Part shown: positions 1 through 64,000 of the stretch, piece by piece
How the letters are laid out: every line of letters begins with the position of its first letter
Position numbering within the stretch: position 1 is the stretch's first letter
NCBI GenBank assembly: GCA_965218975.1
Contig: OZ244717.1
Span: forward strand, 1,472,001 to 1,536,000
Direction of reading: 5' to 3'
Source: Candidatus Oxydemutatoraceae bacterium
GTDB lineage: Bacteria; Pseudomonadota; Gammaproteobacteria; Poriferisulfidales; Oxydemutatoraceae
Length of the DNA stretch: 64,000 nt
Program-made: the position numbers and the translations under genes
The notes under the pieces: generated by a model
Databases searched by the model: none
Seen by the model: the letters and a program-made list of their open reading frames with translations, nothing else
What the model was told of the DNA's origin: nothing

Positions 1-741
1 CAATACTTCGCGATGCTCGGCAAGTGCGGCGATTGACTTTGGAGTGAAAATTAATGCATGATCGCTTACCTTCATTTCTTCGCGTAACTGCTTGGCAATT
101 TGCATAGGAGAAATAGTATTTTCTTCCGTTAGTGCAAGCCAATCATTGCGGTGATCTAAAAAATCAAGTAATGCTCCTTTCGCATTGACAAATTTACCAC
201 CGCATAATTCGGTGAATTCATTCATCATCCGGAGTTGTTTGCGATCTTTAACAATTTCACGACATAGCGTGTCGTATGCGATATGCTTCAATTCCCAATC
301 ATCTTCAAGGATGGTAAAGTCCGGTGAAATATTTGCTTCAAAGGGGAATTGTCTTAGTAAATCGGCGCAAAAAGCGTGAAATGTCATCAGTTGGATATTG
401 TCAGCCGCATTTAAGAGTTTTTTGTATAAACTGCGTGCGACCGATAGATTTTCCCAAGGATTTGAAACGTTAATTTCAGTCAATTGTGCAATCAATTCAT
501 CGTCGCCAAGCTGCGCCCACAAACATGTTTTGGCATATAATCTTTGATACATTTCAGCTGCAGCCTTTTCAGTAAATGTCACCGCTAAAATCGTTTCGGG
601 TCCAATTTTATGCAAAAGCAAACGAAGAATACGCGCAATTAATAGCCAAGTTTTACCCGTTCCCGCCGATGCGGAAACAACTGCATTATTGTCTGGAGAA
701 ATGGCCTCAAGATATTGATTTTTTCCGCTCATACTCTCCAT
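1..741 (-). CDS. UvrD-family helicase (AddA/RecB-like), 5' part; runs off the window start
   Basis: Manual minus-strand translation from ATG 741 (or 732): MESMSGKNQYLEAISPDNNAVVSASAGTGKTWLLIARILRLLL...ILAVTFTEKAAAEM. This contains Walker A plus the TFT-KAA-EM motif Ia typical of AddA/RecB. Absent from the ORF track because it is truncated. Confidence 0.85.
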   Translation of the reverse strand, partial: MESMSGKNQYLEAISPDNNAVVSASAGTGKTWLLIARILRLLLHKIGPETILAVTFTEKAAAEMYQRLYAKTCLWAQLGDDELIAQLTEINVSNPWENLSVARSLYKKLLNAADNIQLMTFHAFCADLLRQFPFEANISPDFTILEDDWELKHIAYDTLCREIVKDRKQLRMMNEFTELCGGKFVNAKGALLDFLDHRNDWLALTEENTISPMQIAKQLREEMKVSDHALIFTPKSIAALAEHREVL

Positions 742-806
742 TTTGTTTCAGTTTGTGAGATAATGTAGTTTATTTTATTCCATAGTAGCAGCTAAGCTTA
801 GATCAG

Positions 807-2702
807 ATGAGCGGCAAATATGACGCAGCTTCAATTGAAGTATTAAGCGGCTTGGAACCGGTGAGGAAAAATCCGTGCATGTTCACCGATACTGCTAATC
901 CCAATCATTTGGTTCAAGAGGTGATTGATAACAGTGTTGATGAAGCATTAGCCGGTTATGCGCAAAAAATTCATGTGCAGTTAAAATGCGACGGTTCGAT
1001 TGTTATCAGTGATGATGGTCGAGGAATGCCGGTAGATTTACACCCTAAGCTAAAGAAGCCGGGAGTGGAAGTTATCCTAACGACTTTACATGCCGGCGGA
1101 AAATTTTCGCAAAGAAATTATCGCTACTCAGGGGGGCTGCATGGCGTCGGCGTATCGGTTGTTAACGCCTTGTCTAATCAGCTGGAGGCACGTGTACGAC
1201 GAGCCGGTAAAGAATATGCAATGCTTTTTAAGCAAGGTGCGCCGGTCAGTAAAATGAAAATAGTTGGGAAAGTCAGACGTAACGACACTGGCACGACGAT
1301 TCATTTTTCACCTAACAAACAATTTTTCACCGATGCAAATTTCCATCGGGTTCAATTAAAACATATCCTTCAGGCAAAAGCGGTGCTATGCCCTAAATTA
1401 AAAATTAGTTATCACGATGAAATGAACGATGAAAAGCGGGAGTGGATGTATCACAACGGTTTGGACGAATACTTTAACGAGATGGTTGATGATAAACAGC
1501 CGATGCTTCTAGTCGAACATTTCAGCGGCAACAAGCAGACAAGAAATAATGAAGTGACGTGGTGTGTAAATTGGGTTGAGGATTTTGTTGATTCACCATT
1601 TACCGCGAGTTACGCTAATTTGGTGCCGACTCCTCAAGGCGGAACGCATGTCAATGGTTTGCGTGCCGGATTAACCGCTGCGGTTCGTGAATTCATTCGA
1701 TTTCATAAATCAACGCCCAAGAACGTACGTATTAGCACCGAAGATATTATGGCAAACTTATGTTATCTGCTTTCAATCAAAATTGATAATCCCGCATTCT
1801 CCGGTCAGACTAAAGAGCGTCTAAATTCACCGGTAATTACCGCTGCGGTGCAAAACGCTGTGTATGACGCATTCAGCTTATGGCTGAATCGACATCCGAA
1901 GCAAGGAACAGTGTTGGCGGAGTCAGTGCTTGCCCATGCACAGAAACGTCAGCGGAAAACTAAAAATGTCGCTCGAAAAAGCAGCTTCTCCGGTTTAAAC
2001 CTTCCGCCGAAACTATCCGACTGTACTTCAGATGATTACAGTCAAACTGAATTATTTCTTGTGGAGGGCGATTCCGCCGGAGGATCGGCAAAGCAAGCAC
2101 GTGACCGACGGTTTCAGGCAATTATGCCATTGCGCGGCAAAATTATGAACACTTGGGAAGCTACCGTAGAGACGTTATTAAATTCAGAAGAAATTTGTAA
2201 TATCGCGATTGCGTTAGGCATTAAAATAGGGCAGGACAACCTCAATGGTTTACGCTATGCTAAAGTTTGTATTCTTGCCGACGCTGACCCTGACGGCTTG
2301 CATATTGCAACTTTACTTATAACCTTATTTAAGAAACATTTTGCCGCAATGGTTTCAGCCGGACATTTATATGTTGCGCTGCCGCCGTTATTTCGCATCG
2401 ATATCGGAAAAACTATTTACTATGCTGTCAACGCTGCCGACCGCGACGACTATTTGAATAAATTGTCTGAAAACCAAGCAAAAAGCGCCAAAATTACTCG
2501 TTTCAAAGGACTCGGCGAGATGAATCCGCAACAATTAAGAGAGTCGGTGATGGAAGTCAAAACACGGCGCTTATTCCAGCTCACTTGCAACGACCGCGAT
2601 AGCAGCGAAACAATCATGGATATGCTGTTGGCAAGAAAGCGTGCTGATGAGAGACGCAGCTGGTTGGAAAATAAAGGTAACCTTGCAAGCGATCTGCGGT
2701 GA
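807..2702 (+). CDS. parE: DNA topoisomerase IV subunit B
   Basis: EVIDNSVDEA, GGLHGVGVSVVNALS, EGDSAGGS, PLRGK, DADPDG and RFKGLGEM motifs; 631 aa; upstream of parC. Confidence 0.95.
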   Translation: MSGKYDAASIEVLSGLEPVRKNPCMFTDTANPNHLVQEVIDNSVDEALAGYAQKIHVQLKCDGSIVISDDGRGMPVDLHPKLKKPGVEVILTTLHAGGKFSQRNYRYSGGLHGVGVSVVNALSNQLEARVRRAGKEYAMLFKQGAPVSKMKIVGKVRRNDTGTTIHFSPNKQFFTDANFHRVQLKHILQAKAVLCPKLKISYHDEMNDEKREWMYHNGLDEYFNEMVDDKQPMLLVEHFSGNKQTRNNEVTWCVNWVEDFVDSPFTASYANLVPTPQGGTHVNGLRAGLTAAVREFIRFHKSTPKNVRISTEDIMANLCYLLSIKIDNPAFSGQTKERLNSPVITAAVQNAVYDAFSLWLNRHPKQGTVLAESVLAHAQKRQRKTKNVARKSSFSGLNLPPKLSDCTSDDYSQTELFLVEGDSAGGSAKQARDRRFQAIMPLRGKIMNTWEATVETLLNSEEICNIAIALGIKIGQDNLNGLRYAKVCILADADPDGLHIATLLITLFKKHFAAMVSAGHLYVALPPLFRIDIGKTIYYAVNAADRDDYLNKLSENQAKSAKITRFKGLGEMNPQQLRESVMEVKTRRLFQLTCNDRDSSETIMDMLLARKRADERRSWLENKGNLASDLR

Positions 2703-3616
2703 GCGCATTATTCTCACATAACATTATCGCACTGATCTGGGATTTTGATAAAACTCTAATTCCCGGTTATATGCAAGAACCTTTGTTTGAAGAATATGGG
2801 ATTGACGCTAATGTTTTTTGGAAGGAAGTGAATGCCTTGCCGGAAAAATATCGAGCGCAAGGCTGTAATATGACTTCAAACGAGGCACTTTATCTTAATC
2901 ATATTTTGGATTATGTCCGTATTGGAAAGTTTCAAGGTTTGACCAACAAAAAACTTCGATTTTTAGGTAAAAAACTTAAATTATTTAATGGATTACCCAT
3001 TTTTTTTCAACAACTTCAAAGTGTGATAGAACAAGAATATAAAGCACATAACATTCGAGTTGAGCACTATGTAGTTAGTACCGGGTTGCGCCAAGTGATT
3101 CTTGGAAGCACGCTTGCACCTTGTTTAACCGGCGTTTGGGGATGTGAGTTACTTGAAGAAGAAACCGATACGGGTAAGCAGCTATCTCGTATCGGTTATT
3201 TATTGGATCACACGACAAAAACTCGGGCGATATTTGAAATTAACAAAGGTGTCAATGTTGAATCTTTAATTGATGTCAATGCGCGACTGCCCGAAGACCA
3301 ACGTCGTGTGCCAATTTCGCAGATGATTTATATCGGTGACGGACCGAGCGATGTGCCGGTTTTTTCAGTAATCAACCGCTATGAAGGAAAAAGTTACGCT
3401 GTTTATGCACCGGGGTCAAATAAGGCATACGCACAAGCGTACGCTTTACAAATCGACGAGAAACGTGTGCACGGTATCGGGCCTGCGGACTTTTCCGAAA
3501 GTAGCCAAACTAGTCTTTGGTTAAAGCAAACAGTTAAAGGTATTGCCAACCAAATTGTAGAGAAGCACCGTCGCGTCATTAAAGATAATGTCGGCATTGC
3601 GCCAAAGCATTTTTAG
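2699..3616 (+). CDS. HAD-superfamily hydrolase
   Basis: Motif I DFDKTL, motif II VVSTG, motif IV GDGPSD; the GTG start overlaps the parE stop (GTGA). Confidence 0.85.
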
Positions 3617-3642
3617 AGAATCTGATAGCTCGATTGCGCTTT

Positions 3643-5901
3643 ATGGCAAATACAGAAACTCAAAAGAAATCGAATTTAACTCCCCAAATCGCACTGACAG
3701 ATTTCGTTGAGCGAGCATATCTTGATTATTCAATGTATGTCGTGCTTGATCGAGCTTTGCCTTCCATTTGTGACGGTCTAAAACCGGTGCAGCGGAGAAT
3801 TGCTTATGCAATGCTAGAACTTGGTTTGAATGCGAATGCGAAACCCAAGAAATCAGCAAGGACGATCGGCGATGTCATTGGTAAATACCATCCGCACGGA
3901 GATATGGCATGCTACGAAGCAATGGTTCTAATGGGACAACCGTTTACTTATCGTTATCCTCTGATTGAAGGGCAGGGAAATTGGGGTTCAATTGACGACC
4001 CCAAGTCATTCGCCGCAATGCGTTATACCGAAGCGCGACTAACTCCTTATGCAGACACTCTACTTGCGGAATTGGGACAAGGCACTGTCGGTTGGCGACG
4101 CAACTTTGATGGCAGCTTGGACGAACCTGAAGTACTGCCGGCACGATTGCCCAATTTATTGCTGAATGGCGCATCGGGGATAGCGGTTGGAATGTCAACC
4201 GATATTCCGCCGCATAATTTAATTGAGGTTTATAAAGCATGTATTTGTTTACTAGATAAAACTCGCACACCAGTTGAAAAATTATTAGGACTAGTGCAAG
4301 GGCCGGATTTTCCTAGCGGTGGTGAAATTATAGATGGCCTTGAAAGAATTGCTGAAATATATAAAACCGGGAATGGTGTACTACGTGTGCGGGCGACTTA
4401 CACAATGGAGAAAAATGATATTGTGATTACTTCTTTGCCGTATCAAGTTTCGATAACACGTATCATGCGACAAATCGGTTCATTGGTACGAAAAAAGAAG
4501 TTCACTTTAATCAAAGATTTGCGCGATGAATCGGATCAAGACCATTGCGTGCGTTTGGTTATTGGCTTAAAAAGAAAAGAATCCAAGCATAAACAAATCA
4601 TGTCGCATTTATTTGCTCATACCGACCTCGAGCGTACATATCATGTGAATATGAATGTGATTGGAATGGACGGCAAGCCTCAGGTGAAGCCTCTGCGACA
4701 GTTGTTGCTTGAATGGCTTGATTTTCGTAAACGAACAGTGCGTTGTAGACTGCAATGGCGACTCAATCAAATTAACCGTCGCCTTGAAGAATTAGAAGGG
4801 TTAAGAATCGCTTATGCGAATCTTGACACAGTTATCCGTATCATTCGTGAAAGTGACAAACCTAAAGCAAATTTAATCAAGCATTTCCGATTCAGTGAAT
4901 CGCAGGCGGAAGTCATCCTTGAATTGCGCTTACGCCGCTTAGCAAAACTGGAACAAATTAAAATTGATCACGAGCGACAGACATTAAACGCTGAGAAAGA
5001 TGGGATTGAACGCTGCTTGGGCTCGACACGACGATTAAAGACCTTGATTAAGCGTGAACTGACAAATGATATGCAAGCATACGGTGATTCGCGTAAAACT
5101 CGAATCATCGCAAGACCGCAAGCCCAAGCTATGGATATTGCCGAATTAATCCCGGTCGAGAAAGTGACTATTGTCTTATCAAAAATGGGATGGATCCGTG
5201 TAATAAAAGGGCATGAAGTTGAACCGACGACACTTGATTATCGCGACGGTGACGAATTTCTTGCTGTCGCTTATATCAACAATAATCAATCGGTTGTGTT
5301 CTTGGATACTGTCGGACGTTGCTATACATTATCCTTGCATCAGTTGCCGTCATCACGTGGATATGGCGAACCGTTAAGTCGCTATTTAAGTCTTGCAGAA
5401 AACTCTGCTATGGTCGGCGTTGTCGTCGGTAATCTGTCACATTCGGTTATGCTAGCTAACAATGCAGGCTACGCATTTTATGCTCCAATCAAAAGTTTGA
5501 TGAGCCGCGGTCGCGCCGGAAAGCAAATATTAAATTTAGGCGATCATCTGCAGGCAACCGCTCTGTCGCCTGTGCCTAAAAGTTTGAATTGGTGGGCTGT
5601 TGCCATCAATCGCAGTGGCCACATGTTAGTTGTCTCAATGAAGGAAATTCCTTTTTTATCAAAAGGAAAAGGAAATAAACTAATTAGTATTAGTAATAAA
5701 GAATTCATTGCAGGCAACGAACAATTGATCGCTGTAGCTTGTGTCTCCAACAAAGATACGTTACGGATCCATGCGGGAAGACGTATTAAATTGATGGCAT
5801 TCGAGCAGTTGTCGGAATTTATTGGCAAGCGCGGTCAACGTGGCTTAAAATTGCCTAAACTATTTCGTAACGTCAATCGCATTGAAGTATTAAAGTCGTA
5901 A
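3643..5901 (+). CDS. parC: DNA topoisomerase IV subunit A
   Basis: [33 protein letters not shown] with the catalytic Tyr; ATG 3643 preferred over TTG 3634. Confidence 0.95.
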
Positions 5902-5905
5902 TAAC

Positions 5906-6796
5906 ATGTTTCGTATAGGTCTTTTTCTTTTAGTCAATTTTGCCATTTTACTGATTTTGAATGTCGTTCTGAGTGTATTCGGCTTGGAGCATTGGCTTGT
6001 ACAAAATGGCGTTGATTTTAATGCACGTGCGGTGTTGCTGATCGCGTTGGCTTTTGGCATGGGGGGTGCGTTTATTTCACTAGCGCTTTCAAAATCAATG
6101 GCCAAGCGCAGTATGCGTGTAAGGACGATTGAGAAACCGAGAGATCGGACAGAACAGTGGTTGATCAACATAGTAAAACGACAAGCTCAACAGGCGGGCA
6201 TTGATATGCCGGAGGTGGGCATTTTTCCAACACCTCAGCCTAACGCATTCGCAACCGGCATGTTGCGCAATAAAGCGTTGGTGGCAGTCAGCGAAGGTTT
6301 GTTGCGGCAAATGGATAAGGATGCGATTGAAGCAGTATTGGGGCATGAAATCAGCCATGTTGCTAATGGCGATATGATTACTTTGACTTTAGTCCAAGGT
6401 GTGGTGAATACATTTGTGATTTTTTTGGCACGCGCCGTCGGACATATTGTAGATCGAGCGGTATTTAAAAGCCGCGGCTACGGTCCGGGTTATTACATTA
6501 CAGTTATTGTAATGCAGATTATTTTCTCTATTCTAGCTAGCATCATTGTGATGTGGTTTTCACGCTACCGTGAATTTCGCGCTGATTACGGCGGGATGCG
6601 TCTTGCCGGGCGCGATAAAATGATTCATGCATTGAAGCGTTTGCGAGCAATTGGCCGCCAAGCGCAAGGTTTGCCGACAGAATGGCAGCAGTTTGGAATT
6701 GACGGGCAAACAAAAAGAGGGATTCGACAATTATTCGCAAGCCATCCGCCGTTGATTGAGCGGATACGAGCATTGGAGCAAGCTGATCTGAAATAG
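5906..6796 (+). CDS. htpX: Membrane zinc protease HtpX
   Basis: PNAFATG, HEISH zinc motif, SRYREFRAD, SHPP. Confidence 0.95.
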   Translation: MFRIGLFLLVNFAILLILNVVLSVFGLEHWLVQNGVDFNARAVLLIALAFGMGGAFISLALSKSMAKRSMRVRTIEKPRDRTEQWLINIVKRQAQQAGIDMPEVGIFPTPQPNAFATGMLRNKALVAVSEGLLRQMDKDAIEAVLGHEISHVANGDMITLTLVQGVVNTFVIFLARAVGHIVDRAVFKSRGYGPGYYITVIVMQIIFSILASIIVMWFSRYREFRADYGGMRLAGRDKMIHALKRLRAIGRQAQGLPTEWQQFGIDGQTKRGIRQLFASHPPLIERIRALEQADLK

Positions 6797-7055
6797 TCGT
6801 TTATGTTTAATCGCTACTTGCTTCCGGTTGCCGGTTCTTGCCGACTGCTCAGTTTGACATAGCCCTTTTGCGGGAAAAAACCGTTGGCCTCCTTCTGCCC
6901 GCATGTAGATTATATGTTTGTTCAGACTAATATATCCGGCATATCGGAGGCTCATTCTGTTTGCTATGCAGACATATGAAATGGTTGTTTGTAATGGATA
7001 ATCGGTCGGTGTACGATGCACCGTTTCCACAAAAAATTTACTTAGGTTTGAATTA

Positions 7056-7622
7056 ATGTCGCATTATACAACTAATCAATTTCGTAATGGCTTGAAAATT
7101 TTAGTGGATAATGATCCGCATATTATTCTTGAAAATGAATTTGTAAAGCCTGGCAAAGGACAAGCATTTAATCGGATTAAGTTACGAAACTTAATAACCG
7201 GGCGTGTACTCGACCGCACTTATAAATCCGGTGAAAGTGTAATAGCTGCGGATGTGATAGAAATTGAAGTACAGTATCTTTATAACGACGGAAAAGAATG
7301 GCATTTTATGAACAAAGATACTTTTGAACAGTATGTCGTTTCCGCAGATATGATGAAGGATGCCAAAAATTGGATTAAACCTGAAAATATTTGCACTGCA
7401 ACGCTACATAACGACATACCTATCGTCATTGATTCGCCAAATTTTGTTGAACTGAAAGTCGGTAAGACCGATCCCGGAGTGCGTGGCGACACTGCGACCG
7501 GAGGTACAAAACTTGCTACATTAGAAACCGGAGTTGTTGTCAAAGTTCCATTATTTGTTGAACCTGGCGAAATTCTACGTATAGATACTCGTAGCGGAGA
7601 ATATGTCTCACGTGTCAAATAG
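7056..7622 (+). CDS. efp: Elongation factor P
   Basis: KPGKGQAF loop (Lys34 type), PGVRGDT, VPLFV. Confidence 0.97.
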
Positions 7623-7786
7623 CAAGTATTATTTTCTGATTATTGCGTACGCAATTGGCGTTCTATGTTAAATGCCATAACGTCTTTGAAAAGTACCTTA
7701 GAGTCCGTAATTTATGGAAAAGCTACTAGAAAAAATTGTTGAAGGATTTAACTTTCAATTTAAAATGCAGCAAAAGCAAAAAAGGA

Positions 7787-8689
7787 TCAGTCTTCCGATT
7801 TTTTGATGTGGCAAGCAAGCTCTTCACCCATACGCACAATATTTCCAGCAGCATAAGCCGGATTCCATTGTATATGTGGGTTTTTAGTCAATAAAATTAC
7901 TGTTGACCCAAGATTGAATCGCCCTATTTCTTCACCGCGCTTAAAATAGATTTGCTGCGCGTTGATGGACGGTATCGGTAAATAGTGCGTATGTTCAATT
8001 GCTTGGCTGCGAGGAGTGACGGTGCCGCGGTGACGGATACTGATTGAACCGACATTGAGAGCGCCGACCATTACGATTGCAATTTTTCCTAGCTTAGTTT
8101 CAAAAATCGTAATGACGCGTTCATTGCGAGTGTATAAACGCGAGATAAGCTTTAATGCATACGGCGCGACGCTGAACAGTTTTCCAGGAATATGAATTAA
8201 GTTTGTCAACCGGCCGTCTACCGGCATATGTACACGATGATAGTCGCAAGGGGACAAATAAATCGTTATGAACTTGCCGTTAACAAAGTTATCGGCACAA
8301 TCGTCAGTGTCCCCGAACAAATCATGCAGTGTATAGCGTTGTCCTTTGGCCTGCAGTAATGTGTCGTCTTGTACATCCCCCGACTCTAAAATCATGCCGT
8401 CGCAGGGGCAGGCAAAAGTACGCGGGTCGTTGCACACGATACGTGCTTCGGCTTTCAGTCGCCGGGTAAAGAAATCATTAAACGTCGCGTAGTTTTCCGG
8501 CTGAGTATATTCGGCCTCCGACATATTGACACCGAAAAAATTGATGTAACGTTTAATCAATATGTTTTTCCGGTGCGTCTTAACCCGCGCCATGAAGAAA
8601 ACGAACCGGGATAACCATTGGTGAGGGAAACAAAAGAAAGCCAATATCTTAAATTTTTCCCATAAGTTTGGTGCTCGATCTGAATTCAT
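7787..8689 (-). CDS. psd: Phosphatidylserine decarboxylase
   Basis: FNDFFTR, YLSPCDYHRVHMP, RNER, LGST self-cleavage site; ATG 8689 is the likely start. Confidence 0.93.
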   Translation of the reverse strand: MNSDRAPNLWEKFKILAFFCFPHQWLSRFVFFMARVKTHRKNILIKRYINFFGVNMSEAEYTQPENYATFNDFFTRRLKAEARIVCNDPRTFACPCDGMILESGDVQDDTLLQAKGQRYTLHDLFGDTDDCADNFVNGKFITIYLSPCDYHRVHMPVDGRLTNLIHIPGKLFSVAPYALKLISRLYTRNERVITIFETKLGKIAIVMVGALNVGSISIRHRGTVTPRSQAIEHTHYLPIPSINAQQIYFKRGEEIGRFNLGSTVILLTKNPHIQWNPAYAAGNIVRMGEELACHIKKSED

Positions 8690-8880
8690 TTTGATTTTCC
8701 TTTCATCGTTTAAGATTTTGAAATTAGTTTGTATTCGATACCATTTGCCCATGTTGCAATACAATTGCGACGTTATTATTATAGAATATGTAGTGTTCGC
8801 TTTCGGACCGGCGGCTTTAGCTTATCTGTTGACTATTACCCATGGGGCTTTACCTTGCATATTGAAAGAGGATAATTTTA

Positions 8881-9966
8881 ATGTCGGGAAACACATTCGG
8901 TAAGCTGTTTACTGTCACATCCTATGGCGAAAGCCACGGCAGCGCAATCGGTTGCATAGTGGATGGCTGCCCGCCCGGGATGACGTTAAGCGAATCCGAC
9001 ATTCAGCCCGAATTGGATCGTCGCCGCCCGGGTAAGACACGTCACACGAGCCAGCGCCGTGAAACCGACATCTTGAAGATTTTATCAGGGGTTTTTAACA
9101 AGAAGACAACCGGCGCTCCAATCGGATTGCTTATTCATAATGTTAATCAACGTTCCAAGGATTATTTTCCTATTAAGGATAAATTTCGTCCCGGTCATGC
9201 GGACTATACGTATCAAAAAAAGTACGGGATTCGTGATTACCGTGGCGGCGGACGTTCATCGGCACGTGAAACAGCGATGCGTGTCGCTGCAGGCGCAATT
9301 GCTAAAAAATACTTAAACGAACGTTATCATATTGTCATACAGGCTTATCTTGCGCAGCTGGGCAAGATCCGTTGCGCAGAAAACATCAAATGGAGAATAA
9401 TTAACGATAATCCTTTTTTCTGCCCCGATCCTGATCAAATCCTATCTCTTGAACAATATATGGATGAGCTGCGTAAATCAGGTGATTCTGCCGGGGCTTT
9501 GATCCGAGTCCACGCCAAAAATATGCCGGCAGGGTTGGGGGAGCCGGTTTTTGATCGGCTTGATGCCGATATTGCTTATGCGATGATGAGTATCAATGCG
9601 GTGAAAGCTGTCGGAATTGGCGCCGGATTCGCTTGTGTCGAACAAAAGGGAAGCGAACATCGCGATGAAATTCAAGATGGTCAATTTTGCAGTAATCATG
9701 CAGGCGGTGTTCTCGGCGGTATTTCAAGCGGGCAAGATATTATTGCCGATGTTGCCTTCAAACCGACTTCGAGCATTCGTTTGCCAGGGAAAACGATAGA
9801 TATTGCCGGCAAAAATACCGATATTGTGATAAAAGGAAGACATGATCCTTGTGTCGGTTTACGTGCAGTTCCGATTGTCGAGGCGATGCTTGCTTTAGTA
9901 TTGATGGATCATGTGTTGCGTCATCGAGCTCAAAATGCCGATCATATCACTACAAATAGTAAATAA
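8881..9966 (+). CDS. aroC: Chorismate synthase
   Basis: [29 protein letters not shown]. Confidence 0.97.
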
Positions 9967-9977
9967 AGTGGCGCACT

Positions 9978-11138
9978 GTGCCGCACCGCTACGTTAAACT
10001 CTCTGTTTTTTATTTTTTATACTTTTCCAGTTTGGGTATTTATATCCCGTATTGGGGGCCTTATTTACGTGATTTAGGTTTTGATTCGGCAGCGATCGGT
10101 ACGTTGTTTGCAGCCACATTAATTAATCATATATTCGCACCATACTTGTGGGGATGGATTGCGGACCGCACCCATGCTCGTCTGCGCATTATCCGTCTTG
10201 CCGCAACGCTCGCATTGTCATGTTTTGTTCTGGTATTGCTAAACCACACGTTTTATTGGCTTGCATTCGTGCTATTTGGCTTCGGCTTCTTTTGGTATGC
10301 CTTATTACCACAAGTTGAAGTGCTAACAATGCGTAGTTTGAAACACGAGTCTCGCCACTATAGCTCCATTCGCCTATGGGGTTCGGTTGGTTTTATTACT
10401 TGCGTAGCGGGACTTGCGCCGATAATCAATGATTATGGGACATTAATAATTCCCTGGTTGATTATCGGAGTGTTGGCAATGTTGTGGATAGTCACTTTCA
10501 GCATAGATTCCTATCGTTACCACGCGACTTCGGTAGTAAGCATCATGACTTATCTGCGCCGTCCGGAAATATTATCATTGTTCGTGCTGTGCTTTTTAAT
10601 CAAACTGTCGCATGGTCCTTACTACACTTTTTTTAGCATATATCTTCGCGAACATAGCTATAGCAATACTATGATCGGGCAAATTTGGGCATGCGGCGTG
10701 ATTGCCGAAGTCGGGATTTTTCTGTTGATGTATAAAATATTGCCAAAAGTCGGTGCGCCGCTACTATTATTGATTAGTCTGATCGGAGCGACGATTCGTT
10801 GGCTTTTAACTGCTTATTTTGTCGATTCTTTAGGAATATTGCTGCTGGCACAATCATTGCACGCAGTTAGTTTTGGCGTCTATCACGCTGCAGCGATTCA
10901 CTTGATTAATTTTTGGTTTCGTGGAGGCGCTCAAGGAAGAGGGCAAGCACTTTATTCAGCAGTTAGTTTTGGTGCCGGTGGTGCTTTGGGGAGTTATCTG
11001 TCAGGACAATTGTGGGATTCTATAGGTAGTACCTACGTATTTTCTCTTGGGGCGATGGCCGCTTTGATTGCCGTACCGCTGGTGATTCCGATTTATCGGA
11101 ATATTTGTCGTAGCAAGAGAATTCTTGTTGAAGCTTGA
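9978..11138 (+). CDS. MFS transporter (MFS_1_like/HcaT-like)
   Basis: About 12 hydrophobic segments, WGWIADR and IRLWGSVG; typical neighbour of aroC. Confidence 0.85.
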   Translation: MPHRYVKLSVFYFLYFSSLGIYIPYWGPYLRDLGFDSAAIGTLFAATLINHIFAPYLWGWIADRTHARLRIIRLAATLALSCFVLVLLNHTFYWLAFVLFGFGFFWYALLPQVEVLTMRSLKHESRHYSSIRLWGSVGFITCVAGLAPIINDYGTLIIPWLIIGVLAMLWIVTFSIDSYRYHATSVVSIMTYLRRPEILSLFVLCFLIKLSHGPYYTFFSIYLREHSYSNTMIGQIWACGVIAEVGIFLLMYKILPKVGAPLLLLISLIGATIRWLLTAYFVDSLGILLLAQSLHAVSFGVYHAAAIHLINFWFRGGAQGRGQALYSAVSFGAGGALGSYLSGQLWDSIGSTYVFSLGAMAALIAVPLVIPIYRNICRSKRILVEA

Positions 11139-11145
11139 TATCCGG

Positions 11146-12868
<1,723 letters not shown>

Positions 12869-12966
12869 TTAAAGCTTATTTTATACGAATCCGCTAAAAT
12901 CTGACGGTGAAAATAGATTAACTTCAATCCGATCAAATGAAACAAACTTAGCGGAGAAAGTATTCA

Positions 12967-15261
12967 GTGCCCAGAATTAAGCCTAAGATATCAAGTTCAA
13001 GCAATGAAATCAGCGGCTTGAGAAAAAAACTCATTAGCCGAATTCACCGGGCGACTGCCACCTTCTTAATTGCAATTGGCGCATATTTTCTAATCGCATT
13101 ATTGAGTTTTCATCCACATGATCCTTCTTGGGCAAACAACTACAATTTTGGCGCTATTCGCAACTTAGGGGGGCATGCCGGGGCATGGTTCGCTTACACA
13201 TTAAATTTTATCTTTGGCTATGCATCATTTTGGCTTGCAATCATGGTATTTTTTGGCGCTTATTTATTTTTCCGACCGAATGAGAAATCTGCTTTGGCCA
13301 CGCATTTGACACGTTGGCTCGGTCATGGATTGATGTTAATAGCTTTATGCGGTCTGTTAACGATTCACTTCAGCGGCACTGGGATGCCAGCTTCTGCTGG
13401 CGGCTGGCTTGGTGAAATGAGTACGCGCGGATTTGTAAATGTATTTGGTCTACTCGGTGCCAGCTTATTATTAATTGCTTTATTTTTTAGTAGCATCCAA
13501 TTATTAACTAATGTTTCGTGGCTGCGAATTATGGATATTGTCGGAGGAGCTGTGTTATGGACCGGGTACCGGATGAGAGGAACAGTCTCGCAGTGGCGTG
13601 AATCAAGGATGGGTAAGAAAAAGCTGACTCAACGGCGTAATTCAATCAATAAAGAGAAAGGGCGATTTCGTGTCGGTAAAAAACCATCTCCACGAATTGA
13701 ACCTTCGGTTGCCCAACCAAAACCGAGCCAACGTGCGACGAAAGAAAAACAAATAGCATTATTCGATGATAATTGCCAGGTACCGCCGCTTAATATCTTG
13801 GATCAACCGACCGCCGGAGAAGAGCAACGTTTTTCAAACCAGAGTTTCGATAACATGGCAAAACAGCTTGAAATCAAGCTGGCAGACTTTGGAATTGAAG
13901 CAGAAGTGGTTAAAGTCCAGACTGGTCCGATTATAACCTTATTTGAACTATCCCCGGCGCCCGGCACCAAAGCAAGCCGTATTACCAGCCTTGAAAAAGA
14001 TTTAGCCCGCGCCCTATCGGTTCCGGCAGTACGAGTGATTGAAGTGATCCCAGGTAAATCGGTAATCGGTTTAGAAATTCCAAACGAAATCAGACAGACC
14101 GTTTTTTTGAGCGAAATACTTAATTCGGAAGCTTATGATAAAGCGCGGTCCCCTTTGACGCTTGCATTAGGTAAAGACACAACAGGCAAAACTGTCTTAG
14201 TCAGCCTTCAGAAGTTGCCGCATTTGCTTGTTGCAGGAACGACCGGCGCCGGGAAATCAGTTGCGATTCATGCGATGTTAATGAGCTTATTATTCAAATC
14301 GCCGCCAGAGCAAGTTCGATTGATTTTAATAGATCCTAAAATGCTTGAGTTAAGTGTGTACGATAACATTCCTCATCTGCTGACACCAGTCATCACTGAC
14401 GTCAAGCTTGCCACCTATGCCTTACGTTGGGTAGTTGCCGAAATGGAACGACGCTATAAATTAATGTCGCGCTTAAGTGTGCGTAATTTAGAAACTTATA
14501 ATCGCATGATTCTTGAGGCAAAAAAATTGAAAGATCCGATCCGTGACCCGCTTGCTGAAACTGATGAAGGCGAAGAAGCGCCGGTTTTGGACATCTTGCC
14601 GTATTTGGTCGTTGTGGTGGATGAGTTTGCCGACATGATTATAGTCATCGGCAAAAAGATTGAAGAGCTCATTGCGCGACTTGCACAAAAAGCCCGCGCT
14701 GCGGGGATTCATCTGCTTATCGCGACACAACGTCCGTCGGTAGATGTAATCACCGGATTAATTAAAGCAAATATTCCGTCGCGAATCGCATTCCAAGTTT
14801 CATCTATGGTTGATTCGCGAACGATTTTGGATCAAAAAGGTGCAGAGCAACTATTAGGGCAAGGAGATATGCTATACCTTGCACCGGGGGCGGCAACGCC
14901 TGATCGGATTCACGGTGCATTCGTTTCGGATCATGAAGTGAAAAGAGTTGTTCAATTTTTGAAGCGGCAAGGGGAAACACACTACCTTAACGAATTAAAG
15001 CAGGTGGAGGGAAACGATGCAACTTGGGGAAGAGATGCAATTTCGCCGTTTGACGATGATGATTCCGATGAACTTTATATGCAAGCGGTTACGATTGTGC
15101 GTGACTCCGGGAAAGTTTCCATTTCCTTTTTACAACGCCGTTTACGAGTCGGTTATAATCGAGCGGCACGTATTGTTGAGCAAATGGAGAAGGCAGGAAT
15201 TGTCAGTGCGGTACAACCGAACGGTAGCCGTGAAGTGATTGTCGGATCAAAGCCTCAATAA
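12967..15261 (+). CDS. ftsK: DNA translocase FtsK
   Basis: N-terminal TM domain, AGTTGAGKS, DEFAD, ATQRPS, gamma domain GYNRAAR. Confidence 0.97.
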   Translation: MPRIKPKISSSSNEISGLRKKLISRIHRATATFLIAIGAYFLIALLSFHPHDPSWANNYNFGAIRNLGGHAGAWFAYTLNFIFGYASFWLAIMVFFGAYLFFRPNEKSALATHLTRWLGHGLMLIALCGLLTIHFSGTGMPASAGGWLGEMSTRGFVNVFGLLGASLLLIALFFSSIQLLTNVSWLRIMDIVGGAVLWTGYRMRGTVSQWRESRMGKKKLTQRRNSINKEKGRFRVGKKPSPRIEPSVAQPKPSQRATKEKQIALFDDNCQVPPLNILDQPTAGEEQRFSNQSFDNMAKQLEIKLADFGIEAEVVKVQTGPIITLFELSPAPGTKASRITSLEKDLARALSVPAVRVIEVIPGKSVIGLEIPNEIRQTVFLSEILNSEAYDKARSPLTLALGKDTTGKTVLVSLQKLPHLLVAGTTGAGKSVAIHAMLMSLLFKSPPEQVRLILIDPKMLELSVYDNIPHLLTPVITDVKLATYALRWVVAEMERRYKLMSRLSVRNLETYNRMILEAKKLKDPIRDPLAETDEGEEAPVLDILPYLVVVVDEFADMIIVIGKKIEELIARLAQKARAAGIHLLIATQRPSVDVITGLIKANIPSRIAFQVSSMVDSRTILDQKGAEQLLGQGDMLYLAPGAATPDRIHGAFVSDHEVKRVVQFLKRQGETHYLNELKQVEGNDATWGRDAISPFDDDDSDELYMQAVTIVRDSGKVSISFLQRRLRVGYNRAARIVEQMEKAGIVSAVQPNGSREVIVGSKPQ

Positions 15262-15303
15262 AAATATTTTTAATCTAATATATTAGACTGTCCAGGTTTT
15301 ATA

Positions 15304-15948
15304 TTGAAATATAAAGTTTATTTTTATATATACTTGTTTGGCGCTATGCTGGTTGCCTCAAGTGCAGAGGTTTTAGCTGCAGAAAATATCCTGACGCGGT
15401 TAAATGGATTTTTGCAGACTGAAACTTTTAAGGCAACGTTCACTCAGCAAGTTTATGATGAGAGAAAAAGCTTGATTGGCGACTCAATCGGTACAGTTAT
15501 CATACAACGACCAAGGAAATTTCGATGGGAGTACTTACAACCCAGCCGTCAATTAATTATTTCGGACGGCACCAATCTAATTAATTATGATCCTGAATTA
15601 GAACAAGCAGTTATTCAGCCGTTAATAGTCAGCCTGGGGTATACGCCGATCATGCTTCTTTCAGGCGAAGCCTTGTCTCAAGACAATTTTGAAATCAATA
15701 TGGAAGGACATCATGATGGATTGGATTGGATTAGCTTGGTTCCGAAAGTAAAGGATACGGAATTCACTCGAATTGAGTTGGGCTTGGACCAAACGACATT
15801 GATGAGAATGCGAATGTACGATCATTTTCAGCAACTAACACTGATCCGTTTTTTACGCTCACAGTTTGACGTTGACATCGAAACCGGCGCTTTTAGAGTT
15901 TATTTGCCACCCGGTACTGATATGATAGGTGAGTATACGATACCTTGA
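15304..15948 (+). CDS. lolA: Outer-membrane lipoprotein chaperone LolA
   Basis: Signal peptide, ATFTQ, QRPRKFRWEY, ISDG; follows ftsK. Confidence 0.9.
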   Translation: MKYKVYFYIYLFGAMLVASSAEVLAAENILTRLNGFLQTETFKATFTQQVYDERKSLIGDSIGTVIIQRPRKFRWEYLQPSRQLIISDGTNLINYDPELEQAVIQPLIVSLGYTPIMLLSGEALSQDNFEINMEGHHDGLDWISLVPKVKDTEFTRIELGLDQTTLMRMRMYDHFQQLTLIRFLRSQFDVDIETGAFRVYLPPGTDMIGEYTIP

Positions 15949-15990
15949 ATAACGGATTTAGATACAAACATAATAAGATGAGCCATATTA

Positions 15991-16287
15991 ATGTCAGACG
16001 AGCTTAAACTTTCTCAACGGCTGATTTCGGACATTTTCCAATGCCTAAATCAGCACGATTCACGCTGCCAAAATGAGTTAATCGCTTGCCAATACTTAGC
16101 GGCAATGGTCGGTCATCTTGTTGCACGACAGCGTATGGCCGACAGGCAGAAGGAAGAAATTATTGAAGAGTTATTGGCATTTATTAGACATGTCGTGCGC
16201 GAGAGCATTGTACAACCGCAACCGACACAAGTACCAGCCGCGGACCCGGAGCAGGCATTCGGTATTTGGAAACCAAACGATAATTAG
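15991..16287 (+). CDS. Hypothetical protein (98 aa)
   Basis: ATG-started ORF in the lolA run with protein-like composition and a C-terminal AFGIWKP. Confidence 0.75.
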   Translation: MSDELKLSQRLISDIFQCLNQHDSRCQNELIACQYLAAMVGHLVARQRMADRQKEEIIEELLAFIRHVVRESIVQPQPTQVPAADPEQAFGIWKPNDN

Positions 16288-16312
16288 ATTGTAACTTTGT
16301 AGCTTGGGCTGA

Positions 16313-16483
16313 TCAGATTGTCGGCATGATTCCGCTCATTGCCGCGATGAGCAGGCCTGTAAGTAGAAGCGCTAGCGCGATTAAGAAAACTGAGAATCCC
16401 GGTGCGTGAGCGCGCATCACGTAACCTGCAAGCACAAGCAATAAAATAGCAGCAAGTAAAATAGTAAGTCCCCGTCCTATCAT
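16313..16483 (-). CDS. Small two-TM membrane protein (56 aa), not in the ORF track
   Basis: MIGRGLTILLAAILLLVLAGYVMRAHAPGFSVFLIALALLLTGLLIAAMSGIMPTI; its ATG overlaps the ygfZ stop (ATGA) and it fills the gap to the convergent gene. Confidence 0.7.
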   Translation of the reverse strand: MIGRGLTILLAAILLLVLAGYVMRAHAPGFSVFLIALALLLTGLLIAAMSGIMPTI

Positions 16484-17517
16484 GATGAATCAGAGCCATT
16501 TTTTTGCGCATCATAACTATGTGCCGGTACTGAATAGGGCAAAGGAAGTAAGTGCATTTCAGTGCCACTACTATGGTGCAAATAAACCCCTGATTCGCTT
16601 CCTTGAGTGCGCAATACTGCTAGTCCGAGTAAAGATCCTTTCAGCAAACAAAAATCTAATACGCTACCGCTGGGTTGATCGATACTGTATGCCGGTGCAA
16701 AAATCGGTGCGCCTATTTTTATAGGCTTATCAAGTGGCTGATTTATTTTAAAAGCAAACATGCGACGCTTTAGTTTCCCTAAGTAATGCGTTCGTGCAAT
16801 AATCTCTTGCCCCGGATAGCATCCTTTTGAAAAACTGATGCCGTTGAGCACATCTAAATTTAGCATCTGCGGAACAAATTGCTCAATTGTTTCCGGGTAA
16901 AGAATCGGTAGCCCGGCGAGAATATTAAGTAGCTTCCAGCCATCAGCTGCGACCGAAGCAACTTGCGGTTCCAAAACGTTTCCGATGGCCGCAAGCTGTT
17001 CCCCCGGTCCATAAATTTCATAGCACTCGGTGGCGCCGGGTAACCGAATGATGCTGCATTGCCGACATGAATCATTTTGAGATGATAATAAGCCAAACGA
17101 TTCCAACAAACGCTTGGCGTGCTTTCCGGCAATGCCGATACCTTTATAATCTGACACAGTAATTGTAACTTTTGCGCGTAAAACAAACATCCGCAAACGC
17201 CGGACCTGATCTTCTCGTAAAGAAGCGGTCGTACGTAAAAAATAGGTTTCGTTTTGCTTAAAAATAAGAAAACAACCATCGGCACGGCCTCGTGCATTAC
17301 AATGAGCGCTGAAATGCGCATTTCCCTCAGATATTCCTCGAATATCGCTGCTTAAGTTATTGTTAAGAAAATCAAAGGCATCTTTACCTTCCAGCGATAT
17401 TAGAGAAAAGTGCGTCATGGGACAAAACCAAGTCGCCGCTGGGGGTATAGTGTGCCCAACGACCGCATCTTCGATTTTTAATAACGGGTATTTATCAAAA
17501 AGTGTGGGCGAAGCCAT
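16480..17517 (-). CDS. ygfZ: Folate-binding Fe-S/tRNA-modification protein YgfZ
   Basis: KGCYPGQE signature, FVPQMLNL. Confidence 0.93.
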   Translation of the reverse strand: MASPTLFDKYPLLKIEDAVVGHTIPPAATWFCPMTHFSLISLEGKDAFDFLNNNLSSDIRGISEGNAHFSAHCNARGRADGCFLIFKQNETYFLRTTASLREDQVRRLRMFVLRAKVTITVSDYKGIGIAGKHAKRLLESFGLLSSQNDSCRQCSIIRLPGATECYEIYGPGEQLAAIGNVLEPQVASVAADGWKLLNILAGLPILYPETIEQFVPQMLNLDVLNGISFSKGCYPGQEIIARTHYLGKLKRRMFAFKINQPLDKPIKIGAPIFAPAYSIDQPSGSVLDFCLLKGSLLGLAVLRTQGSESGVYLHHSSGTEMHLLPLPYSVPAHSYDAQKNGSDSS

Positions 17518-17737
17518 TATATTTCTCTTCTAACTGCCGATTTATTTATTATAGAATAAACAGATTTCCTAACGGGTTTTATTAATGGGTAGCGGTCCAT
17601 AAAAAGTTTTATAGTCCGTTTCTGTTTGGACTTCGGATATATTATTTAGGTTTCCTATGAAGGATTCTGTGCTATGCTTGCATCCATATAAAATTCCAGA
17701 GCCGAGTTTTAATGTTTGAAACTTAAATTAATAATTA

Positions 17738-18148
17738 ATGACGTTTGAATCTCGTATGCAACCGCCGAAGCCTTTGTCGCCCCATTTGCAAATTTACCGA
17801 CTGCCGTTGACTGCTGTTTTGTCGATTTTACATCGTATTACCGGGGTATTCCTTGCTTGGGGTCTGGTGGTTTTAACCATTTGGTTAGTGAGCGCGGCGG
17901 TAGACCGTGATTTTTATGAGCGAATAACAGTTATTTTTAGCGGCTGGGCCGGGCAAGTTCTTTTGCTTTGTAGTATCAGCGCTCTGTATCTTCATTTGGC
18001 TAACGGAATTCGTCATTTATTTTGGGATGCAGGTTATGGATTCGAACTTAAGACGGTGGATTGGTCGGCGGTATTGGCGATTGTATTCACATTGCTTGCG
18101 ACGATAGCAAGCTGGTTATTAATTTTGCAGACGCGGGGCTTACTTTGA
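17738..18148 (+). CDS. sdhC: Succinate dehydrogenase cytochrome b556 subunit
   Basis: PLSPHLQIY, SILHRITG, HLANGIRHLFWD. Confidence 0.95.
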   Translation: MTFESRMQPPKPLSPHLQIYRLPLTAVLSILHRITGVFLAWGLVVLTIWLVSAAVDRDFYERITVIFSGWAGQVLLLCSISALYLHLANGIRHLFWDAGYGFELKTVDWSAVLAIVFTLLATIASWLLILQTRGLL

Positions 18149-18519
18149 ACTTGTCAACCTCGACCATGCGTACCCGTGACCTCGGTTCGGCAAAAGAGGG
18201 TGTTAAGCGCTGGTGGAAACAACGCATCAGTTCGGTTGCGGTGGCGCCGTTGGCTTTGTGGTTAGTCTTTTCTTTGGCGCAATTACCGGATTTTTCTTAT
18301 TTTATGGTGCAAAAATGGTTTGCTATACCCCTCAATACCTTTCTAATGCTTGCTTTTATCATCATAGCGTACTATCACATGGCTTTGGGTTTACGTGTAA
18401 TTATGGAAGACTATATTCATTTATTATGGCTGAAAGTTGTCAGCATTGTAGCGATGGAGCTTATTACTTTTATCTTGGTTTTAATTAGCGCTGTGGCAGT
18501 TATGAAATTGTTTTTTTAA
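18145..18519 (+). CDS. sdhD: Succinate dehydrogenase membrane anchor
   Basis: LGSAKEG..WW.QR, H...GLRVIMEDY; TTG 18145 overlapping the sdhC stop is the likely start. Confidence 0.92.
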
Positions 18520-18533
18520 CAAAGCGGGTCCGG

Positions 18534-20324
18534 ATGAATACTGCTTACAAAATAATTGAACATCATTATGACGTCGTAGTCATCGGTGCTGGTGGTTCGG
18601 GTCTGCGTGCTACTTTAGGAATCGCTGAAAGCGGATTATCCACAGCTTGTATTACAAAAGTATTTCCGACGCGTAGTCACACTGTAGCAGCACAGGGAGG
18701 GATTAGTGCTGCACTCGGAAATATGAGCGAAGACGATTGGCGATGGCATATGTACGATACAGTCAAAGGTTCCGACTGGCTTGGCGATCAAGATGCAATT
18801 GAATACATGTGTAAAGAAGCACCCAAGTCGGTGATTGAGTTGGAGCATTACGGCGTTCCTTTTTCGCGCACTAAAGACGGACGTATTTATCAACGCCCCT
18901 TCGGCGGTATGACGACGCATAACGGGAAAGGAATTGCACAACGAACTTGTGCAGCGGCAGACCGTACCGGACACGCAATCTTACATGCGTTGTATCAACA
19001 GTCATTGAAGCATCATGCCGAATTTTATATCGAATATTTCGCTATTGATCTAATTATGAGCGACGATGGACGATGCTTAGGAGCATTGGCATGGGAACTT
19101 GCAACCGGTGACCTTCATCTATTCCATGCTCATATTACGTTGCTTGCGACTGGCGGTTATGGAAGAGTATATTTTTCTTGCACCTCAGCGCATACTTGTA
19201 CTGGCGATGGTAATGCGATGGCAGCGCGTGCTGGGCTCCCACTACAAGATATGGAGTTTGTTCAATTTCACCCGACCGGCATTTATGGTGTCGGTTGTTT
19301 AATCACCGAAGGAGCACGCGGTGAAGGTGGTTATCTGACAAATAGTATAGGTGAACGATTTATGGGACGTTACGCACCGAATGCGAAAGACCTTGCATCA
19401 CGCGATATTGTTAGCCGATCTATGACAATAGAAATTAATGAAGGACGCGGCTTAGGGGAAGAAAAAGATCACATTCATCTACACCTTGAACATTTAAAAA
19501 AAGACGTGATTCAAGAACGTTTGCCGGGAATTGCCGAATCAGCACGTATTTTTGCCGGCATTGATATCACTCGCGAACCCATTCCGGTACTACCGACAGT
19601 GCACTACAATATGGGTGGCATGCCAACCAATTTCTACGGGGAAGTGGTAGACATACGCGACGAAGAGCCGGACACAGTCGTTCCGGGATTGATGGCAATT
19701 GGTGAAGCAGCGTGTGTTTCCGTGCACGGTGCGAATCGGCTGGGATCAAATTCACTGCTGGATTTAATCGTGTTCGGTCGTGCTGCAACAAAACGAGCGG
19801 TTGAAATTATTTGCCCGAAGCAACTACATCCACCGATTGAGCGAGAAAAAGCTGATCGGGTCCTGGCTCGCCTGAACACGCTGCGATATGCCAAAGGTGG
19901 ACTGAGTGTTGCCGCTCTTCGCTTAGAAATGCAAAAAATTATGCAGAAACACGCTGCAGTATTTCGTACCGGCGAAAGCTTGAGAGAAGGACGGAAAAAA
20001 ATTATCGAAGCATGGAAAAAATTTCCCGATATTCTGATTAACGATCGTTCAATGATATGGAATAGTGATCTTGCAGAGGCGCTGGAACTTTCAAATTTAA
20101 TTCCGCAAGCAATTGCCACAATTACAACAGCGATCAATCGCCAAGAGAGCCGTGGCGCACATGCGCGCGATGATTATCCTAACCGTGACGATGTAAATTG
20201 GATGCGGCATTCGTTGGTCTATGTCGACGACCACGGTGCTACCAGAACTAGCTATCGCCCGGTGCATATGAACACGTTGACATCAGAGGTTGCAACTATT
20301 CCTCCTCAAACGAGAGTTTATTAA
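18534..20324 (+). CDS. sdhA: Succinate dehydrogenase flavoprotein
   Basis: [16 protein letters not shown] (FAD-binding His), HYNMGG, HGANRLG. Confidence 0.97.
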
Positions 20325-20356
20325 TTCTATAATTATACTCCGCATAGGTGCATTTA

Positions 20357-21136
20357 ATGGCTGAATTTAGATTACCGGCAAACTCGATTGTTAAAACCGG
20401 CAAGACTTACAAGACAAATGGCGCGAAAAATGTGCGCCGGTTTATCGTATATCGTTATGACCCCGATTTAAATGAAAATCCGCGAACTGACACTTATGAA
20501 ATTGATTCGGATGAATGCGGGGCGATGGTATTAGATGGTTTAATTAAAATAAAAAATGAAATTGATTCGACATTAACCTTTCGTCGTTCCTGCCGAGAAG
20601 GAATTTGTGGTTCATGTTCAATGAATATTAACGGAACGAATACACTTGCTTGTGTTCGTCCGATAGTGGAATACAAAGGAGATATCAAAGTCTATCCGTT
20701 GCCACATATGCCTGTCATTAAAGATTTGGTTCCGGATTTAAGTCATTTCTACAAGCAATATGCGTCGATTAAGCCGTGGATACAAGTATCGACGACAACC
20801 TCTCCTAATAGCGAACGTTTACAATCAAAAGAAGACCGCGCCCAACTGGAAGGGTTGGAGGAATGCATACTATGCGCTTGCTGCTCAACGAGTTGCCCTA
20901 GTTATTGGTGGAACGGTAATCGTTATCTGGGGCCTGCGGTACTGTTACAAGCATACCGTTGGATTGTTGACAGCCGCGATGAAGCAACCGGCGAACGGCT
21001 GGATAATCTGGAAGATCCGTTTAAGCTATTTCGTTGTCATACCATTATGAATTGCACTAAAACTTGCCCAAAAGGTTTAAATCCGGCAAAAGCCATCGCG
21101 CAAATCAAAAAATTGTTGGTTGCTAGGCAGATGTAA
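20357..21136 (+). CDS. sdhB: Succinate dehydrogenase Fe-S subunit
   Basis: [33 protein letters not shown]. Confidence 0.97.
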
Positions 21137-21177
21137 ATTTGTGAAGAATATATCCTGTAAGATGTTAGACTATCTGC

Positions 21178-21441
21178 ATGAATGAGTATGCAACAAGAAA
21201 GAGGTTAGCTTGGCAATGTCGCCGGGGCACACGCGAACTTGATCGAATGATGTTGTGCTTTTTAGAAAACCATTACTGCCAAGCAAGTACCGAGTGTCAA
21301 ACCGCATTTGTCAATCTGCTTGCGTTACCTGACCCTGACTTACACGATATTTTGACTGGTATTCAAATCGTTGACAATCCTGAGATTACGCAAATCAGGC
21401 AGGCTATTTGCAAGAATGTTTCGGTAACTTGTAAAGACTGA
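21178..21441 (+). CDS. sdhE: SDH flavinylation factor SdhE
   Basis: W.CRRGTRELD motif, LL..PDPDL. Confidence 0.93.
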   Translation: MNEYATRKRLAWQCRRGTRELDRMMLCFLENHYCQASTECQTAFVNLLALPDPDLHDILTGIQIVDNPEITQIRQAICKNVSVTCKD

Positions 21442-21448
21442 GGTTTTT

Positions 21449-21994
21449 ATGACAATTCTATTGTATCCTTCAAATGATTTAAGCATTATGACCCGGCTAA
21501 TAACATTGGTGACTTGCTTGATTCTGATCGCATTCGGATGCATATTTGCTTCGACAGCATTTTCTGCCGCGCATTTCCTACCAAAATCGTACATTTTCTT
21601 ATCGGGCTTAATTGCAATTTTTGTATTTTGTGCCATTGCTAGCCGAAGGAGCCGGGCAATCACCCGTCATTCAGCAGATGAAAATTTATCGGATAATATT
21701 AGCCGTTTGATTTTTAGCCGTGACAACCGCTTAAAAAGTGTTTGGATTGGAAACAAAGTGTGCTCGGTTGCTGCTTATACCTGCTACAAACTGTTTCGCA
21801 ACTATCTGGAATTGCATTTAATTATCCATGTTCCGGACACGAATAATGTCCCAGCTCACTGCTCACACCAGAAAAACTGCGTAGTTAATTTATATATTGA
21901 CGAAAGCAGAATTACAAGCGATGATTTATGCCGTCTACGGCGCGCTTTTTTGCTAGTGCCTAAGCTTGAGAATACATTAAGCATAAGAAAATAA
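21449..21994 (+). CDS. Divergent YgfX/CptA-like membrane protein
   Basis: Directly after sdhE; two N-terminal TM helices; C-terminal D...DDLCRLRR resembles the YgfX tail. Confidence 0.55.
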   Translation: MTILLYPSNDLSIMTRLITLVTCLILIAFGCIFASTAFSAAHFLPKSYIFLSGLIAIFVFCAIASRRSRAITRHSADENLSDNISRLIFSRDNRLKSVWIGNKVCSVAAYTCYKLFRNYLELHLIIHVPDTNNVPAHCSHQKNCVVNLYIDESRITSDDLCRLRRAFLLVPKLENTLSIRK

Positions 21995-22007
21995 TAATAA
22001 CAACAAT

Positions 22008-22529
22008 ATGGGAACAATATATTTTCAACAAAGAAGCATCACTCCAATTTACGATCCGATATCGTTTGCCGAACTGATGCAGTTATATGCAAAAAATTAT
22101 CGCTTAATGCGGCAATTGTCGGATGAATTGATTGCCAAAAAATCTAAAAATAGCCAAGTGTTTACATGGCTATCCGAGCGGTATGGTTACCGCCTGAAAA
22201 TCTGCAGATCGGGTGCTGATAGGTGGACGAGCACTTGGGTAATTTCGTACTATCTGGTGGAACAGCAAAATCTGCAGCCTGTCGCCACGTTGATTGACGT
22301 TTGTGTACTAATTTACCATGATTCTAAACAAGCGGCAATTGCTCATCCCGCTTTAGTAATTTCAAACTATCTTGAGGGAGAAAATATACTCAACGATTTG
22401 GTAATAAAGTGGCATGCAAACTATTTTTTATTCAATGTTTTATTGTTGTTTTGCCGTTATAAAGACCAGCAGAGGAAACGGTCGTTATATAATAGGCGCT
22501 TAACCGCTAAAAAATGGAGGTCGGTATGA
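22008..22529 (+). CDS. DUF1249 (YqiB-like) protein
   Basis: LMQLYAKNY, IYHDSKQA and KWHANYFL match the DUF1249 pattern. Confidence 0.7.
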   Translation: MGTIYFQQRSITPIYDPISFAELMQLYAKNYRLMRQLSDELIAKKSKNSQVFTWLSERYGYRLKICRSGADRWTSTWVISYYLVEQQNLQPVATLIDVCVLIYHDSKQAAIAHPALVISNYLEGENILNDLVIKWHANYFLFNVLLLFCRYKDQQRKRSLYNRRLTAKKWRSV

Positions 22530-23389
22530 AAGTTACTGTCAACGTCAACAATCTTGATATCAATATTAATATTGAGCAAATTGGAGAAGGAAATACATCT
22601 TTACTGATGGTGCATGGAATACCTACAAATGCAAGATTATGGCGCCATATACAAAATTTACTTCAAGACCGCTACACAACTTATGCGATGGATATGGTTG
22701 GGTATGGCCAATCAGATATGCCATTGGATGCTTTTGAGCATACATTGACCAACCAAGCCGAAGTAATACGTGCAGTTATTGAGCAACTGGGATTAAAAGG
22801 CGAAGTAGTCTTGGTTGGGCATGATCATGGTGGCGGCGCAGCGCAAATTATGGCATCAAAATATTGTTCCGATATCAGCCGCTTAGTTTTAATCAATCCG
22901 GTCAGTTTCGATTATTGGCCAGTATTGGAAGTTGAAGCATTTCACCCCTTGGTAGGCGCCTCAGATGAGGTGCTTGCAAGTGCGATGCAACAGGCGGCCG
23001 CGGGATTCGCTGGTCTGATGCGTACCGGTAGTTACGATAAAATTGCTTTTACTGACAAAAACGTTAAGGAAAATTATCTTCGATTCTGGGCGCGTGGCGG
23101 TGAAGAATTAATAGGATTTAAATCCTTAGTTAAAGTTTGTTCGCAACCTAGCAATACGGAAACGTTGGCAATCAACTACTCAGGAATTACTTGTCCGACT
23201 CTGATTTGTTGGGCATTACACGACGCTTGGATGCCAAAAGAAGCAGCATCGCAAATCAAGGAGAAAATAACAGGACCGGTAAGGCTTCAACATATTGAGC
23301 GTGCGGGCCATTACGTGCCGGAAGACCGTCCCGATCAAATTGCTTGGTATCTGGATGATTTTATCACTGAGTGGTCAGGCGTTAAATAA
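22526..23389 (+). CDS. Alpha/beta hydrolase (dehalogenase/epoxide-hydrolase-like)
   Basis: HGIP, DMVGYGQS, GHDHGG (Asp nucleophile), AGHYVPED; GGAGG SD and ATGA overlap at 22526. Confidence 0.88.
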   Translation: MKVTVNVNNLDININIEQIGEGNTSLLMVHGIPTNARLWRHIQNLLQDRYTTYAMDMVGYGQSDMPLDAFEHTLTNQAEVIRAVIEQLGLKGEVVLVGHDHGGGAAQIMASKYCSDISRLVLINPVSFDYWPVLEVEAFHPLVGASDEVLASAMQQAAAGFAGLMRTGSYDKIAFTDKNVKENYLRFWARGGEELIGFKSLVKVCSQPSNTETLAINYSGITCPTLICWALHDAWMPKEAASQIKEKITGPVRLQHIERAGHYVPEDRPDQIAWYLDDFITEWSGVK

Positions 23390-23452
23390 ATTAACTACTT
23401 GTTGTATTCAAAGTGAGACATTCGTCCATAGAAATTATGGATGATTAAGTTT

Positions 23453-24433
23453 TTATTTCAACAAATTGATTATTGCAGCACGTTCTTCTTGTAGTTCTTT
23501 TTCACTAATTTTTAGCATTTCCTGAGAATAAGTATCTAGTGTTAAGTTAGAGACAGTTTGATAGGCGTTTCGTAACGTTGTGACCGGGTATGAAAAAACA
23601 ATATCGGAATCGATACCATAACTGCCGTCGGACAGGATACCCATACTAGTCCAATCATTTGCACGGGTGCCGTTACGCAAGAGCTTCACATGGTCAATAA
23701 TCGCATTGGCAGCAGATGCTGCCGATGATTTTCCGCGTGCTTCGATTACTTGCACTCCACGTTGTTGAACATGTGGAACGAATATCTCGCTTCGCCAATT
23801 ATCCTCAAGCAATTCAATTACCGGACGGTCGTTAACTCTGCAATGTTGTATGTCAGGAAATTGAGTTGCCGAGTGATTGCCCCAAACGGTAAGCTGACGT
23901 ACTGCATTAGTACTACACTTTAAATGCTTTGCCAGTATCGATATTGCGCGATTATGATCAAGGCGCAGTAAGCAAGAAAATGATGTTGGCGGCAAATCTT
24001 TTGCCGCTTTGATTGCAACTAAAGTATTGGTATTGGCTGGGTTTCCAACAATAACGACACGCACATCGCGCGAAGCGCTTTCATTTAAAGCACACCCTTG
24101 ATATTGGAATATTTTGCTATTGATACGTAACAAATCTTTGCGTTCCATTCCTTGGCTACGTGGTTTTGCTCCAATCAGAAGTGCGTAATCAACATCTTGG
24201 AATCCTCGTGCCGGATCTAGGGTATAGCTCATCTTATGCAGATTTTGAAACGCACAGTCTTCCAGCTCCATCATTACTCCTGCAATAGCTTTCTCGGAGC
24301 TTTTTACTTCTACGAAACGAAGTTCAACAGATTGGTTGGGACCAAACATATCCCCCGCGGCAATACGAAATGCCAGAGCATAACCTACATTACCGGCCGA
24401 ACCGGTAATCGCAACTTTAACGGGGTTTTTCAT
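23453..24433 (-). CDS. mdh: Malate dehydrogenase (type 2)
   Basis: VAITGSAGNVG, MELEDCAF, VGNPANTN, RLDHNRA, WGNHS. Confidence 0.95.
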   Translation of the reverse strand: MKNPVKVAITGSAGNVGYALAFRIAAGDMFGPNQSVELRFVEVKSSEKAIAGVMMELEDCAFQNLHKMSYTLDPARGFQDVDYALLIGAKPRSQGMERKDLLRINSKIFQYQGCALNESASRDVRVVIVGNPANTNTLVAIKAAKDLPPTSFSCLLRLDHNRAISILAKHLKCSTNAVRQLTVWGNHSATQFPDIQHCRVNDRPVIELLEDNWRSEIFVPHVQQRGVQVIEARGKSSAASAANAIIDHVKLLRNGTRANDWTSMGILSDGSYGIDSDIVFSYPVTTLRNAYQTVSNLTLDTYSQEMLKISEKELQEERAAIINLLK

Positions 24434-24459
24434 TATGAGCTTCCTATTATGAGCTTCCT
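24432..24459. repeat. Perfect 14-bp tandem duplication covering the mdh RBS
   Basis: ATTATGAGCTTCCT twice (24432-24445, 24446-24459); the minus strand reads AGGAAGCTCATAAT. Confidence 0.9.
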
Positions 24460-24754
24460 GTTGAAACCGAACTATATAACTTTTGTTACATTAAGTGCCT
24501 TATTGTACTTCCATCAACTGACTTTTAGCATGTCGGAATTTACGGTTTGGATATTACCTTGCCAGTGCAATTGATTAAGTTTGTGCTAGTGGAGTAAATC
24601 AGCGTGACTTGGCTAATACAAAATTAGTTTATCATATTGATAAAACGATTGTACGATGCCACTCTAAATGGGATTTTTGAAGGGCTTCGGAGGAAGCGTT
24701 CGGCAGTAACATTCGGGTCGATGCTTTCTGTCCGTTGCCGGCATGAGGACGGTG

Positions 24755-24808
24755 CAGGGTGAGACGCGCCCGGAAAGCTGAGCATTCGCCAACAAACACA
24801 AAACGGTT
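24755..24808 (+). repeat. Hairpin-rich non-coding element, copy A (short, internally deleted)
   Basis: CAGGGTGAGACGCGCCCGGAAA joined to GCTGAGCATTCGCCAACAAACACAAAACGGTT. Confidence 0.8.
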
Positions 24809-25012
24809 CCATAACCGATCATTGAATGCTTCCATATCGGTAAATAGCAGGTTTTCCGCATGATCGATACAATCCTCCTGGACGGTACGGTTGAAGCGCT
24901 TGATGTGCGCATTCATTTTTGGACACTTGGGATAGGTCAGCCACTGCTCAATCACAGGTGATTCCCGGATGAGCCGGGCAAACTGTCCTTGAAACTCACT
25001 ACCGCCGTCCGT

Positions 25013-25198
25013 CAGGGTGAGACGCGCCCGGAAAACCGACTGGTTTTCAGCGGCGAACGACCCGACAAGGATGTCGGGGCTGGCGCTCATTGACAAAACC
25101 AAGTCTCGTCATGGACGACAGGCACTTTGCCGACAATCCGGCAGCAAACACAAAATGGTTTCATCAGCTCAAAGACTTTACTGCTGCCGAAATTCTGC
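25013..25198 (+). repeat. Hairpin-rich non-coding element (MITE-like), copy B
   Basis: Starts CAGGGTGAGACGCGCCCGG; hairpins at 25031-48, 25061-78, 25106-18 and 25128-43; homologous to copies A, C and D. Confidence 0.85.
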
Positions 25199-25502
25199 TA
25201 GGCGCAGGAATGCGGCTGCGTTGCGGCTGTTACAGCGGTTGGTTGCCACTGCTATTGCCATTCGGGTATAGACATCAATGGCCGTTAAGACGTAGCGGCG
25301 CACTCTGTGCTGATCACGCACAATCGTATCCAGGGCGATGCAATGCCCCGGGTACTGTGCTTTGAAGTGTTTCGGCTTGCGTGCCTTGCAACGGCGCTTA
25401 AACGGTCGTTTTGTTTGTCCTTTGGCATTCAGCCGCTGCGGAATACAGCGCATTTTATCCGGTGCATCCGCGATCAGGCGCGCAATCGTGCGGACGCTCG
25501 GG

Positions 25503-25656
25503 CAGGGTGAGACGCGCCCGGAAAACCGATTTTCAGCGGCGAACGACCCGACAAGGACGTCAAGGCTGGGGTTCATTCGCAGAACCAAGTTTCGTCACGG
25601 ACGGCAGGCACTTTGCCGACAATCTGGCAACAAGCGCAAAACGGTTTCGTGCTGAA
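25503..25656 (+). repeat. Hairpin-rich non-coding element, copy C
   Basis: Same start as copy B, diverged body, truncated after ACGGTTTC. Confidence 0.85.
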
Positions 25657-25984
25657 TCGGTTGCGGCCAGATCCGCTGGCGCCTCTTACGCGGCGCTTTG
25701 CTGCGATCATGTAAGGCGCTGAGGCCAGTGCAGCGATAACGCCGGCGCCAGCGGTACAAAGTACTGCGACCGATCTTGAATGCGTTCGGGAGTTACAACC
25801 CTCCCAAAATGAGGGCATCATATTTCTGTTGAGCCGTTGTGTTCATAATAGTCTTTATTTTTGAAGCAAAATTGGCTATTTTATAGAAACCTTTGATGCG
25901 GTGGCCGATGTGCTGATATTGCATATCGGTCACTTTTTTGAGTCGTGCCGTGAATCCCACATGTATCTGGCACTGTACACATTG

Positions 25985-26005
25985 TGTACGTGTCCAATAC
26001 ATTTG
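25985..26005 (+). mobile_element. Isolated IS481-type terminal repeat (subfamily B)
   Basis: TGTACGTGTCCAATACATTTG; near-identical to 34587-34605 and similar to the reverse complement of the end at 35949. Confidence 0.65.
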
Positions 26006-26222
26006 ATGGTTAAACTCACCGATATCTTCAAGCGATGCTTTTTTCCAAGAAGAGGAGATAAATTCTTCCATAAAAAATTCAGAACGTATTGACATCGCGC
26101 ATGGCATCTTAATCTCTTGAATATGGTATATTATTAGCATTTTAAAAATTGAAGTCGGGAAGTTTAGCTAGTTAATATACAAATAGTTTATTCCCGCATT
26201 TTAATACGGTTATTCAAAAGCA

Positions 26223-27266
26223 ATGTCTGATTTTGGACATTTAATGGTTTCAATCGCGTCACTGAGTCTCAGCCAGAGCGAGAAAAAGCGGCTACGCAAT
26301 CCCGCAGTCGGCGGTGTCATATTGTTTGTACGTAATTACAAAGATAAGATGCAGCTAGCTCAATTAATTTCTGAGATAAAAAGTATTAATGAGACATTGA
26401 TTATTGCAGTTGATCATGAAGGAGGAATAGTTCAGCGCTTAAAAAATTGGGAATTTACATATATACCCGCAGCTGAAAAATATGGCCTTTACTACGATGA
26501 TGCTTCCAATGAAGCTTGCCAGCTCGCCGAAGCAACGGGTGTGCTGGCAGGTAGTGAATTAAAATCGGTTGGTATCGATTGCGGGTTTACTCCGGTTCTT
26601 GATTTAAGTAACTCTAAAAGCAAAGTGATTGGAAGCCGCGCATATCATTCCAATACGGAAGCGGTGGCAATGATCGCCGGTTCTTTTATACGCGGTCTGC
26701 GCCGTAGCGGAATTATAAGTGTCGGTAAACATTATCCCGGGCATGGTTCGGTAGAGGGTGATACACATACTGATTGTGTTATTGACCCGCGGCCTATTTC
26801 AGAAATTTATGCTTCGGATATCTTACCGTATCGCCGATTGATTCAGCAGGATTTGCTCGATGCGATAATGATGGCTCATGTAATTTATCCGGCATTTGAT
26901 TCTGTTCCGGCAAGTCTTTCAGCAAAATGGATGAAGCAAAGTTTGCGCGAAGATTTAAAATTTAACGGTACTATATTTAGCGATGATGTGAGTATGGCCG
27001 GTATTGGCGAATCATCATTGTCAGCATGTAAGATGCTTGAGGCAGGTTGCGATATGATTATTGTTTGCCATAATGAATCACTAATTGAAAAACTAATTCA
27101 AGAGATGGCTAACTATCCACTCAAACAACACCGTAGAAAATTTCAAGAACGTTGGTTAACAAGGCAGAGCAACATAGCGCAAATTAAAACCGGTCAAAGC
27201 GAGAGTCCTGATAAGCTTATTCAAACGAAAAGGAAATTATCTCAATTAGATCAAAGGTATAGCTAG
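26223..27266 (+). CDS. nagZ: Beta-N-acetylhexosaminidase
   Basis: GGVILF.RN, DHEGG.VQR, KHYPGHG...DTH, SDD.SM. Confidence 0.95.
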   Translation: MSDFGHLMVSIASLSLSQSEKKRLRNPAVGGVILFVRNYKDKMQLAQLISEIKSINETLIIAVDHEGGIVQRLKNWEFTYIPAAEKYGLYYDDASNEACQLAEATGVLAGSELKSVGIDCGFTPVLDLSNSKSKVIGSRAYHSNTEAVAMIAGSFIRGLRRSGIISVGKHYPGHGSVEGDTHTDCVIDPRPISEIYASDILPYRRLIQQDLLDAIMMAHVIYPAFDSVPASLSAKWMKQSLREDLKFNGTIFSDDVSMAGIGESSLSACKMLEAGCDMIIVCHNESLIEKLIQEMANYPLKQHRRKFQERWLTRQSNIAQIKTGQSESPDKLIQTKRKLSQLDQRYS

Positions 27267-27275
27267 ATTCGTTAA

Positions 27276-28379
27276 ATGTTTCAATCAATACTTAACTTTT
27301 TCACCGCACCGCTATCCGATTCTGCTTGGTGGTTATGGCTCAAGCTCTTTGCCCTGGTTTTAACTATCATTATTGCTGGCGTTATCGTTAAATTTCTTGT
27401 AACAAAGCTTGTTAAACTTAGTGAACGTAGCGATACGCGCTGGGATAATACCTTTTTAATCAGCATTTACCAACCGTTGACCGTACTTATTTGGGTAGTT
27501 GGCATCACTTATGCGGCGGAATTCACTTGGCAAGATTTAACTGCCACTGTTGAGAATGTAATTCCGATTATTCGTAAGCTTGGATTTATTTTCTGTATAG
27601 CATGGTTTGCATTGCGCTTTTTGCGTAACAGCGAAGCGGTAATCATAGAAAAGTACGCAAACAAACCTGACAAAGCGGGGCTAGATGAATTTGGAATTCG
27701 TGCCGTTAATAAAATTTTCCGTATCTCCATAGTTATTACAACTATATTGATTGCATTTAGTACAATGGGGTATAGCATTTCCGGGATTCTTGCATTTGGC
27801 GGAATCGGAGGTATTGCAATCGGTTTTGCCGCTAAGGACTTGTTATCTAATTTTTTTGGCGGCCTGATGATTTACCTTGATCGTCCATTTATGGAAGGTG
27901 ACTGGATTCGGTCACCCGACCGAGAAATTGAAGGCATTGTTGAATATATCGGTTGGCGACAAACGCGGATTCGTACATTTGAACGTAGACCGATTTACGT
28001 TCCCAATTCAATTTTTGCCCAGATCACCGTAGAGAATCCTTCGCGCATGGAAAACCGAAGGTTTCGTGAGACGATAGGCGTACGCTATGATGATCTTACA
28101 AAGGTCAAGCTTATCGTTGAAGAAATCAAACAAATGTTGATCGATCATCACCGGATTGACGATGAAAAATTGCTAATCGTCAGTCTTGATAAGTTTGATG
28201 CTTCTAGTGTCAATATTTTGGTATATACGTACACTAAAGAAACCCAGGGCACTCACTTTTATAACCTAAAGCAGGGAATCCTATTAAATATTGCAGAAAT
28301 TATCGAGCGCCATGGAGCTGAAATTGCTTTTCCGACAACAACTTTACACATTGCATCACAAGTTACAGATCAGCAATAG
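27276..28379 (+). CDS. Small-conductance mechanosensitive channel (MscS/YnaI-like)
   Basis: GGIGGIAIGFAAKD..NFFGG, GDWI, EG.VE.IGWR.T, IAFPT. Confidence 0.92.
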   Translation: MFQSILNFFTAPLSDSAWWLWLKLFALVLTIIIAGVIVKFLVTKLVKLSERSDTRWDNTFLISIYQPLTVLIWVVGITYAAEFTWQDLTATVENVIPIIRKLGFIFCIAWFALRFLRNSEAVIIEKYANKPDKAGLDEFGIRAVNKIFRISIVITTILIAFSTMGYSISGILAFGGIGGIAIGFAAKDLLSNFFGGLMIYLDRPFMEGDWIRSPDREIEGIVEYIGWRQTRIRTFERRPIYVPNSIFAQITVENPSRMENRRFRETIGVRYDDLTKVKLIVEEIKQMLIDHHRIDDEKLLIVSLDKFDASSVNILVYTYTKETQGTHFYNLKQGILLNIAEIIERHGAEIAFPTTTLHIASQVTDQQ

Positions 28380-28465
28380 CGTTTATTTGCCAAGAGGGTA
28401 TTGTCTTAGAAAGAATGCGCTGACCTCCTGTTTCTGTGATGTGGGAATTGCCGACGCGGGTTATA

Positions 28466-28519
28466 TTGCAGTATCCGTCAATTGATTATTAGTCACATCT
28501 GCGAATAACCAATATTCAT
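28466..28519 (-). pseudogene. Possible relic 5' end of a serine resolvase
   Basis: With two 1-nt shifts it reads MNIGY-SQM-(S)TNNQLTD-LQ, resembling MxIGYARVSTxDQxxDLQ. Confidence 0.3.
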
Positions 28520-28673
28520 AAAAAAGCCTTGATCATTATTGATAAAAGTTACTTTTAATCTCTTCCATCCCTCTGCCGGAACAGGAAAAAAAACTGCAAT
28601 TTTCTCGCCAAACATCCATACAGAAATATTGAAAATTAAACGATATAATGAAGTGTATCCATAATGGATATAT

Positions 28674-28749
<76 letters not shown>

Positions 28750-28777
28750 ACATAACTTCCTAGGCCATCTAAGGACT

Positions 28778-29395
28778 TGTACGATGCCACCCTAAATGGG
28801 ATTCTTAAAGGGCTTCGGGGGAAGCGTTCGGCAAGCAACATTCGGATCGGTGCTTTCTGTCCATTGCCGGCATGAGGGCGGTGCAGGTTATATCAGGTTA
28901 AATACTCCCATAACCGGTCATTGAATGCTTCCGTATCGGCGAATAGCAGGTCTTCTGTATGATCGATACAATCTTCTTGGTGCGCGTTCATTTTCGGACA
29001 CTTGGGATAGGCCAGCCACTGCTCAATCGCGGGTGATTCCCGGATGAGCCGGGCAAACTGTCCTTGAAACTCACTACCGCCGTCCGTCAGGATATATTTT
29101 ACCGGTTGCGGCCAGATCCGCTGGCGCCTCTTACGCGGCGCTTTGCTGCGATCATGCAAGGCGCTGAGGCCAGTGTACTGCGACCGACCTTGAATGCGTT
29201 CGGGAGTTACAACCCTCCCAAAATAATAGGGCATCATATTTCTGTTGAGCCATTGTGTTCATAATAGCCTCTATTTTTGAAGCAAAATTGGCTATTTTAT
29301 AGAAACCTTTGATGCGGTGGCCGATGTGCTGATATTGCATATCGGTTACCTTTTTGAGTCGTGCCGTGAATCCCACATGTATCTGGCGCTGTAGC
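28778..29395 (-). mobile_element. IS481-family subfamily A, copy 2; internally deleted (about 620 bp)
   Basis: Same TGTACGATGCCA end and a degenerate other end; collinear with copy 1 but IWPQPV is fused directly to KYILTDGGSEF. Confidence 0.88.
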
Positions 29396-29763
29396 TTTGG
29401 GAGTAAAGAACAGCTTAAAACCTGAATCTCTACCAGAGAATGCTGATAGTTCGTTTCGCATGTCTGAGTTGGATCCAGATAAGGCAGCAAATTTACAGGT
29501 GCCAGGTGAATCCATACCAGAGGTTGATGACTTGGATGTTGAGTCAGAGGTTAATGAGGGTCGGCGATAGAATTGAAACGACTGATTCTTTTATTCAAAT
29601 TTTGGAGGAAGAGGGTAAGCCTATGAGTGCCCAAGAATTAAAACACCGCTTATCTGAAATCAAGGGAGTTTCAGAAAACATGCAGATACACGGAAATGAA
29701 CGTTTGATCGCAGTTGGCCCAAACTTATGGGGGCTAAGTGATTGGGGGCTATTCCTAGAATGA
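29396..29763 (+). pseudogene. 3' fragment of island cargo gene with a winged-HTH-like C-terminus
   Basis: No 5' end (cut by the IS) and a frame break; ends ILEEEGKPMSAQEL...GPNLWGLSDW. Confidence 0.5.
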
Positions 29764-30000
29764 TTGTTTTATTGCATCAATACCTAAGCTTGTTCTGAAT
29801 CGGTTAGAGGAGGTTTAGCTGGGAACACAGTAAAATGATGAATCAAAGCTAGTTGTCAAAAGCTGGTTGACATGCAATGTACGGAGCAACTCAACTGATA
29901 TAGTTATGAATAGTTTTCGGTAGTGCCTAGCTCCCCCAATCCTTAAATTATGATTAATGATTGTGAGAGGGCAGAAGCGATCGGTTTTAGAAAAGAAGAC

Positions 30001-30777
30001 TTATAAAGTCTGCGATGGTTCTTTCATGGGAGTCATTGAACGGGTATCGTCGTTACGCACGATCGGAAAAAATAGTCCGGAATCTTCATCAAATAAATGC
30101 AGGTTCAACGTATCATTTTCCTCAACACTGCTTGTTAGATAGGCCAATCCGTACATTTCTCCATTTAAATAGTTACAAGACGACAAAAATAAATGAATCC
30201 GATAGGCATTCACTTTAGAGTTAACCGGTTGAATGCGACCCTCATAGGCACAACCGGTCGTATCTGCGCCCTGTACCGTACCGGAGCGATCAATGTCAAA
30301 TTTTATGATAGTGAAACCATGGTATAGAATCCAACTACCTCTCACCAAATCAAACGTTGCCGGCTTTTCATAGATTTCTTTCTGATAACTTAATTTAAGA
30401 TTACCCTCATCACTGGCTTCCAATGTTTCAAACCGTGCCTCTATCTCGGAATGGCTTTTGAATATTCCGCTTAGATCAACCTCGTCAAACTTGCTTTTGT
30501 TTTTTATATACATTACTAAGTTTGACTGATAAACTTCTTGCTTATTTGAAACGCTTCCATGGTACACTACGTTAGCATCTTGACTGATAGCTACCGCTTT
30601 GCCGTCTATGTATAAGGCAGTAAAGTCAAAATTTCCACGACCGTTGATGTCAAAACTTCCCGACCAAATACCATTCACTGTATAAGAGGGAGGAGTTTTA
30701 ACGGCAAATACTATAGCGGTAACTATCACCACCAATATCAGCGAGATAAGAATACCGACTAGAATTTTTTTGTTCAA
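30001..30777 (-). CDS. Hypothetical membrane-anchored, beta-rich protein
   Basis: 258-aa ORF with one N-terminal TM helix; no family recognised. Confidence 0.75.
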   Translation of the reverse strand: MNKKILVGILISLILVVIVTAIVFAVKTPPSYTVNGIWSGSFDINGRGNFDFTALYIDGKAVAISQDANVVYHGSVSNKQEVYQSNLVMYIKNKSKFDEVDLSGIFKSHSEIEARFETLEASDEGNLKLSYQKEIYEKPATFDLVRGSWILYHGFTIIKFDIDRSGTVQGADTTGCAYEGRIQPVNSKVNAYRIHLFLSSCNYLNGEMYGLAYLTSSVEENDTLNLHLFDEDSGLFFPIVRNDDTRSMTPMKEPSQTL

Positions 30778-30883
30778 TTTTTTTAAGTTTGCTTTAAGGT
30801 GTTTAATTATAAAGGAGAATATTATAATGAGGTCAGTGTTATAAATTCAAAGAAATATAATTTAAAATACACCACTAAACTAA

Positions 30884-32089
30884 ATGCTTGATCACATAAA
30901 TCGCAAGTTTGAATTTTACCAGCTGTTATTACAAGTACTGTTTGTGGGCATGACAGTAGGATTATTCCGGACAGTCATTCCTGCACTTGCTGAAAGCGAG
31001 TTTAACGTTCCTGCCGATTCATTTCTACTGCTTGGAACATTTGTGATTGTATTCGGCATCATAAAAGCCGCCTTAAATTTCGTTGCCGGAAGATTATCGG
31101 ATACATTGGGACGACGAAAGATTCTGCTAAGTGGCTGGATCATCGCTCTCCCGATTCCATATTTGTTGGCGTATGCTTCCAATTGGTCTTGGGTCCTCGT
31201 GGCAACAGTCCTGTTGGGAGTCAATCAGGGGTTATGCTGGTCAATGTCGCAAACAATGAAACTTGATTTATCGGTACCAGGGCGCTATGGCATTGCGGTT
31301 GGACTCAATGAAACTTTCGGTTATTGCGGCGTGGCTTTGACCGGATATCTCAGTACCGTCTTAACCAGCGAGTTTGGCCTACGCACAACGATGCTGTCGC
31401 TTGGTTTCGGAACGATTGGTTTGGCGCTATTGCTTAGCGCACTATTTTGCAATGAGACTCGACCGCTTAACACCTTAAATAGAAAAAAACCTAAGCTTGG
31501 TTTGCGGCTTTTTTGTGAAATTAGTTGGAATAACCGTGCGACAATGGCATTATGCCTTGCCGGTTTGGTTGAGAAATTCGTCGATACTTTGATTTGGCTC
31601 ATATATCCGGTATTCCTTTACCAAAACAATATTTCCTTACCTATGATTGGCGTTATTACAGGCGTCTATGGTTTAGTTTGGGGAGTGATGCAGTTGTTGA
31701 CCGGGACTTATTCGGACCGCATTGGTCGCAAGCGATTAATTATTGGTGGAATGCTGCTATGCGCCGTGGGATGTATGGTTACGTTATGGAATTCAAACAC
31801 TATTTGGTGGATTGCCAATGCAGCATTGATAGGTTTGGGTATGGCAATGCTATACCCAACTTTGAGTGCGGCAATCAATGACCAAGTTTCGGAAATGCAA
31901 CGAGGCACAGTGATGGGAATTTATCGATTCTGGCGTGATTTCGGATATTTTATCGGCGCAATTGCTTTGAGTGGGATCAGCGTACTTGCGCAAGCGCAGG
32001 AAGCAGCTTTTTATCTGACTAGCGTGTGTATGTTTGCCAGCGCGTTGTTATTAGTATTTTTAACTCCGGAAACAAGTGCCGAAAAATAA
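30884..32089 (+). CDS. MFS transporter
   Basis: GRLSDTLGRR and GTYSDRIGRK motif A; about 12 TM. Confidence 0.92.
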   Translation: MLDHINRKFEFYQLLLQVLFVGMTVGLFRTVIPALAESEFNVPADSFLLLGTFVIVFGIIKAALNFVAGRLSDTLGRRKILLSGWIIALPIPYLLAYASNWSWVLVATVLLGVNQGLCWSMSQTMKLDLSVPGRYGIAVGLNETFGYCGVALTGYLSTVLTSEFGLRTTMLSLGFGTIGLALLLSALFCNETRPLNTLNRKKPKLGLRLFCEISWNNRATMALCLAGLVEKFVDTLIWLIYPVFLYQNNISLPMIGVITGVYGLVWGVMQLLTGTYSDRIGRKRLIIGGMLLCAVGCMVTLWNSNTIWWIANAALIGLGMAMLYPTLSAAINDQVSEMQRGTVMGIYRFWRDFGYFIGAIALSGISVLAQAQEAAFYLTSVCMFASALLLVFLTPETSAEK

Positions 32090-32092
32090 AGC

Positions 32093-32557
32093 ATGATCAG
32101 CGCGGCGCATCAATTGACTCGGTGCTTATTTCTGTCGGCAGTTGTTGTGCTTATTGGTGGATGTAGCGAACGAGAGATTGTAAGCACTGCTACGATTGGT
32201 GATCGCCAATTTATTATTGAGACAGTTTGTAGTGAGATGGTGCGAGCGCAAGGTTTGTCAAAAAGAACTTCACTACCGGAAGGCAAAGGGATGCTATTCA
32301 TTTTTAATTCCATTGATTATCATGGAATTTGGATGAGAGATATGAGCTTCCCAATTGATATTATGTGGATTAATGAACTTAGATCTATTGTTCACATTGA
32401 AGAAAAGGTGTTACCAGACACTTACCCAAAGATTTTCAAGCCGCCAACACCGGCATTGTATGTCCTGGAAGTTCCGGCAGGTACAAGTGCCGGAATTAGT
32501 TTAGGCACTATGGTAGATTTAAAAAATATTTCACCCGCACAAGTGCCATGCCGTTGA
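32093..32557 (+). CDS. DUF192 family protein (possible lipoprotein)
   Basis: GL..R....GMLF.F, WMRDM.FPIDI, YVLEVPAG; lipobox-like IGGC. Confidence 0.88.
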   Translation: MISAAHQLTRCLFLSAVVVLIGGCSEREIVSTATIGDRQFIIETVCSEMVRAQGLSKRTSLPEGKGMLFIFNSIDYHGIWMRDMSFPIDIMWINELRSIVHIEEKVLPDTYPKIFKPPTPALYVLEVPAGTSAGISLGTMVDLKNISPAQVPCR

Positions 32558-32729
32558 TACTTACGGTATTTCAGCTTAAATGCAAAATCACGACTTAATA
32601 AGATAATATAGTTTCCAAGGATAACTGCTTAAATAAGCAAATAAAATAATCGAAACGATAACCTCAACGATATCGATATCATAACGAAGATAGAAGGAGG
32701 CTTGCTTTTAGGAATGTGTAACAGCCGGT

Positions 32730-32758
32730 TTGACGCCATTAAGTAATAAATGGATAAT
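32730..32758 (+). promoter_or_regulatory. Sigma70 promoter of tRNA-Glu
   Basis: TTGACG-N17-GATAAT followed by a GC-rich discriminator GCGCCG. Confidence 0.75.
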
Positions 32759-32770
32759 GCGCCGTTTCCC

Positions 32771-32843
32771 GTCCCCATCGTCTAGAGGCCTAGGACATCG
32801 CCCTTTCACGGCGGCAACGGGGGTTCGAATCCCCCTGGGGACG
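32771..32843 (+). tRNA. tRNA-Glu(TTC), CCA not encoded
   Basis: GTCCCCATCGTCTAGAGGCCTAGGAC...CTTTCAC...GGTTCGAATCCCCCTGGGGACG. Confidence 0.96.
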
Positions 32844-32845
32844 CA

Positions 32846-33619
32846 TCAGCGACGTAATCCGACCCCTTTATGCATCAAATAAAGGCATAAAGTTGCTAAT
32901 AAAATAATGAACAATAAAATAATTAGAGTGGATAGTAATGGTGAAATATCCCCAACACCGAGCATGCCGTGCCGGAATCCGTTCACCATATAAAGAATCG
33001 GGTTAAATAGAGAAATTTGTTGCCAAAACTCGGGGAGCAAACGGATAGAATAAAAAATTCCCCCTAAATAGGTAAGTGGGGTCAAAACAAAGGTGGGTAT
33101 GATTGAAATATCATCAAAGCTTTTGGCGTACATCCCGTTGATAAAACCTGCCATTGAAAAGAGGGTAGCGGTAAGCACCAAAATCAAAAATGCCAGCCCT
33201 AAATTGACAAGCGGCAACGTTGTAAACAATAACGAAATTAAAAATACGACACTGCTCGCTATGATCCCCCGTGCAATCCCACCAATCACAAAACCGATCA
33301 AAACCAAGTAGTTTGGCATCGGAGAAATTAATAATTCCTCAATATGTCGCTGAAATTTACTGCTGTAAAAAGAGGAAGCGACATTGGCATAAGAATTTGT
33401 AATGACAACCATTAAAATTAAACCCGGCACGATATAATCAATATAGCGAAAGTTATTGATATCGTTCAATTGCGCACCGATGAATTGGCCAAAAATGAAA
33501 AAGTACAATGCAGTAGTAATCGCCGGCGGCAGAATAGTCTGAACCCAAATACGCATAAAACGTTGAACCTCTTTTCGAGCTAAAGTAGTGAGAGCAATGA
33601 ATTGTTCAGTGGGTGGCAT
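32846..33619 (-). CDS. yadH: ABC-2 permease YadH
   Basis: RFMRIWVQT.LPP, YIVPGLI.M, PLTYLGG.FYS. Confidence 0.9.
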   Translation of the reverse strand: MPPTEQFIALTTLARKEVQRFMRIWVQTILPPAITTALYFFIFGQFIGAQLNDINNFRYIDYIVPGLILMVVITNSYANVASSFYSSKFQRHIEELLISPMPNYLVLIGFVIGGIARGIIASSVVFLISLLFTTLPLVNLGLAFLILVLTATLFSMAGFINGMYAKSFDDISIIPTFVLTPLTYLGGIFYSIRLLPEFWQQISLFNPILYMVNGFRHGMLGVGDISPLLSTLIILLFIILLATLCLYLMHKGVGLRR

Positions 33620-33628
33620 GATGTTTTA

Positions 33629-34552
33629 TTATGAAACAATTTGTAGAAAAAGTTCTTCGAGGCGATTGGTTTTATTTCTGATCCCAAGTATAGGAATATT
33701 AAGCGCCTCTAGCTGAGCAAATATTTGAGCAAGATCTCTTTGACCGTCGACAGTAACGTCAAGTGTCATTTCATCGCTTAAGTGTGTTATAGCGAACTGT
33801 AGCGAAGGAGGTGTTTTAAGCGGAGATTTTAAATATAACGTGTACGTTTCGCTGTTAAGCTTACTTAGTAATTTCCGCATTGTCGTGTCTTCAATAATTC
33901 TTCCTTGGTCAATAATCGCAATATTACGACACCAATTTTCCGCTTCTTCTAAATAATGAGTAGTCAAAATAATCGTAGTTCCCTGCCGATTAAGTTGATT
34001 CATGAATTTCCAAATCAGGCGTCTGACTTCAATATCGACACCGGCAGTCGGTTCATCAAGAATGAGTAGACGCGGGTGATGCATCAGAGCGCGTGTGATC
34101 ATCAAACGGCGTTTCATTCCTCCGGATAGTTGACGCATCTCAACATCGCGCACGCCCCACAATGCCAATTCTTTTAAATATTGCTCGGCACGCGCTTTGG
34201 CGACTTTCCTTGGCAAACCGTAATAACCCGCCTGATTCAGAACGACGTCAATTGCTCGCTCAAACTGATTGAAGTTAAATTCCTGAGGTACTAAACCGAT
34301 TAGCACTTTTGCTTGAGAGGCAAAATTTTTAATGTCGTATCCATAAATTTTGACTTGTCCTGAAGTCGGATTGACCAATGAAGTTATAATGCCGATAGCC
34401 GTTGATTTTCCGGCACCATTTGGACCTAGTAATGCAAAGAAATCGCCATCGCGTACAATTAAATCAATACCTTTTAACGCATGGAAACGATTGGCATAAA
34501 TTTTATGAAGCTTGTTTATTGCTAAGGCTATTGTGCCGGACATTGCGTGCAT
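33629..34552 (-). CDS. yadG: ABC ATP-binding protein YadG
   Basis: GPNGAGKS, LSGGMKRR, DEPTAGVD, NRLEELF; the start may be 34543. Confidence 0.9.
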   Translation of the reverse strand: MHAMSGTIALAINKLHKIYANRFHALKGIDLIVRDGDFFALLGPNGAGKSTAIGIITSLVNPTSGQVKIYGYDIKNFASQAKVLIGLVPQEFNFNQFERAIDVVLNQAGYYGLPRKVAKARAEQYLKELALWGVRDVEMRQLSGGMKRRLMITRALMHHPRLLILDEPTAGVDIEVRRLIWKFMNQLNRQGTTIILTTHYLEEAENWCRNIAIIDQGRIIEDTTMRKLLSKLNSETYTLYLKSPLKTPPSLQFAITHLSDEMTLDVTVDGQRDLAQIFAQLEALNIPILGIRNKTNRLEELFLQIVS

Positions 34553-34586
34553 ATTTTACCGGATGAGTGTCATATCTGGTAGGGCG

Positions 34587-34609
34587 TGTACATGTCCAAT
34601 ACATTCTGG
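34587..34609 (+). mobile_element. Isolated IS481-type terminal repeat (subfamily B)
   Basis: TGTACATGTCCAATACATT; 15/19 identical to the reverse complement of the end at 35949. Confidence 0.6.
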
Positions 34610-34632
34610 GCCTTGTAGCAGAGCGCTTCCGA

Positions 34633-34660
34633 TTGACATTTATCCATAAAAAACTATCAT
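34633..34660 (+). promoter_or_regulatory. Candidate sigma70 promoter for the FAH gene
   Basis: TTGACA-N16-TATCAT. Confidence 0.5.
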
Positions 34661-34762
34661 AATGCAGGTTTTTATCTCAGACTCTCTGCATCAATTCAAT
34701 CATATTTTTAATGACTCCACATTACCACAAGGGATGTGTGCCAATTTGGAGAATTTCACAAG

Positions 34763-35386
34763 ATGACGACTCAGTGGATTCGCTATGAATATCAATCGCA
34801 AGCAGGCTTTGGCACCTTTGATAAAGGATTGATTCAGCCTCATTCCGGGGATATGTTCGGCGTGTCAAAATTTGCCGATGTGCCTATATTAATAAGTGAT
34901 GTTCGACAAAAAACACCCACTAAACCCTCGAAGATGATCGCTTTGTGGAATAATTATCACGCACTTGCTAATGAAAAGAGATTAACTAAACCGAAGACGC
35001 CGCTTTATTTGATTAAATCTCCAAATTGTTATCTTGCTAACGAAGAAGTAATTCGGCATCCATCGCACTATCAAGGAAAGGTGTTTTACGAAGGAGAAAT
35101 TGGCATCGTGATTGGAAAAACTGCTAAAAATTTAGTCACTATCGAACAAGCTGCCGAACATATTTTCGGATATATATGCGTCAATGATGTTACTGCTTTC
35201 GATCTATTAAAAGAAGAAGACAATTTTGATCAATGGACGCGTGCTAAAGGATTTGATACTTTCGGCGTTTTCGGGCCGGTTATTGAAACGGAGCTTGATT
35301 TTGGAACATGCGAAGTTACGACAAGTATTAACGATAAAATAGTCCAACGCTATCCGATCGGAATAGGTGTGTTAAAAAATCGTTAA
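34763..35386 (+). pseudogene. Fumarylacetoacetate-hydrolase family gene with an internal deletion
   Basis: NY..H, YEGEIG, NDVTA, RAKGFDTF..GP are present, but QRYP runs straight into IGIGVLKN, losing the TL.PGD.I.TGT segment. Confidence 0.7.
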
Positions 35387-35422
35387 CTATTTAGTTCGTA
35401 TAATATATATTATGTTAAATTT

Positions 35423-35613
35423 CAGGTTGCGTCGCCCGCACCGGGCAGAATTTCGGCAGCTTTGGCGAATCTCGGCAGCAGTAAAGTCTTTGAGCTGATG
35501 AAACCGTTTTGTGTTTGTTGGTGAATGCTCAGCAAAGTGCCTGTCGTCCATGACGAGACTTGGTTCTGTCAATGAGCGCCAGCCCCGACGTCCTTGTCGG
35601 GTCGTTCGCCGCT
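35423..35613 (-). repeat. Hairpin-rich non-coding element, copy D (carries the opposite end)
   Basis: Its reverse complement matches the body of copy B; the outer end CAGGTTGCGTCGCCCG resembles CAGGGTGAGACGCGCCCG. Confidence 0.85.
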
Positions 35614-35949
35614 ACGTGTTCACCTTCATTGACCCGCGCGCGTTGCGTTCGCGTGGGCTTCCACGTTTATGAAGGACTTCGAGACCGAGTTGAAACAGTG
35701 CCGGATCACCCTCTGGTGGACCTATCCGAAGTCGCCAAAGCTGAACGCGCACGTTGAGCGCTTCAACCGCACCTTGCAGGAATCACACGAGGATCTTCTG
35801 TTCACTGATGTGGCCTGCTTTAACCGGGAATTGGCGCAATGGCTGGTGTTTTGCAACACCCAACGCCCCATCATTCACTGGGGTTGCAATCCCCGATACA
35901 ATCGCTCCTGACTCACCACCCGGAGTGCCAAATGTTATGGACCTATACA
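35607..35949 (+). mobile_element. IS481-family subfamily B remnant (3' part of transposase)
   Basis: RYVFTFIDP, YPKSPKLNAHVERFNRT, and C-terminal CQMLWTYT running into the terminal repeat ...GGACCTATACA. Confidence 0.85.
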
Positions 35950-36085
35950 ATGGCTTGCTTTTATTACTTTAGGCGGTTATTGTTATGGTAAGGTCTTCCT
36001 ATGAGGAGCGACATCGTATCGCATTTCACGAAGCCTTAGCCTTTAAAATAATTGAGTATTAAACATTTTCTACTAGGAGAATACA

Positions 36086-36349
36086 ATGAAACTGAAACCA
36101 CTAGCGCTATTTTTTGTCATTTTTGCTGCTGCATTGATTTCAGGTTGCGGAGGCGGTGCCGCTATGCACATGGAAATGGATGAGAAAATGAATGAGGTCA
36201 GAGCGACTGCAGAAGAAGCTCTGAGAACTGCGAATACAGCCGACTATAATGCCTCAGTTGCCAAACAATTGGCGGATGAAGCTATGACTATGATGCAGAT
36301 GCGGATGATGAAAGGCAAGATGAAAAATAAGATGGATTACCACAAGTAA
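36086..36349 (+). CDS. Lpp/OprI-like alanine-zipper lipoprotein, Met-rich
   Basis: AGGAG SD, lipobox ISGC, Ala-rich coiled coil, C-terminal YHK; convergent with an L,D-transpeptidase. Confidence 0.8.
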   Translation: MKLKPLALFFVIFAAALISGCGGGAAMHMEMDEKMNEVRATAEEALRTANTADYNASVAKQLADEAMTMMQMRMMKGKMKNKMDYHK

Positions 36350-36375
36350 TAATCAAGTAATTTGCACTTTAAAAT

Positions 36376-36404
36376 AAGGGGCTTACACAAAAAGCCCCTT
36401 TTAT
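36376..36404. terminator. Intrinsic terminator, probably bidirectional
   Basis: AAGGGGCTT-loop-AAGCCCCTT followed by T residues, between convergent genes. Confidence 0.8.
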
Positions 36405-36437
36405 CTTTGCTTCCGTTTCGTCGCAAAAATCCATTGA

Positions 36438-37424
36438 CTAAAAAAGCGACGTTATCTTAGCAGCTGAATTTTTTATTTTTGTTGCGGTAGTAGGCATCGC
36501 TACTTCTGCCCATTGGGTATTATTGGCATCCAAATTAACTTCTTTGGGAATCCCCTCTTTCTGTTGAATCATTATGCCGATTAAATCCCAATTTAGTGAT
36601 TTATCGCTTTGAACTGCCGCTTCAATTATTTTTTGGATAGATTGAGTCAATGCATCCGCATAATCACGGTCCGACATGGTTATTGCCGTGTTAGCTTCAA
36701 AGTAAATGCTATTCCCTTCTACTGTAGATTTGTACGGTTCATGATAAATTTTTACCAGTGTTTTTCGTGTGATATCATCAAATAGCAGAGCAATATCATT
36801 AGGGCGTAAGCGAATGCAGCCGTGCGTCACTTTCATCCCGATTCCGTATGGTTTATTAGTGCCATGTATAAAGTAGCCGGGTAAATTTAATTTTAATGCA
36901 AATTTTCCGAGCGGGTTATTGGACCCTGGAAGAACGACTGCAGGCAGCGGATCGCCATTTAACTGGTGTTCGTGTCTGATCTCCGGTGTCGGGTACCAGT
37001 TCGGATTGATAATTTTATCCTCCACTGTAACTCTACCTACAGGCGTTTGCCATTCTTCCCGCCCGATACTAATAGGGAAAGTCATCACTTTATTTTGATC
37101 ATAGAAATAATATAGACGATATTCGGATAGGTTGATATGAATACCCTCACTTTTGTCTTCCGGCAAAATAAACCGCGTAGGTAAAACGATTTGGCTTCCT
37201 TCTGCCGGTAACCAAGGGTCAACTCCCGGATTGGCACGGATGAGTTCCTCGTATCCTAAATCAAATTGATGAGCAATTTTGATGAATGTATCCTCGCGAT
37301 GCGCACGAATAGTTTTAACTTCGCCAATAACATTGTGAGCTTTATTGAGTGTATAAGTGTCCGAAAACGCTGTAAAATGCGTCCCTAACAGCAAAAACAA
37401 TGTTATTTTTAGAGCCGTTCTCAT
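36438..37424 (-). CDS. L,D-transpeptidase (ErfK/YcfS family, LysM-like N-terminus)
   Basis: ANPGVDPWLP, NPLG, IHGTN...GMKVTHGCIRL catalytic motif. Confidence 0.95.
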   Translation of the reverse strand: MRTALKITLFLLLGTHFTAFSDTYTLNKAHNVIGEVKTIRAHREDTFIKIAHQFDLGYEELIRANPGVDPWLPAEGSQIVLPTRFILPEDKSEGIHINLSEYRLYYFYDQNKVMTFPISIGREEWQTPVGRVTVEDKIINPNWYPTPEIRHEHQLNGDPLPAVVLPGSNNPLGKFALKLNLPGYFIHGTNKPYGIGMKVTHGCIRLRPNDIALLFDDITRKTLVKIYHEPYKSTVEGNSIYFEANTAITMSDRDYADALTQSIQKIIEAAVQSDKSLNWDLIGIMIQQKEGIPKEVNLDANNTQWAEVAMPTTATKIKNSAAKITSLF

Positions 37425-37444
37425 TTTGGTAATCAGTATACCTA

Positions 37445-38605
37445 ATGTCTATTTATCATTCGGAGTTTCCTATTGCAAGCGATATTTTGCACTTTAATCA
37501 TGCAGGTATCGCCCCATGGCCACAAAGGACAATTAAAAGAATTCACCAATTTGCGAATGAAAATGCATGTTCAGAAAACTTACATTATAGTAAACGAAAT
37601 AAACTTTTGAATAGATTACGCCGACAATGCACGCGACTATTGGGCGCGGATATGCCTGAGGAGATTGCATTCACAAAGAATACTTCGGAAGGCTTGTCAC
37701 TCATTGCAGGCGGATTAGATTGGAAGGCCGATGAAAACATTGTATTGAGTAGTATAGAGTTCCCTTCCAATCGCATTGTTTGGGAAGCCTTTGCACATCG
37801 CTTCAATATCGAAATACGTTTGGTCCGACCCGATCCGGATATTTCCCTAGAAGATGCATTAATTGCACAGATTGATGAAAAAACGCGCTTACTAACAACG
37901 AGCTCGGTGCAATACGCAACGGGCTACCGCATGGACCTAAATAAATTGGGTCGTGCGTGTTGCGAACGGCAAGTATTATTTTGCGTTGACGCAATCCAAA
38001 GCTTAGGAGCTGTTCCATTCAAAGTCAACGAATGCTATGCCGATTTTGTTTGTGCCGATGGGCATAAATGGCTATTAAGCCCCGAAGGTACCGGTCTATT
38101 TTACTGCCGAAAAAAACATTGGAAGACACTATGCTTGAATCAGTTTGGTTGGCATATGGTGAAAAATGCAGGTGATTACGATCAAGTTGATTGGGAAGCC
38201 GCCTCTTCTGCAACGCGATTTGAGTGTGGGAGCATGAATCATTTAGGTTTATTTGCGTTATCCGAAAGTTTGGAACTTTTATTTGAAGTCGGGATCGAAA
38301 ATATCAGTAGAAAAATAATGAAAAATACTAGATATCTAATTGAGAATATTGATAAAAATTTATTCACGACAGTGACACCCGAAGTACAATCTCACCATGC
38401 CGGTATTCTAACAGTGCGCCTGCGGTCAGCAGACTCAGTAGACAATAATACGCTTTACCGTTATTTGACTGCAAAACGGATTCTCTGCGCTCCACGCGCC
38501 GGAGGTATTCGTCTATCGCCGCATTTTTATACAGATAAACAAAGTTTACAGTCCGTATTGAGACAGCTACACCATGGAGCTGTACGTCTCAGTACAAAGA
38601 CTTGA
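37445..38605 (+). CDS. Class V PLP-dependent aminotransferase / cysteine desulfurase-like
   Basis: NTSEGL, EFPSN, VDAIQ, DGHKWL (PLP Lys), RLSPHFY. Confidence 0.88.
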   Translation: MSIYHSEFPIASDILHFNHAGIAPWPQRTIKRIHQFANENACSENLHYSKRNKLLNRLRRQCTRLLGADMPEEIAFTKNTSEGLSLIAGGLDWKADENIVLSSIEFPSNRIVWEAFAHRFNIEIRLVRPDPDISLEDALIAQIDEKTRLLTTSSVQYATGYRMDLNKLGRACCERQVLFCVDAIQSLGAVPFKVNECYADFVCADGHKWLLSPEGTGLFYCRKKHWKTLCLNQFGWHMVKNAGDYDQVDWEAASSATRFECGSMNHLGLFALSESLELLFEVGIENISRKIMKNTRYLIENIDKNLFTTVTPEVQSHHAGILTVRLRSADSVDNNTLYRYLTAKRILCAPRAGGIRLSPHFYTDKQSLQSVLRQLHHGAVRLSTKT

Positions 38606-38625
38606 TTATGTGATCAGCGCCCATT

Positions 38626-39573
38626 TTACTTCGTATATATTGAGCGAAACTCAAGCAAAGCGCTTTCCAACATTAATTGCGGATTCAGTCGCACATCAAG
38701 TGAACGGTAATGCGCAACTTGACGATCATATAGTTTATATAGTCGCGCGATATCAATCGCAGAGTTCTTCCCTAAGCAATGAGTAAGGATACTCTTGTGC
38801 GTCATATTTAAAAGCCATCGATAAATTTGATGCGACGGACACTTGCTCCATTTATTTACAACATCATTGAGTTTAATCGAATCATCCAATAATGCTTGGC
38901 AATCGGCATTAAATTCAACCAAACTTTGACGCTCTTCCCCGGCACACAACATATCGTAAGCATCTAACGGTTGTAATGACGATATATCTCCAAGCATTAA
39001 TACAAGATCTTCAGTTGAGTAATCAATCTGCTCCTTAAGCCAACGGATGGCTTCATCTTTATCAACATCAGGAAAATATATCTTTTGGCAGCGACTAATG
39101 ACAGTTGACAGCAAACGTGATGGTTGCGAGCTGACGAGCAAAATTTTGCATTCTGCCGGCGGTTCTTCTAAAGTTTTTAACAAGCTGTTTGCTGCCGAAC
39201 GCGTCATCGCATCCGCCGATATGACGACGGTTACTTTGCCATGACCGTAATGGTCGGTCGTATGCAAAAAATTGCCGACTTCTCGGATGTCATCGACTTG
39301 AATGCTACTGCCGTTCTTATTAGGTTCAATGAGTTGAAAATCCGGATGATTGCTTGTCTCGAATAGCCGACAGGAGTGGCATTGCATGCAAGGCTTTTGC
39401 TCTAAACTTGAATCGCACAATATTACATGAGCAAATTTTTTACTAAAAATATCAATACCAAGTCCACTATTACCGTGCAGTAGTAGTGCGTGGGGCAGTC
39501 TATCTTGTGACAGATATTTCAAGCAAAATTTCCATTGTTTTTTTTGCCAAAAGTATGGCGCATTATTAATCAT
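38626..39573 (-). CDS. holB: DNA polymerase III delta' subunit
   Basis: PHALLL.G..G.G, Zn C..C..C, HPDF, ANSLLKTLEEP, SRC; follows tmk. Confidence 0.93.
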   Translation of the reverse strand: MINNAPYFWQKKQWKFCLKYLSQDRLPHALLLHGNSGLGIDIFSKKFAHVILCDSSLEQKPCMQCHSCRLFETSNHPDFQLIEPNKNGSSIQVDDIREVGNFLHTTDHYGHGKVTVVISADAMTRSAANSLLKTLEEPPAECKILLVSSQPSRLLSTVISRCQKIYFPDVDKDEAIRWLKEQIDYSTEDLVLMLGDISSLQPLDAYDMLCAGEERQSLVEFNADCQALLDDSIKLNDVVNKWSKCPSHQIYRWLLNMTHKSILTHCLGKNSAIDIARLYKLYDRQVAHYRSLDVRLNPQLMLESALLEFRSIYTK

Positions 39574-39587
39574 TAATCTTATACCAC

Positions 39588-40217
39588 TCAGTGACTAAAT
39601 TCTGCCAGAATTTTCCGGATTTTTTGTTGCGTTACAGCCATATCAGGTTCAGTATTAATAACTCGCCAACGCTGTGGTTCTTGCCGAGCTAGTTCTCGAT
39701 AAACCGATTGCACGCGTTCAAAAAATGCTGAATCTTCCGATTCAAAACAGTCTTTTTCATTGCGTTTAGCAACGCGCTGTATAGATTTTTTTACGTCAAT
39801 ATCAAGTAGTAACGTTAAATCCGGTTTTAAGTCGCCGCAGACATACCGAATTAAATCTCGGATTAACATTTGAGAGATGCCACGTCCCCCTCCTTGATAC
39901 GCAAGGCTAGCGTCGGTAAACCGGTCTGAAATAACCCACTTCCCGCTTTGTAGGGCCGGTAGAATTATTTGATCAATATGGTCGGCGCGGTCGGCAAATA
40001 ATAGTCCTAGTTCGGCACGTGGACTGATAGCTCGTTTGGGTGTCAACAACCATTCGCGGATGGTACGTCCAAGCAAAGTTGCTCCCGGCTCACATGTCAC
40101 AATGCTATCAATGCCTCGTTCATGCAAGAAATTTTGAATTGTTGCAAGATGGGTTGTTTTACCCGCGCCTTCAATCCCTTCCAAAGTAATGAAACAAGCT
40201 GATGATTCTATTACCAT
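39588..40217 (-). CDS. tmk: Thymidylate kinase
   Basis: FITLEGIEGAGKTT, DRF..S.AYQG; ATG 40217 just after the mltG stop is the likely start. Confidence 0.93.
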   Translation of the reverse strand: MVIESSACFITLEGIEGAGKTTHLATIQNFLHERGIDSIVTCEPGATLLGRTIREWLLTPKRAISPRAELGLLFADRADHIDQIILPALQSGKWVISDRFTDASLAYQGGGRGISQMLIRDLIRYVCGDLKPDLTLLLDIDVKKSIQRVAKRNEKDCFESEDSAFFERVQSVYRELARQEPQRWRVINTEPDMAVTQQKIRKILAEFSH

Positions 40218-40218
40218 A

Positions 40219-41214
40219 TCAACGCTTACGTTGGTACTGAATAACGGCCTGTTGATGTTCTTCATAGGTCTTTGAAAAAACGTGGCTATTATCCCCTTTT
40301 GCCACAAAGTACAAATCGCCGGTTATTGTGGGTTGAGCAACAGCGGACAAAGAATGCTTATCCGGCATTGCAATAGGTGTGGGTGGAAGACCATGTCTTG
40401 TATAAGTGTTATAGGGTGTATCAGTCCGTAAATCTTTCTTGCGGATGTTACCATTGAATTCTTTCCCCAGTCCATAAATAACGGTCGGATCGCTTTGCAA
40501 ACGCATTCCACGCTTTAAACGCGAGATAAATACTCCGGCGATACGCCTTTTTTCCGCGTTAAGAGTCGCTTCTTTTTCAACGATAGATGCTAAAATCAAT
40601 AGTTCATACATCGTCTTCAATGGTGAATCATCAGTAATCATAGGCCAATATTTTTCCAACATTTCTTTCATTTTCTCATACCCTTGTATTAATACTTTAA
40701 TGTTGCTTGTCATTTTATTAAACTGATAAGTATCGGGATAAATCCATCCTTCTAAAGGCTGGCCTTCCGGCACTCCTAGTTTCCGTGCAATGTGATTTGA
40801 ATCTGCACTGTCAATCCTTAACGTCGGTGTTTTAAGCATTGCTTGCAAGATTTGCTCGCTTGTCCACCCTTCAAAAATTGTAAATTTTTCAAGTATGACA
40901 TCATGTCGGATAAATTTTTGTAACAATGCGTCAAGCGTATCGCTAAGCGTAATTTTGTAGTTACCGGATTTTAAGTTCTGAGTTTGTTGCTGAAAACGCA
41001 CATGTAATTGCCAATAGAATGAATGGCTTAATAAATCTTCAGATTTTAGCCGTGCGCTAATTTGCTCAAAGCTTTCACCGTCTGATATTAAGAACTCTCG
41101 TTCGGTATCGGTAATTGAGGCATGATAAATATAATAATAGTAGTGTAATCCGAATAAAACGAGTAATAGCATGAACGCTAGAGCAAGCCATTTGATTTTT
41201 TGCGACAGTTTCAT
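40219..41214 (-). CDS. mltG: Endolytic transglycosylase MltG
   Basis: EG...PDTY, ASIVEKE, MRLQSDPTVIY, YNTY..GLPPTPI. Confidence 0.95.
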   Translation of the reverse strand: MKLSQKIKWLALAFMLLLVLFGLHYYYYIYHASITDTEREFLISDGESFEQISARLKSEDLLSHSFYWQLHVRFQQQTQNLKSGNYKITLSDTLDALLQKFIRHDVILEKFTIFEGWTSEQILQAMLKTPTLRIDSADSNHIARKLGVPEGQPLEGWIYPDTYQFNKMTSNIKVLIQGYEKMKEMLEKYWPMITDDSPLKTMYELLILASIVEKEATLNAEKRRIAGVFISRLKRGMRLQSDPTVIYGLGKEFNGNIRKKDLRTDTPYNTYTRHGLPPTPIAMPDKHSLSAVAQPTITGDLYFVAKGDNSHVFSKTYEEHQQAVIQYQRKR

Positions 41215-42059
41215 TATTTCGGAACTGCGGCAAACTCTTGTAGCTGCTGAATCATAGGCGGTAACGATACTGTTGCTAGGTTAACCCGGCGAATCGGGAG
41301 AATACCTATCACCGAGTTGCAGATCAAAGCACCATTGGCGCTTAATATTCGATCTAAAGTTAAGCAGGTTTCTCGGCATCGGAAACCATATTTCCACCCT
41401 TCAACCAACAAATGTTCTCGCATCACACCACTTACGCCACATTCATCAAGTTGAGGGGTCAAAAGTTCTTCACCTGAACAAATAAATAGGTTACTCATAG
41501 TACCTTCAATGACATGATCCGCGTTATCTAGCATCAATCCTTCGAAATACTCATCTTCCCACTCGCTACGGGCAATCACTTGGTCTAATCTGTTTAAATG
41601 TTTAATGCCGGCAAGCTGCTGATTATATGGCAATCGATGGCGACATATTGTAACGTTCACGCCTTCTTGATAGCATTCGGAAGACGGTAATTGTCCTTGC
41701 ATCAAACATAATACGCGAGTCGGTAAAGTGTTTTGAGGAGGACGATATGAGCGCCCCCCTACCCCGCGGCTGATAATAATTTTTAGGATTCCCCAAGAGC
41801 AACCATAATTAGACAAGTTTTTGCATAATAATTTTACTTCTTGTTCCAATAAGGTCCAATCCTTAAAAAGGATGTTCAACTTTTGACATCCTGAAATTAA
41901 ACGTTGGCAGTGATAAGACCAAAGATAAGGAACATCTCGATCAACTCGCACTGTTTCAAAAACACCATCGCCATAAGCAAAACCACGATCAAGCAAGGAA
42001 ATCAAAGTTGTGGCTTTGCCGTTAATTAAGCCGGCAAAAATTTGAGGCGAATCAGTCAA
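41214..42059 (-). CDS. pabC: Aminodeoxychorismate lyase
   Basis: DRGFAYGDGVFET, KHLNRL, EGT.SN; between fabF and mltG. Confidence 0.92.
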   Translation of the reverse strand: MTDSPQIFAGLINGKATTLISLLDRGFAYGDGVFETVRVDRDVPYLWSYHCQRLISGCQKLNILFKDWTLLEQEVKLLCKNLSNYGCSWGILKIIISRGVGGRSYRPPQNTLPTRVLCLMQGQLPSSECYQEGVNVTICRHRLPYNQQLAGIKHLNRLDQVIARSEWEDEYFEGLMLDNADHVIEGTMSNLFICSGEELLTPQLDECGVSGVMREHLLVEGWKYGFRCRETCLTLDRILSANGALICNSVIGILPIRRVNLATVSLPPMIQQLQEFAAVPK

Positions 42060-43297
42060 ATACTTTTAAACAGCAAAGACCCGTTCGTACCACCAAAACC
42101 AAATGAATTTGACAACGCGGCGGAAGTGCGGATATCGCGCGCCGTATTTGGCACGTAGTCAAGGTCGCAATCAGGGTCCGGATTTTCCAGATTAATCGTA
42201 GGAGGAGCAATTTGCTTATATAGCGAGAGAATAGTAATAATCGCTTCGACACTACCAGCCGCTCCTAAGAGATGTCCGATCATGGATTTTGTTGAACTGA
42301 TTGCAATTTGATAGGCATCGCCACCAAAAGTGGTTTTAATTGCCTCAGTTTCAACTTTATCGCCTAATGGTGTGGAGGTTGCATGCGCATTGATGTAACC
42401 GACATCAACGAAGCCTCCGTCAACATTTTTCAACGCTTGGCGCATACACCGCACCGCCCCTTCTCCGCCAGGGGGAGGGGCAGTCATATGATAGGCATCG
42501 CCGGATAAACCGTAACCGGCAAGCTCGCAATAAATTTTTGCCCCGCGAGCACAGGCATACTTATACTCCTCCAGAACTACAACGCCAGCACCGTCGCCAA
42601 GAACAAAACCACTACGCTTCATGTCCCAAGGACGGCTCGCTTTCTCCGGACTATCATTGTATTCGGTCGTTAACGCGCGAGCCGAAGCAAATCCGCCGAT
42701 GGTCAATTCGGCAGTCGCCATTTCCGCACTGCCGGCAATCATCACATCTGCATCACCATAGTCAATGATCCGTGCCGCTTCGCCGATATTATGAGTGCCG
42801 GTGGTACATGCGGAAACCAAAGCAATATTAGGTCCTTTAAATCCATACTGAATCGATAAGTTGCCCCCTATCATGTTGATGATTGAAGCAGGCACAAAAA
42901 AAGGCGATATTTTCCTCGCACCTTTTTTTAAATAAGCTTGGTAGTTGGACTGAATGCAAGGTAATCCACCGATTCCGGAGCCTAACGCAACTCCAATGCG
43001 CGCCGCATTCGCATCGGTTACTTCAAGCTGTGCATCGCGAATTGCTTGAGTAGCTGCCCCAATTCCATAATGGATAAAAGTATCCATTTTTTTTTGATCT
43101 TTAAGATGAATGTAGTCATCAGGGTTAAAATCAACCACTGAACCGCCAATTTGCACCGGAAAACTTTCCGCGTCAAATGCCGAAATTTTACGTATGCCGC
43201 TGACACCGGTAACGATATTATCCCATGCATTTTTGATCGACGACCCAACAGGAGAAACAATACCTAATCCGGTAATAACAATTTTTCTATTTTTCAC
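42056..43297 (-). CDS. fabF: Beta-ketoacyl-ACP synthase II
   Basis: SACTTG, NAHATST, GHLLGAAG, SNSFGFGG. Confidence 0.96.
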   Translation of the reverse strand: MKNRKIVITGLGIVSPVGSSIKNAWDNIVTGVSGIRKISAFDAESFPVQIGGSVVDFNPDDYIHLKDQKKMDTFIHYGIGAATQAIRDAQLEVTDANAARIGVALGSGIGGLPCIQSNYQAYLKKGARKISPFFVPASIINMIGGNLSIQYGFKGPNIALVSACTTGTHNIGEAARIIDYGDADVMIAGSAEMATAELTIGGFASARALTTEYNDSPEKASRPWDMKRSGFVLGDGAGVVVLEEYKYACARGAKIYCELAGYGLSGDAYHMTAPPPGGEGAVRCMRQALKNVDGGFVDVGYINAHATSTPLGDKVETEAIKTTFGGDAYQIAISSTKSMIGHLLGAAGSVEAIITILSLYKQIAPPTINLENPDPDCDLDYVPNTARDIRTSAALSNSFGFGGTNGSLLFKSI

Positions 43298-43695
43298 GTG
43301 ATTTCGCCAATAGCATTTGTTGTAAGCAAAGTGTTGTAATTATAGTGTCATTCCATCAACGAACAAGTCCAAAGAAACATTAAGCAAAAAAATTCATCTC
43401 CGACTTTCTATCAATCAGATGGCATTCAAGCTTCTATCAGGATTAATGCCCTAACGGAACTTATTCGCACAGCCGATTCACGGTAAATTCTATGAACTGC
43501 AAAGCTTTTAGCATTTCGTAACGCAGAAGCAATTCTTCAGAATATGTATCGATAATTTGCTTATATTAATCGCGGAAGTTATTGCTTGTTAAAAATAATT
43601 GAATCCGGAAAAAAATAGAAACGGCTGTCAATACATCATCAAGAATATCGAATTCAGAAGTGAAGGTACGCGCGGGGCGCTGCAAGGAGGTCAAC

Positions 43696-43743
43696 ATGCG
43701 CAAATCACATCATTTTTACTTTCCTGCTGGGAAATTTACGTAA
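43696..43743 (+). CDS. Candidate 15-aa small ORF, antisense within the acpP-fabF spacer
   Basis: AAGGAGGT-CAAC-ATG; MRKSHHFYFPAGKFT. Confidence 0.25.
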   Translation: MRKSHHFYFPAGKFT

Positions 43744-43777
43744 GTATTTCACGCGTCAATAACTGTCGACACAGATA

Positions 43778-44017
43778 TTAACTATTTGCGTGTTCTTCAA
43801 TATACTCTACCGCTTGCTTGACCGTAGTGATTTGTTCCGCTTTTTCATCCGGAATTTCACATTCAAATTCTTCTTCAAGAGCCATAACTAGCTCAACGGT
43901 GTCCAAAGAGTCCGCCCCTAAATCATCAACAAAAGAAGCATTCTCGGTCACTTGGTTTTTTTCAACGCCAAGCTGTTCAATGATAATTTTTTTGACTCTG
44001 CCTTCGATGTCGTTCAT
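43778..44017 (-). CDS. acpP: Acyl carrier protein
   Basis: [20 protein letters not shown]. Confidence 0.98.
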
Positions 44018-44484
44018 CGGATAAATTCTCCTGTGATATGGTAATGAAATTGTGTGGGTGCTAATTTTATCAAAATTTGCTGATTATTTGCATAGTACCG
44101 AATACATGCCGAATAGATGATCGATATGCAATCTAGCACATCGCCATCACATTAAAAATTTCCGGGCGTGTGTTGGATTGCAAAAATGAAAACAATTACA
44201 GGCGCCACTGTTCAATAAAAGTATGATGTATTGGCATTCTGGGATAAACACGGACTTGAATTGACTTAGGCAGTCTAAGCTTAGCCGTAGTACTGAGCAA
44301 GCATTATTGAAAAGACAAACAAGCGAGATGCGCGAAAAAAACAAAGTGCCTACCGCATAGCAATTTAGGCTTTTCATGTTAAATACTGATTTCGAACAAT
44401 TTTCAAAAATTTGTATGTTAGCGTCGCACATTATTTAACGGCGCTTGAAGCTAATATGCGGCATCATATTATTCAGACCTTATA

Positions 44485-45234
44485 TCAATACATATATAAA
44501 CCGCCGCTTACCGCTATAGTCTCGCCTGTAATATAGGCGCCTTCAGGAGAAGCAAGCAACGCCGCTACTGCGGCAACTTCATCGGCAGTACCAAAACGCT
44601 TAAGCGGTATACGCAATTTTAACTCATCGCGTAAATTTTCCGGTAAAGTTTGAGTCATATCGGTATCTATAAATCCCGGAGCGATGCAATTGACTGTAAT
44701 ATTGCGTGGGGCAAGCTCGCGCGCGAGGCTTTTAGCAAAGCCAATCATTCCGGCTTTTGCGGCAGCATAATTGCACTGTCCCGCATTCCCCATTAGACCT
44801 GATACCGAAGTGATATTAATGATTCGTCCCCAGCGCACTTTTATCATATCGTGGGCACATGCCTTGCATAAATGAAATACGGATGTAAGATTGGTTCGAA
44901 TAACCCTTTCCCAATCCTCATCACTCAGTCTGATCAGCAAATTATCTAAGGCAATTCCGGCATTGTTTATTAAAACCAATGGTTTGATATTACGTGCCTT
45001 CAATTTATCAAATAGCGCGGTTATTGATTTCGTGTTGGAAATGTCCAAAGTAAACGCCTCACCGCTTATATTGTCTTGTTGGAAAGTTTGTTGAATTGCT
45101 TCGACACCACGCTTAGTGACCGCAGTACCGTAAACCTCCATTCCTTGTTTTGCTAATTGTCGCGCTATTGCCTGCCCAATCCCGCGTGATGCTCCGGTTA
45201 CTAATGCTTGGCGTATATTCAATTCTCGTCCCAT
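44485..45234 (-). CDS. fabG: 3-oxoacyl-ACP reductase
   Basis: TGASRGIG, NNAG, YAAAK, PGFIDTDM. Confidence 0.95.
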   Translation of the reverse strand: MGRELNIRQALVTGASRGIGQAIARQLAKQGMEVYGTAVTKRGVEAIQQTFQQDNISGEAFTLDISNTKSITALFDKLKARNIKPLVLINNAGIALDNLLIRLSDEDWERVIRTNLTSVFHLCKACAHDMIKVRWGRIINITSVSGLMGNAGQCNYAAAKAGMIGFAKSLARELAPRNITVNCIAPGFIDTDMTQTLPENLRDELKLRIPLKRFGTADEVAAVAALLASPEGAYITGETIAVSGGLYMY

Positions 45235-46160
45235 CCGTCAATTGCTTCTAACGCTTTTTCAAAAGATGCGGAATCTCTGAGACTAAAAGTTTTAAAATTT
45301 CTATCAATGCGGTGCAGCAGACCGGATAATACTCGTCCCGGTCCTGCCTCAACAAAATATTCAATACCCTCTCCGCCAATATATTGGATTGTTTTGAACC
45401 ACTGCACCGGCGAATATATTTGTTCGATTAAAGCTTGCCTTATTTCATTGATAGTGTTTTTAATTGTCGCATCAATATTGCAGACTATTGGAATTTTCGG
45501 CATAACTACCGGCACTTCATTCACATATTCGGAAAACTTATCGGCAGCTTCATGCATCAAAGCACAGTGAGACGGGATGCTAACCGTCAGTAGTACGCAT
45601 TTATACGCTCCGGCTTTTTGCGCAAGTTTTATCAACTGATTCACCGCAACTTTTTCGCCGGCGACAACAATTTGTTTAGAAGAATTGAAATTGACCGCAG
45701 CAACATAAGCGTCCACTTTTTTGCACAAACTAATAACTTCCTTACTATTCAGCCCCATAATTGCTGCCATCTTCCCTGTCCCTGCCGGAACCGCATTTTG
45801 CATCAATTCGGCGCGGATATGCACTAGTTTAAGTGCGTCATGAAATTTAATTGCGCCACCACATACTAAAGCCGAATATTCTCCCAAACTATGCCCGGCA
45901 AGTATTTTAGGCAATCGATCAGATGAATTGCTCCAAATTCTCCACATCGCAATACTGGTTGTTAAAAGTATCGGTTGGGCATTGGTCGTCAGGTTCAGTT
46001 CCTCTTCCGAACCATTATTAACAAGCCTCCACAAATTCCGTGATAAAACATCCGATGCTTCCTTGAAAGTTTGACGTACTTGCTTATATTTTGTAGCAAG
46101 TTCGGACAACATATCAACGGATTGCGAACCTTGTCCGGGGAATATAAATGAGAAATCCAT
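45219..46160 (-). CDS. fabD: Malonyl-CoA:ACP transacylase
   Basis: FPGQGSQ, GHSLGE, PSHC. Confidence 0.96.
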
Positions 46161-46233
46161 TTTTGTCAGATACTTGTTTTATGTTTCCATATTAAAGATA
46201 ATGCTATCTCATTTGACGACTTGCAGAGATTAT

Positions 46234-46452
46234 ATGGCAAAAGAAGAAGATTTTGATGTCGAAGGTACCATCACGGAGTCTTTACCCAATACGATGTTCA
46301 GGGTTAAGCTGGAAAACGGGCATCTGATTACAGCGCATATGTCGGGACGAATGCGTAAACATTATATTCGTATTTTGGAAGGCGACCGTGTTACTGTCAA
46401 GATGACCCCTTATGACTTAACTAAGGGACGTATTATCTATCGTGTGAAATAA
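46234..46452 (+). CDS. infA: Translation initiation factor IF-1
   Basis: MAKEE...LPN..FRV.LENG...SGRMR...YDLTKGRI; ATG 46234. Confidence 0.97.
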
Positions 46453-46744
46453 AGATACACATTGCTAAACATACCGCAATCCGCAATCAAAATCACGCCG
46501 GGATAACGGCGGCTTCAAAACGCTTCGCTTGCTTAACATTGACTGTGCCGTTACAAAGAACTTCCATTACATCCTATCCACGTTATGTGCCCCGATGCCT
46601 GATGGATGGTACTTAAGCGTGCGAGTGTTCTCCGCAAGATATCCCTATTGCCACCCTAAGCAAATCTATTAGCAGAAGCCGGTATGCAAAATTTCCCGAC
46701 GTATGCTAAAAAGTTTTAAGGATAAACGGCATCACGTCTGCGTA

Positions 46745-49012
46745 TTATTTTTCCACATGTTTTTTTGCTGTTTTTTTAATGGTAAATACTGGTTTGCCAT
46801 TTTTCAACGTGCAACTGACATTTCCTCCATTTTTTAACTTACCGAATAATAATTCATCAAGCAATGGCTTTTTTAATGTTTCGTTTATTAACCTTTGCGT
46901 CGGTCGGGCACCTAGTTGATCGTCAAAGCCGCGCTCGACAAGCCATTCACGCAAGCGATTACTGATTTTAAGCACCACTTTTTTTTGCTCAAACTGTATC
47001 TGTAGCTGCGCGATAAATTTATTTAAAACAAGGAAAATTGTTTCTTTTGCCAAAGGCTTGAAGCTTACAATTGCATCTAGGCGATTGCGAAACTCAGGAT
47101 TAAACAGGCGTTTGATTGCTTCCATGCCATCGCTGATGGTGTGGTCAGTCTTGGTAAATCCGATATCTGCTTTACTCATTTCAAGCGCGCCGGCATTAGT
47201 TGTCATTATCAATATAGTATTGTGAAAACCAACCGTGCGCCCGCTCGCATCGGTCAGTTTGCCATAATCCATTACCTGCAACAGAAGATTAAAAATGTCC
47301 GGGTGTGCCTTCTCAATTTCATCAAGTAGCACAACCGAATATGGGTTTTTTAACACCGCATCCGATAACAAACCGTTTTGGTCAAATCCCACATAACCCG
47401 GCGGCGCTCCGATTAAACGCGAAATAGTGTGCCGTTCTATATATTCGGACATATCAAATCGCAATAACCGCATACCGGTCAATTTAGCAAGTTGTCGGGC
47501 GATTTCTGTCTTTCCGACGCCGGTAGGACCAGAAAAAAGATAACATCCGGTAGGTTTGTCCGGGTCTGCCAAACCTGAACGTGATAGCTTGATTGCCGTG
47601 ACAATTGTTTCGACAGCCTCATCCTGACCAAATACGGACATCTTCAAATTTAGTTCCAGCTTGCTCAATGTATCCGCTTCATCACCGCTAATTTCACTCA
47701 CCGGAATACGTGCCATTTTGGAGACTAAATTCTTAATATCTTGCACCCGGATAACTCTCGAAGACTTAGCATTGTCAACGTTTCGGACACGTAGCCATGC
47801 ACCGGCTTCATCAATGACGTCAATGGCTTTATCAGGCAGCGAACGTTCGTGCATATAGCGTGCGCTTAAACTAACCGCTGTATGTAACGCGCCTGTGGTG
47901 TATTTGATATTATGAAATTTTTCATAGTGAGATTTTAAGCCTTGTAAAATTTTAAAAGATTCTTCGACGGAAGGTTCTTCAATATCGATTTTTTGAAAAC
48001 GCCGTGCCAACGCATGGTCTTTTGCAAAAACATTGTGGAATTCTTTATATGTGGTTGAACCGATACAACGAATTTCATTGGAGCTCAGTAAAGGTTTAAG
48101 TAAGTTGGCCGCGTCCAACGCACTGCCGGATGCCGATCCGGTTCCAATCAAGGTATGAATTTCATCTACAAATAAAATTGCTTGTTTTTGCTGCTTAATA
48201 TACGCAAGTAATAGTTTGAAACGTTTTTCAAAATCGCCGCGGTATTTCGTTCCGGCAACCAGCCCACTTAGATCCAATGAATAAATAAACGCATCTTTAA
48301 GTAAATCGGGTACATCACCTTCTGCAATTTTTAATGCGAGACCTTCAACCAGAGCAGTTTTGCCGACACCTGCTTCGCCGACAAGTAGCGGATTGTTTTT
48401 TTGCCGGCGGCTTAAAATTTGTATCGTACGTTCAATTTCATTGTGGCGTCCGATTAACGGATCAATTTTGCCACTCAACGCTTTCTCATTTAAGTTTTCT
48501 ACCATAGTCGTAATTACTCGAGATGAAACGGTAGATTCATCTGTCTCGTTCGACGAATAATCGTATTCCAAATAATCGTCTTCGGGTTGATAATTGCTGC
48601 GCGAGATGTAATTAATGATATCGAGACGTTCGATTTGTTGCTTAGAGAGTAAATAAACCGCATACGAGTCTTGTTCGTTGAAAATTGAAATCAAAATATT
48701 TGCACCGCTGATTTCAGTTTGCGAAGAGGACTGAGCATGAAAGACGGCACGTTGCAAAACACGTTGAAAAGCTAAAGTGGGCTGAACATCCGCTTTCTGA
48801 TCGACAAGTTTGGGCACGTATTTCTCCACGTAATCTAACAGTTCGCGCTTTAATTCGTTTAAATCCGCTCCGTGCGCGGACAAAACTTCGATCACGCTTT
48901 GATTGCTTAGCAAAGCATAGAGCAAATATTCAATCGTCAGGAATTCATATTGCTTACTGCGAGCGGATTTGAACGCATTATGTAAAGTTTTTTCCAGCGC
49001 TTTATCTAACAT
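46745..49012 (-). CDS. clpA: Clp protease ATPase ClpA
   Basis: [31 protein letters not shown] loop; downstream of clpS. Confidence 0.96.
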
Positions 49013-49017
49013 TAAAA

Positions 49018-49344
49018 CTATTCGGCGAGTTCCATTATGCACAGCAAAGGATGCTGCTCACTGCGCGAATAATCATTCACTCGCTTTACCCGCATTTCAG
49101 CAATCTCACGCGAGAATATTCCGCAGATACCCGCACCGGTAGAATGAATTTTTAGCATGAGCCGAGTCGCTTTTGGCGTATCCATTCTAAAAAAAATTTT
49201 GAGAATTTTTACGACAAACTCCATTGGAGTATAATCATCGTTTAGAATAATCACTTTGTACAAGGGCGGTTTGCTTAATTTCGGTTTTACCGAAGCAATT
49301 TGTACGTCGCTATCGCTTTCAATATCTTGTCGGTACTTGCTCAT
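49018..49344 (-). CDS. clpS: ClpS adaptor
   Basis: [19 protein letters not shown]. Confidence 0.96.
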
Positions 49345-49420
49345 AAAATGTATTATAGCAAAACTACTCCGAAACCAAGCCTTTTCGCCGCAACCAAAAA
49401 CAGCTGAAAACTTTGCTCCA

Positions 49421-49879
49421 ATGAGCTGGATACCTCACATTACAGTTGCAGCGATTATTGAACGAGGACAAAAATTTTTGTTGGTTAAAGAAATCGTACA
49501 AGGCCTTGAAGTTTATAATCAGCCTGCCGGACACTTGGAAGAAAGGGAAAGTTTAATTGACGCGGTTAAACGCGAAACTTTCGAAGAGACAGGAATGCAA
49601 TTTGAACCGCAATTCATTACCGGTATATATCACTATCGAGAACCTAACAGTCGCGAGACTTATTTGCGGATAGCATTCGGCGGCAGTGTAATCGCACGGA
49701 GCAAGAGTGCCATACTTGATAAAGGTATTATTGAAACAAAATGGTTGGAGTCATCCGTCATACATGGCTTATCTGTAACGCAAATGCGCAGTCCGATGGT
49801 TCTGAAATGCATCAAGGATTATATGAATAATGTGCGTTATCCGCTTCATTTATTAACTTATATCAATTGTTGCGAGTAA
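49421..49879 (+). CDS. nudJ: Nudix hydrolase NudJ-like
   Basis: [16 protein letters not shown]...A..RE..EETG, RSP.V; upstream of mnmA. Confidence 0.85.
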
Positions 49880-49924
49880 TCCTCGCAGTCATTAAAGCGC
49901 ACTAATTTCATTGTCGCCAATCAG

Positions 49925-51016
49925 ATGATCGGAATAACTGCAAGCAAATTAACCGTCGCAGTCGGCATGTCCGGCGGTGTGGATTCCGCTGTTGCTGCTT
50001 GGATATTAAAACAACTTGATTACAATATCTTCGGGCTATTTATGAAGAATTGGGAAGAAGATGATAACGAAGCTTGTGCCGCCGCTGAGGACTTGAGTTA
50101 CGCTAAAGCAGTCTGCAAACAATTGGCAATTCCATTGCATGTAGTAAGTTTTTCCGCCGAATATTGGGAAATGGTTTTTCAGGTAACTTTGGCAGAATAT
50201 CAGCGCGGACGCACTCCGAATCCTGACATTTTATGTAATCGCAAAATTAAGTTTGACAAGTTTTTACATTACGCTCAATCACTAGGCGCGGACAAAATTG
50301 CTACCGGGCATTATGCAGGAATTAAACGAAAAGGACAATATTATCATTTGATAAAAAGCCAGGACCATAACAAAGATCAGACTTATTTCCTTCATCTGAT
50401 GAATCAAGAAATGCTGGGAAACAGCATATTTCCCCTATCCGATATTACAAAAGCAAATGTCCGGAAGATTGCTAAAAAACACGCTTTAAAATCGGCCGAC
50501 AGAAAAGATAGTACTGGTATTTGTTTTATCGGCGAACGACCTTTTCAGAAATTTCTTAGTCAATATTTGCCACCCCGAAAAGGACAGATTATGGATGAAA
50601 ATAAGCAGCTTATCGGCGAACACAACGGTGTTTGGTTTTATACAATCGGACAACGTCAAGGATTGGGTATCGGCGGATTAGCAAGTTCGGCAGAAGCGCC
50701 GTGGTACGTTGCCGATAAAGATCTAGCGCAAAATCGCTTGCATGTGGTACAAGGACATGATCATCCGTCGTTGCTTAAGCATAAAATCGAAGCTGAGCAA
50801 GTGCATTGGATTACGGAAGTACCATCCGATCGCACTAAACTGTATGCAAAAATCCGTCATCGTCAAATTGAGCAAGATTGTCGAATTGAACATCACGGTA
50901 ATACATTTCATGCATATTTTGATACGCCTCAATGGGGAGTTGCTCCCGGCCAATCAATCGTTTTATACGATGATAATGCTTGTATCGGCGGAGGCATCAT
51001 CTCAAAGGCGGTATGA
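49925..51016 (+). CDS. mnmA: tRNA 2-thiouridylase
   Basis: SGGVDS, TPNPDILCN, ATGHYA, KDSTGICF, PGQ. Confidence 0.97.
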   Translation: MIGITASKLTVAVGMSGGVDSAVAAWILKQLDYNIFGLFMKNWEEDDNEACAAAEDLSYAKAVCKQLAIPLHVVSFSAEYWEMVFQVTLAEYQRGRTPNPDILCNRKIKFDKFLHYAQSLGADKIATGHYAGIKRKGQYYHLIKSQDHNKDQTYFLHLMNQEMLGNSIFPLSDITKANVRKIAKKHALKSADRKDSTGICFIGERPFQKFLSQYLPPRKGQIMDENKQLIGEHNGVWFYTIGQRQGLGIGGLASSAEAPWYVADKDLAQNRLHVVQGHDHPSLLKHKIEAEQVHWITEVPSDRTKLYAKIRHRQIEQDCRIEHHGNTFHAYFDTPQWGVAPGQSIVLYDDNACIGGGIISKAV

Positions 51017-51112
51017 ATTTATTTTTAAAATCTTGTCAAAAAAATCAAACAAAAAATGAGAGTGCTGTACAATGCGCGATCACGCTCCCGCTTTAGCAGA
51101 AATAAAACACCT

Positions 51113-53758
51113 ATGAAAAATAGCTTTGATACCAAAGTACGGCTGATCGCAGGCGACAATCATTTTGAGATTTATAACCCTATCCGTATTCCGTCCGCTG
51201 AGAAATTGCCCTATTCGCTGAAGATTTTACTTGAAAATCTACTGCGCTATGAAGATGGCGAAATTGTAACCTCAACGCAAATTGAGGCATTATTGAAAGC
51301 GCATAATACTACTCATAAACCGCAAGAAATTGCATACCGCCCGGCTCGTATTCTTATGCAAGATTTTACCGGTGTTCCGGCATTGGTTGATCTTGCGGCG
51401 ATGCGTGAAGCAATGAAAGCATTAGGTAAAGACCCTCAAAAAATCAACCCGCTGCAACCGACAGAGTTGGTGATTGATCATTCGCTGCAAGTAGATTCAT
51501 TTGGTACGCCTGAAGCTTTTGACATAAATAAGAAAATTGAGTTTCAGCGGAATAAAGAGCGTTATCGTTTTCTAAAATGGGGACAATCAGCATTTTCCAA
51601 TTTTAAAGTAGTGCCGCCGGGGTCAGGCATCGTTCATCAGGTAAACATTGAATATCTTGCCCGTGTTGTATTCAATGAAAAAAAGAATGGAACTTTGATT
51701 GCCTACCCGGATACATTAGTTGGAACTGATTCGCACACCACGATGGTCAACGGTATCGGAGTACTGGGCTGGGGCGTCGGGGGAATTGAAGCTGAAGCGT
51801 CAATGCTCGGGCAAACGCTTTCGATGTTAATCCCTAAAGTCGTCGGTTTCCGTTTGGACGGCAAATTACCCGAAGGTACGACAGCAACGGATTTGGTGCT
51901 AACAATCGTGCAAATATTACGTGAATATGGCGTAGTCGGTAAGTTTGTTGAATTTTACGGGCCAGGGCTTGCTAATCTCCCGCTGGGGGACCGTTGTACC
52001 ATTGCAAACATGGCTCCTGAGTACGGTGCAACTTGCGGTATTTTTCCAATAGATGATCAGACGCTTAATTATCTTAAGCTAACCGGGCGTTCGATGGAGC
52101 ATATCGCGTTGATCGAAGCCTATGCCAAAGAGACGGGTTTATGGCACGATGACAGCCGCAAGCTACAATTTGATGAAAGGTTACAGCTTGATTTAAAAAC
52201 TGTTGTACCTAGTCTCGCCGGACCTAAGCGCCCGCAGGACCGAATTCAGTTGTCGGCGGCAAAAGAACAATTTATCACATACCTGAAGGGCATTAAAACA
52301 TCTGATAAAAACAACGGAGCAAATATCCGATTACAGAATACGGAATACCGTCTAACGGACGGAAGTGTTGTCATCGCCGCAATTACTTCATGCACCAATA
52401 CTTCGAATCCATCGGTAATGATTGCTGCGGGATTGCTGGCGAAAAAAGCGGCAGAAAAAGGATTGGCGGTAAAACCCTGGGTCAAAACTTCATTAGCGCC
52501 GGGCTCGCGCGCTGTTACCGATTACTTAAAACGGGCCGATTTAATTAAACCATTACAATCTTTGGGATTTTATGTAGTGGGGTACGGTTGCACAACCTGT
52601 ATTGGCAATTCAGGGCCTTTGCCGCCGGAAATTGATCGAACTATTGAAGAAAATGACTTAGCGGCCGCTGCTATTTTATCTGGCAACCGTAATTTTGAAG
52701 GCAGAATTCATCAGAAAGTGCGCTTGAATTACCTGGCCTCCCCTCCTTTAGTGGTTGCGTATGCGCTCGCGGGCACCATGAATTTTGATATGTATCATGA
52801 TTCATTAGGGCAAAATTCCGTCGGGGAAAAAATTTATCTGCGCGACATTTGGCCGACAACCGACGAAGTGGCAGAAATTGAGCGGCAAGTTTTATCTCCG
52901 GAACAATTCGATAGATCTTATGCACACATTTTTGACGGCGATGAACAGTGGCAAGCATTAGCTGTCGATAAAAACATATTGTTTGATTGGTCGGACTCAA
53001 CTTATATCGCCGAACCGCCTTACTTTAGAAGCGCCGCAAATGGCATGAAGAAAGATCATATCGAAAACGCACGCGTTCTTGCTTTTCTCGGCGATTCGGT
53101 CACCACCGACCACATCTCTCCGGCAGGTAGCATTCAACCGGATAGCCCGGCAGGAAAATTTTTGCAGGAACATTCCGTGCACATCAACGAATTTAATTCA
53201 TACGGGGCACGGCGCGGCAACCATCACGTGATGGTGCGTGGCACTTTTGCCAATATTCGTTTACGCAACCGATTGGTGCCGGAAGTTGAAGGCGGATATA
53301 CTCGCCATCTTCCGTCTAATGTACAGATGCCCATTTATGATACGGCAATACGTTATCATCAGGAAAATACGCCGACCATCATATTAGCAGGCAAAGAATA
53401 CGGCAGCGGGTCGTCGCGTGACTGGGCGGCAAAAGGTCCGTTTTTACAAGGCGTTCGGGCAGTTATTGCAGAAAGCTTTGAAAGAATCCACCGTTCTAAT
53501 CTAGTCGGCATGGGAATTCTTCCCTTGCAATATCAAACGCATGAAAACGCTGAAACTCTGCGGCTGAGCGGCGAAGAAATATTTCATATTAAACGGCTGC
53601 GAAACGGAGAATCTCAATTTGCCGAAGTAACAGCGCGCAAAGCAAACGATGAGCTAGTGCAGTTTATTACCCGTGTCAGGATCGATACTCCACGCGAAGA
53701 GGATTACTACAATTGCGGAGGAATACTGCCCTACGTGTTGTCCCAGTTAACGCAGTAA
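51113..53758 (+). CDS. acnA: Aconitate hydratase A
   Basis: LPYSLKILLENLLR, DSHT, AAITSCTNTSNP, CTTCIGNSG, GSSRDWAAKG. Confidence 0.97.
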   Translation: MKNSFDTKVRLIAGDNHFEIYNPIRIPSAEKLPYSLKILLENLLRYEDGEIVTSTQIEALLKAHNTTHKPQEIAYRPARILMQDFTGVPALVDLAAMREAMKALGKDPQKINPLQPTELVIDHSLQVDSFGTPEAFDINKKIEFQRNKERYRFLKWGQSAFSNFKVVPPGSGIVHQVNIEYLARVVFNEKKNGTLIAYPDTLVGTDSHTTMVNGIGVLGWGVGGIEAEASMLGQTLSMLIPKVVGFRLDGKLPEGTTATDLVLTIVQILREYGVVGKFVEFYGPGLANLPLGDRCTIANMAPEYGATCGIFPIDDQTLNYLKLTGRSMEHIALIEAYAKETGLWHDDSRKLQFDERLQLDLKTVVPSLAGPKRPQDRIQLSAAKEQFITYLKGIKTSDKNNGANIRLQNTEYRLTDGSVVIAAITSCTNTSNPSVMIAAGLLAKKAAEKGLAVKPWVKTSLAPGSRAVTDYLKRADLIKPLQSLGFYVVGYGCTTCIGNSGPLPPEIDRTIEENDLAAAAILSGNRNFEGRIHQKVRLNYLASPPLVVAYALAGTMNFDMYHDSLGQNSVGEKIYLRDIWPTTDEVAEIERQVLSPEQFDRSYAHIFDGDEQWQALAVDKNILFDWSDSTYIAEPPYFRSAANGMKKDHIENARVLAFLGDSVTTDHISPAGSIQPDSPAGKFLQEHSVHINEFNSYGARRGNHHVMVRGTFANIRLRNRLVPEVEGGYTRHLPSNVQMPIYDTAIRYHQENTPTIILAGKEYGSGSSRDWAAKGPFLQGVRAVIAESFERIHRSNLVGMGILPLQYQTHENAETLRLSGEEIFHIKRLRNGESQFAEVTARKANDELVQFITRVRIDTPREEDYYNCGGILPYVLSQLTQ

Positions 53759-53980
53759 TCAAATTTCCACATGCAATAGGGGGAAATCCGGTCTCTATTC
53801 ACTTAGGACCGTACGAGCTTAAATACTGATAGTGTAAAGATCGCTCCGGAAATCTTCGCCGGATTCCATTCTTCTTGTTTATAAAGTCTTCACAGGCAAT
53901 TATCGATATTCTCAAAAGGATTCATGGGTCTTTTATTTTCCTGAAAACGGGCCATTAAATTGTTTGGAACAAAACGTGGA

Positions 53981-55369
53981 TCATGTGCCGTCAGTATTGT
54001 CACCGCTTATTAATCGTCTGGGATCAAGCAAGCGAATCAATTCATTTTCGGAAAGATTGGTTTCCTCACATGCAACCTCAAGCACTGGTCGTTCCTCGGT
54101 GTATGCTTTTTTAGCGATGTAAGCACCTTTTTCATAACCGATCACCCGATTCAGCGCGGTAACGAGAATCGGATTTTTCCCCAACGGCTCCGAGATACGT
54201 TTTTGATTAACGGTAAATCTCATAATGACTTTATCAGCCAGTAGATGCGCACAATTCGCTAGCAGCTGTATGCTTTGTAATAGGTTATATGCAGCTACCG
54301 GCAGCATCACATTTAATTGAAAATTGCCGCTCTGCCCCGCTACCGCGATGGTTGTATCATTACCAATTACCTGAGCACAGACCATGGCAACGGCTTCCGG
54401 AATAACCGGATTGACTTTGCCCGGCATAATACTGCTACCCGGTTGCAACGCCGGCAGATTAATTTCACCCAAACCCGCAAGCGGCCCCGAATTCATCCAA
54501 CGTAGATCATTCGCAATTTTCATCAAACTGACGGCAAGAGTACGCAATTGACCACTCATCTCAACTGCGGCATCTTGTGTACTTAACGCCTCGCACTTAT
54601 CGGGTTTAGGTTTAAAGGCCAATTGAACACATTGGCTTAACTCTTGACAGAACAATGCAGAAAAGCGCGGGTCGCAGTTAACGCCTGTCCCAACTGCCGT
54701 ACCGCCTTGCGCTAATTCCAACAGACGTGGCATAGAGGCATCAATCCGTTGCAGCGAATAATCAACCTGTGCCGCCCACGCGTTGAGTTCTTGTTCCAAT
54801 GTAACCGGCATTGCATCCATCAAATGCGTACGTCCGGTTTTCACTACATTTGAATATTCTCCGGCACGCTGATGCAATACTTGAGATAGATGGTCCAAAC
54901 CGGGTTTTAACTGTTCTTCAAGCGCAATACATGCGCTGACATGCACTGCTGTCGGTATGACATCATTTGAGCTTTGACTCATATTTACGTGGTCATTCGA
55001 ATGAATCGTCAGACCGGACTGCTTACTTGCAAGATTCGCGATTACTTCATTCATATTCATATTTGAACTTGTGCCTGAACCGGTCTGGAACACATCTACC
55101 GGAAAATGCTTATCGTATGCGCTGCTTTCAATTGAATGCGCCGCTGCAATGATTGCATCGGCAAAGTCGCCATCAAGCAAACCAATCTTTTGATTAGTTA
55201 AAGCGCAACAACGCTTGATCAACGCCAATACACGAATAAAAATTTGCGGCATTTTCAAGCCGCTGATCGGAAAATTTTCCACAGCGCGTTGGGTTTGAGC
55301 GGAATACAATGCGTCAATGGGAACTTTGATTGTTCCCATGCTGTCCTTTTCCGTGCGGAAACTAGCCAT
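53981..55369 (-). CDS. fumC: Class II fumarate hydratase
   Basis: QTGSGTSSNMN, GRTHLMDA, GSSIMPGKVNP. Confidence 0.95.
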   Translation of the reverse strand: MASFRTEKDSMGTIKVPIDALYSAQTQRAVENFPISGLKMPQIFIRVLALIKRCCALTNQKIGLLDGDFADAIIAAAHSIESSAYDKHFPVDVFQTGSGTSSNMNMNEVIANLASKQSGLTIHSNDHVNMSQSSNDVIPTAVHVSACIALEEQLKPGLDHLSQVLHQRAGEYSNVVKTGRTHLMDAMPVTLEQELNAWAAQVDYSLQRIDASMPRLLELAQGGTAVGTGVNCDPRFSALFCQELSQCVQLAFKPKPDKCEALSTQDAAVEMSGQLRTLAVSLMKIANDLRWMNSGPLAGLGEINLPALQPGSSIMPGKVNPVIPEAVAMVCAQVIGNDTTIAVAGQSGNFQLNVMLPVAAYNLLQSIQLLANCAHLLADKVIMRFTVNQKRISEPLGKNPILVTALNRVIGYEKGAYIAKKAYTEERPVLEVACEETNLSENELIRLLDPRRLISGDNTDGT

Positions 55370-55489
55370 TGAGTCTAACTTTTACTGAAATTTTTGCGGC
55401 GTTATACCTTATAATACAACACCTAGTTAGGATAGGACAAAGAATTGCATGACTCTCCGTACATTTCTATTCAGAAACAACAATAAGGC

Positions 55490-56869
55490 ATGTCATCGCT
55501 TCCGCTCTCACCGTTGACAGCCATAGCGCCTAGCGACGGACGTTATGCAAACAAAACAGAAAGCTTGCGTCGCTGGTTCAGCGAATACGGACTGATAGCG
55601 CAACGCATCGAAATTGAAATTGCATGGTTTAAGTACCTGGTCAATACAGAAACCCTTCCCGAGATTTTGCAATCGCCGACCGACATAATTCAATTTTTAG
55701 ATGAACTCCAAGAAAACTTTGACGAACAAGAAGCCTTGCGTGTAAAAGAGATAGAACAAGTGACTAAGCATGATGTTAAAGCCGTTGAATATTATTTAAG
55801 GAAATGCTTTAAGAAAAATAAGAAACATGCTCATTTAGAAAGATTTATACACTTCGCATGTACTTCCGAAGATATTAATAACCTTGCATGGGCACGGATT
55901 ATACGGCAAGCGCGAGAACAAGTTTTATTGCCGGCTTATGGAAAAATTCATGACAAATTATTAACAATGGCGCGACAATATGCCAGTTTACCAATGCTTG
56001 CATATACACATGGCCAGCCTGCTTCACCGACTACGCTTGGCAAAGAATTAATCAATGTAGTGGCACGTCTTGACCGGCAATTGCAAATATTGAAACGCTT
56101 GCCTGTTACAGGCAAATTTAACGGCGCTGTCGGGAACTATAACGCACATCATATTGCATACCCCGAAGCCGATTGGCAGAAAATAAGCATAGCATTCATA
56201 AAAAGTTTAGGGCTCGAACCGATAACTTACACGACACAGATTGAGCCACACGATACACTTGCCGAGATTCTCAATAGCATCGCTCGCAATAATCAAATTT
56301 TACTAGATTTATGCCGGGATATTTGGGGGTATATTGCTTTGCGTTTATTTACCCAAAAGATTCAAACCGAAGAGACCGGCTCCTCAACTATGCCGCATAA
56401 AGTCAATCCGATAGACTTTGAAAATGCCGAAGGCAACATTGGTATTGCAAACGCAATCGCCGCACATTTGGCAGAAAAGTTACCGATATCGCGCTGGCAA
56501 CGCGACCTATCCGATTCGACCGCATTACGTACGCTCGGATTAGTATTTGCCCATACATTGATCGCACTTGAATCACTAAACAAAGGGCTAGAAAAAATTA
56601 AACCGAATACAAAGCGGTTACAAGAAGAACTTGATCAACATTGGGAAGTTTTGACAGAAGCAATTCAGACAGTTATGCGTCGCTATAATATCGACAATGG
56701 TTATGAGCGGCTAAAAGAATTAACTCGCGGTAAAAGCATTACAAAAAACGACTTGCATGTGCTGCTGGAAACTTTGGATTTACCTTCCGAAGTTCGGAAA
56801 GGGCTGAAAAAATTAACACCTGCCGACTATATCGGACTTGCCGAGGAAATGACTAAAGCATACCGATAG
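55490..56869 (+). CDS. purB: Adenylosuccinate lyase
   Basis: DGRY, HDVKAVEY, TSEDINN, GSSTMPHKVNPIDFEN. Confidence 0.97.
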   Translation: MSSLPLSPLTAIAPSDGRYANKTESLRRWFSEYGLIAQRIEIEIAWFKYLVNTETLPEILQSPTDIIQFLDELQENFDEQEALRVKEIEQVTKHDVKAVEYYLRKCFKKNKKHAHLERFIHFACTSEDINNLAWARIIRQAREQVLLPAYGKIHDKLLTMARQYASLPMLAYTHGQPASPTTLGKELINVVARLDRQLQILKRLPVTGKFNGAVGNYNAHHIAYPEADWQKISIAFIKSLGLEPITYTTQIEPHDTLAEILNSIARNNQILLDLCRDIWGYIALRLFTQKIQTEETGSSTMPHKVNPIDFENAEGNIGIANAIAAHLAEKLPISRWQRDLSDSTALRTLGLVFAHTLIALESLNKGLEKIKPNTKRLQEELDQHWEVLTEAIQTVMRRYNIDNGYERLKELTRGKSITKNDLHVLLETLDLPSEVRKGLKKLTPADYIGLAEEMTKAYR

Positions 56870-56898
56870 CCAATTTTTTTGATTAGCATCAAGCTTTT

Positions 56899-57942
56899 TT
56901 ATTCATTCAAGAGTTCAAGAATTTCTTTTGTGCTATTAGTTAAGGCATTATACGACGCATCGGGCATTTCGTAGATACGGTTCTCAGTTAATACTGCAAT
57001 TTGCCGAGCTTTTTCCTTTGCTTCCATAGTTGCATCATCAGCGCTAGTTGCCGTAATTTCAAACAGATCTTTTTCTAAGCGCTGATACGCATCAATTGTA
57101 ATTATCATCTTATCGAGTGTCGTATATTCGGCGACTATCGGCTCGCTTGGAGGTGTGCTTTTTTTACTTTCGGCGGAAGCAAATATGCTTTCTTTAGACC
57201 ACAGTTGCTTGAATTTCATATAGTCCACTACCGATACGAATTGATTAATACGAAAATTTACGTCACTTTCGGGTAATTCCTTTTTATCATTAGAATCATG
57301 CTTCAGCTGTAACTTGTCTGATGAATTGTCACGTATTATTTCAAATAATTTACCGCTGGATTGATCATTGATTTTGATTTGCAGAATATCTTCACGTTCG
57401 AGATGAAGAATTTGGGTATCCAGCCATTCATTCAATATCTTGCTGACATTGAAACGGCGGTTTATCAGCCAACTTTCATCTTCATCAAGTTTGCGCACAT
57501 ACTGTCCTTGACTTAGCTGGGAACTAAAATTACCCAGAATTAAATCATAATGGAAGGCATCGGCGGTAAGCGAGACCAGAGTATTACTTGCCTTAGAGTT
57601 TTTCGGATCATCTACGCCAAGGCGAGTGTAATAAGCGGAATCGGAAGTTTTCTTTTCCAATTTTTCAGCCTCAAGAAATGTCCTAAGCAATTGACGAATT
57701 TTCGTTCCGTCGGCAGGGTAGCCATCTAGTTGAGGAAGAATCCAACCACGCGCCGCATCACGTGTCAACTCGATATTTTCTTGGTTTGATTGCACATTAA
57801 CCTTTGTAACCTGATTTAGCTTTTCAAGATTAAGTTCGGGAAATAAAACCCGGCTTTCTACTTTCTTCTCCTTGGGCAGAAGAACAATAACCGCAGCGAT
57901 GATTGCGATTAAAGCGAGCGCTCCGAGGATTTTCAGATTCAT
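56899..57942 (-). CDS. DUF4340 domain protein
   Basis: N-terminal TM, GYPAD, LG....YVR; last gene of a Gld-like ABC operon. Confidence 0.75.
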   Translation of the reverse strand: MNLKILGALALIAIIAAVIVLLPKEKKVESRVLFPELNLEKLNQVTKVNVQSNQENIELTRDAARGWILPQLDGYPADGTKIRQLLRTFLEAEKLEKKTSDSAYYTRLGVDDPKNSKASNTLVSLTADAFHYDLILGNFSSQLSQGQYVRKLDEDESWLINRRFNVSKILNEWLDTQILHLEREDILQIKINDQSSGKLFEIIRDNSSDKLQLKHDSNDKKELPESDVNFRINQFVSVVDYMKFKQLWSKESIFASAESKKSTPPSEPIVAEYTTLDKMIITIDAYQRLEKDLFEITATSADDATMEAKEKARQIAVLTENRIYEMPDASYNALTNSTKEILELLNE

Positions 57943-59852
57943 GCTGCGCTTATCTCCTTATATTGATTACGTACTCGCAAGAATCCCAAAATCGCGGCAA
58001 TCAGCATCACCAGCAAAGGAACTAGGCCGATGTTAATAATTTTCAATGTCGTGCCTAAATTTTCAATATCCTCATTTTGCTGATGCAGCACATGACGTAA
58101 TTGCTTGCGCACTTTAATCTTTTTCTGTCGCGCGTTATTCAATTCCCGTTGCTGCTCTTGAGTTAATAAAGCGCTTTGTTTGTCTGCTTTTTCTTTTTGC
58201 AACTCACGTAATCTAGCTTCAATTTGGTTCAGTTCTTTTTGCAATTGTTCGGCAGTTTCTCGATATTTTTGATCGGCTTCGGTTTCAATTTTGTCAATCC
58301 GAGTAAACGGTCGAGAGTAGCTTGCGCGGCTGCGAATATTGATCAGATTAGTATCTCCAAAAAGACTTTCAAGTAAATTAACAACAAAATCGCCATTGCC
58401 GGCAAGCGGTTGTACAATGCGTCGACCAAAGAAATTTTGCACTCGAACCCACATAGAGTCGGTTAACAAATCCGTATCGGCAATGACTACTAACTCAGCC
58501 TGATTTTTTGTCGCGGCAAGATGTGCGCGAGGCTCCGGAGCATCGGATTCATTTTCATCGTCGTTCTGCGGCGCTTGCGTAAACGCACTTTTAAGTTTAC
58601 CGCGAACTCGAGCCGCAAGAATATATTTCTCCCCGGTCGCTTTAAATCCTCGCTGTAATATGTCAGGGTTCGCCATAAACCGAAATTGCTGCAGCGGAAT
58701 CGGCATTGAATTTTTGGAAGTGGTAATCAAAGGATCAATCTTAACGGCAGCATCCTCCGGATTATTAGCTTTAATATACGAGGACATGCCGAAGTTCACC
58801 GATTGCAAGCCTGACATTGCGGCATCGTCAATATCAAAATCTTGCTGTTTTGTTCCGACCATTGCGATATGACGGACAATACTGCCGGTACTTAAGCTAG
58901 CTTTTAATGCTCGTTTACGATCGCCAATGACTGAATTTTCATCGACACTGAATCCCCAAGAATCAAATAAACGATTTAACGAAGAACTTTTGGCATGGGA
59001 ATCTTGTAGCGGTTGATTTTCCGGGATCGGTAGAAATTCAGCATTGGCAAACGGGTCGACAAAAAATAAACCCCTCCCCCCGCGCATAATAAACTGATCA
59101 ATCGCATACAGCGTACTGTCTCCAAGATTTTTCGGATGGACTACCATTAAAACATCAATTTCTTCTTCAATCTCAGTCGCGTCACTGAGTACCAAGCGAA
59201 CGTCAAATAACTTTTCAATTTGTTCGGTAATCACCCACGAGTTATTCATTCTTCCGGTCTGCGGGTCTATTTGAGTCGGATACATACTCAGCGTCGTCAT
59301 GATACCCATTACCGGCTTTTTTAGCCGAGTCAAGCTATAAATTAATTGCCCGAGCTCATATTCCAGAAATATTTCCTTATTGGACTGGAAAAATGGAATG
59401 ACTTCGACGTCATCGACAATGTTTGTTCCGGCAAGACCAAAGTACAAAGTCTCGTCGCCAACCGACACCGCTTGTATACCCACCTGCGTAGCGCGGTCTT
59501 CATCTTCGGAGAAAGGTTCCGGGTCAATGTAGGAAATCTTTAGCATATCATTTGAACGCAAACGATATTCTTCCAGCATCTCTTTTACTCGTACATGATG
59601 GTTTCTAATTTGCGGGTAGTCCCGCGAGGCTTTTTCCGAAAAAAATAAATATAGATTAATCGGCTGTTTGATATCAGCCAAAATATTGCGCGTTCCTTCG
59701 GAAAGAGTATAAAGATTCTTCTCGGTTAAATCTAAACGCACATTTCGAAATATGGAATTATTGATCACAACCAACGCAATAAATAATATTGCCAGCACCA
59801 AAAATGAAATGCCTTTTGACAGACGGGAAGTATTCAATCCAAGTTTTGCCAC
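57939..59852 (-). CDS. GldG-like ABC auxiliary component
   Basis: RLDLT...YTLS.GT, DPEPFS, IDQF.M.GG, ADTD.L, C-terminal coiled coil plus TM. Confidence 0.88.
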   Translation of the reverse strand: MAKLGLNTSRLSKGISFLVLAILFIALVVINNSIFRNVRLDLTEKNLYTLSEGTRNILADIKQPINLYLFFSEKASRDYPQIRNHHVRVKEMLEEYRLRSNDMLKISYIDPEPFSEDEDRATQVGIQAVSVGDETLYFGLAGTNIVDDVEVIPFFQSNKEIFLEYELGQLIYSLTRLKKPVMGIMTTLSMYPTQIDPQTGRMNNSWVITEQIEKLFDVRLVLSDATEIEEEIDVLMVVHPKNLGDSTLYAIDQFIMRGGRGLFFVDPFANAEFLPIPENQPLQDSHAKSSSLNRLFDSWGFSVDENSVIGDRKRALKASLSTGSIVRHIAMVGTKQQDFDIDDAAMSGLQSVNFGMSSYIKANNPEDAAVKIDPLITTSKNSMPIPLQQFRFMANPDILQRGFKATGEKYILAARVRGKLKSAFTQAPQNDDENESDAPEPRAHLAATKNQAELVVIADTDLLTDSMWVRVQNFFGRRIVQPLAGNGDFVVNLLESLFGDTNLINIRSRASYSRPFTRIDKIETEADQKYRETAEQLQKELNQIEARLRELQKEKADKQSALLTQEQQRELNNARQKKIKVRKQLRHVLHQQNEDIENLGTTLKIINIGLVPLLVMLIAAILGFLRVRNQYKEISAA

Positions 59853-59871
59853 TTAGTAAATCTCCTTCGCG

Positions 59872-60606
59872 CTATTCGGCTTTTTTCATTTCAAGCACAA
59901 TTGCGTTGGCGACCAACCAGACTACAATTATCAGCACAAAAAATATTATGTCATGCAAAGCCAACACGCCTTTGCTAATTGAAGCAAAGTGAGTAAAAAA
60001 GCTCAATGAAGCAATCGCATCAACTAAAATTTGCGGCAGCCAATTCCGAAAAGCGTCTAACACAATGGGGAAACTGCTCAGTAAGAATAGAAAGCAAATT
60101 ACAATGCTAATGATAAACGCAATGACTTGATTTTTAGTTGTAGCGGAAATGCATGAACCGATCGCAAGGAATCCTCCTGCCATCAATAAGCTGCCTAGAT
60201 ACGCAGCTAAAATAGCGCCATTGTCAGGTTCGCCAAGATAATTGACGGTAATCCATATTGGAAAAGTCAGCAGTAGCGCGATTGCAATAAACAACCAGGC
60301 GGCAAAAAATTTTCCGAGTACGGCTTGTATCGTTGTAATCGGCAGCGTCATTAATAATTCCAAGCTACCGGTTTTACGTTCCTCAGCCCATAAGCGCATT
60401 GAAATTGCCGGTACTAAAAATAGATAAAGCCAAGGATGAAAATTAAAAAAGGAACCGAGGTTTGCTTGCCGGTTCTCATAAAAATTGCCTAAATAGAAAG
60501 TAAACGTCATGCTAAGCGCTAGAAAAATCACAATGAATACATAGGCAAGCGGCGTTGCAAAATAGCTGCTTAATTCACGCCGAAAAATAACCAATATGGC
60601 ATTCAT
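59872..60606 (-). CDS. GldF-like ABC permease
   Basis: REL.SYF.TP.AY, MRLWAEERKTG.LELL.T.P, T.NQV.AF. Confidence 0.9.
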   Translation of the reverse strand: MNAILVIFRRELSSYFATPLAYVFIVIFLALSMTFTFYLGNFYENRQANLGSFFNFHPWLYLFLVPAISMRLWAEERKTGSLELLMTLPITTIQAVLGKFFAAWLFIAIALLLTFPIWITVNYLGEPDNGAILAAYLGSLLMAGGFLAIGSCISATTKNQVIAFIISIVICFLFLLSSFPIVLDAFRNWLPQILVDAIASLSFFTHFASISKGVLALHDIIFFVLIIVVWLVANAIVLEMKKAE

Positions 60607-61532
60607 GCCATGCTTCCTTGCGTGATAGTGCGAAATACTTCATCTAGTTTGCCATATTCGCTCTGTATATTACTAATATTCCATTGTTTTTCTTTTGCCA
60701 TCCGACTTATTTTCGGATATAAGGGTTGCCGCCCTTTGGATACAACTATAATGTTTCCGGTCAAATGACGCTCAACCGCCTCAACTTCCGGTAATTGTTC
60801 TAATTGCTGAACAATATCTTCATCACCTTCTTTAATTTGCAAGCTTACCCCATTATGATATCGCGATCTCTCAAGTAGATTTGCGGGAGTCTCATCAATC
60901 AATAAACATCCTTCGGCAATAATCATCGCACGGCTACATACCGCACTGACCTCCTCTAGGATATGGGTTGAAATGATGACAATCTTATCTTTTGTTAGAG
61001 AGGTAATTAACTGACGTACCTGATGCTTTTGGTTTGGGTCCAAACCATCGGTCGGCTCGTCCATGATTAGAACTTTAGGATCGTGGATCATTGCTTGCGC
61101 AAGGCCAACACGTCTTTTAAATCCTTTAGATAAAGTTTCAATCGATTGAAGCAACACTTTATGCAATTCTAGTTTTTCGACGACGTTGTCAAACCCTTTT
61201 TTGGCATCCGTTGAATTTAGCCGACGGATCTTAGTAACAAATTTTAAAAACTCCCGCACACTCATCTCACCGTAGACAGGCGCTCCTTCGGGCAAGTATC
61301 CGATGATCGATTTGGCTTGAACCGCTTGTTTTGTGATGTCCCAATCACAAATTTGCACGCTGCCCTCACTTGGTTCCAAAAAACCGGTCAGCATTTTCAT
61401 AGTCGTCGACTTTCCGGCGCCATTCGGACCGAGAAAGCCGAGCACTTCCCCTTCTTCTACCGAAAAACTTAACTGGTCAACCGCAAGGCAAGACCCGAAA
61501 CGTTTGCTTAGATTTTCAACAGCGATACTCAT
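60603..61532 (-). CDS. GldA-like ABC ATP-binding protein
   Basis: GPNGAGKST, LSKGFKRR, DEPTDGLDPNQ. Confidence 0.92.
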   Translation of the reverse strand: MSIAVENLSKRFGSCLAVDQLSFSVEEGEVLGFLGPNGAGKSTTMKMLTGFLEPSEGSVQICDWDITKQAVQAKSIIGYLPEGAPVYGEMSVREFLKFVTKIRRLNSTDAKKGFDNVVEKLELHKVLLQSIETLSKGFKRRVGLAQAMIHDPKVLIMDEPTDGLDPNQKHQVRQLITSLTKDKIVIISTHILEEVSAVCSRAMIIAEGCLLIDETPANLLERSRYHNGVSLQIKEGDEDIVQQLEQLPEVEAVERHLTGNIIVVSKGRQPLYPKISRMAKEKQWNISNIQSEYGKLDEVFRTITQGSMA

Positions 61533-61612
61533 AGTTGTTTACACAAAGCCATATTTCTAGTGACCTTGCCATTTTTAGCGGCTTTTATCGTTAGAAACTT
61601 TTCAAAAAGACG

Positions 61613-62398
61613 TTATTTTAATAATTTTTTAGCAACTTGCAAATCCTTTTCGCAGTTAATCCCTAAAGCAATTTTAGTCGTTGCATCACCGACATGAATT
61701 CTATCCCCGTGCACCAGCGCCCGCAACTGTTCAAGCGATTCCACACGCTCGGGAATTGTTTGAGGCAACGCGGTAAAACGCGCCAAATAAGCGCAACGGT
61801 AGGCGTAAATACCAAGGTGATGATAATATAGACAAGTATCCTTTATTCCATCGCTAAAATCTTCATATCCTCTCGCATTATTCACATAATAAGGAATCGC
61901 CGCACGACTGAAATATAACGCGAAATTCTGTCGATCTCGCACTACCTTAACAATATTCGGATCGTTAACATTTTCCCGTGTCAGAGGCAAAGTTAAAGTT
62001 GCAATTTCAGCGCCGCTTGCAGCTAAATCATCGGCAACACGCCGTACGTCGTCGGCGGCAATAAACGGCTCATCGCCTTGTATATTTACGACAATGCATT
62101 CATCTTCCCATGCCAATGCTTTGACAGTTTCAGCGATACGATCAGTCCCGGTAGAATGGGCCAAAGCGGTAACATAAACATTACCGCCGAAAGCATGCAC
62201 ACAATCCGCAACTTGTGAAGCATCGGTTGCGACGATGACTTGTTCGGCGCCACTGCTCACAGCATTCTGGTAAACATGTTCAATTAAGGTTTTATCAGTT
62301 AGTTTCAGCAGAGGCTTGTTCGGCAGACGCCGCGATCCTATATGTGCCGGTATCACGACGCGAAATTCATTTACTCTGCCGCTCTTTGTAAGACTCAT
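61613..62398 (-). CDS. kdsB: CMP-KDO synthetase
   Basis: S.RLP.KPL, GTDR, QGDEP, ALYFSR, ESLEQLR; follows ycaR. Confidence 0.93.
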
Positions 62399-62573
62399 AT
62401 TCTTCTAATGAAATTGTTCGCGCTTCGCTTTCCAACATAACCGGAATGTCATCATGAATCGGATATGCAAGCTTTGCCGATAATGAAATGAGTTCCTGTT
62501 TTTCAGCATCATAGATAAGCTTGCCTTTGCTGACAGGGCAAACAAGGATATCTAAAAGCGTTTGTTTAATCAT
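62367..62573 (-). CDS. ycaR: Trm112/YcaR family protein
   Basis: [22 protein letters not shown]. Confidence 0.92.
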
Positions 62574-63652
62574 TGAAGTCTACGTATTTTTTCAATCAAT
62601 TGATCAATAGAAGCTTGCTCATGTCTTAACATAAACTCTGTTTGCAATGCCCACATCCGTTGATTTGCAAACGCAGCGCATTTTACCGCATCTTTCTCGG
62701 TCATAATAATGGGTAACCGCATAGAAAGCTCAAAATCTTCCTCAGTAAAAAGATAATGGTCATAAAAAGCTTGCGGCAATACCTCAATTTTCAACTGATT
62801 TAGTCCGTCAAAAAAGGCTGCAGGGTTCCCGATTGCGGTATAAGCGTATGCGCGATGATGAGCAAAAGCCGTTATCGGCACTTCGATATCCAAAGCGATA
62901 TTTTTAAATTTTTTAAAAATTCGCGTGGCAATCCACGGCGTTGATAATGCACTGAATTGCTGTATGAGAGCGTTTATATCATCAGTACCGGTCGCATTAT
63001 TAACCACGATGAAATCCACCTCCGATAAACGACTTTTAGGTTCACGTAATGGCCCCGCCGGCAACAATATTCCATTTCCGAACCATTGCCAATTATCGAC
63101 GACAGCGATTTCAATATCGCGCGGCATCGTATAGTGCTGCAAACCATCATCGGATAAAATAACACTTACATCGCTACGTTGCGAAAGCATCTCTACTCCG
63201 CGTTGCCGCGCTGCGGATATCACTACAGGCGCTTGTGTCTTTTGCATCAGTAACAACGGTTCATCACCAACTTCTAACGGGTCATCTTCATCCGTTACAA
63301 GATAAGGCGTCTTTTTTCTTTGTCCGCCATAACCGCGTGTAACGATCCCCGGTCGATACCCGCGCGCTTGCAGACACTTAGCTAATGTAATGACTAAAGG
63401 AGTTTTACCAGTACCGCCGACTGTAATGTTGCCGACAACGATAACCGGGACATCCCGGCGCACGGATTTACTGCGATATCGTTTTACCGCTTGCGTTAAA
63501 AAAAGACGTCGTAACCGAATGATTAAATAATAGAACGGAACAAAGATCATTAGAAAAAATTTAAACCGATGCGCCTTCTGATACCAAACTTTCCGCACCG
63601 TACCGTTGAGTCCTTTTAACAACAATCGCCAACAAACTTTCACCAACCCCAT
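62570..63652 (-). CDS. lpxK: Tetraacyldisaccharide 4'-kinase
   Basis: [33 protein letters not shown]. Confidence 0.96.
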
Positions 63653-63660
63653 GAAATCAT

Positions 63661-64000
63661 CTACTCCGTGATAAATTTTTCCGCACCATCGTTACAATAT
63701 AAATTCCGATATTCTCCCTGCTTTATTAATAATTCTTCATGAGTACCTTGCTCAATAATTTGCCCGTTCTTAAGGACAATAATACGATGAGCAAGTCTCG
63801 TCACAGTAAAGCGGTGAGTAATAATAATCGCAGTACGTCCCGCAATCGCCTTACACAAGGCTTCGCGAATATGATATTCGGTCAGTTTGTCTAATGCGGA
63901 GGTAATTTCATCAAAAATTAAAATCGGTAAATCCTTTAGCAAAGTGCGCGCTAAAACCAAACGTTGAACTTGTCCGTTGGACAGGGTAGCGTTGCTAATA
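63661..64000 (-). CDS. msbA: Lipid A flippase MsbA, 3' part (begins beyond the window end)
   Basis: ABC C-terminus LSNGQ..R..LAR, DEITSALD, GTH.EL; directly upstream of lpxK. Confidence 0.8.
   Translation of the reverse strand, partial: ISNATLSNGQVQRLVLARTLLKDLPILIFDEITSALDKLTEYHIREALCKAIAGRTAIIITHRFTVTRLAHRIIVLKNGQIIEQGTHEELLIKQGEYRNLYCNDGAEKFITE

Follow-up and report, generated by a model that had tools for sequence, protein, structure and literature searches.

A polar, hairpin-forming non-coding repeat carried largely within IS481 elements of a Candidatus Oxydemutatoraceae bacterium, with relatives in other proteobacterial genomes

Bacterial genomes often contain small non-coding repeats, and how most of them move or what they do is not understood. 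BOX and BIME repeats are hairpin-rich modular mosaics in which the middle unit varies in number, and their expansion is genome-specific; to our knowledge, no polar junction rule has been described for them. The betaproteobacterial repeat element (BRE) is described as a G+C-rich repeat of ~90 bp, arranged in tandem with at most a short spacer, varying in copy number and located largely between genes, with occasional overlaps of a few bases into ORF ends, a patchy distribution and unknown function (Hot et al. 2011, PMC3110155). RUP, a small non-coding repeat of Streptococcus pneumoniae, is reported in IS of several families, inactivating their transposase genes (PMC2229807, citing Oggioni and Claverys 1999). 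The one-ended products of IS91 and IS801 ('miniature sequences') are described as having neither target duplications nor terminal inverted repeats: a fixed end with subterminal palindromes abuts a target tetranucleotide, the other end varies and falls at a related tetranucleotide, neighbouring DNA can be picked up, and one IS801 fragment interrupts another IS (PMC3189936, PMC13181058).

The window analyzed here, 64,000 nt of contig OZ244717.1 (assembly GCA_965218975.1, positions 1,472,001 to 1,536,000), contains a hairpin-forming repeat, E, with a full unit of 197 nt starting with GTGAGAC. By reading of the sequence and with a repeat finder, we recovered all four copies proposed in the initial annotation, together with their common start CAGG|GTGAGAC, their ragged far ends and the replacement of target sequence. 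Chance similarity among E copies was excluded by BLAST E-values down to 1e-93. The refined coordinates are as follows.

24650..25979, minus strand: IS481-family copy of subtype 1, with rve_3 and rve on minus-strand frames, fragments matching NF033577, and ends read from the sequence.
24759..24812, plus strand: E copy A, in IS site A, a fusion of E 1-22 with E ~117-148, preceded by GGTGCAGG, with 20 bp of the IS replaced.
25017..25208, plus strand: the full-length E copy B, in IS site B (class B1), which follows CGTCAGG and ends GGCGCAGG|AATGCGG.
25507..25648 (end approximate), plus strand: E copy C at IS site C, preceded by GGGCAGG and cut around E position 150, where it shares a TTTCA-type microhomology with the IS.
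28778..29395, minus strand: sister IS481 copy with sites A and B empty and an internal deletion between two CGGTTGC repeats.
35423..35434, plus strand: 12 nt left over from IS481 subtype 2, 3' of copy D, identical to the 12 nt after E in other subtype-2 copies.
35435..35613, minus strand: E copy D, without E 1-32, joined to the IS via a shared AGCGGCG.
35607..35949, plus strand: C-terminal part and end of IS481 subtype 2, identified by an rve_3 match and by its BLAST family.

The subtype-1 transposase, on the minus strand, is split into four pieces by copies A, B and C, each of which directly follows a CAGG, and the subtype-2 IS481, with its transposase on the plus strand, ends abruptly at 35423..35434, abutting unique DNA. 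All four E copies are antisense to the rve/rve_3 reading frames. The right junction of copy A sits within a CAT microhomology, and copy C has lost 4 nt from hairpin 1. Comparison with the empty sites of four other IS copies bore out the 20-bp target replacement by copy A and showed that inserts at site B replace 11-37 bp. The sister IS, initially described as uninterrupted, is indeed empty at both sites, A and B, yet ~300 bp between its CGGTTGC repeats are missing. Likewise, the interval 35423-35613 assigned to copy D does contain E, but 35423-35434 is the IS481 subtype-2 remnant rather than E. In other copies of this IS subtype, the full 5' end of E is present as ACGTAGCGGCGG|GTGAGAC; the CGCCGCT junction of copy D arose secondarily, when the DNA between two AGCGGCG repeats was deleted.

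Across the 2.08-Mb genome, 306 unit starts were found in ~145 loci, amounting to ~2% of the sequence. IS481-derived sequence, which makes up 3.1% of the genome, touches 138 of the 145 loci (within 60 bp on both sides in 119 and on one side in 19), while seven loci have no IS481 within that distance, so that the description of E as found only fused to IS481 holds for most loci but not for all. IS481 subtypes were the only IS flanking E in the flank census, and six E sites are distributed over four of these subtypes. No intact IS481 transposase was found in the genome, the best match across 118 fragments scoring 90 bits against a cut-off of 224. E is not derived from IS481.

The two ends of E behave differently. 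Among 351 BLAST segments, 302 begin at E position 1, and their ends fall at more than 30 different positions. Junctions of at least 12 independent classes, with different upstream contexts, all begin at E position 1 beside target ending in GG; the tetranucleotide before the 306 unit starts is CAGG or, less often, ATGG, CCGG, ACGG or CTGG, and full E units themselves terminate in CAGG. The right junctions fall into a few classes, each common to many IS copies (14-36, with an identical deletion): class A (E148|AACCGG) was found in 24 copies and in 12 more with extra short repeats, class B1 (E197|AATGCGG) in ~14, and E114|C(A/G)GGTTGCGG in 13. Such shared junctions look like single events that were then inherited. 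The strict orientation seen in the window does not extend to the whole genome, where one class of three copies is sense to the transposase, and antisense orientation is largely accounted for by CAGG being commoner on the antisense than on the sense strand of the IS (5:1).

E units of 98, 107, 143 and 197 nt were observed, the 98-nt units being arrayed, and arrays reach 1.6 kb. A Fic-like gene, which is intact, holds three 303-bp tandem units, each running from E position 1 through 220 bp of non-E DNA to GCGCAGG. In an L-[E148-M1]x3 array, each unit closes at the IS's own CAGG and an empty site B comes next; other CAGG pairs within the IS have no such duplications. At the six IS sites we found no fixed-length target duplication and no clean E insertion; instead, every E site has lost 11 to ~100 bp of target. 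The 11/15 terminal inverted repeat proposed at first shrinks to a 5-bp GCGCC/GGCGC pairing, and E has no real terminal inverted repeats. With one fixed and one ragged end, no fixed-length duplication, no real inverted repeats and replaced target, E is not an ordinary cut-and-paste MITE, in agreement with the initial annotation, whose simpler alternative of a CAGG-ended element followed by microhomology deletions comes close to what the 3' junctions show. No bias toward the lagging-strand template was detected: in 70 of 110 loci the E top strand is part of the leading-strand template, and its orientation is tied to the IS.

E and the IS are of similar age. At site A, median pairwise identity is 0.908 for E and 0.92 for the IS flank (55 copies, 1485 pairs), and at site B it is 0.918 and 0.91, respectively (28 copies). 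A perfect 5-bp IS-type target duplication is retained in 5 of 28 complete IS copies and absent from 23; among the bearers are one of 1834 bp that is laden with E and one of 663 bp with a head-array-tail structure. All four filled/empty combinations of sites A and B exist, and one B-empty IS copy is nested among B-filled copies (support 98/93), indicating that simple descent alone fails and that recombination or recurrent local events are required.

Relatives of E were found outside this genome. In Rhodobacter sp. SW2, a repeat with homology to E positions 1-70 occurs ~20 times, and two models built on the family matched 15 of 150 other genomes of the same class (R1) and 4 of 150 genomes in a phylum-wide sample (R2). 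The family core comprises GTGAG, a CG-rich foot, a variable hairpin 1, CGNCGAACG, a hairpin 2 with an A-N-GGA-N loop, and GCUGG. The stem covariation check that had been suggested gave a strong signal: among 26 aligned members, in an alignment that had been fitted to the model, 93.4% of cells pair versus at most 52% with partners slid, both partners have changed in 13 of 19 pairs, and none of 500 shuffles reaches the observed value. The A-N-GGA-N loop of hairpin 2 is kept while the stem changes are compensatory (26 members, more than 10 genomes).

Elsewhere, relatives occupy tRNA genes and the ends of genes rather than IS elements, and their neighbours are housekeeping genes. At seven loci in six genomes, the GG|G(T/C)GAG boundary falls at the D-loop or T-loop of a tRNA, parts of which are duplicated on the flanks, and target duplications of 16-90 bp flank relatives of E in other genomes. 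Others overlap the xerD and rimK stop codons, the element coming after xerD in four genomes of two families, or lie in tRNA leaders and 3' UTRs alongside further GGA motifs. One other genome has a six-unit, 101-nt array phased inside hairpin 1 and not at GTGAG, which implies that arrays can form by ordinary unequal crossing-over. These data are best explained if E belongs to a broader family of small, structured non-coding repeats, with members in at least two proteobacterial classes, and has been amplified locally. An apparently genome-specific repeat is thereby tied to a covariation-supported family with members at tRNA loops and at stop codons of conserved genes.

We searched for an enzyme that could mobilize E. 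The Y1 transposase model (PF01797, Y1_Tnp) gave no match in this genome, although it matches 10 of 14 control genomes, and none in the Rhodobacter genome; the RVT_1 reverse transcriptase model gave none in this complete genome and matches 3 of 14 controls; and the IS110 DEDD and Tn3 DDE models gave none here with their controls working. No candidate enzyme for the HUH-type or RNA-templated chemistry proposed earlier came from these searches. The IS91 models PF04986 and NF033538 also gave no matches here, but were equally silent in all 14 control genomes. Rfam, Csr/Rsm families included, returned no match for E at E<=1 or for seven loci with relatives at E<=0.5. The genome has a CsrA gene at 1864162-1864317.

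The explanation we favour, at about an even chance, is that E is a non-autonomous member of a polar family that was amplified together with IS481 by descent, recombination, local events and array expansion; for the IS481 association in this genome, descent is the best explanation. The 5' end of this family is fixed and always adjoins DNA that ends in GG (mostly CAGG), with 2-4 nt of G as the shared microhomology, and the 3' end varies. E may have entered an IS481 early, probably at GGCGCAGG|AATGCGG, because the last 12 nt of E resemble that IS flank; no copy of this proposed first insertion, bordered by intact IS on either side, survives in the genome. E would then have hitch-hiked while the E-laden IS multiplied with transposase supplied in trans and later lost, and may have spread by recombination and gene conversion between ~90 IS copies. 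Local duplications and deletions, anchored at the 5' end of E and stopping at nearby CAGG-like sites, could account for E at sites A, B and C and for the four unit lengths, with unequal crossing-over presumably building the long arrays. This order of events is a reconstruction. The fixed 5' end may reflect a site-specific nick or a defined-end intermediate, and its joining to GG-ending targets points by analogy to one-ended mobilization like that of IS91/IS801. Against this explanation, Y1_Tnp, RVT_1, IS110 DEDD and Tn3 DDE yielded no candidate enzyme (0 each). Also weighing against it are the coexistence of all four filled/empty combinations of sites A and B, the 23 of 28 IS copies without a target duplication, the absence of any clean insertion and of the first one, the array phased inside hairpin 1 and the fitting of the covariation alignment to the model. 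A further reading, which we consider less likely, places E in an undescribed class of orphan one-ended micro-elements: an unknown trans-acting activity would nick the DNA or make a defined end at GG|GTGAG and join it to GG sites, preferably in tRNA D-loops or T-loops and at Gly-TGA gene ends; an upstream copy of the target would be carried along, regenerating the tRNA or gene; the GGA hairpin might be a protein handle or a CsrA-type site; and in this symbiont the element would have been trapped in the IS481 lineage and helped to kill it.

Other explanations were weighed against the same evidence. E could be a passive minisatellite, in which one accidental insertion was diversified by host recombination, slippage and microhomology-mediated repair, with no machinery and nothing special about the 5' end. 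The lack of an enzyme (the IS91 search, with its silent controls, included), the 3' junctions within CAT, TTTCA and AGCGGCG, the equal age of E and IS, the heavy recombination implied by 23 of 28 IS copies having lost their target duplication, and the different phase of the array in another genome all speak for this. We nevertheless consider it rather doubtful, given the at least 12 upstream contexts joined exactly at E position 1, the units that capture non-E DNA and still begin at position 1 and close at CAGG, the identical boundary at tRNA genes in six other genomes, and the CAGG pairs of the IS that show no duplications. That E recognizes IS481, inserts repeatedly and independently and silences its hosts, the hunter or inactivator of the initial annotation, appears quite improbable: right junctions and target loss are identical in up to 36 copies, E is not younger than the IS, E-laden copies retain 5-bp IS-type duplications, relatives in other genomes lie outside IS elements, a Fic-like gene carries E too, a sense-oriented class exists, and CAGG strand asymmetry explains most of the orientation. 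Its attraction lies in the 138 of 145 loci touching a sequence that fills 3.1% of the genome, the six sites in four subtypes, the polymorphism of site B between close IS relatives and the absence of an intact transposase, with the reported landing of pneumococcal RUP in IS elements as a precedent (PMC2229807).

Two alternatives invoke RNA. The family may be selected as an RNA, with hairpin 2 presenting GGA and the E arrays being either accidental or real multi-site sponges, which is compatible with mobility. CsrA/RsmA binding sites display GGA in a hairpin loop, and the conserved A-N-GGA-N loop with its compensatory stem, the relatives in tRNA leaders and 3' UTRs with further GGA motifs, the element 3' of xerD in four genomes of two families and the CsrA gene are consistent with such a role. 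Yet E matches no Rfam family, Csr/Rsm included, and lies within dead IS copies in this genome; the G:U excess in stems (109 versus 20 A:C) is confounded by a C-to-T excess at unpaired sites too, and a protein-bound DNA hairpin would give equal conservation, making this role unlikely. Alternatively, the complementary strand might be an RNA whose 3' end, ...GTCTCAC, primes at a nicked target, with incomplete copying leaving a ragged end and variable target loss or duplication. Target deletions and duplications are both typical outcomes of target-primed reverse transcription, so one fixed and one ragged end, target deletions here and 16-90-bp duplications in other genomes would fit; without a reverse transcriptase domain in this complete genome (the model matches 3 of 14 controls), and with housekeeping genes adjoining the element in other genomes, we regard this as highly improbable.

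This genome provides a rich natural record, with ~300 units, more than 12 junction classes and empty sites, from which a strict polarity rule emerges, and the question of what moves these elements becomes testable, for example through genes that co-occur with the family. It also carries a caution, as an apparent IS-hunting parasite can result from hitch-hiking and recombination alone.

Compared with known systems, E has neither the terminal inverted repeats nor the fixed-length duplication of a classical DDE-mobilized MITE, and neither the Y1 HUH transposase nor the lagging-strand-template bias expected of IS200/IS605-derived elements or REP sequences with RAYT was found for it. The E family resembles Csr/Rsm sponge RNAs in placing GGA in hairpin loops in a genome with CsrA, but E matches no curated Csr/Rsm family. 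RUP has IS630-Spn1-like terminal inverted repeats, a TA target and a duplication, none of which E has, and occurs in several IS families whereas E is confined to IS481 types. By description, the E family is like BRE in its G+C-rich, arrayed 98-nt units of variable number, its patchy distribution, the array of six 101-nt units in a large genome and the stop-codon overlaps at xerD and rimK; unlike the E family, BRE is not known to lie within IS elements or tRNA loops (PMC3110155). BOX and BIME share with E a modular build, a variable middle unit, hairpins and genome-specific expansion, but lie between genes, whereas E lies inside one IS family. IS91/IS801 products, as described in PMC3189936 and PMC13181058, differ in their tetranucleotide (GTTC/CTTG versus CAGG-like); E insertions moreover lose target DNA, its relatives carry 16-90-bp target duplications, and no IS91-type transposase matched here, though the search controls were silent (0/14). 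In behaviour, E is nevertheless like these products, sharing with them the absence of target duplication and of terminal inverted repeats, a fixed end with subterminal palindromes at a tetranucleotide, a variable other end at a related tetranucleotide, the capture of flanking DNA and the interruption of an IS.

Direct reading of the window bears out the four copies of E, the hairpin-forming non-coding repeat of about 200 bases, as the initial annotation first described them. Each of copies A, B and C begins GTGAGACGCGCCCGGAAA with CAGG immediately before it, and all four copies are antisense to the transposase.

Features in the window
24650-25979, rve and rve_3 frames on the minus strand: single IS481-family copy containing E copies A, B and C
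35435-35613, minus strand: E copy D, adjoining a second, plus-strand IS481 subtype at its C-terminal part
25985-26003 and 34586-34605: a pair of 20-nt ends from a third IS481 subtype, 19/20 identical
28674-28746: tRNA gene (tRNA-Ala by eye), ending 32 nt before the end of a sister IS481 copy (28778)
34736-35386: fumarylacetoacetate-hydrolase-family ORF, covering only profile positions 2-150 of 214

One of the 20-nt ends lies directly against the E-laden IS, at its right end, showing nested or abutting IS remnants. The hydrolase-family ORF stops 48 nt short of the E/IS remnant, and its gene looks to have been cut off by the same deletion that truncated the IS. Elsewhere, relatives of E are found at tRNA genes; Rfam (window 24000-36500, E-value ≤1) returned tRNAs and nothing else. 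As a check on assembly artefacts, contigs assembled independently out of four public runs, drawn from three studies, were found to cover the E region. Copies A and B are linked by a 313-nt contig of a different study, which runs across the right junction of A and the left junction of B, and copies B and C by a 456-nt contig across the right junction of B and the left junction of C; these contigs may derive from other copies, as the IS is multicopy, and they show that junctions of these types are not confined to this assembly.

The window occupies G000:C1:1472001-1536000, and its source genome (G000) is a single contig of 2.081 Mb (47.7% G+C, 99.4% complete), in which the 21-mer at the 5' end of E occurs 306 times with up to 4 mismatches allowed and a strict pattern for hairpin 1, one of the two core hairpins, matches 214 times. 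BLAST with the 197-nt unit yielded 351 segments, 302 of them starting at position 1, with ends scattered at 98, 106/107, 114, 123-127, 147/148, 179/180 and 197. Merging gave about 145-160 loci, or ~42-43 kb (2% of the genome), with arrays of up to 1585 bp. IS481 sequence without E makes up a further 3.1%, and no intact IS481 transposase was found in the genome, the best of 118 fragments reaching 90 bits where the cut-off is 224. The claim that E occurs only fused to IS481 holds for 138 of 145 loci, where IS481-derived sequence lies no more than 60 bp away on both sides (119) or one side (19), and fails for the remaining seven, of which two retain IS ends and two belong to a Fic-like locus. Some E copies (G000:C1:405371, 416512-416865 and 476822-476902) carry inside or beside hairpin 1 a palindromic insert of ~30 nt (…CACAGGCAGG), which may be a second small element. 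Across all units in the genome, C-to-T is commoner per site than G-to-A on the top strand of E at paired and unpaired positions alike, suggesting that a strand-biased mutational process affects E; this general excess confounds the comparison of G:U with A:C in stems, which was rejected as a strand test.

The two ends of E behave differently. At least 12 different contexts are joined at E position 1, nearly all ending in GG, and the full unit of 197 nt, with the terminal sequence GGCGCAGG, is one of several forms that precede a further unit.

Upstream contexts of E (for sites A, B and C, of the first unit of an array)
Site A: GGTGCAGG, ~35-55 copies
Site B: CCGTCCGTCAGG, ~24-28 copies
Site C: CACTCGGGCAGG, ~12 copies
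Rarer: GTTGCCGG
Rarer, subtype 2: ACGTAGCGGCGG
Rarer, fourth subtype: CCGGCGCAGG
Rarer, third subtype, sense orientation: CCTATCGGCAGG
Rarer: several positions in the IS end segment

Ends of E units before a next unit
98 nt: after GTC(T/G)CGTCATGG, ~85 cases
107 nt: GGACGA(G/C)CAGG, ~28 cases
~143 nt: AAAA(C/T)GG, ~10 cases
197 nt: GGCGCAGG, ~30 cases

Empty sites demonstrate that E replaced target DNA, as had been proposed. The ancestral site A is kept in four IS copies, showing that E replaces 20 bp there, with the right junction in a CAT common to E and IS, and the ancestral site B, kept in several copies, shows that the right-junction classes B1 and B2 replace 37 bp and ~11 bp, respectively. 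At site C and the subtype-2 site ~75-100 bp were lost, as judged from one diverged IS copy and profile coordinates. The IS has the terminal GGCGCAGG of E immediately to the right of site B, and a similar sequence to the right of site C. The right junctions fall into few classes, each common to many IS copies, and no copy with a primordial insertion and intact IS flank was found. The ragged 3' ends of E beside IS are secondary deletions at microhomologies. The simpler reading of a CAGG-ended element followed by microhomology deletions comes close to these 3' junctions. The 5' end differs in kind, being invariant over many contexts and genomes and sharing 2-4 nt of G with the GG that it joins.

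Whether E seeks out IS copies or travels with them can be weighed from several results. An IS-hunting element, one possibility raised in the initial annotation, would have a precedent in the RUP repeat of Streptococcus pneumoniae (available text of PMC2229807), but it is argued against by the right junctions shared among many IS copies and by the other habitats that the E family occupies elsewhere. E and IS flank are equally diverged at site A (median identity 0.908 versus 0.92) and site B (0.918 versus 0.91), and perfect 5-bp target duplications are kept in 5 of 28 complete IS copies, E-laden ones included; these results point to E and IS having multiplied together. Simple descent is opposed by the presence of all four occupancy combinations at sites A and B (both filled, at least 21; only A, 4; only B, 2; both empty, 1) and by the scatter of empty-site states in a tree of 36 IS segments, in which one B-empty copy is nested among B-filled copies with support 98/93. 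The loss of the target duplication in 23 of the 28 complete copies indicates recombination among IS copies, and this can account for the scatter of empty states. The strict orientation relative to the transposase is seen in all four window copies, but three sense copies genome-wide show that it is not obligatory. In the IS, the strand antisense to the transposase contains CAGG five times and the sense strand only once, an asymmetry that can account for the orientation, rather than a strand rule of E; replication-strand bias of E is weak and tied to IS orientation.

Two arrays in G000 carry DNA other than E within their units. Upstream of a Fic-like gene (~1034800-1035700; locus L012, 800-1700), three 303-bp tandem units begin at E position 1 with 83 nt of E and 44 nt of unknown origin, continue with the gene's upstream region and first 38 nt, and end in GCGCAGG. 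The gene is intact beyond the last unit, so that its promoter region is present three additional times in front of it. In an IS at 1183300-1184740, three units consist of E(1-148) and the next IS segment, each ending at the segment's CAGG, with an empty site B after the array. Together, these arrays show that the reiterated segment runs from the first base of E to a CAGG, with any content between. At G000:C1:149030-153949 (locus L011, 1530-6450), two inverted IS481 subtype 2 ends each have a diverged E array of 152-nt period on the inward side, and the arrays bracket 3.2 kb with nucleotidyltransferase, HNH_2 nuclease and weak M78-peptidase genes. This sole place in G000 where diverged E arrays bracket genes resembles a composite transposon with defence- or TA-like cargo. 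It was rejected as a long autonomous E copy, as no transposase is among the bracketed genes. In other genomes, the genes beside the relatives are housekeeping genes.

BLAST found E in none of 40 relatives, and the strict hairpin-1 pattern was absent from 300 other genomes of the phylum and from 60 relatives of the Rhodobacter genome. An exact-pattern scan returned three records in genome_contigs, none in metagenome_contigs (two patterns) and none in viral_contigs (one pattern); of the three, the two from Rhizobium match in the 21-mer only, probably by chance. The 21-mer search led to Rhodobacter sp. SW2 (G041), where a 100-nt repeat with ~20 intergenic copies has E positions 1-70 in common; its hairpin 1 has a longer distal stem, and its hairpin 2 shows a compensatory change. 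This intergenic repeat (L015, 4320-4425, and ~20 other places) measures 100-125 nt, its middle being homologous to E 1-70; a conserved CAAATATCCC marks its start farther upstream, and a G/C-run hairpin closes it. Rfam found nothing at the Rhizobium and Rhodobacter loci or at the relatives' positions. A first covariance model, R1, built from nine E and five Rhodobacter copies, had matches in 15 genomes among 150 others of the class (E-value ≤0.001), and a second, R2, matched 4 of 150 in a phylum-wide sample (E-value ≤0.0001), all four in two families of the same class. Family alignments contain conserved GGGGUGAG, CGNCGAACG and GCUGG around two hairpins, and hairpin 2 always has an A-N-GGA-N loop on stems differing by compensatory pairs. 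Stem covariation was borne out in 26 members: pairing is kept in 93.4% of cells versus 24-52% with slid partners, and both-sided changes occur at 13 of 19 pairs, and the observed value was attained in 0 of 500 shuffles, on an alignment fitted to the model and so favouring the structure. A possible resemblance of the 5' motif of E to ERIC elements was set aside: R1 found nothing in E. coli K-12 (E-value ≤0.1). Some resemblance to Tn3-family ends is also conceivable; no Tn3 transposase is present in G000. A limited literature search found no paper describing E or such tRNA-loop-linked repeats, and the preprint 10.64898/2026.10.22.761039 is, in its available text, not relevant to E.

The relatives' contexts were collected from 21 loci of 14 other genomes. 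At seven loci in six genomes, a tRNA piece ending in GG runs straight into G(T/C)GAG and the element, beyond which lies the complete tRNA gene, starting with the same piece. The duplicated piece takes one of three forms, namely nt 1-18/19, reaching the D-loop GG, nt 1-52, reaching the T-loop, or the last 16-17 nt reverse-complemented; units of piece and element occur in tandem up to three times, and one tRNA gene carries the element at both ends. One further locus has a flanking duplication of 35-90 nt, and a six-unit array is phased inside hairpin 1. A pattern search found no tRNA-linked copies in G000. The element also lies behind xerD in four larger genomes and behind rimK in two, where the gene's stop codon is the TGA of the element's GGGTGAG. 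The xerD loci (L052, L058, L060 and L062 in G124, G136, G084 and G128, respectively) belong to two families, and the position directly behind xerD in four genomes reflects either conserved synteny or a recurrent target.

For the HUH-type or RNA-templated engine suggested initially, searches of G000 with working controls found neither a Y1 transposase nor a reverse transcriptase, and no gene of IS110 or Tn3 type; IS91 models gave no matches there, their controls being also silent, and the Rhodobacter genome has no Y1 transposase. The GGA hairpin may have an RNA function, and a CsrA gene is present in G000. The closest documented behaviour to that of E is the one-ended transposition of IS91/IS801, which, in the available text of PMC3189936 and PMC13181058, has an origin end that is fixed, bears subterminal palindromes and abuts a target tetranucleotide, stops at related tetranucleotides, captures adjacent DNA and makes no duplication. 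From this likeness, we favour a one-ended process that would act on the defined 5' end of E, with machinery now orphan or supplied in trans, while the bulk of the amplification in G000 would come from hitch-hiking on IS and from recombination. The likeness is one of behaviour; membership is not claimed, since the defining transposase was not found in G000. Compared by description only, the betaproteobacterial repeat element BRE (available text of PMC3110155) is like E in unit size, tandem habit and ORF-end overlap. The present analysis contributes the polarity rule, the empty sites and a covariation-supported family with tRNA and stop-codon habitats.
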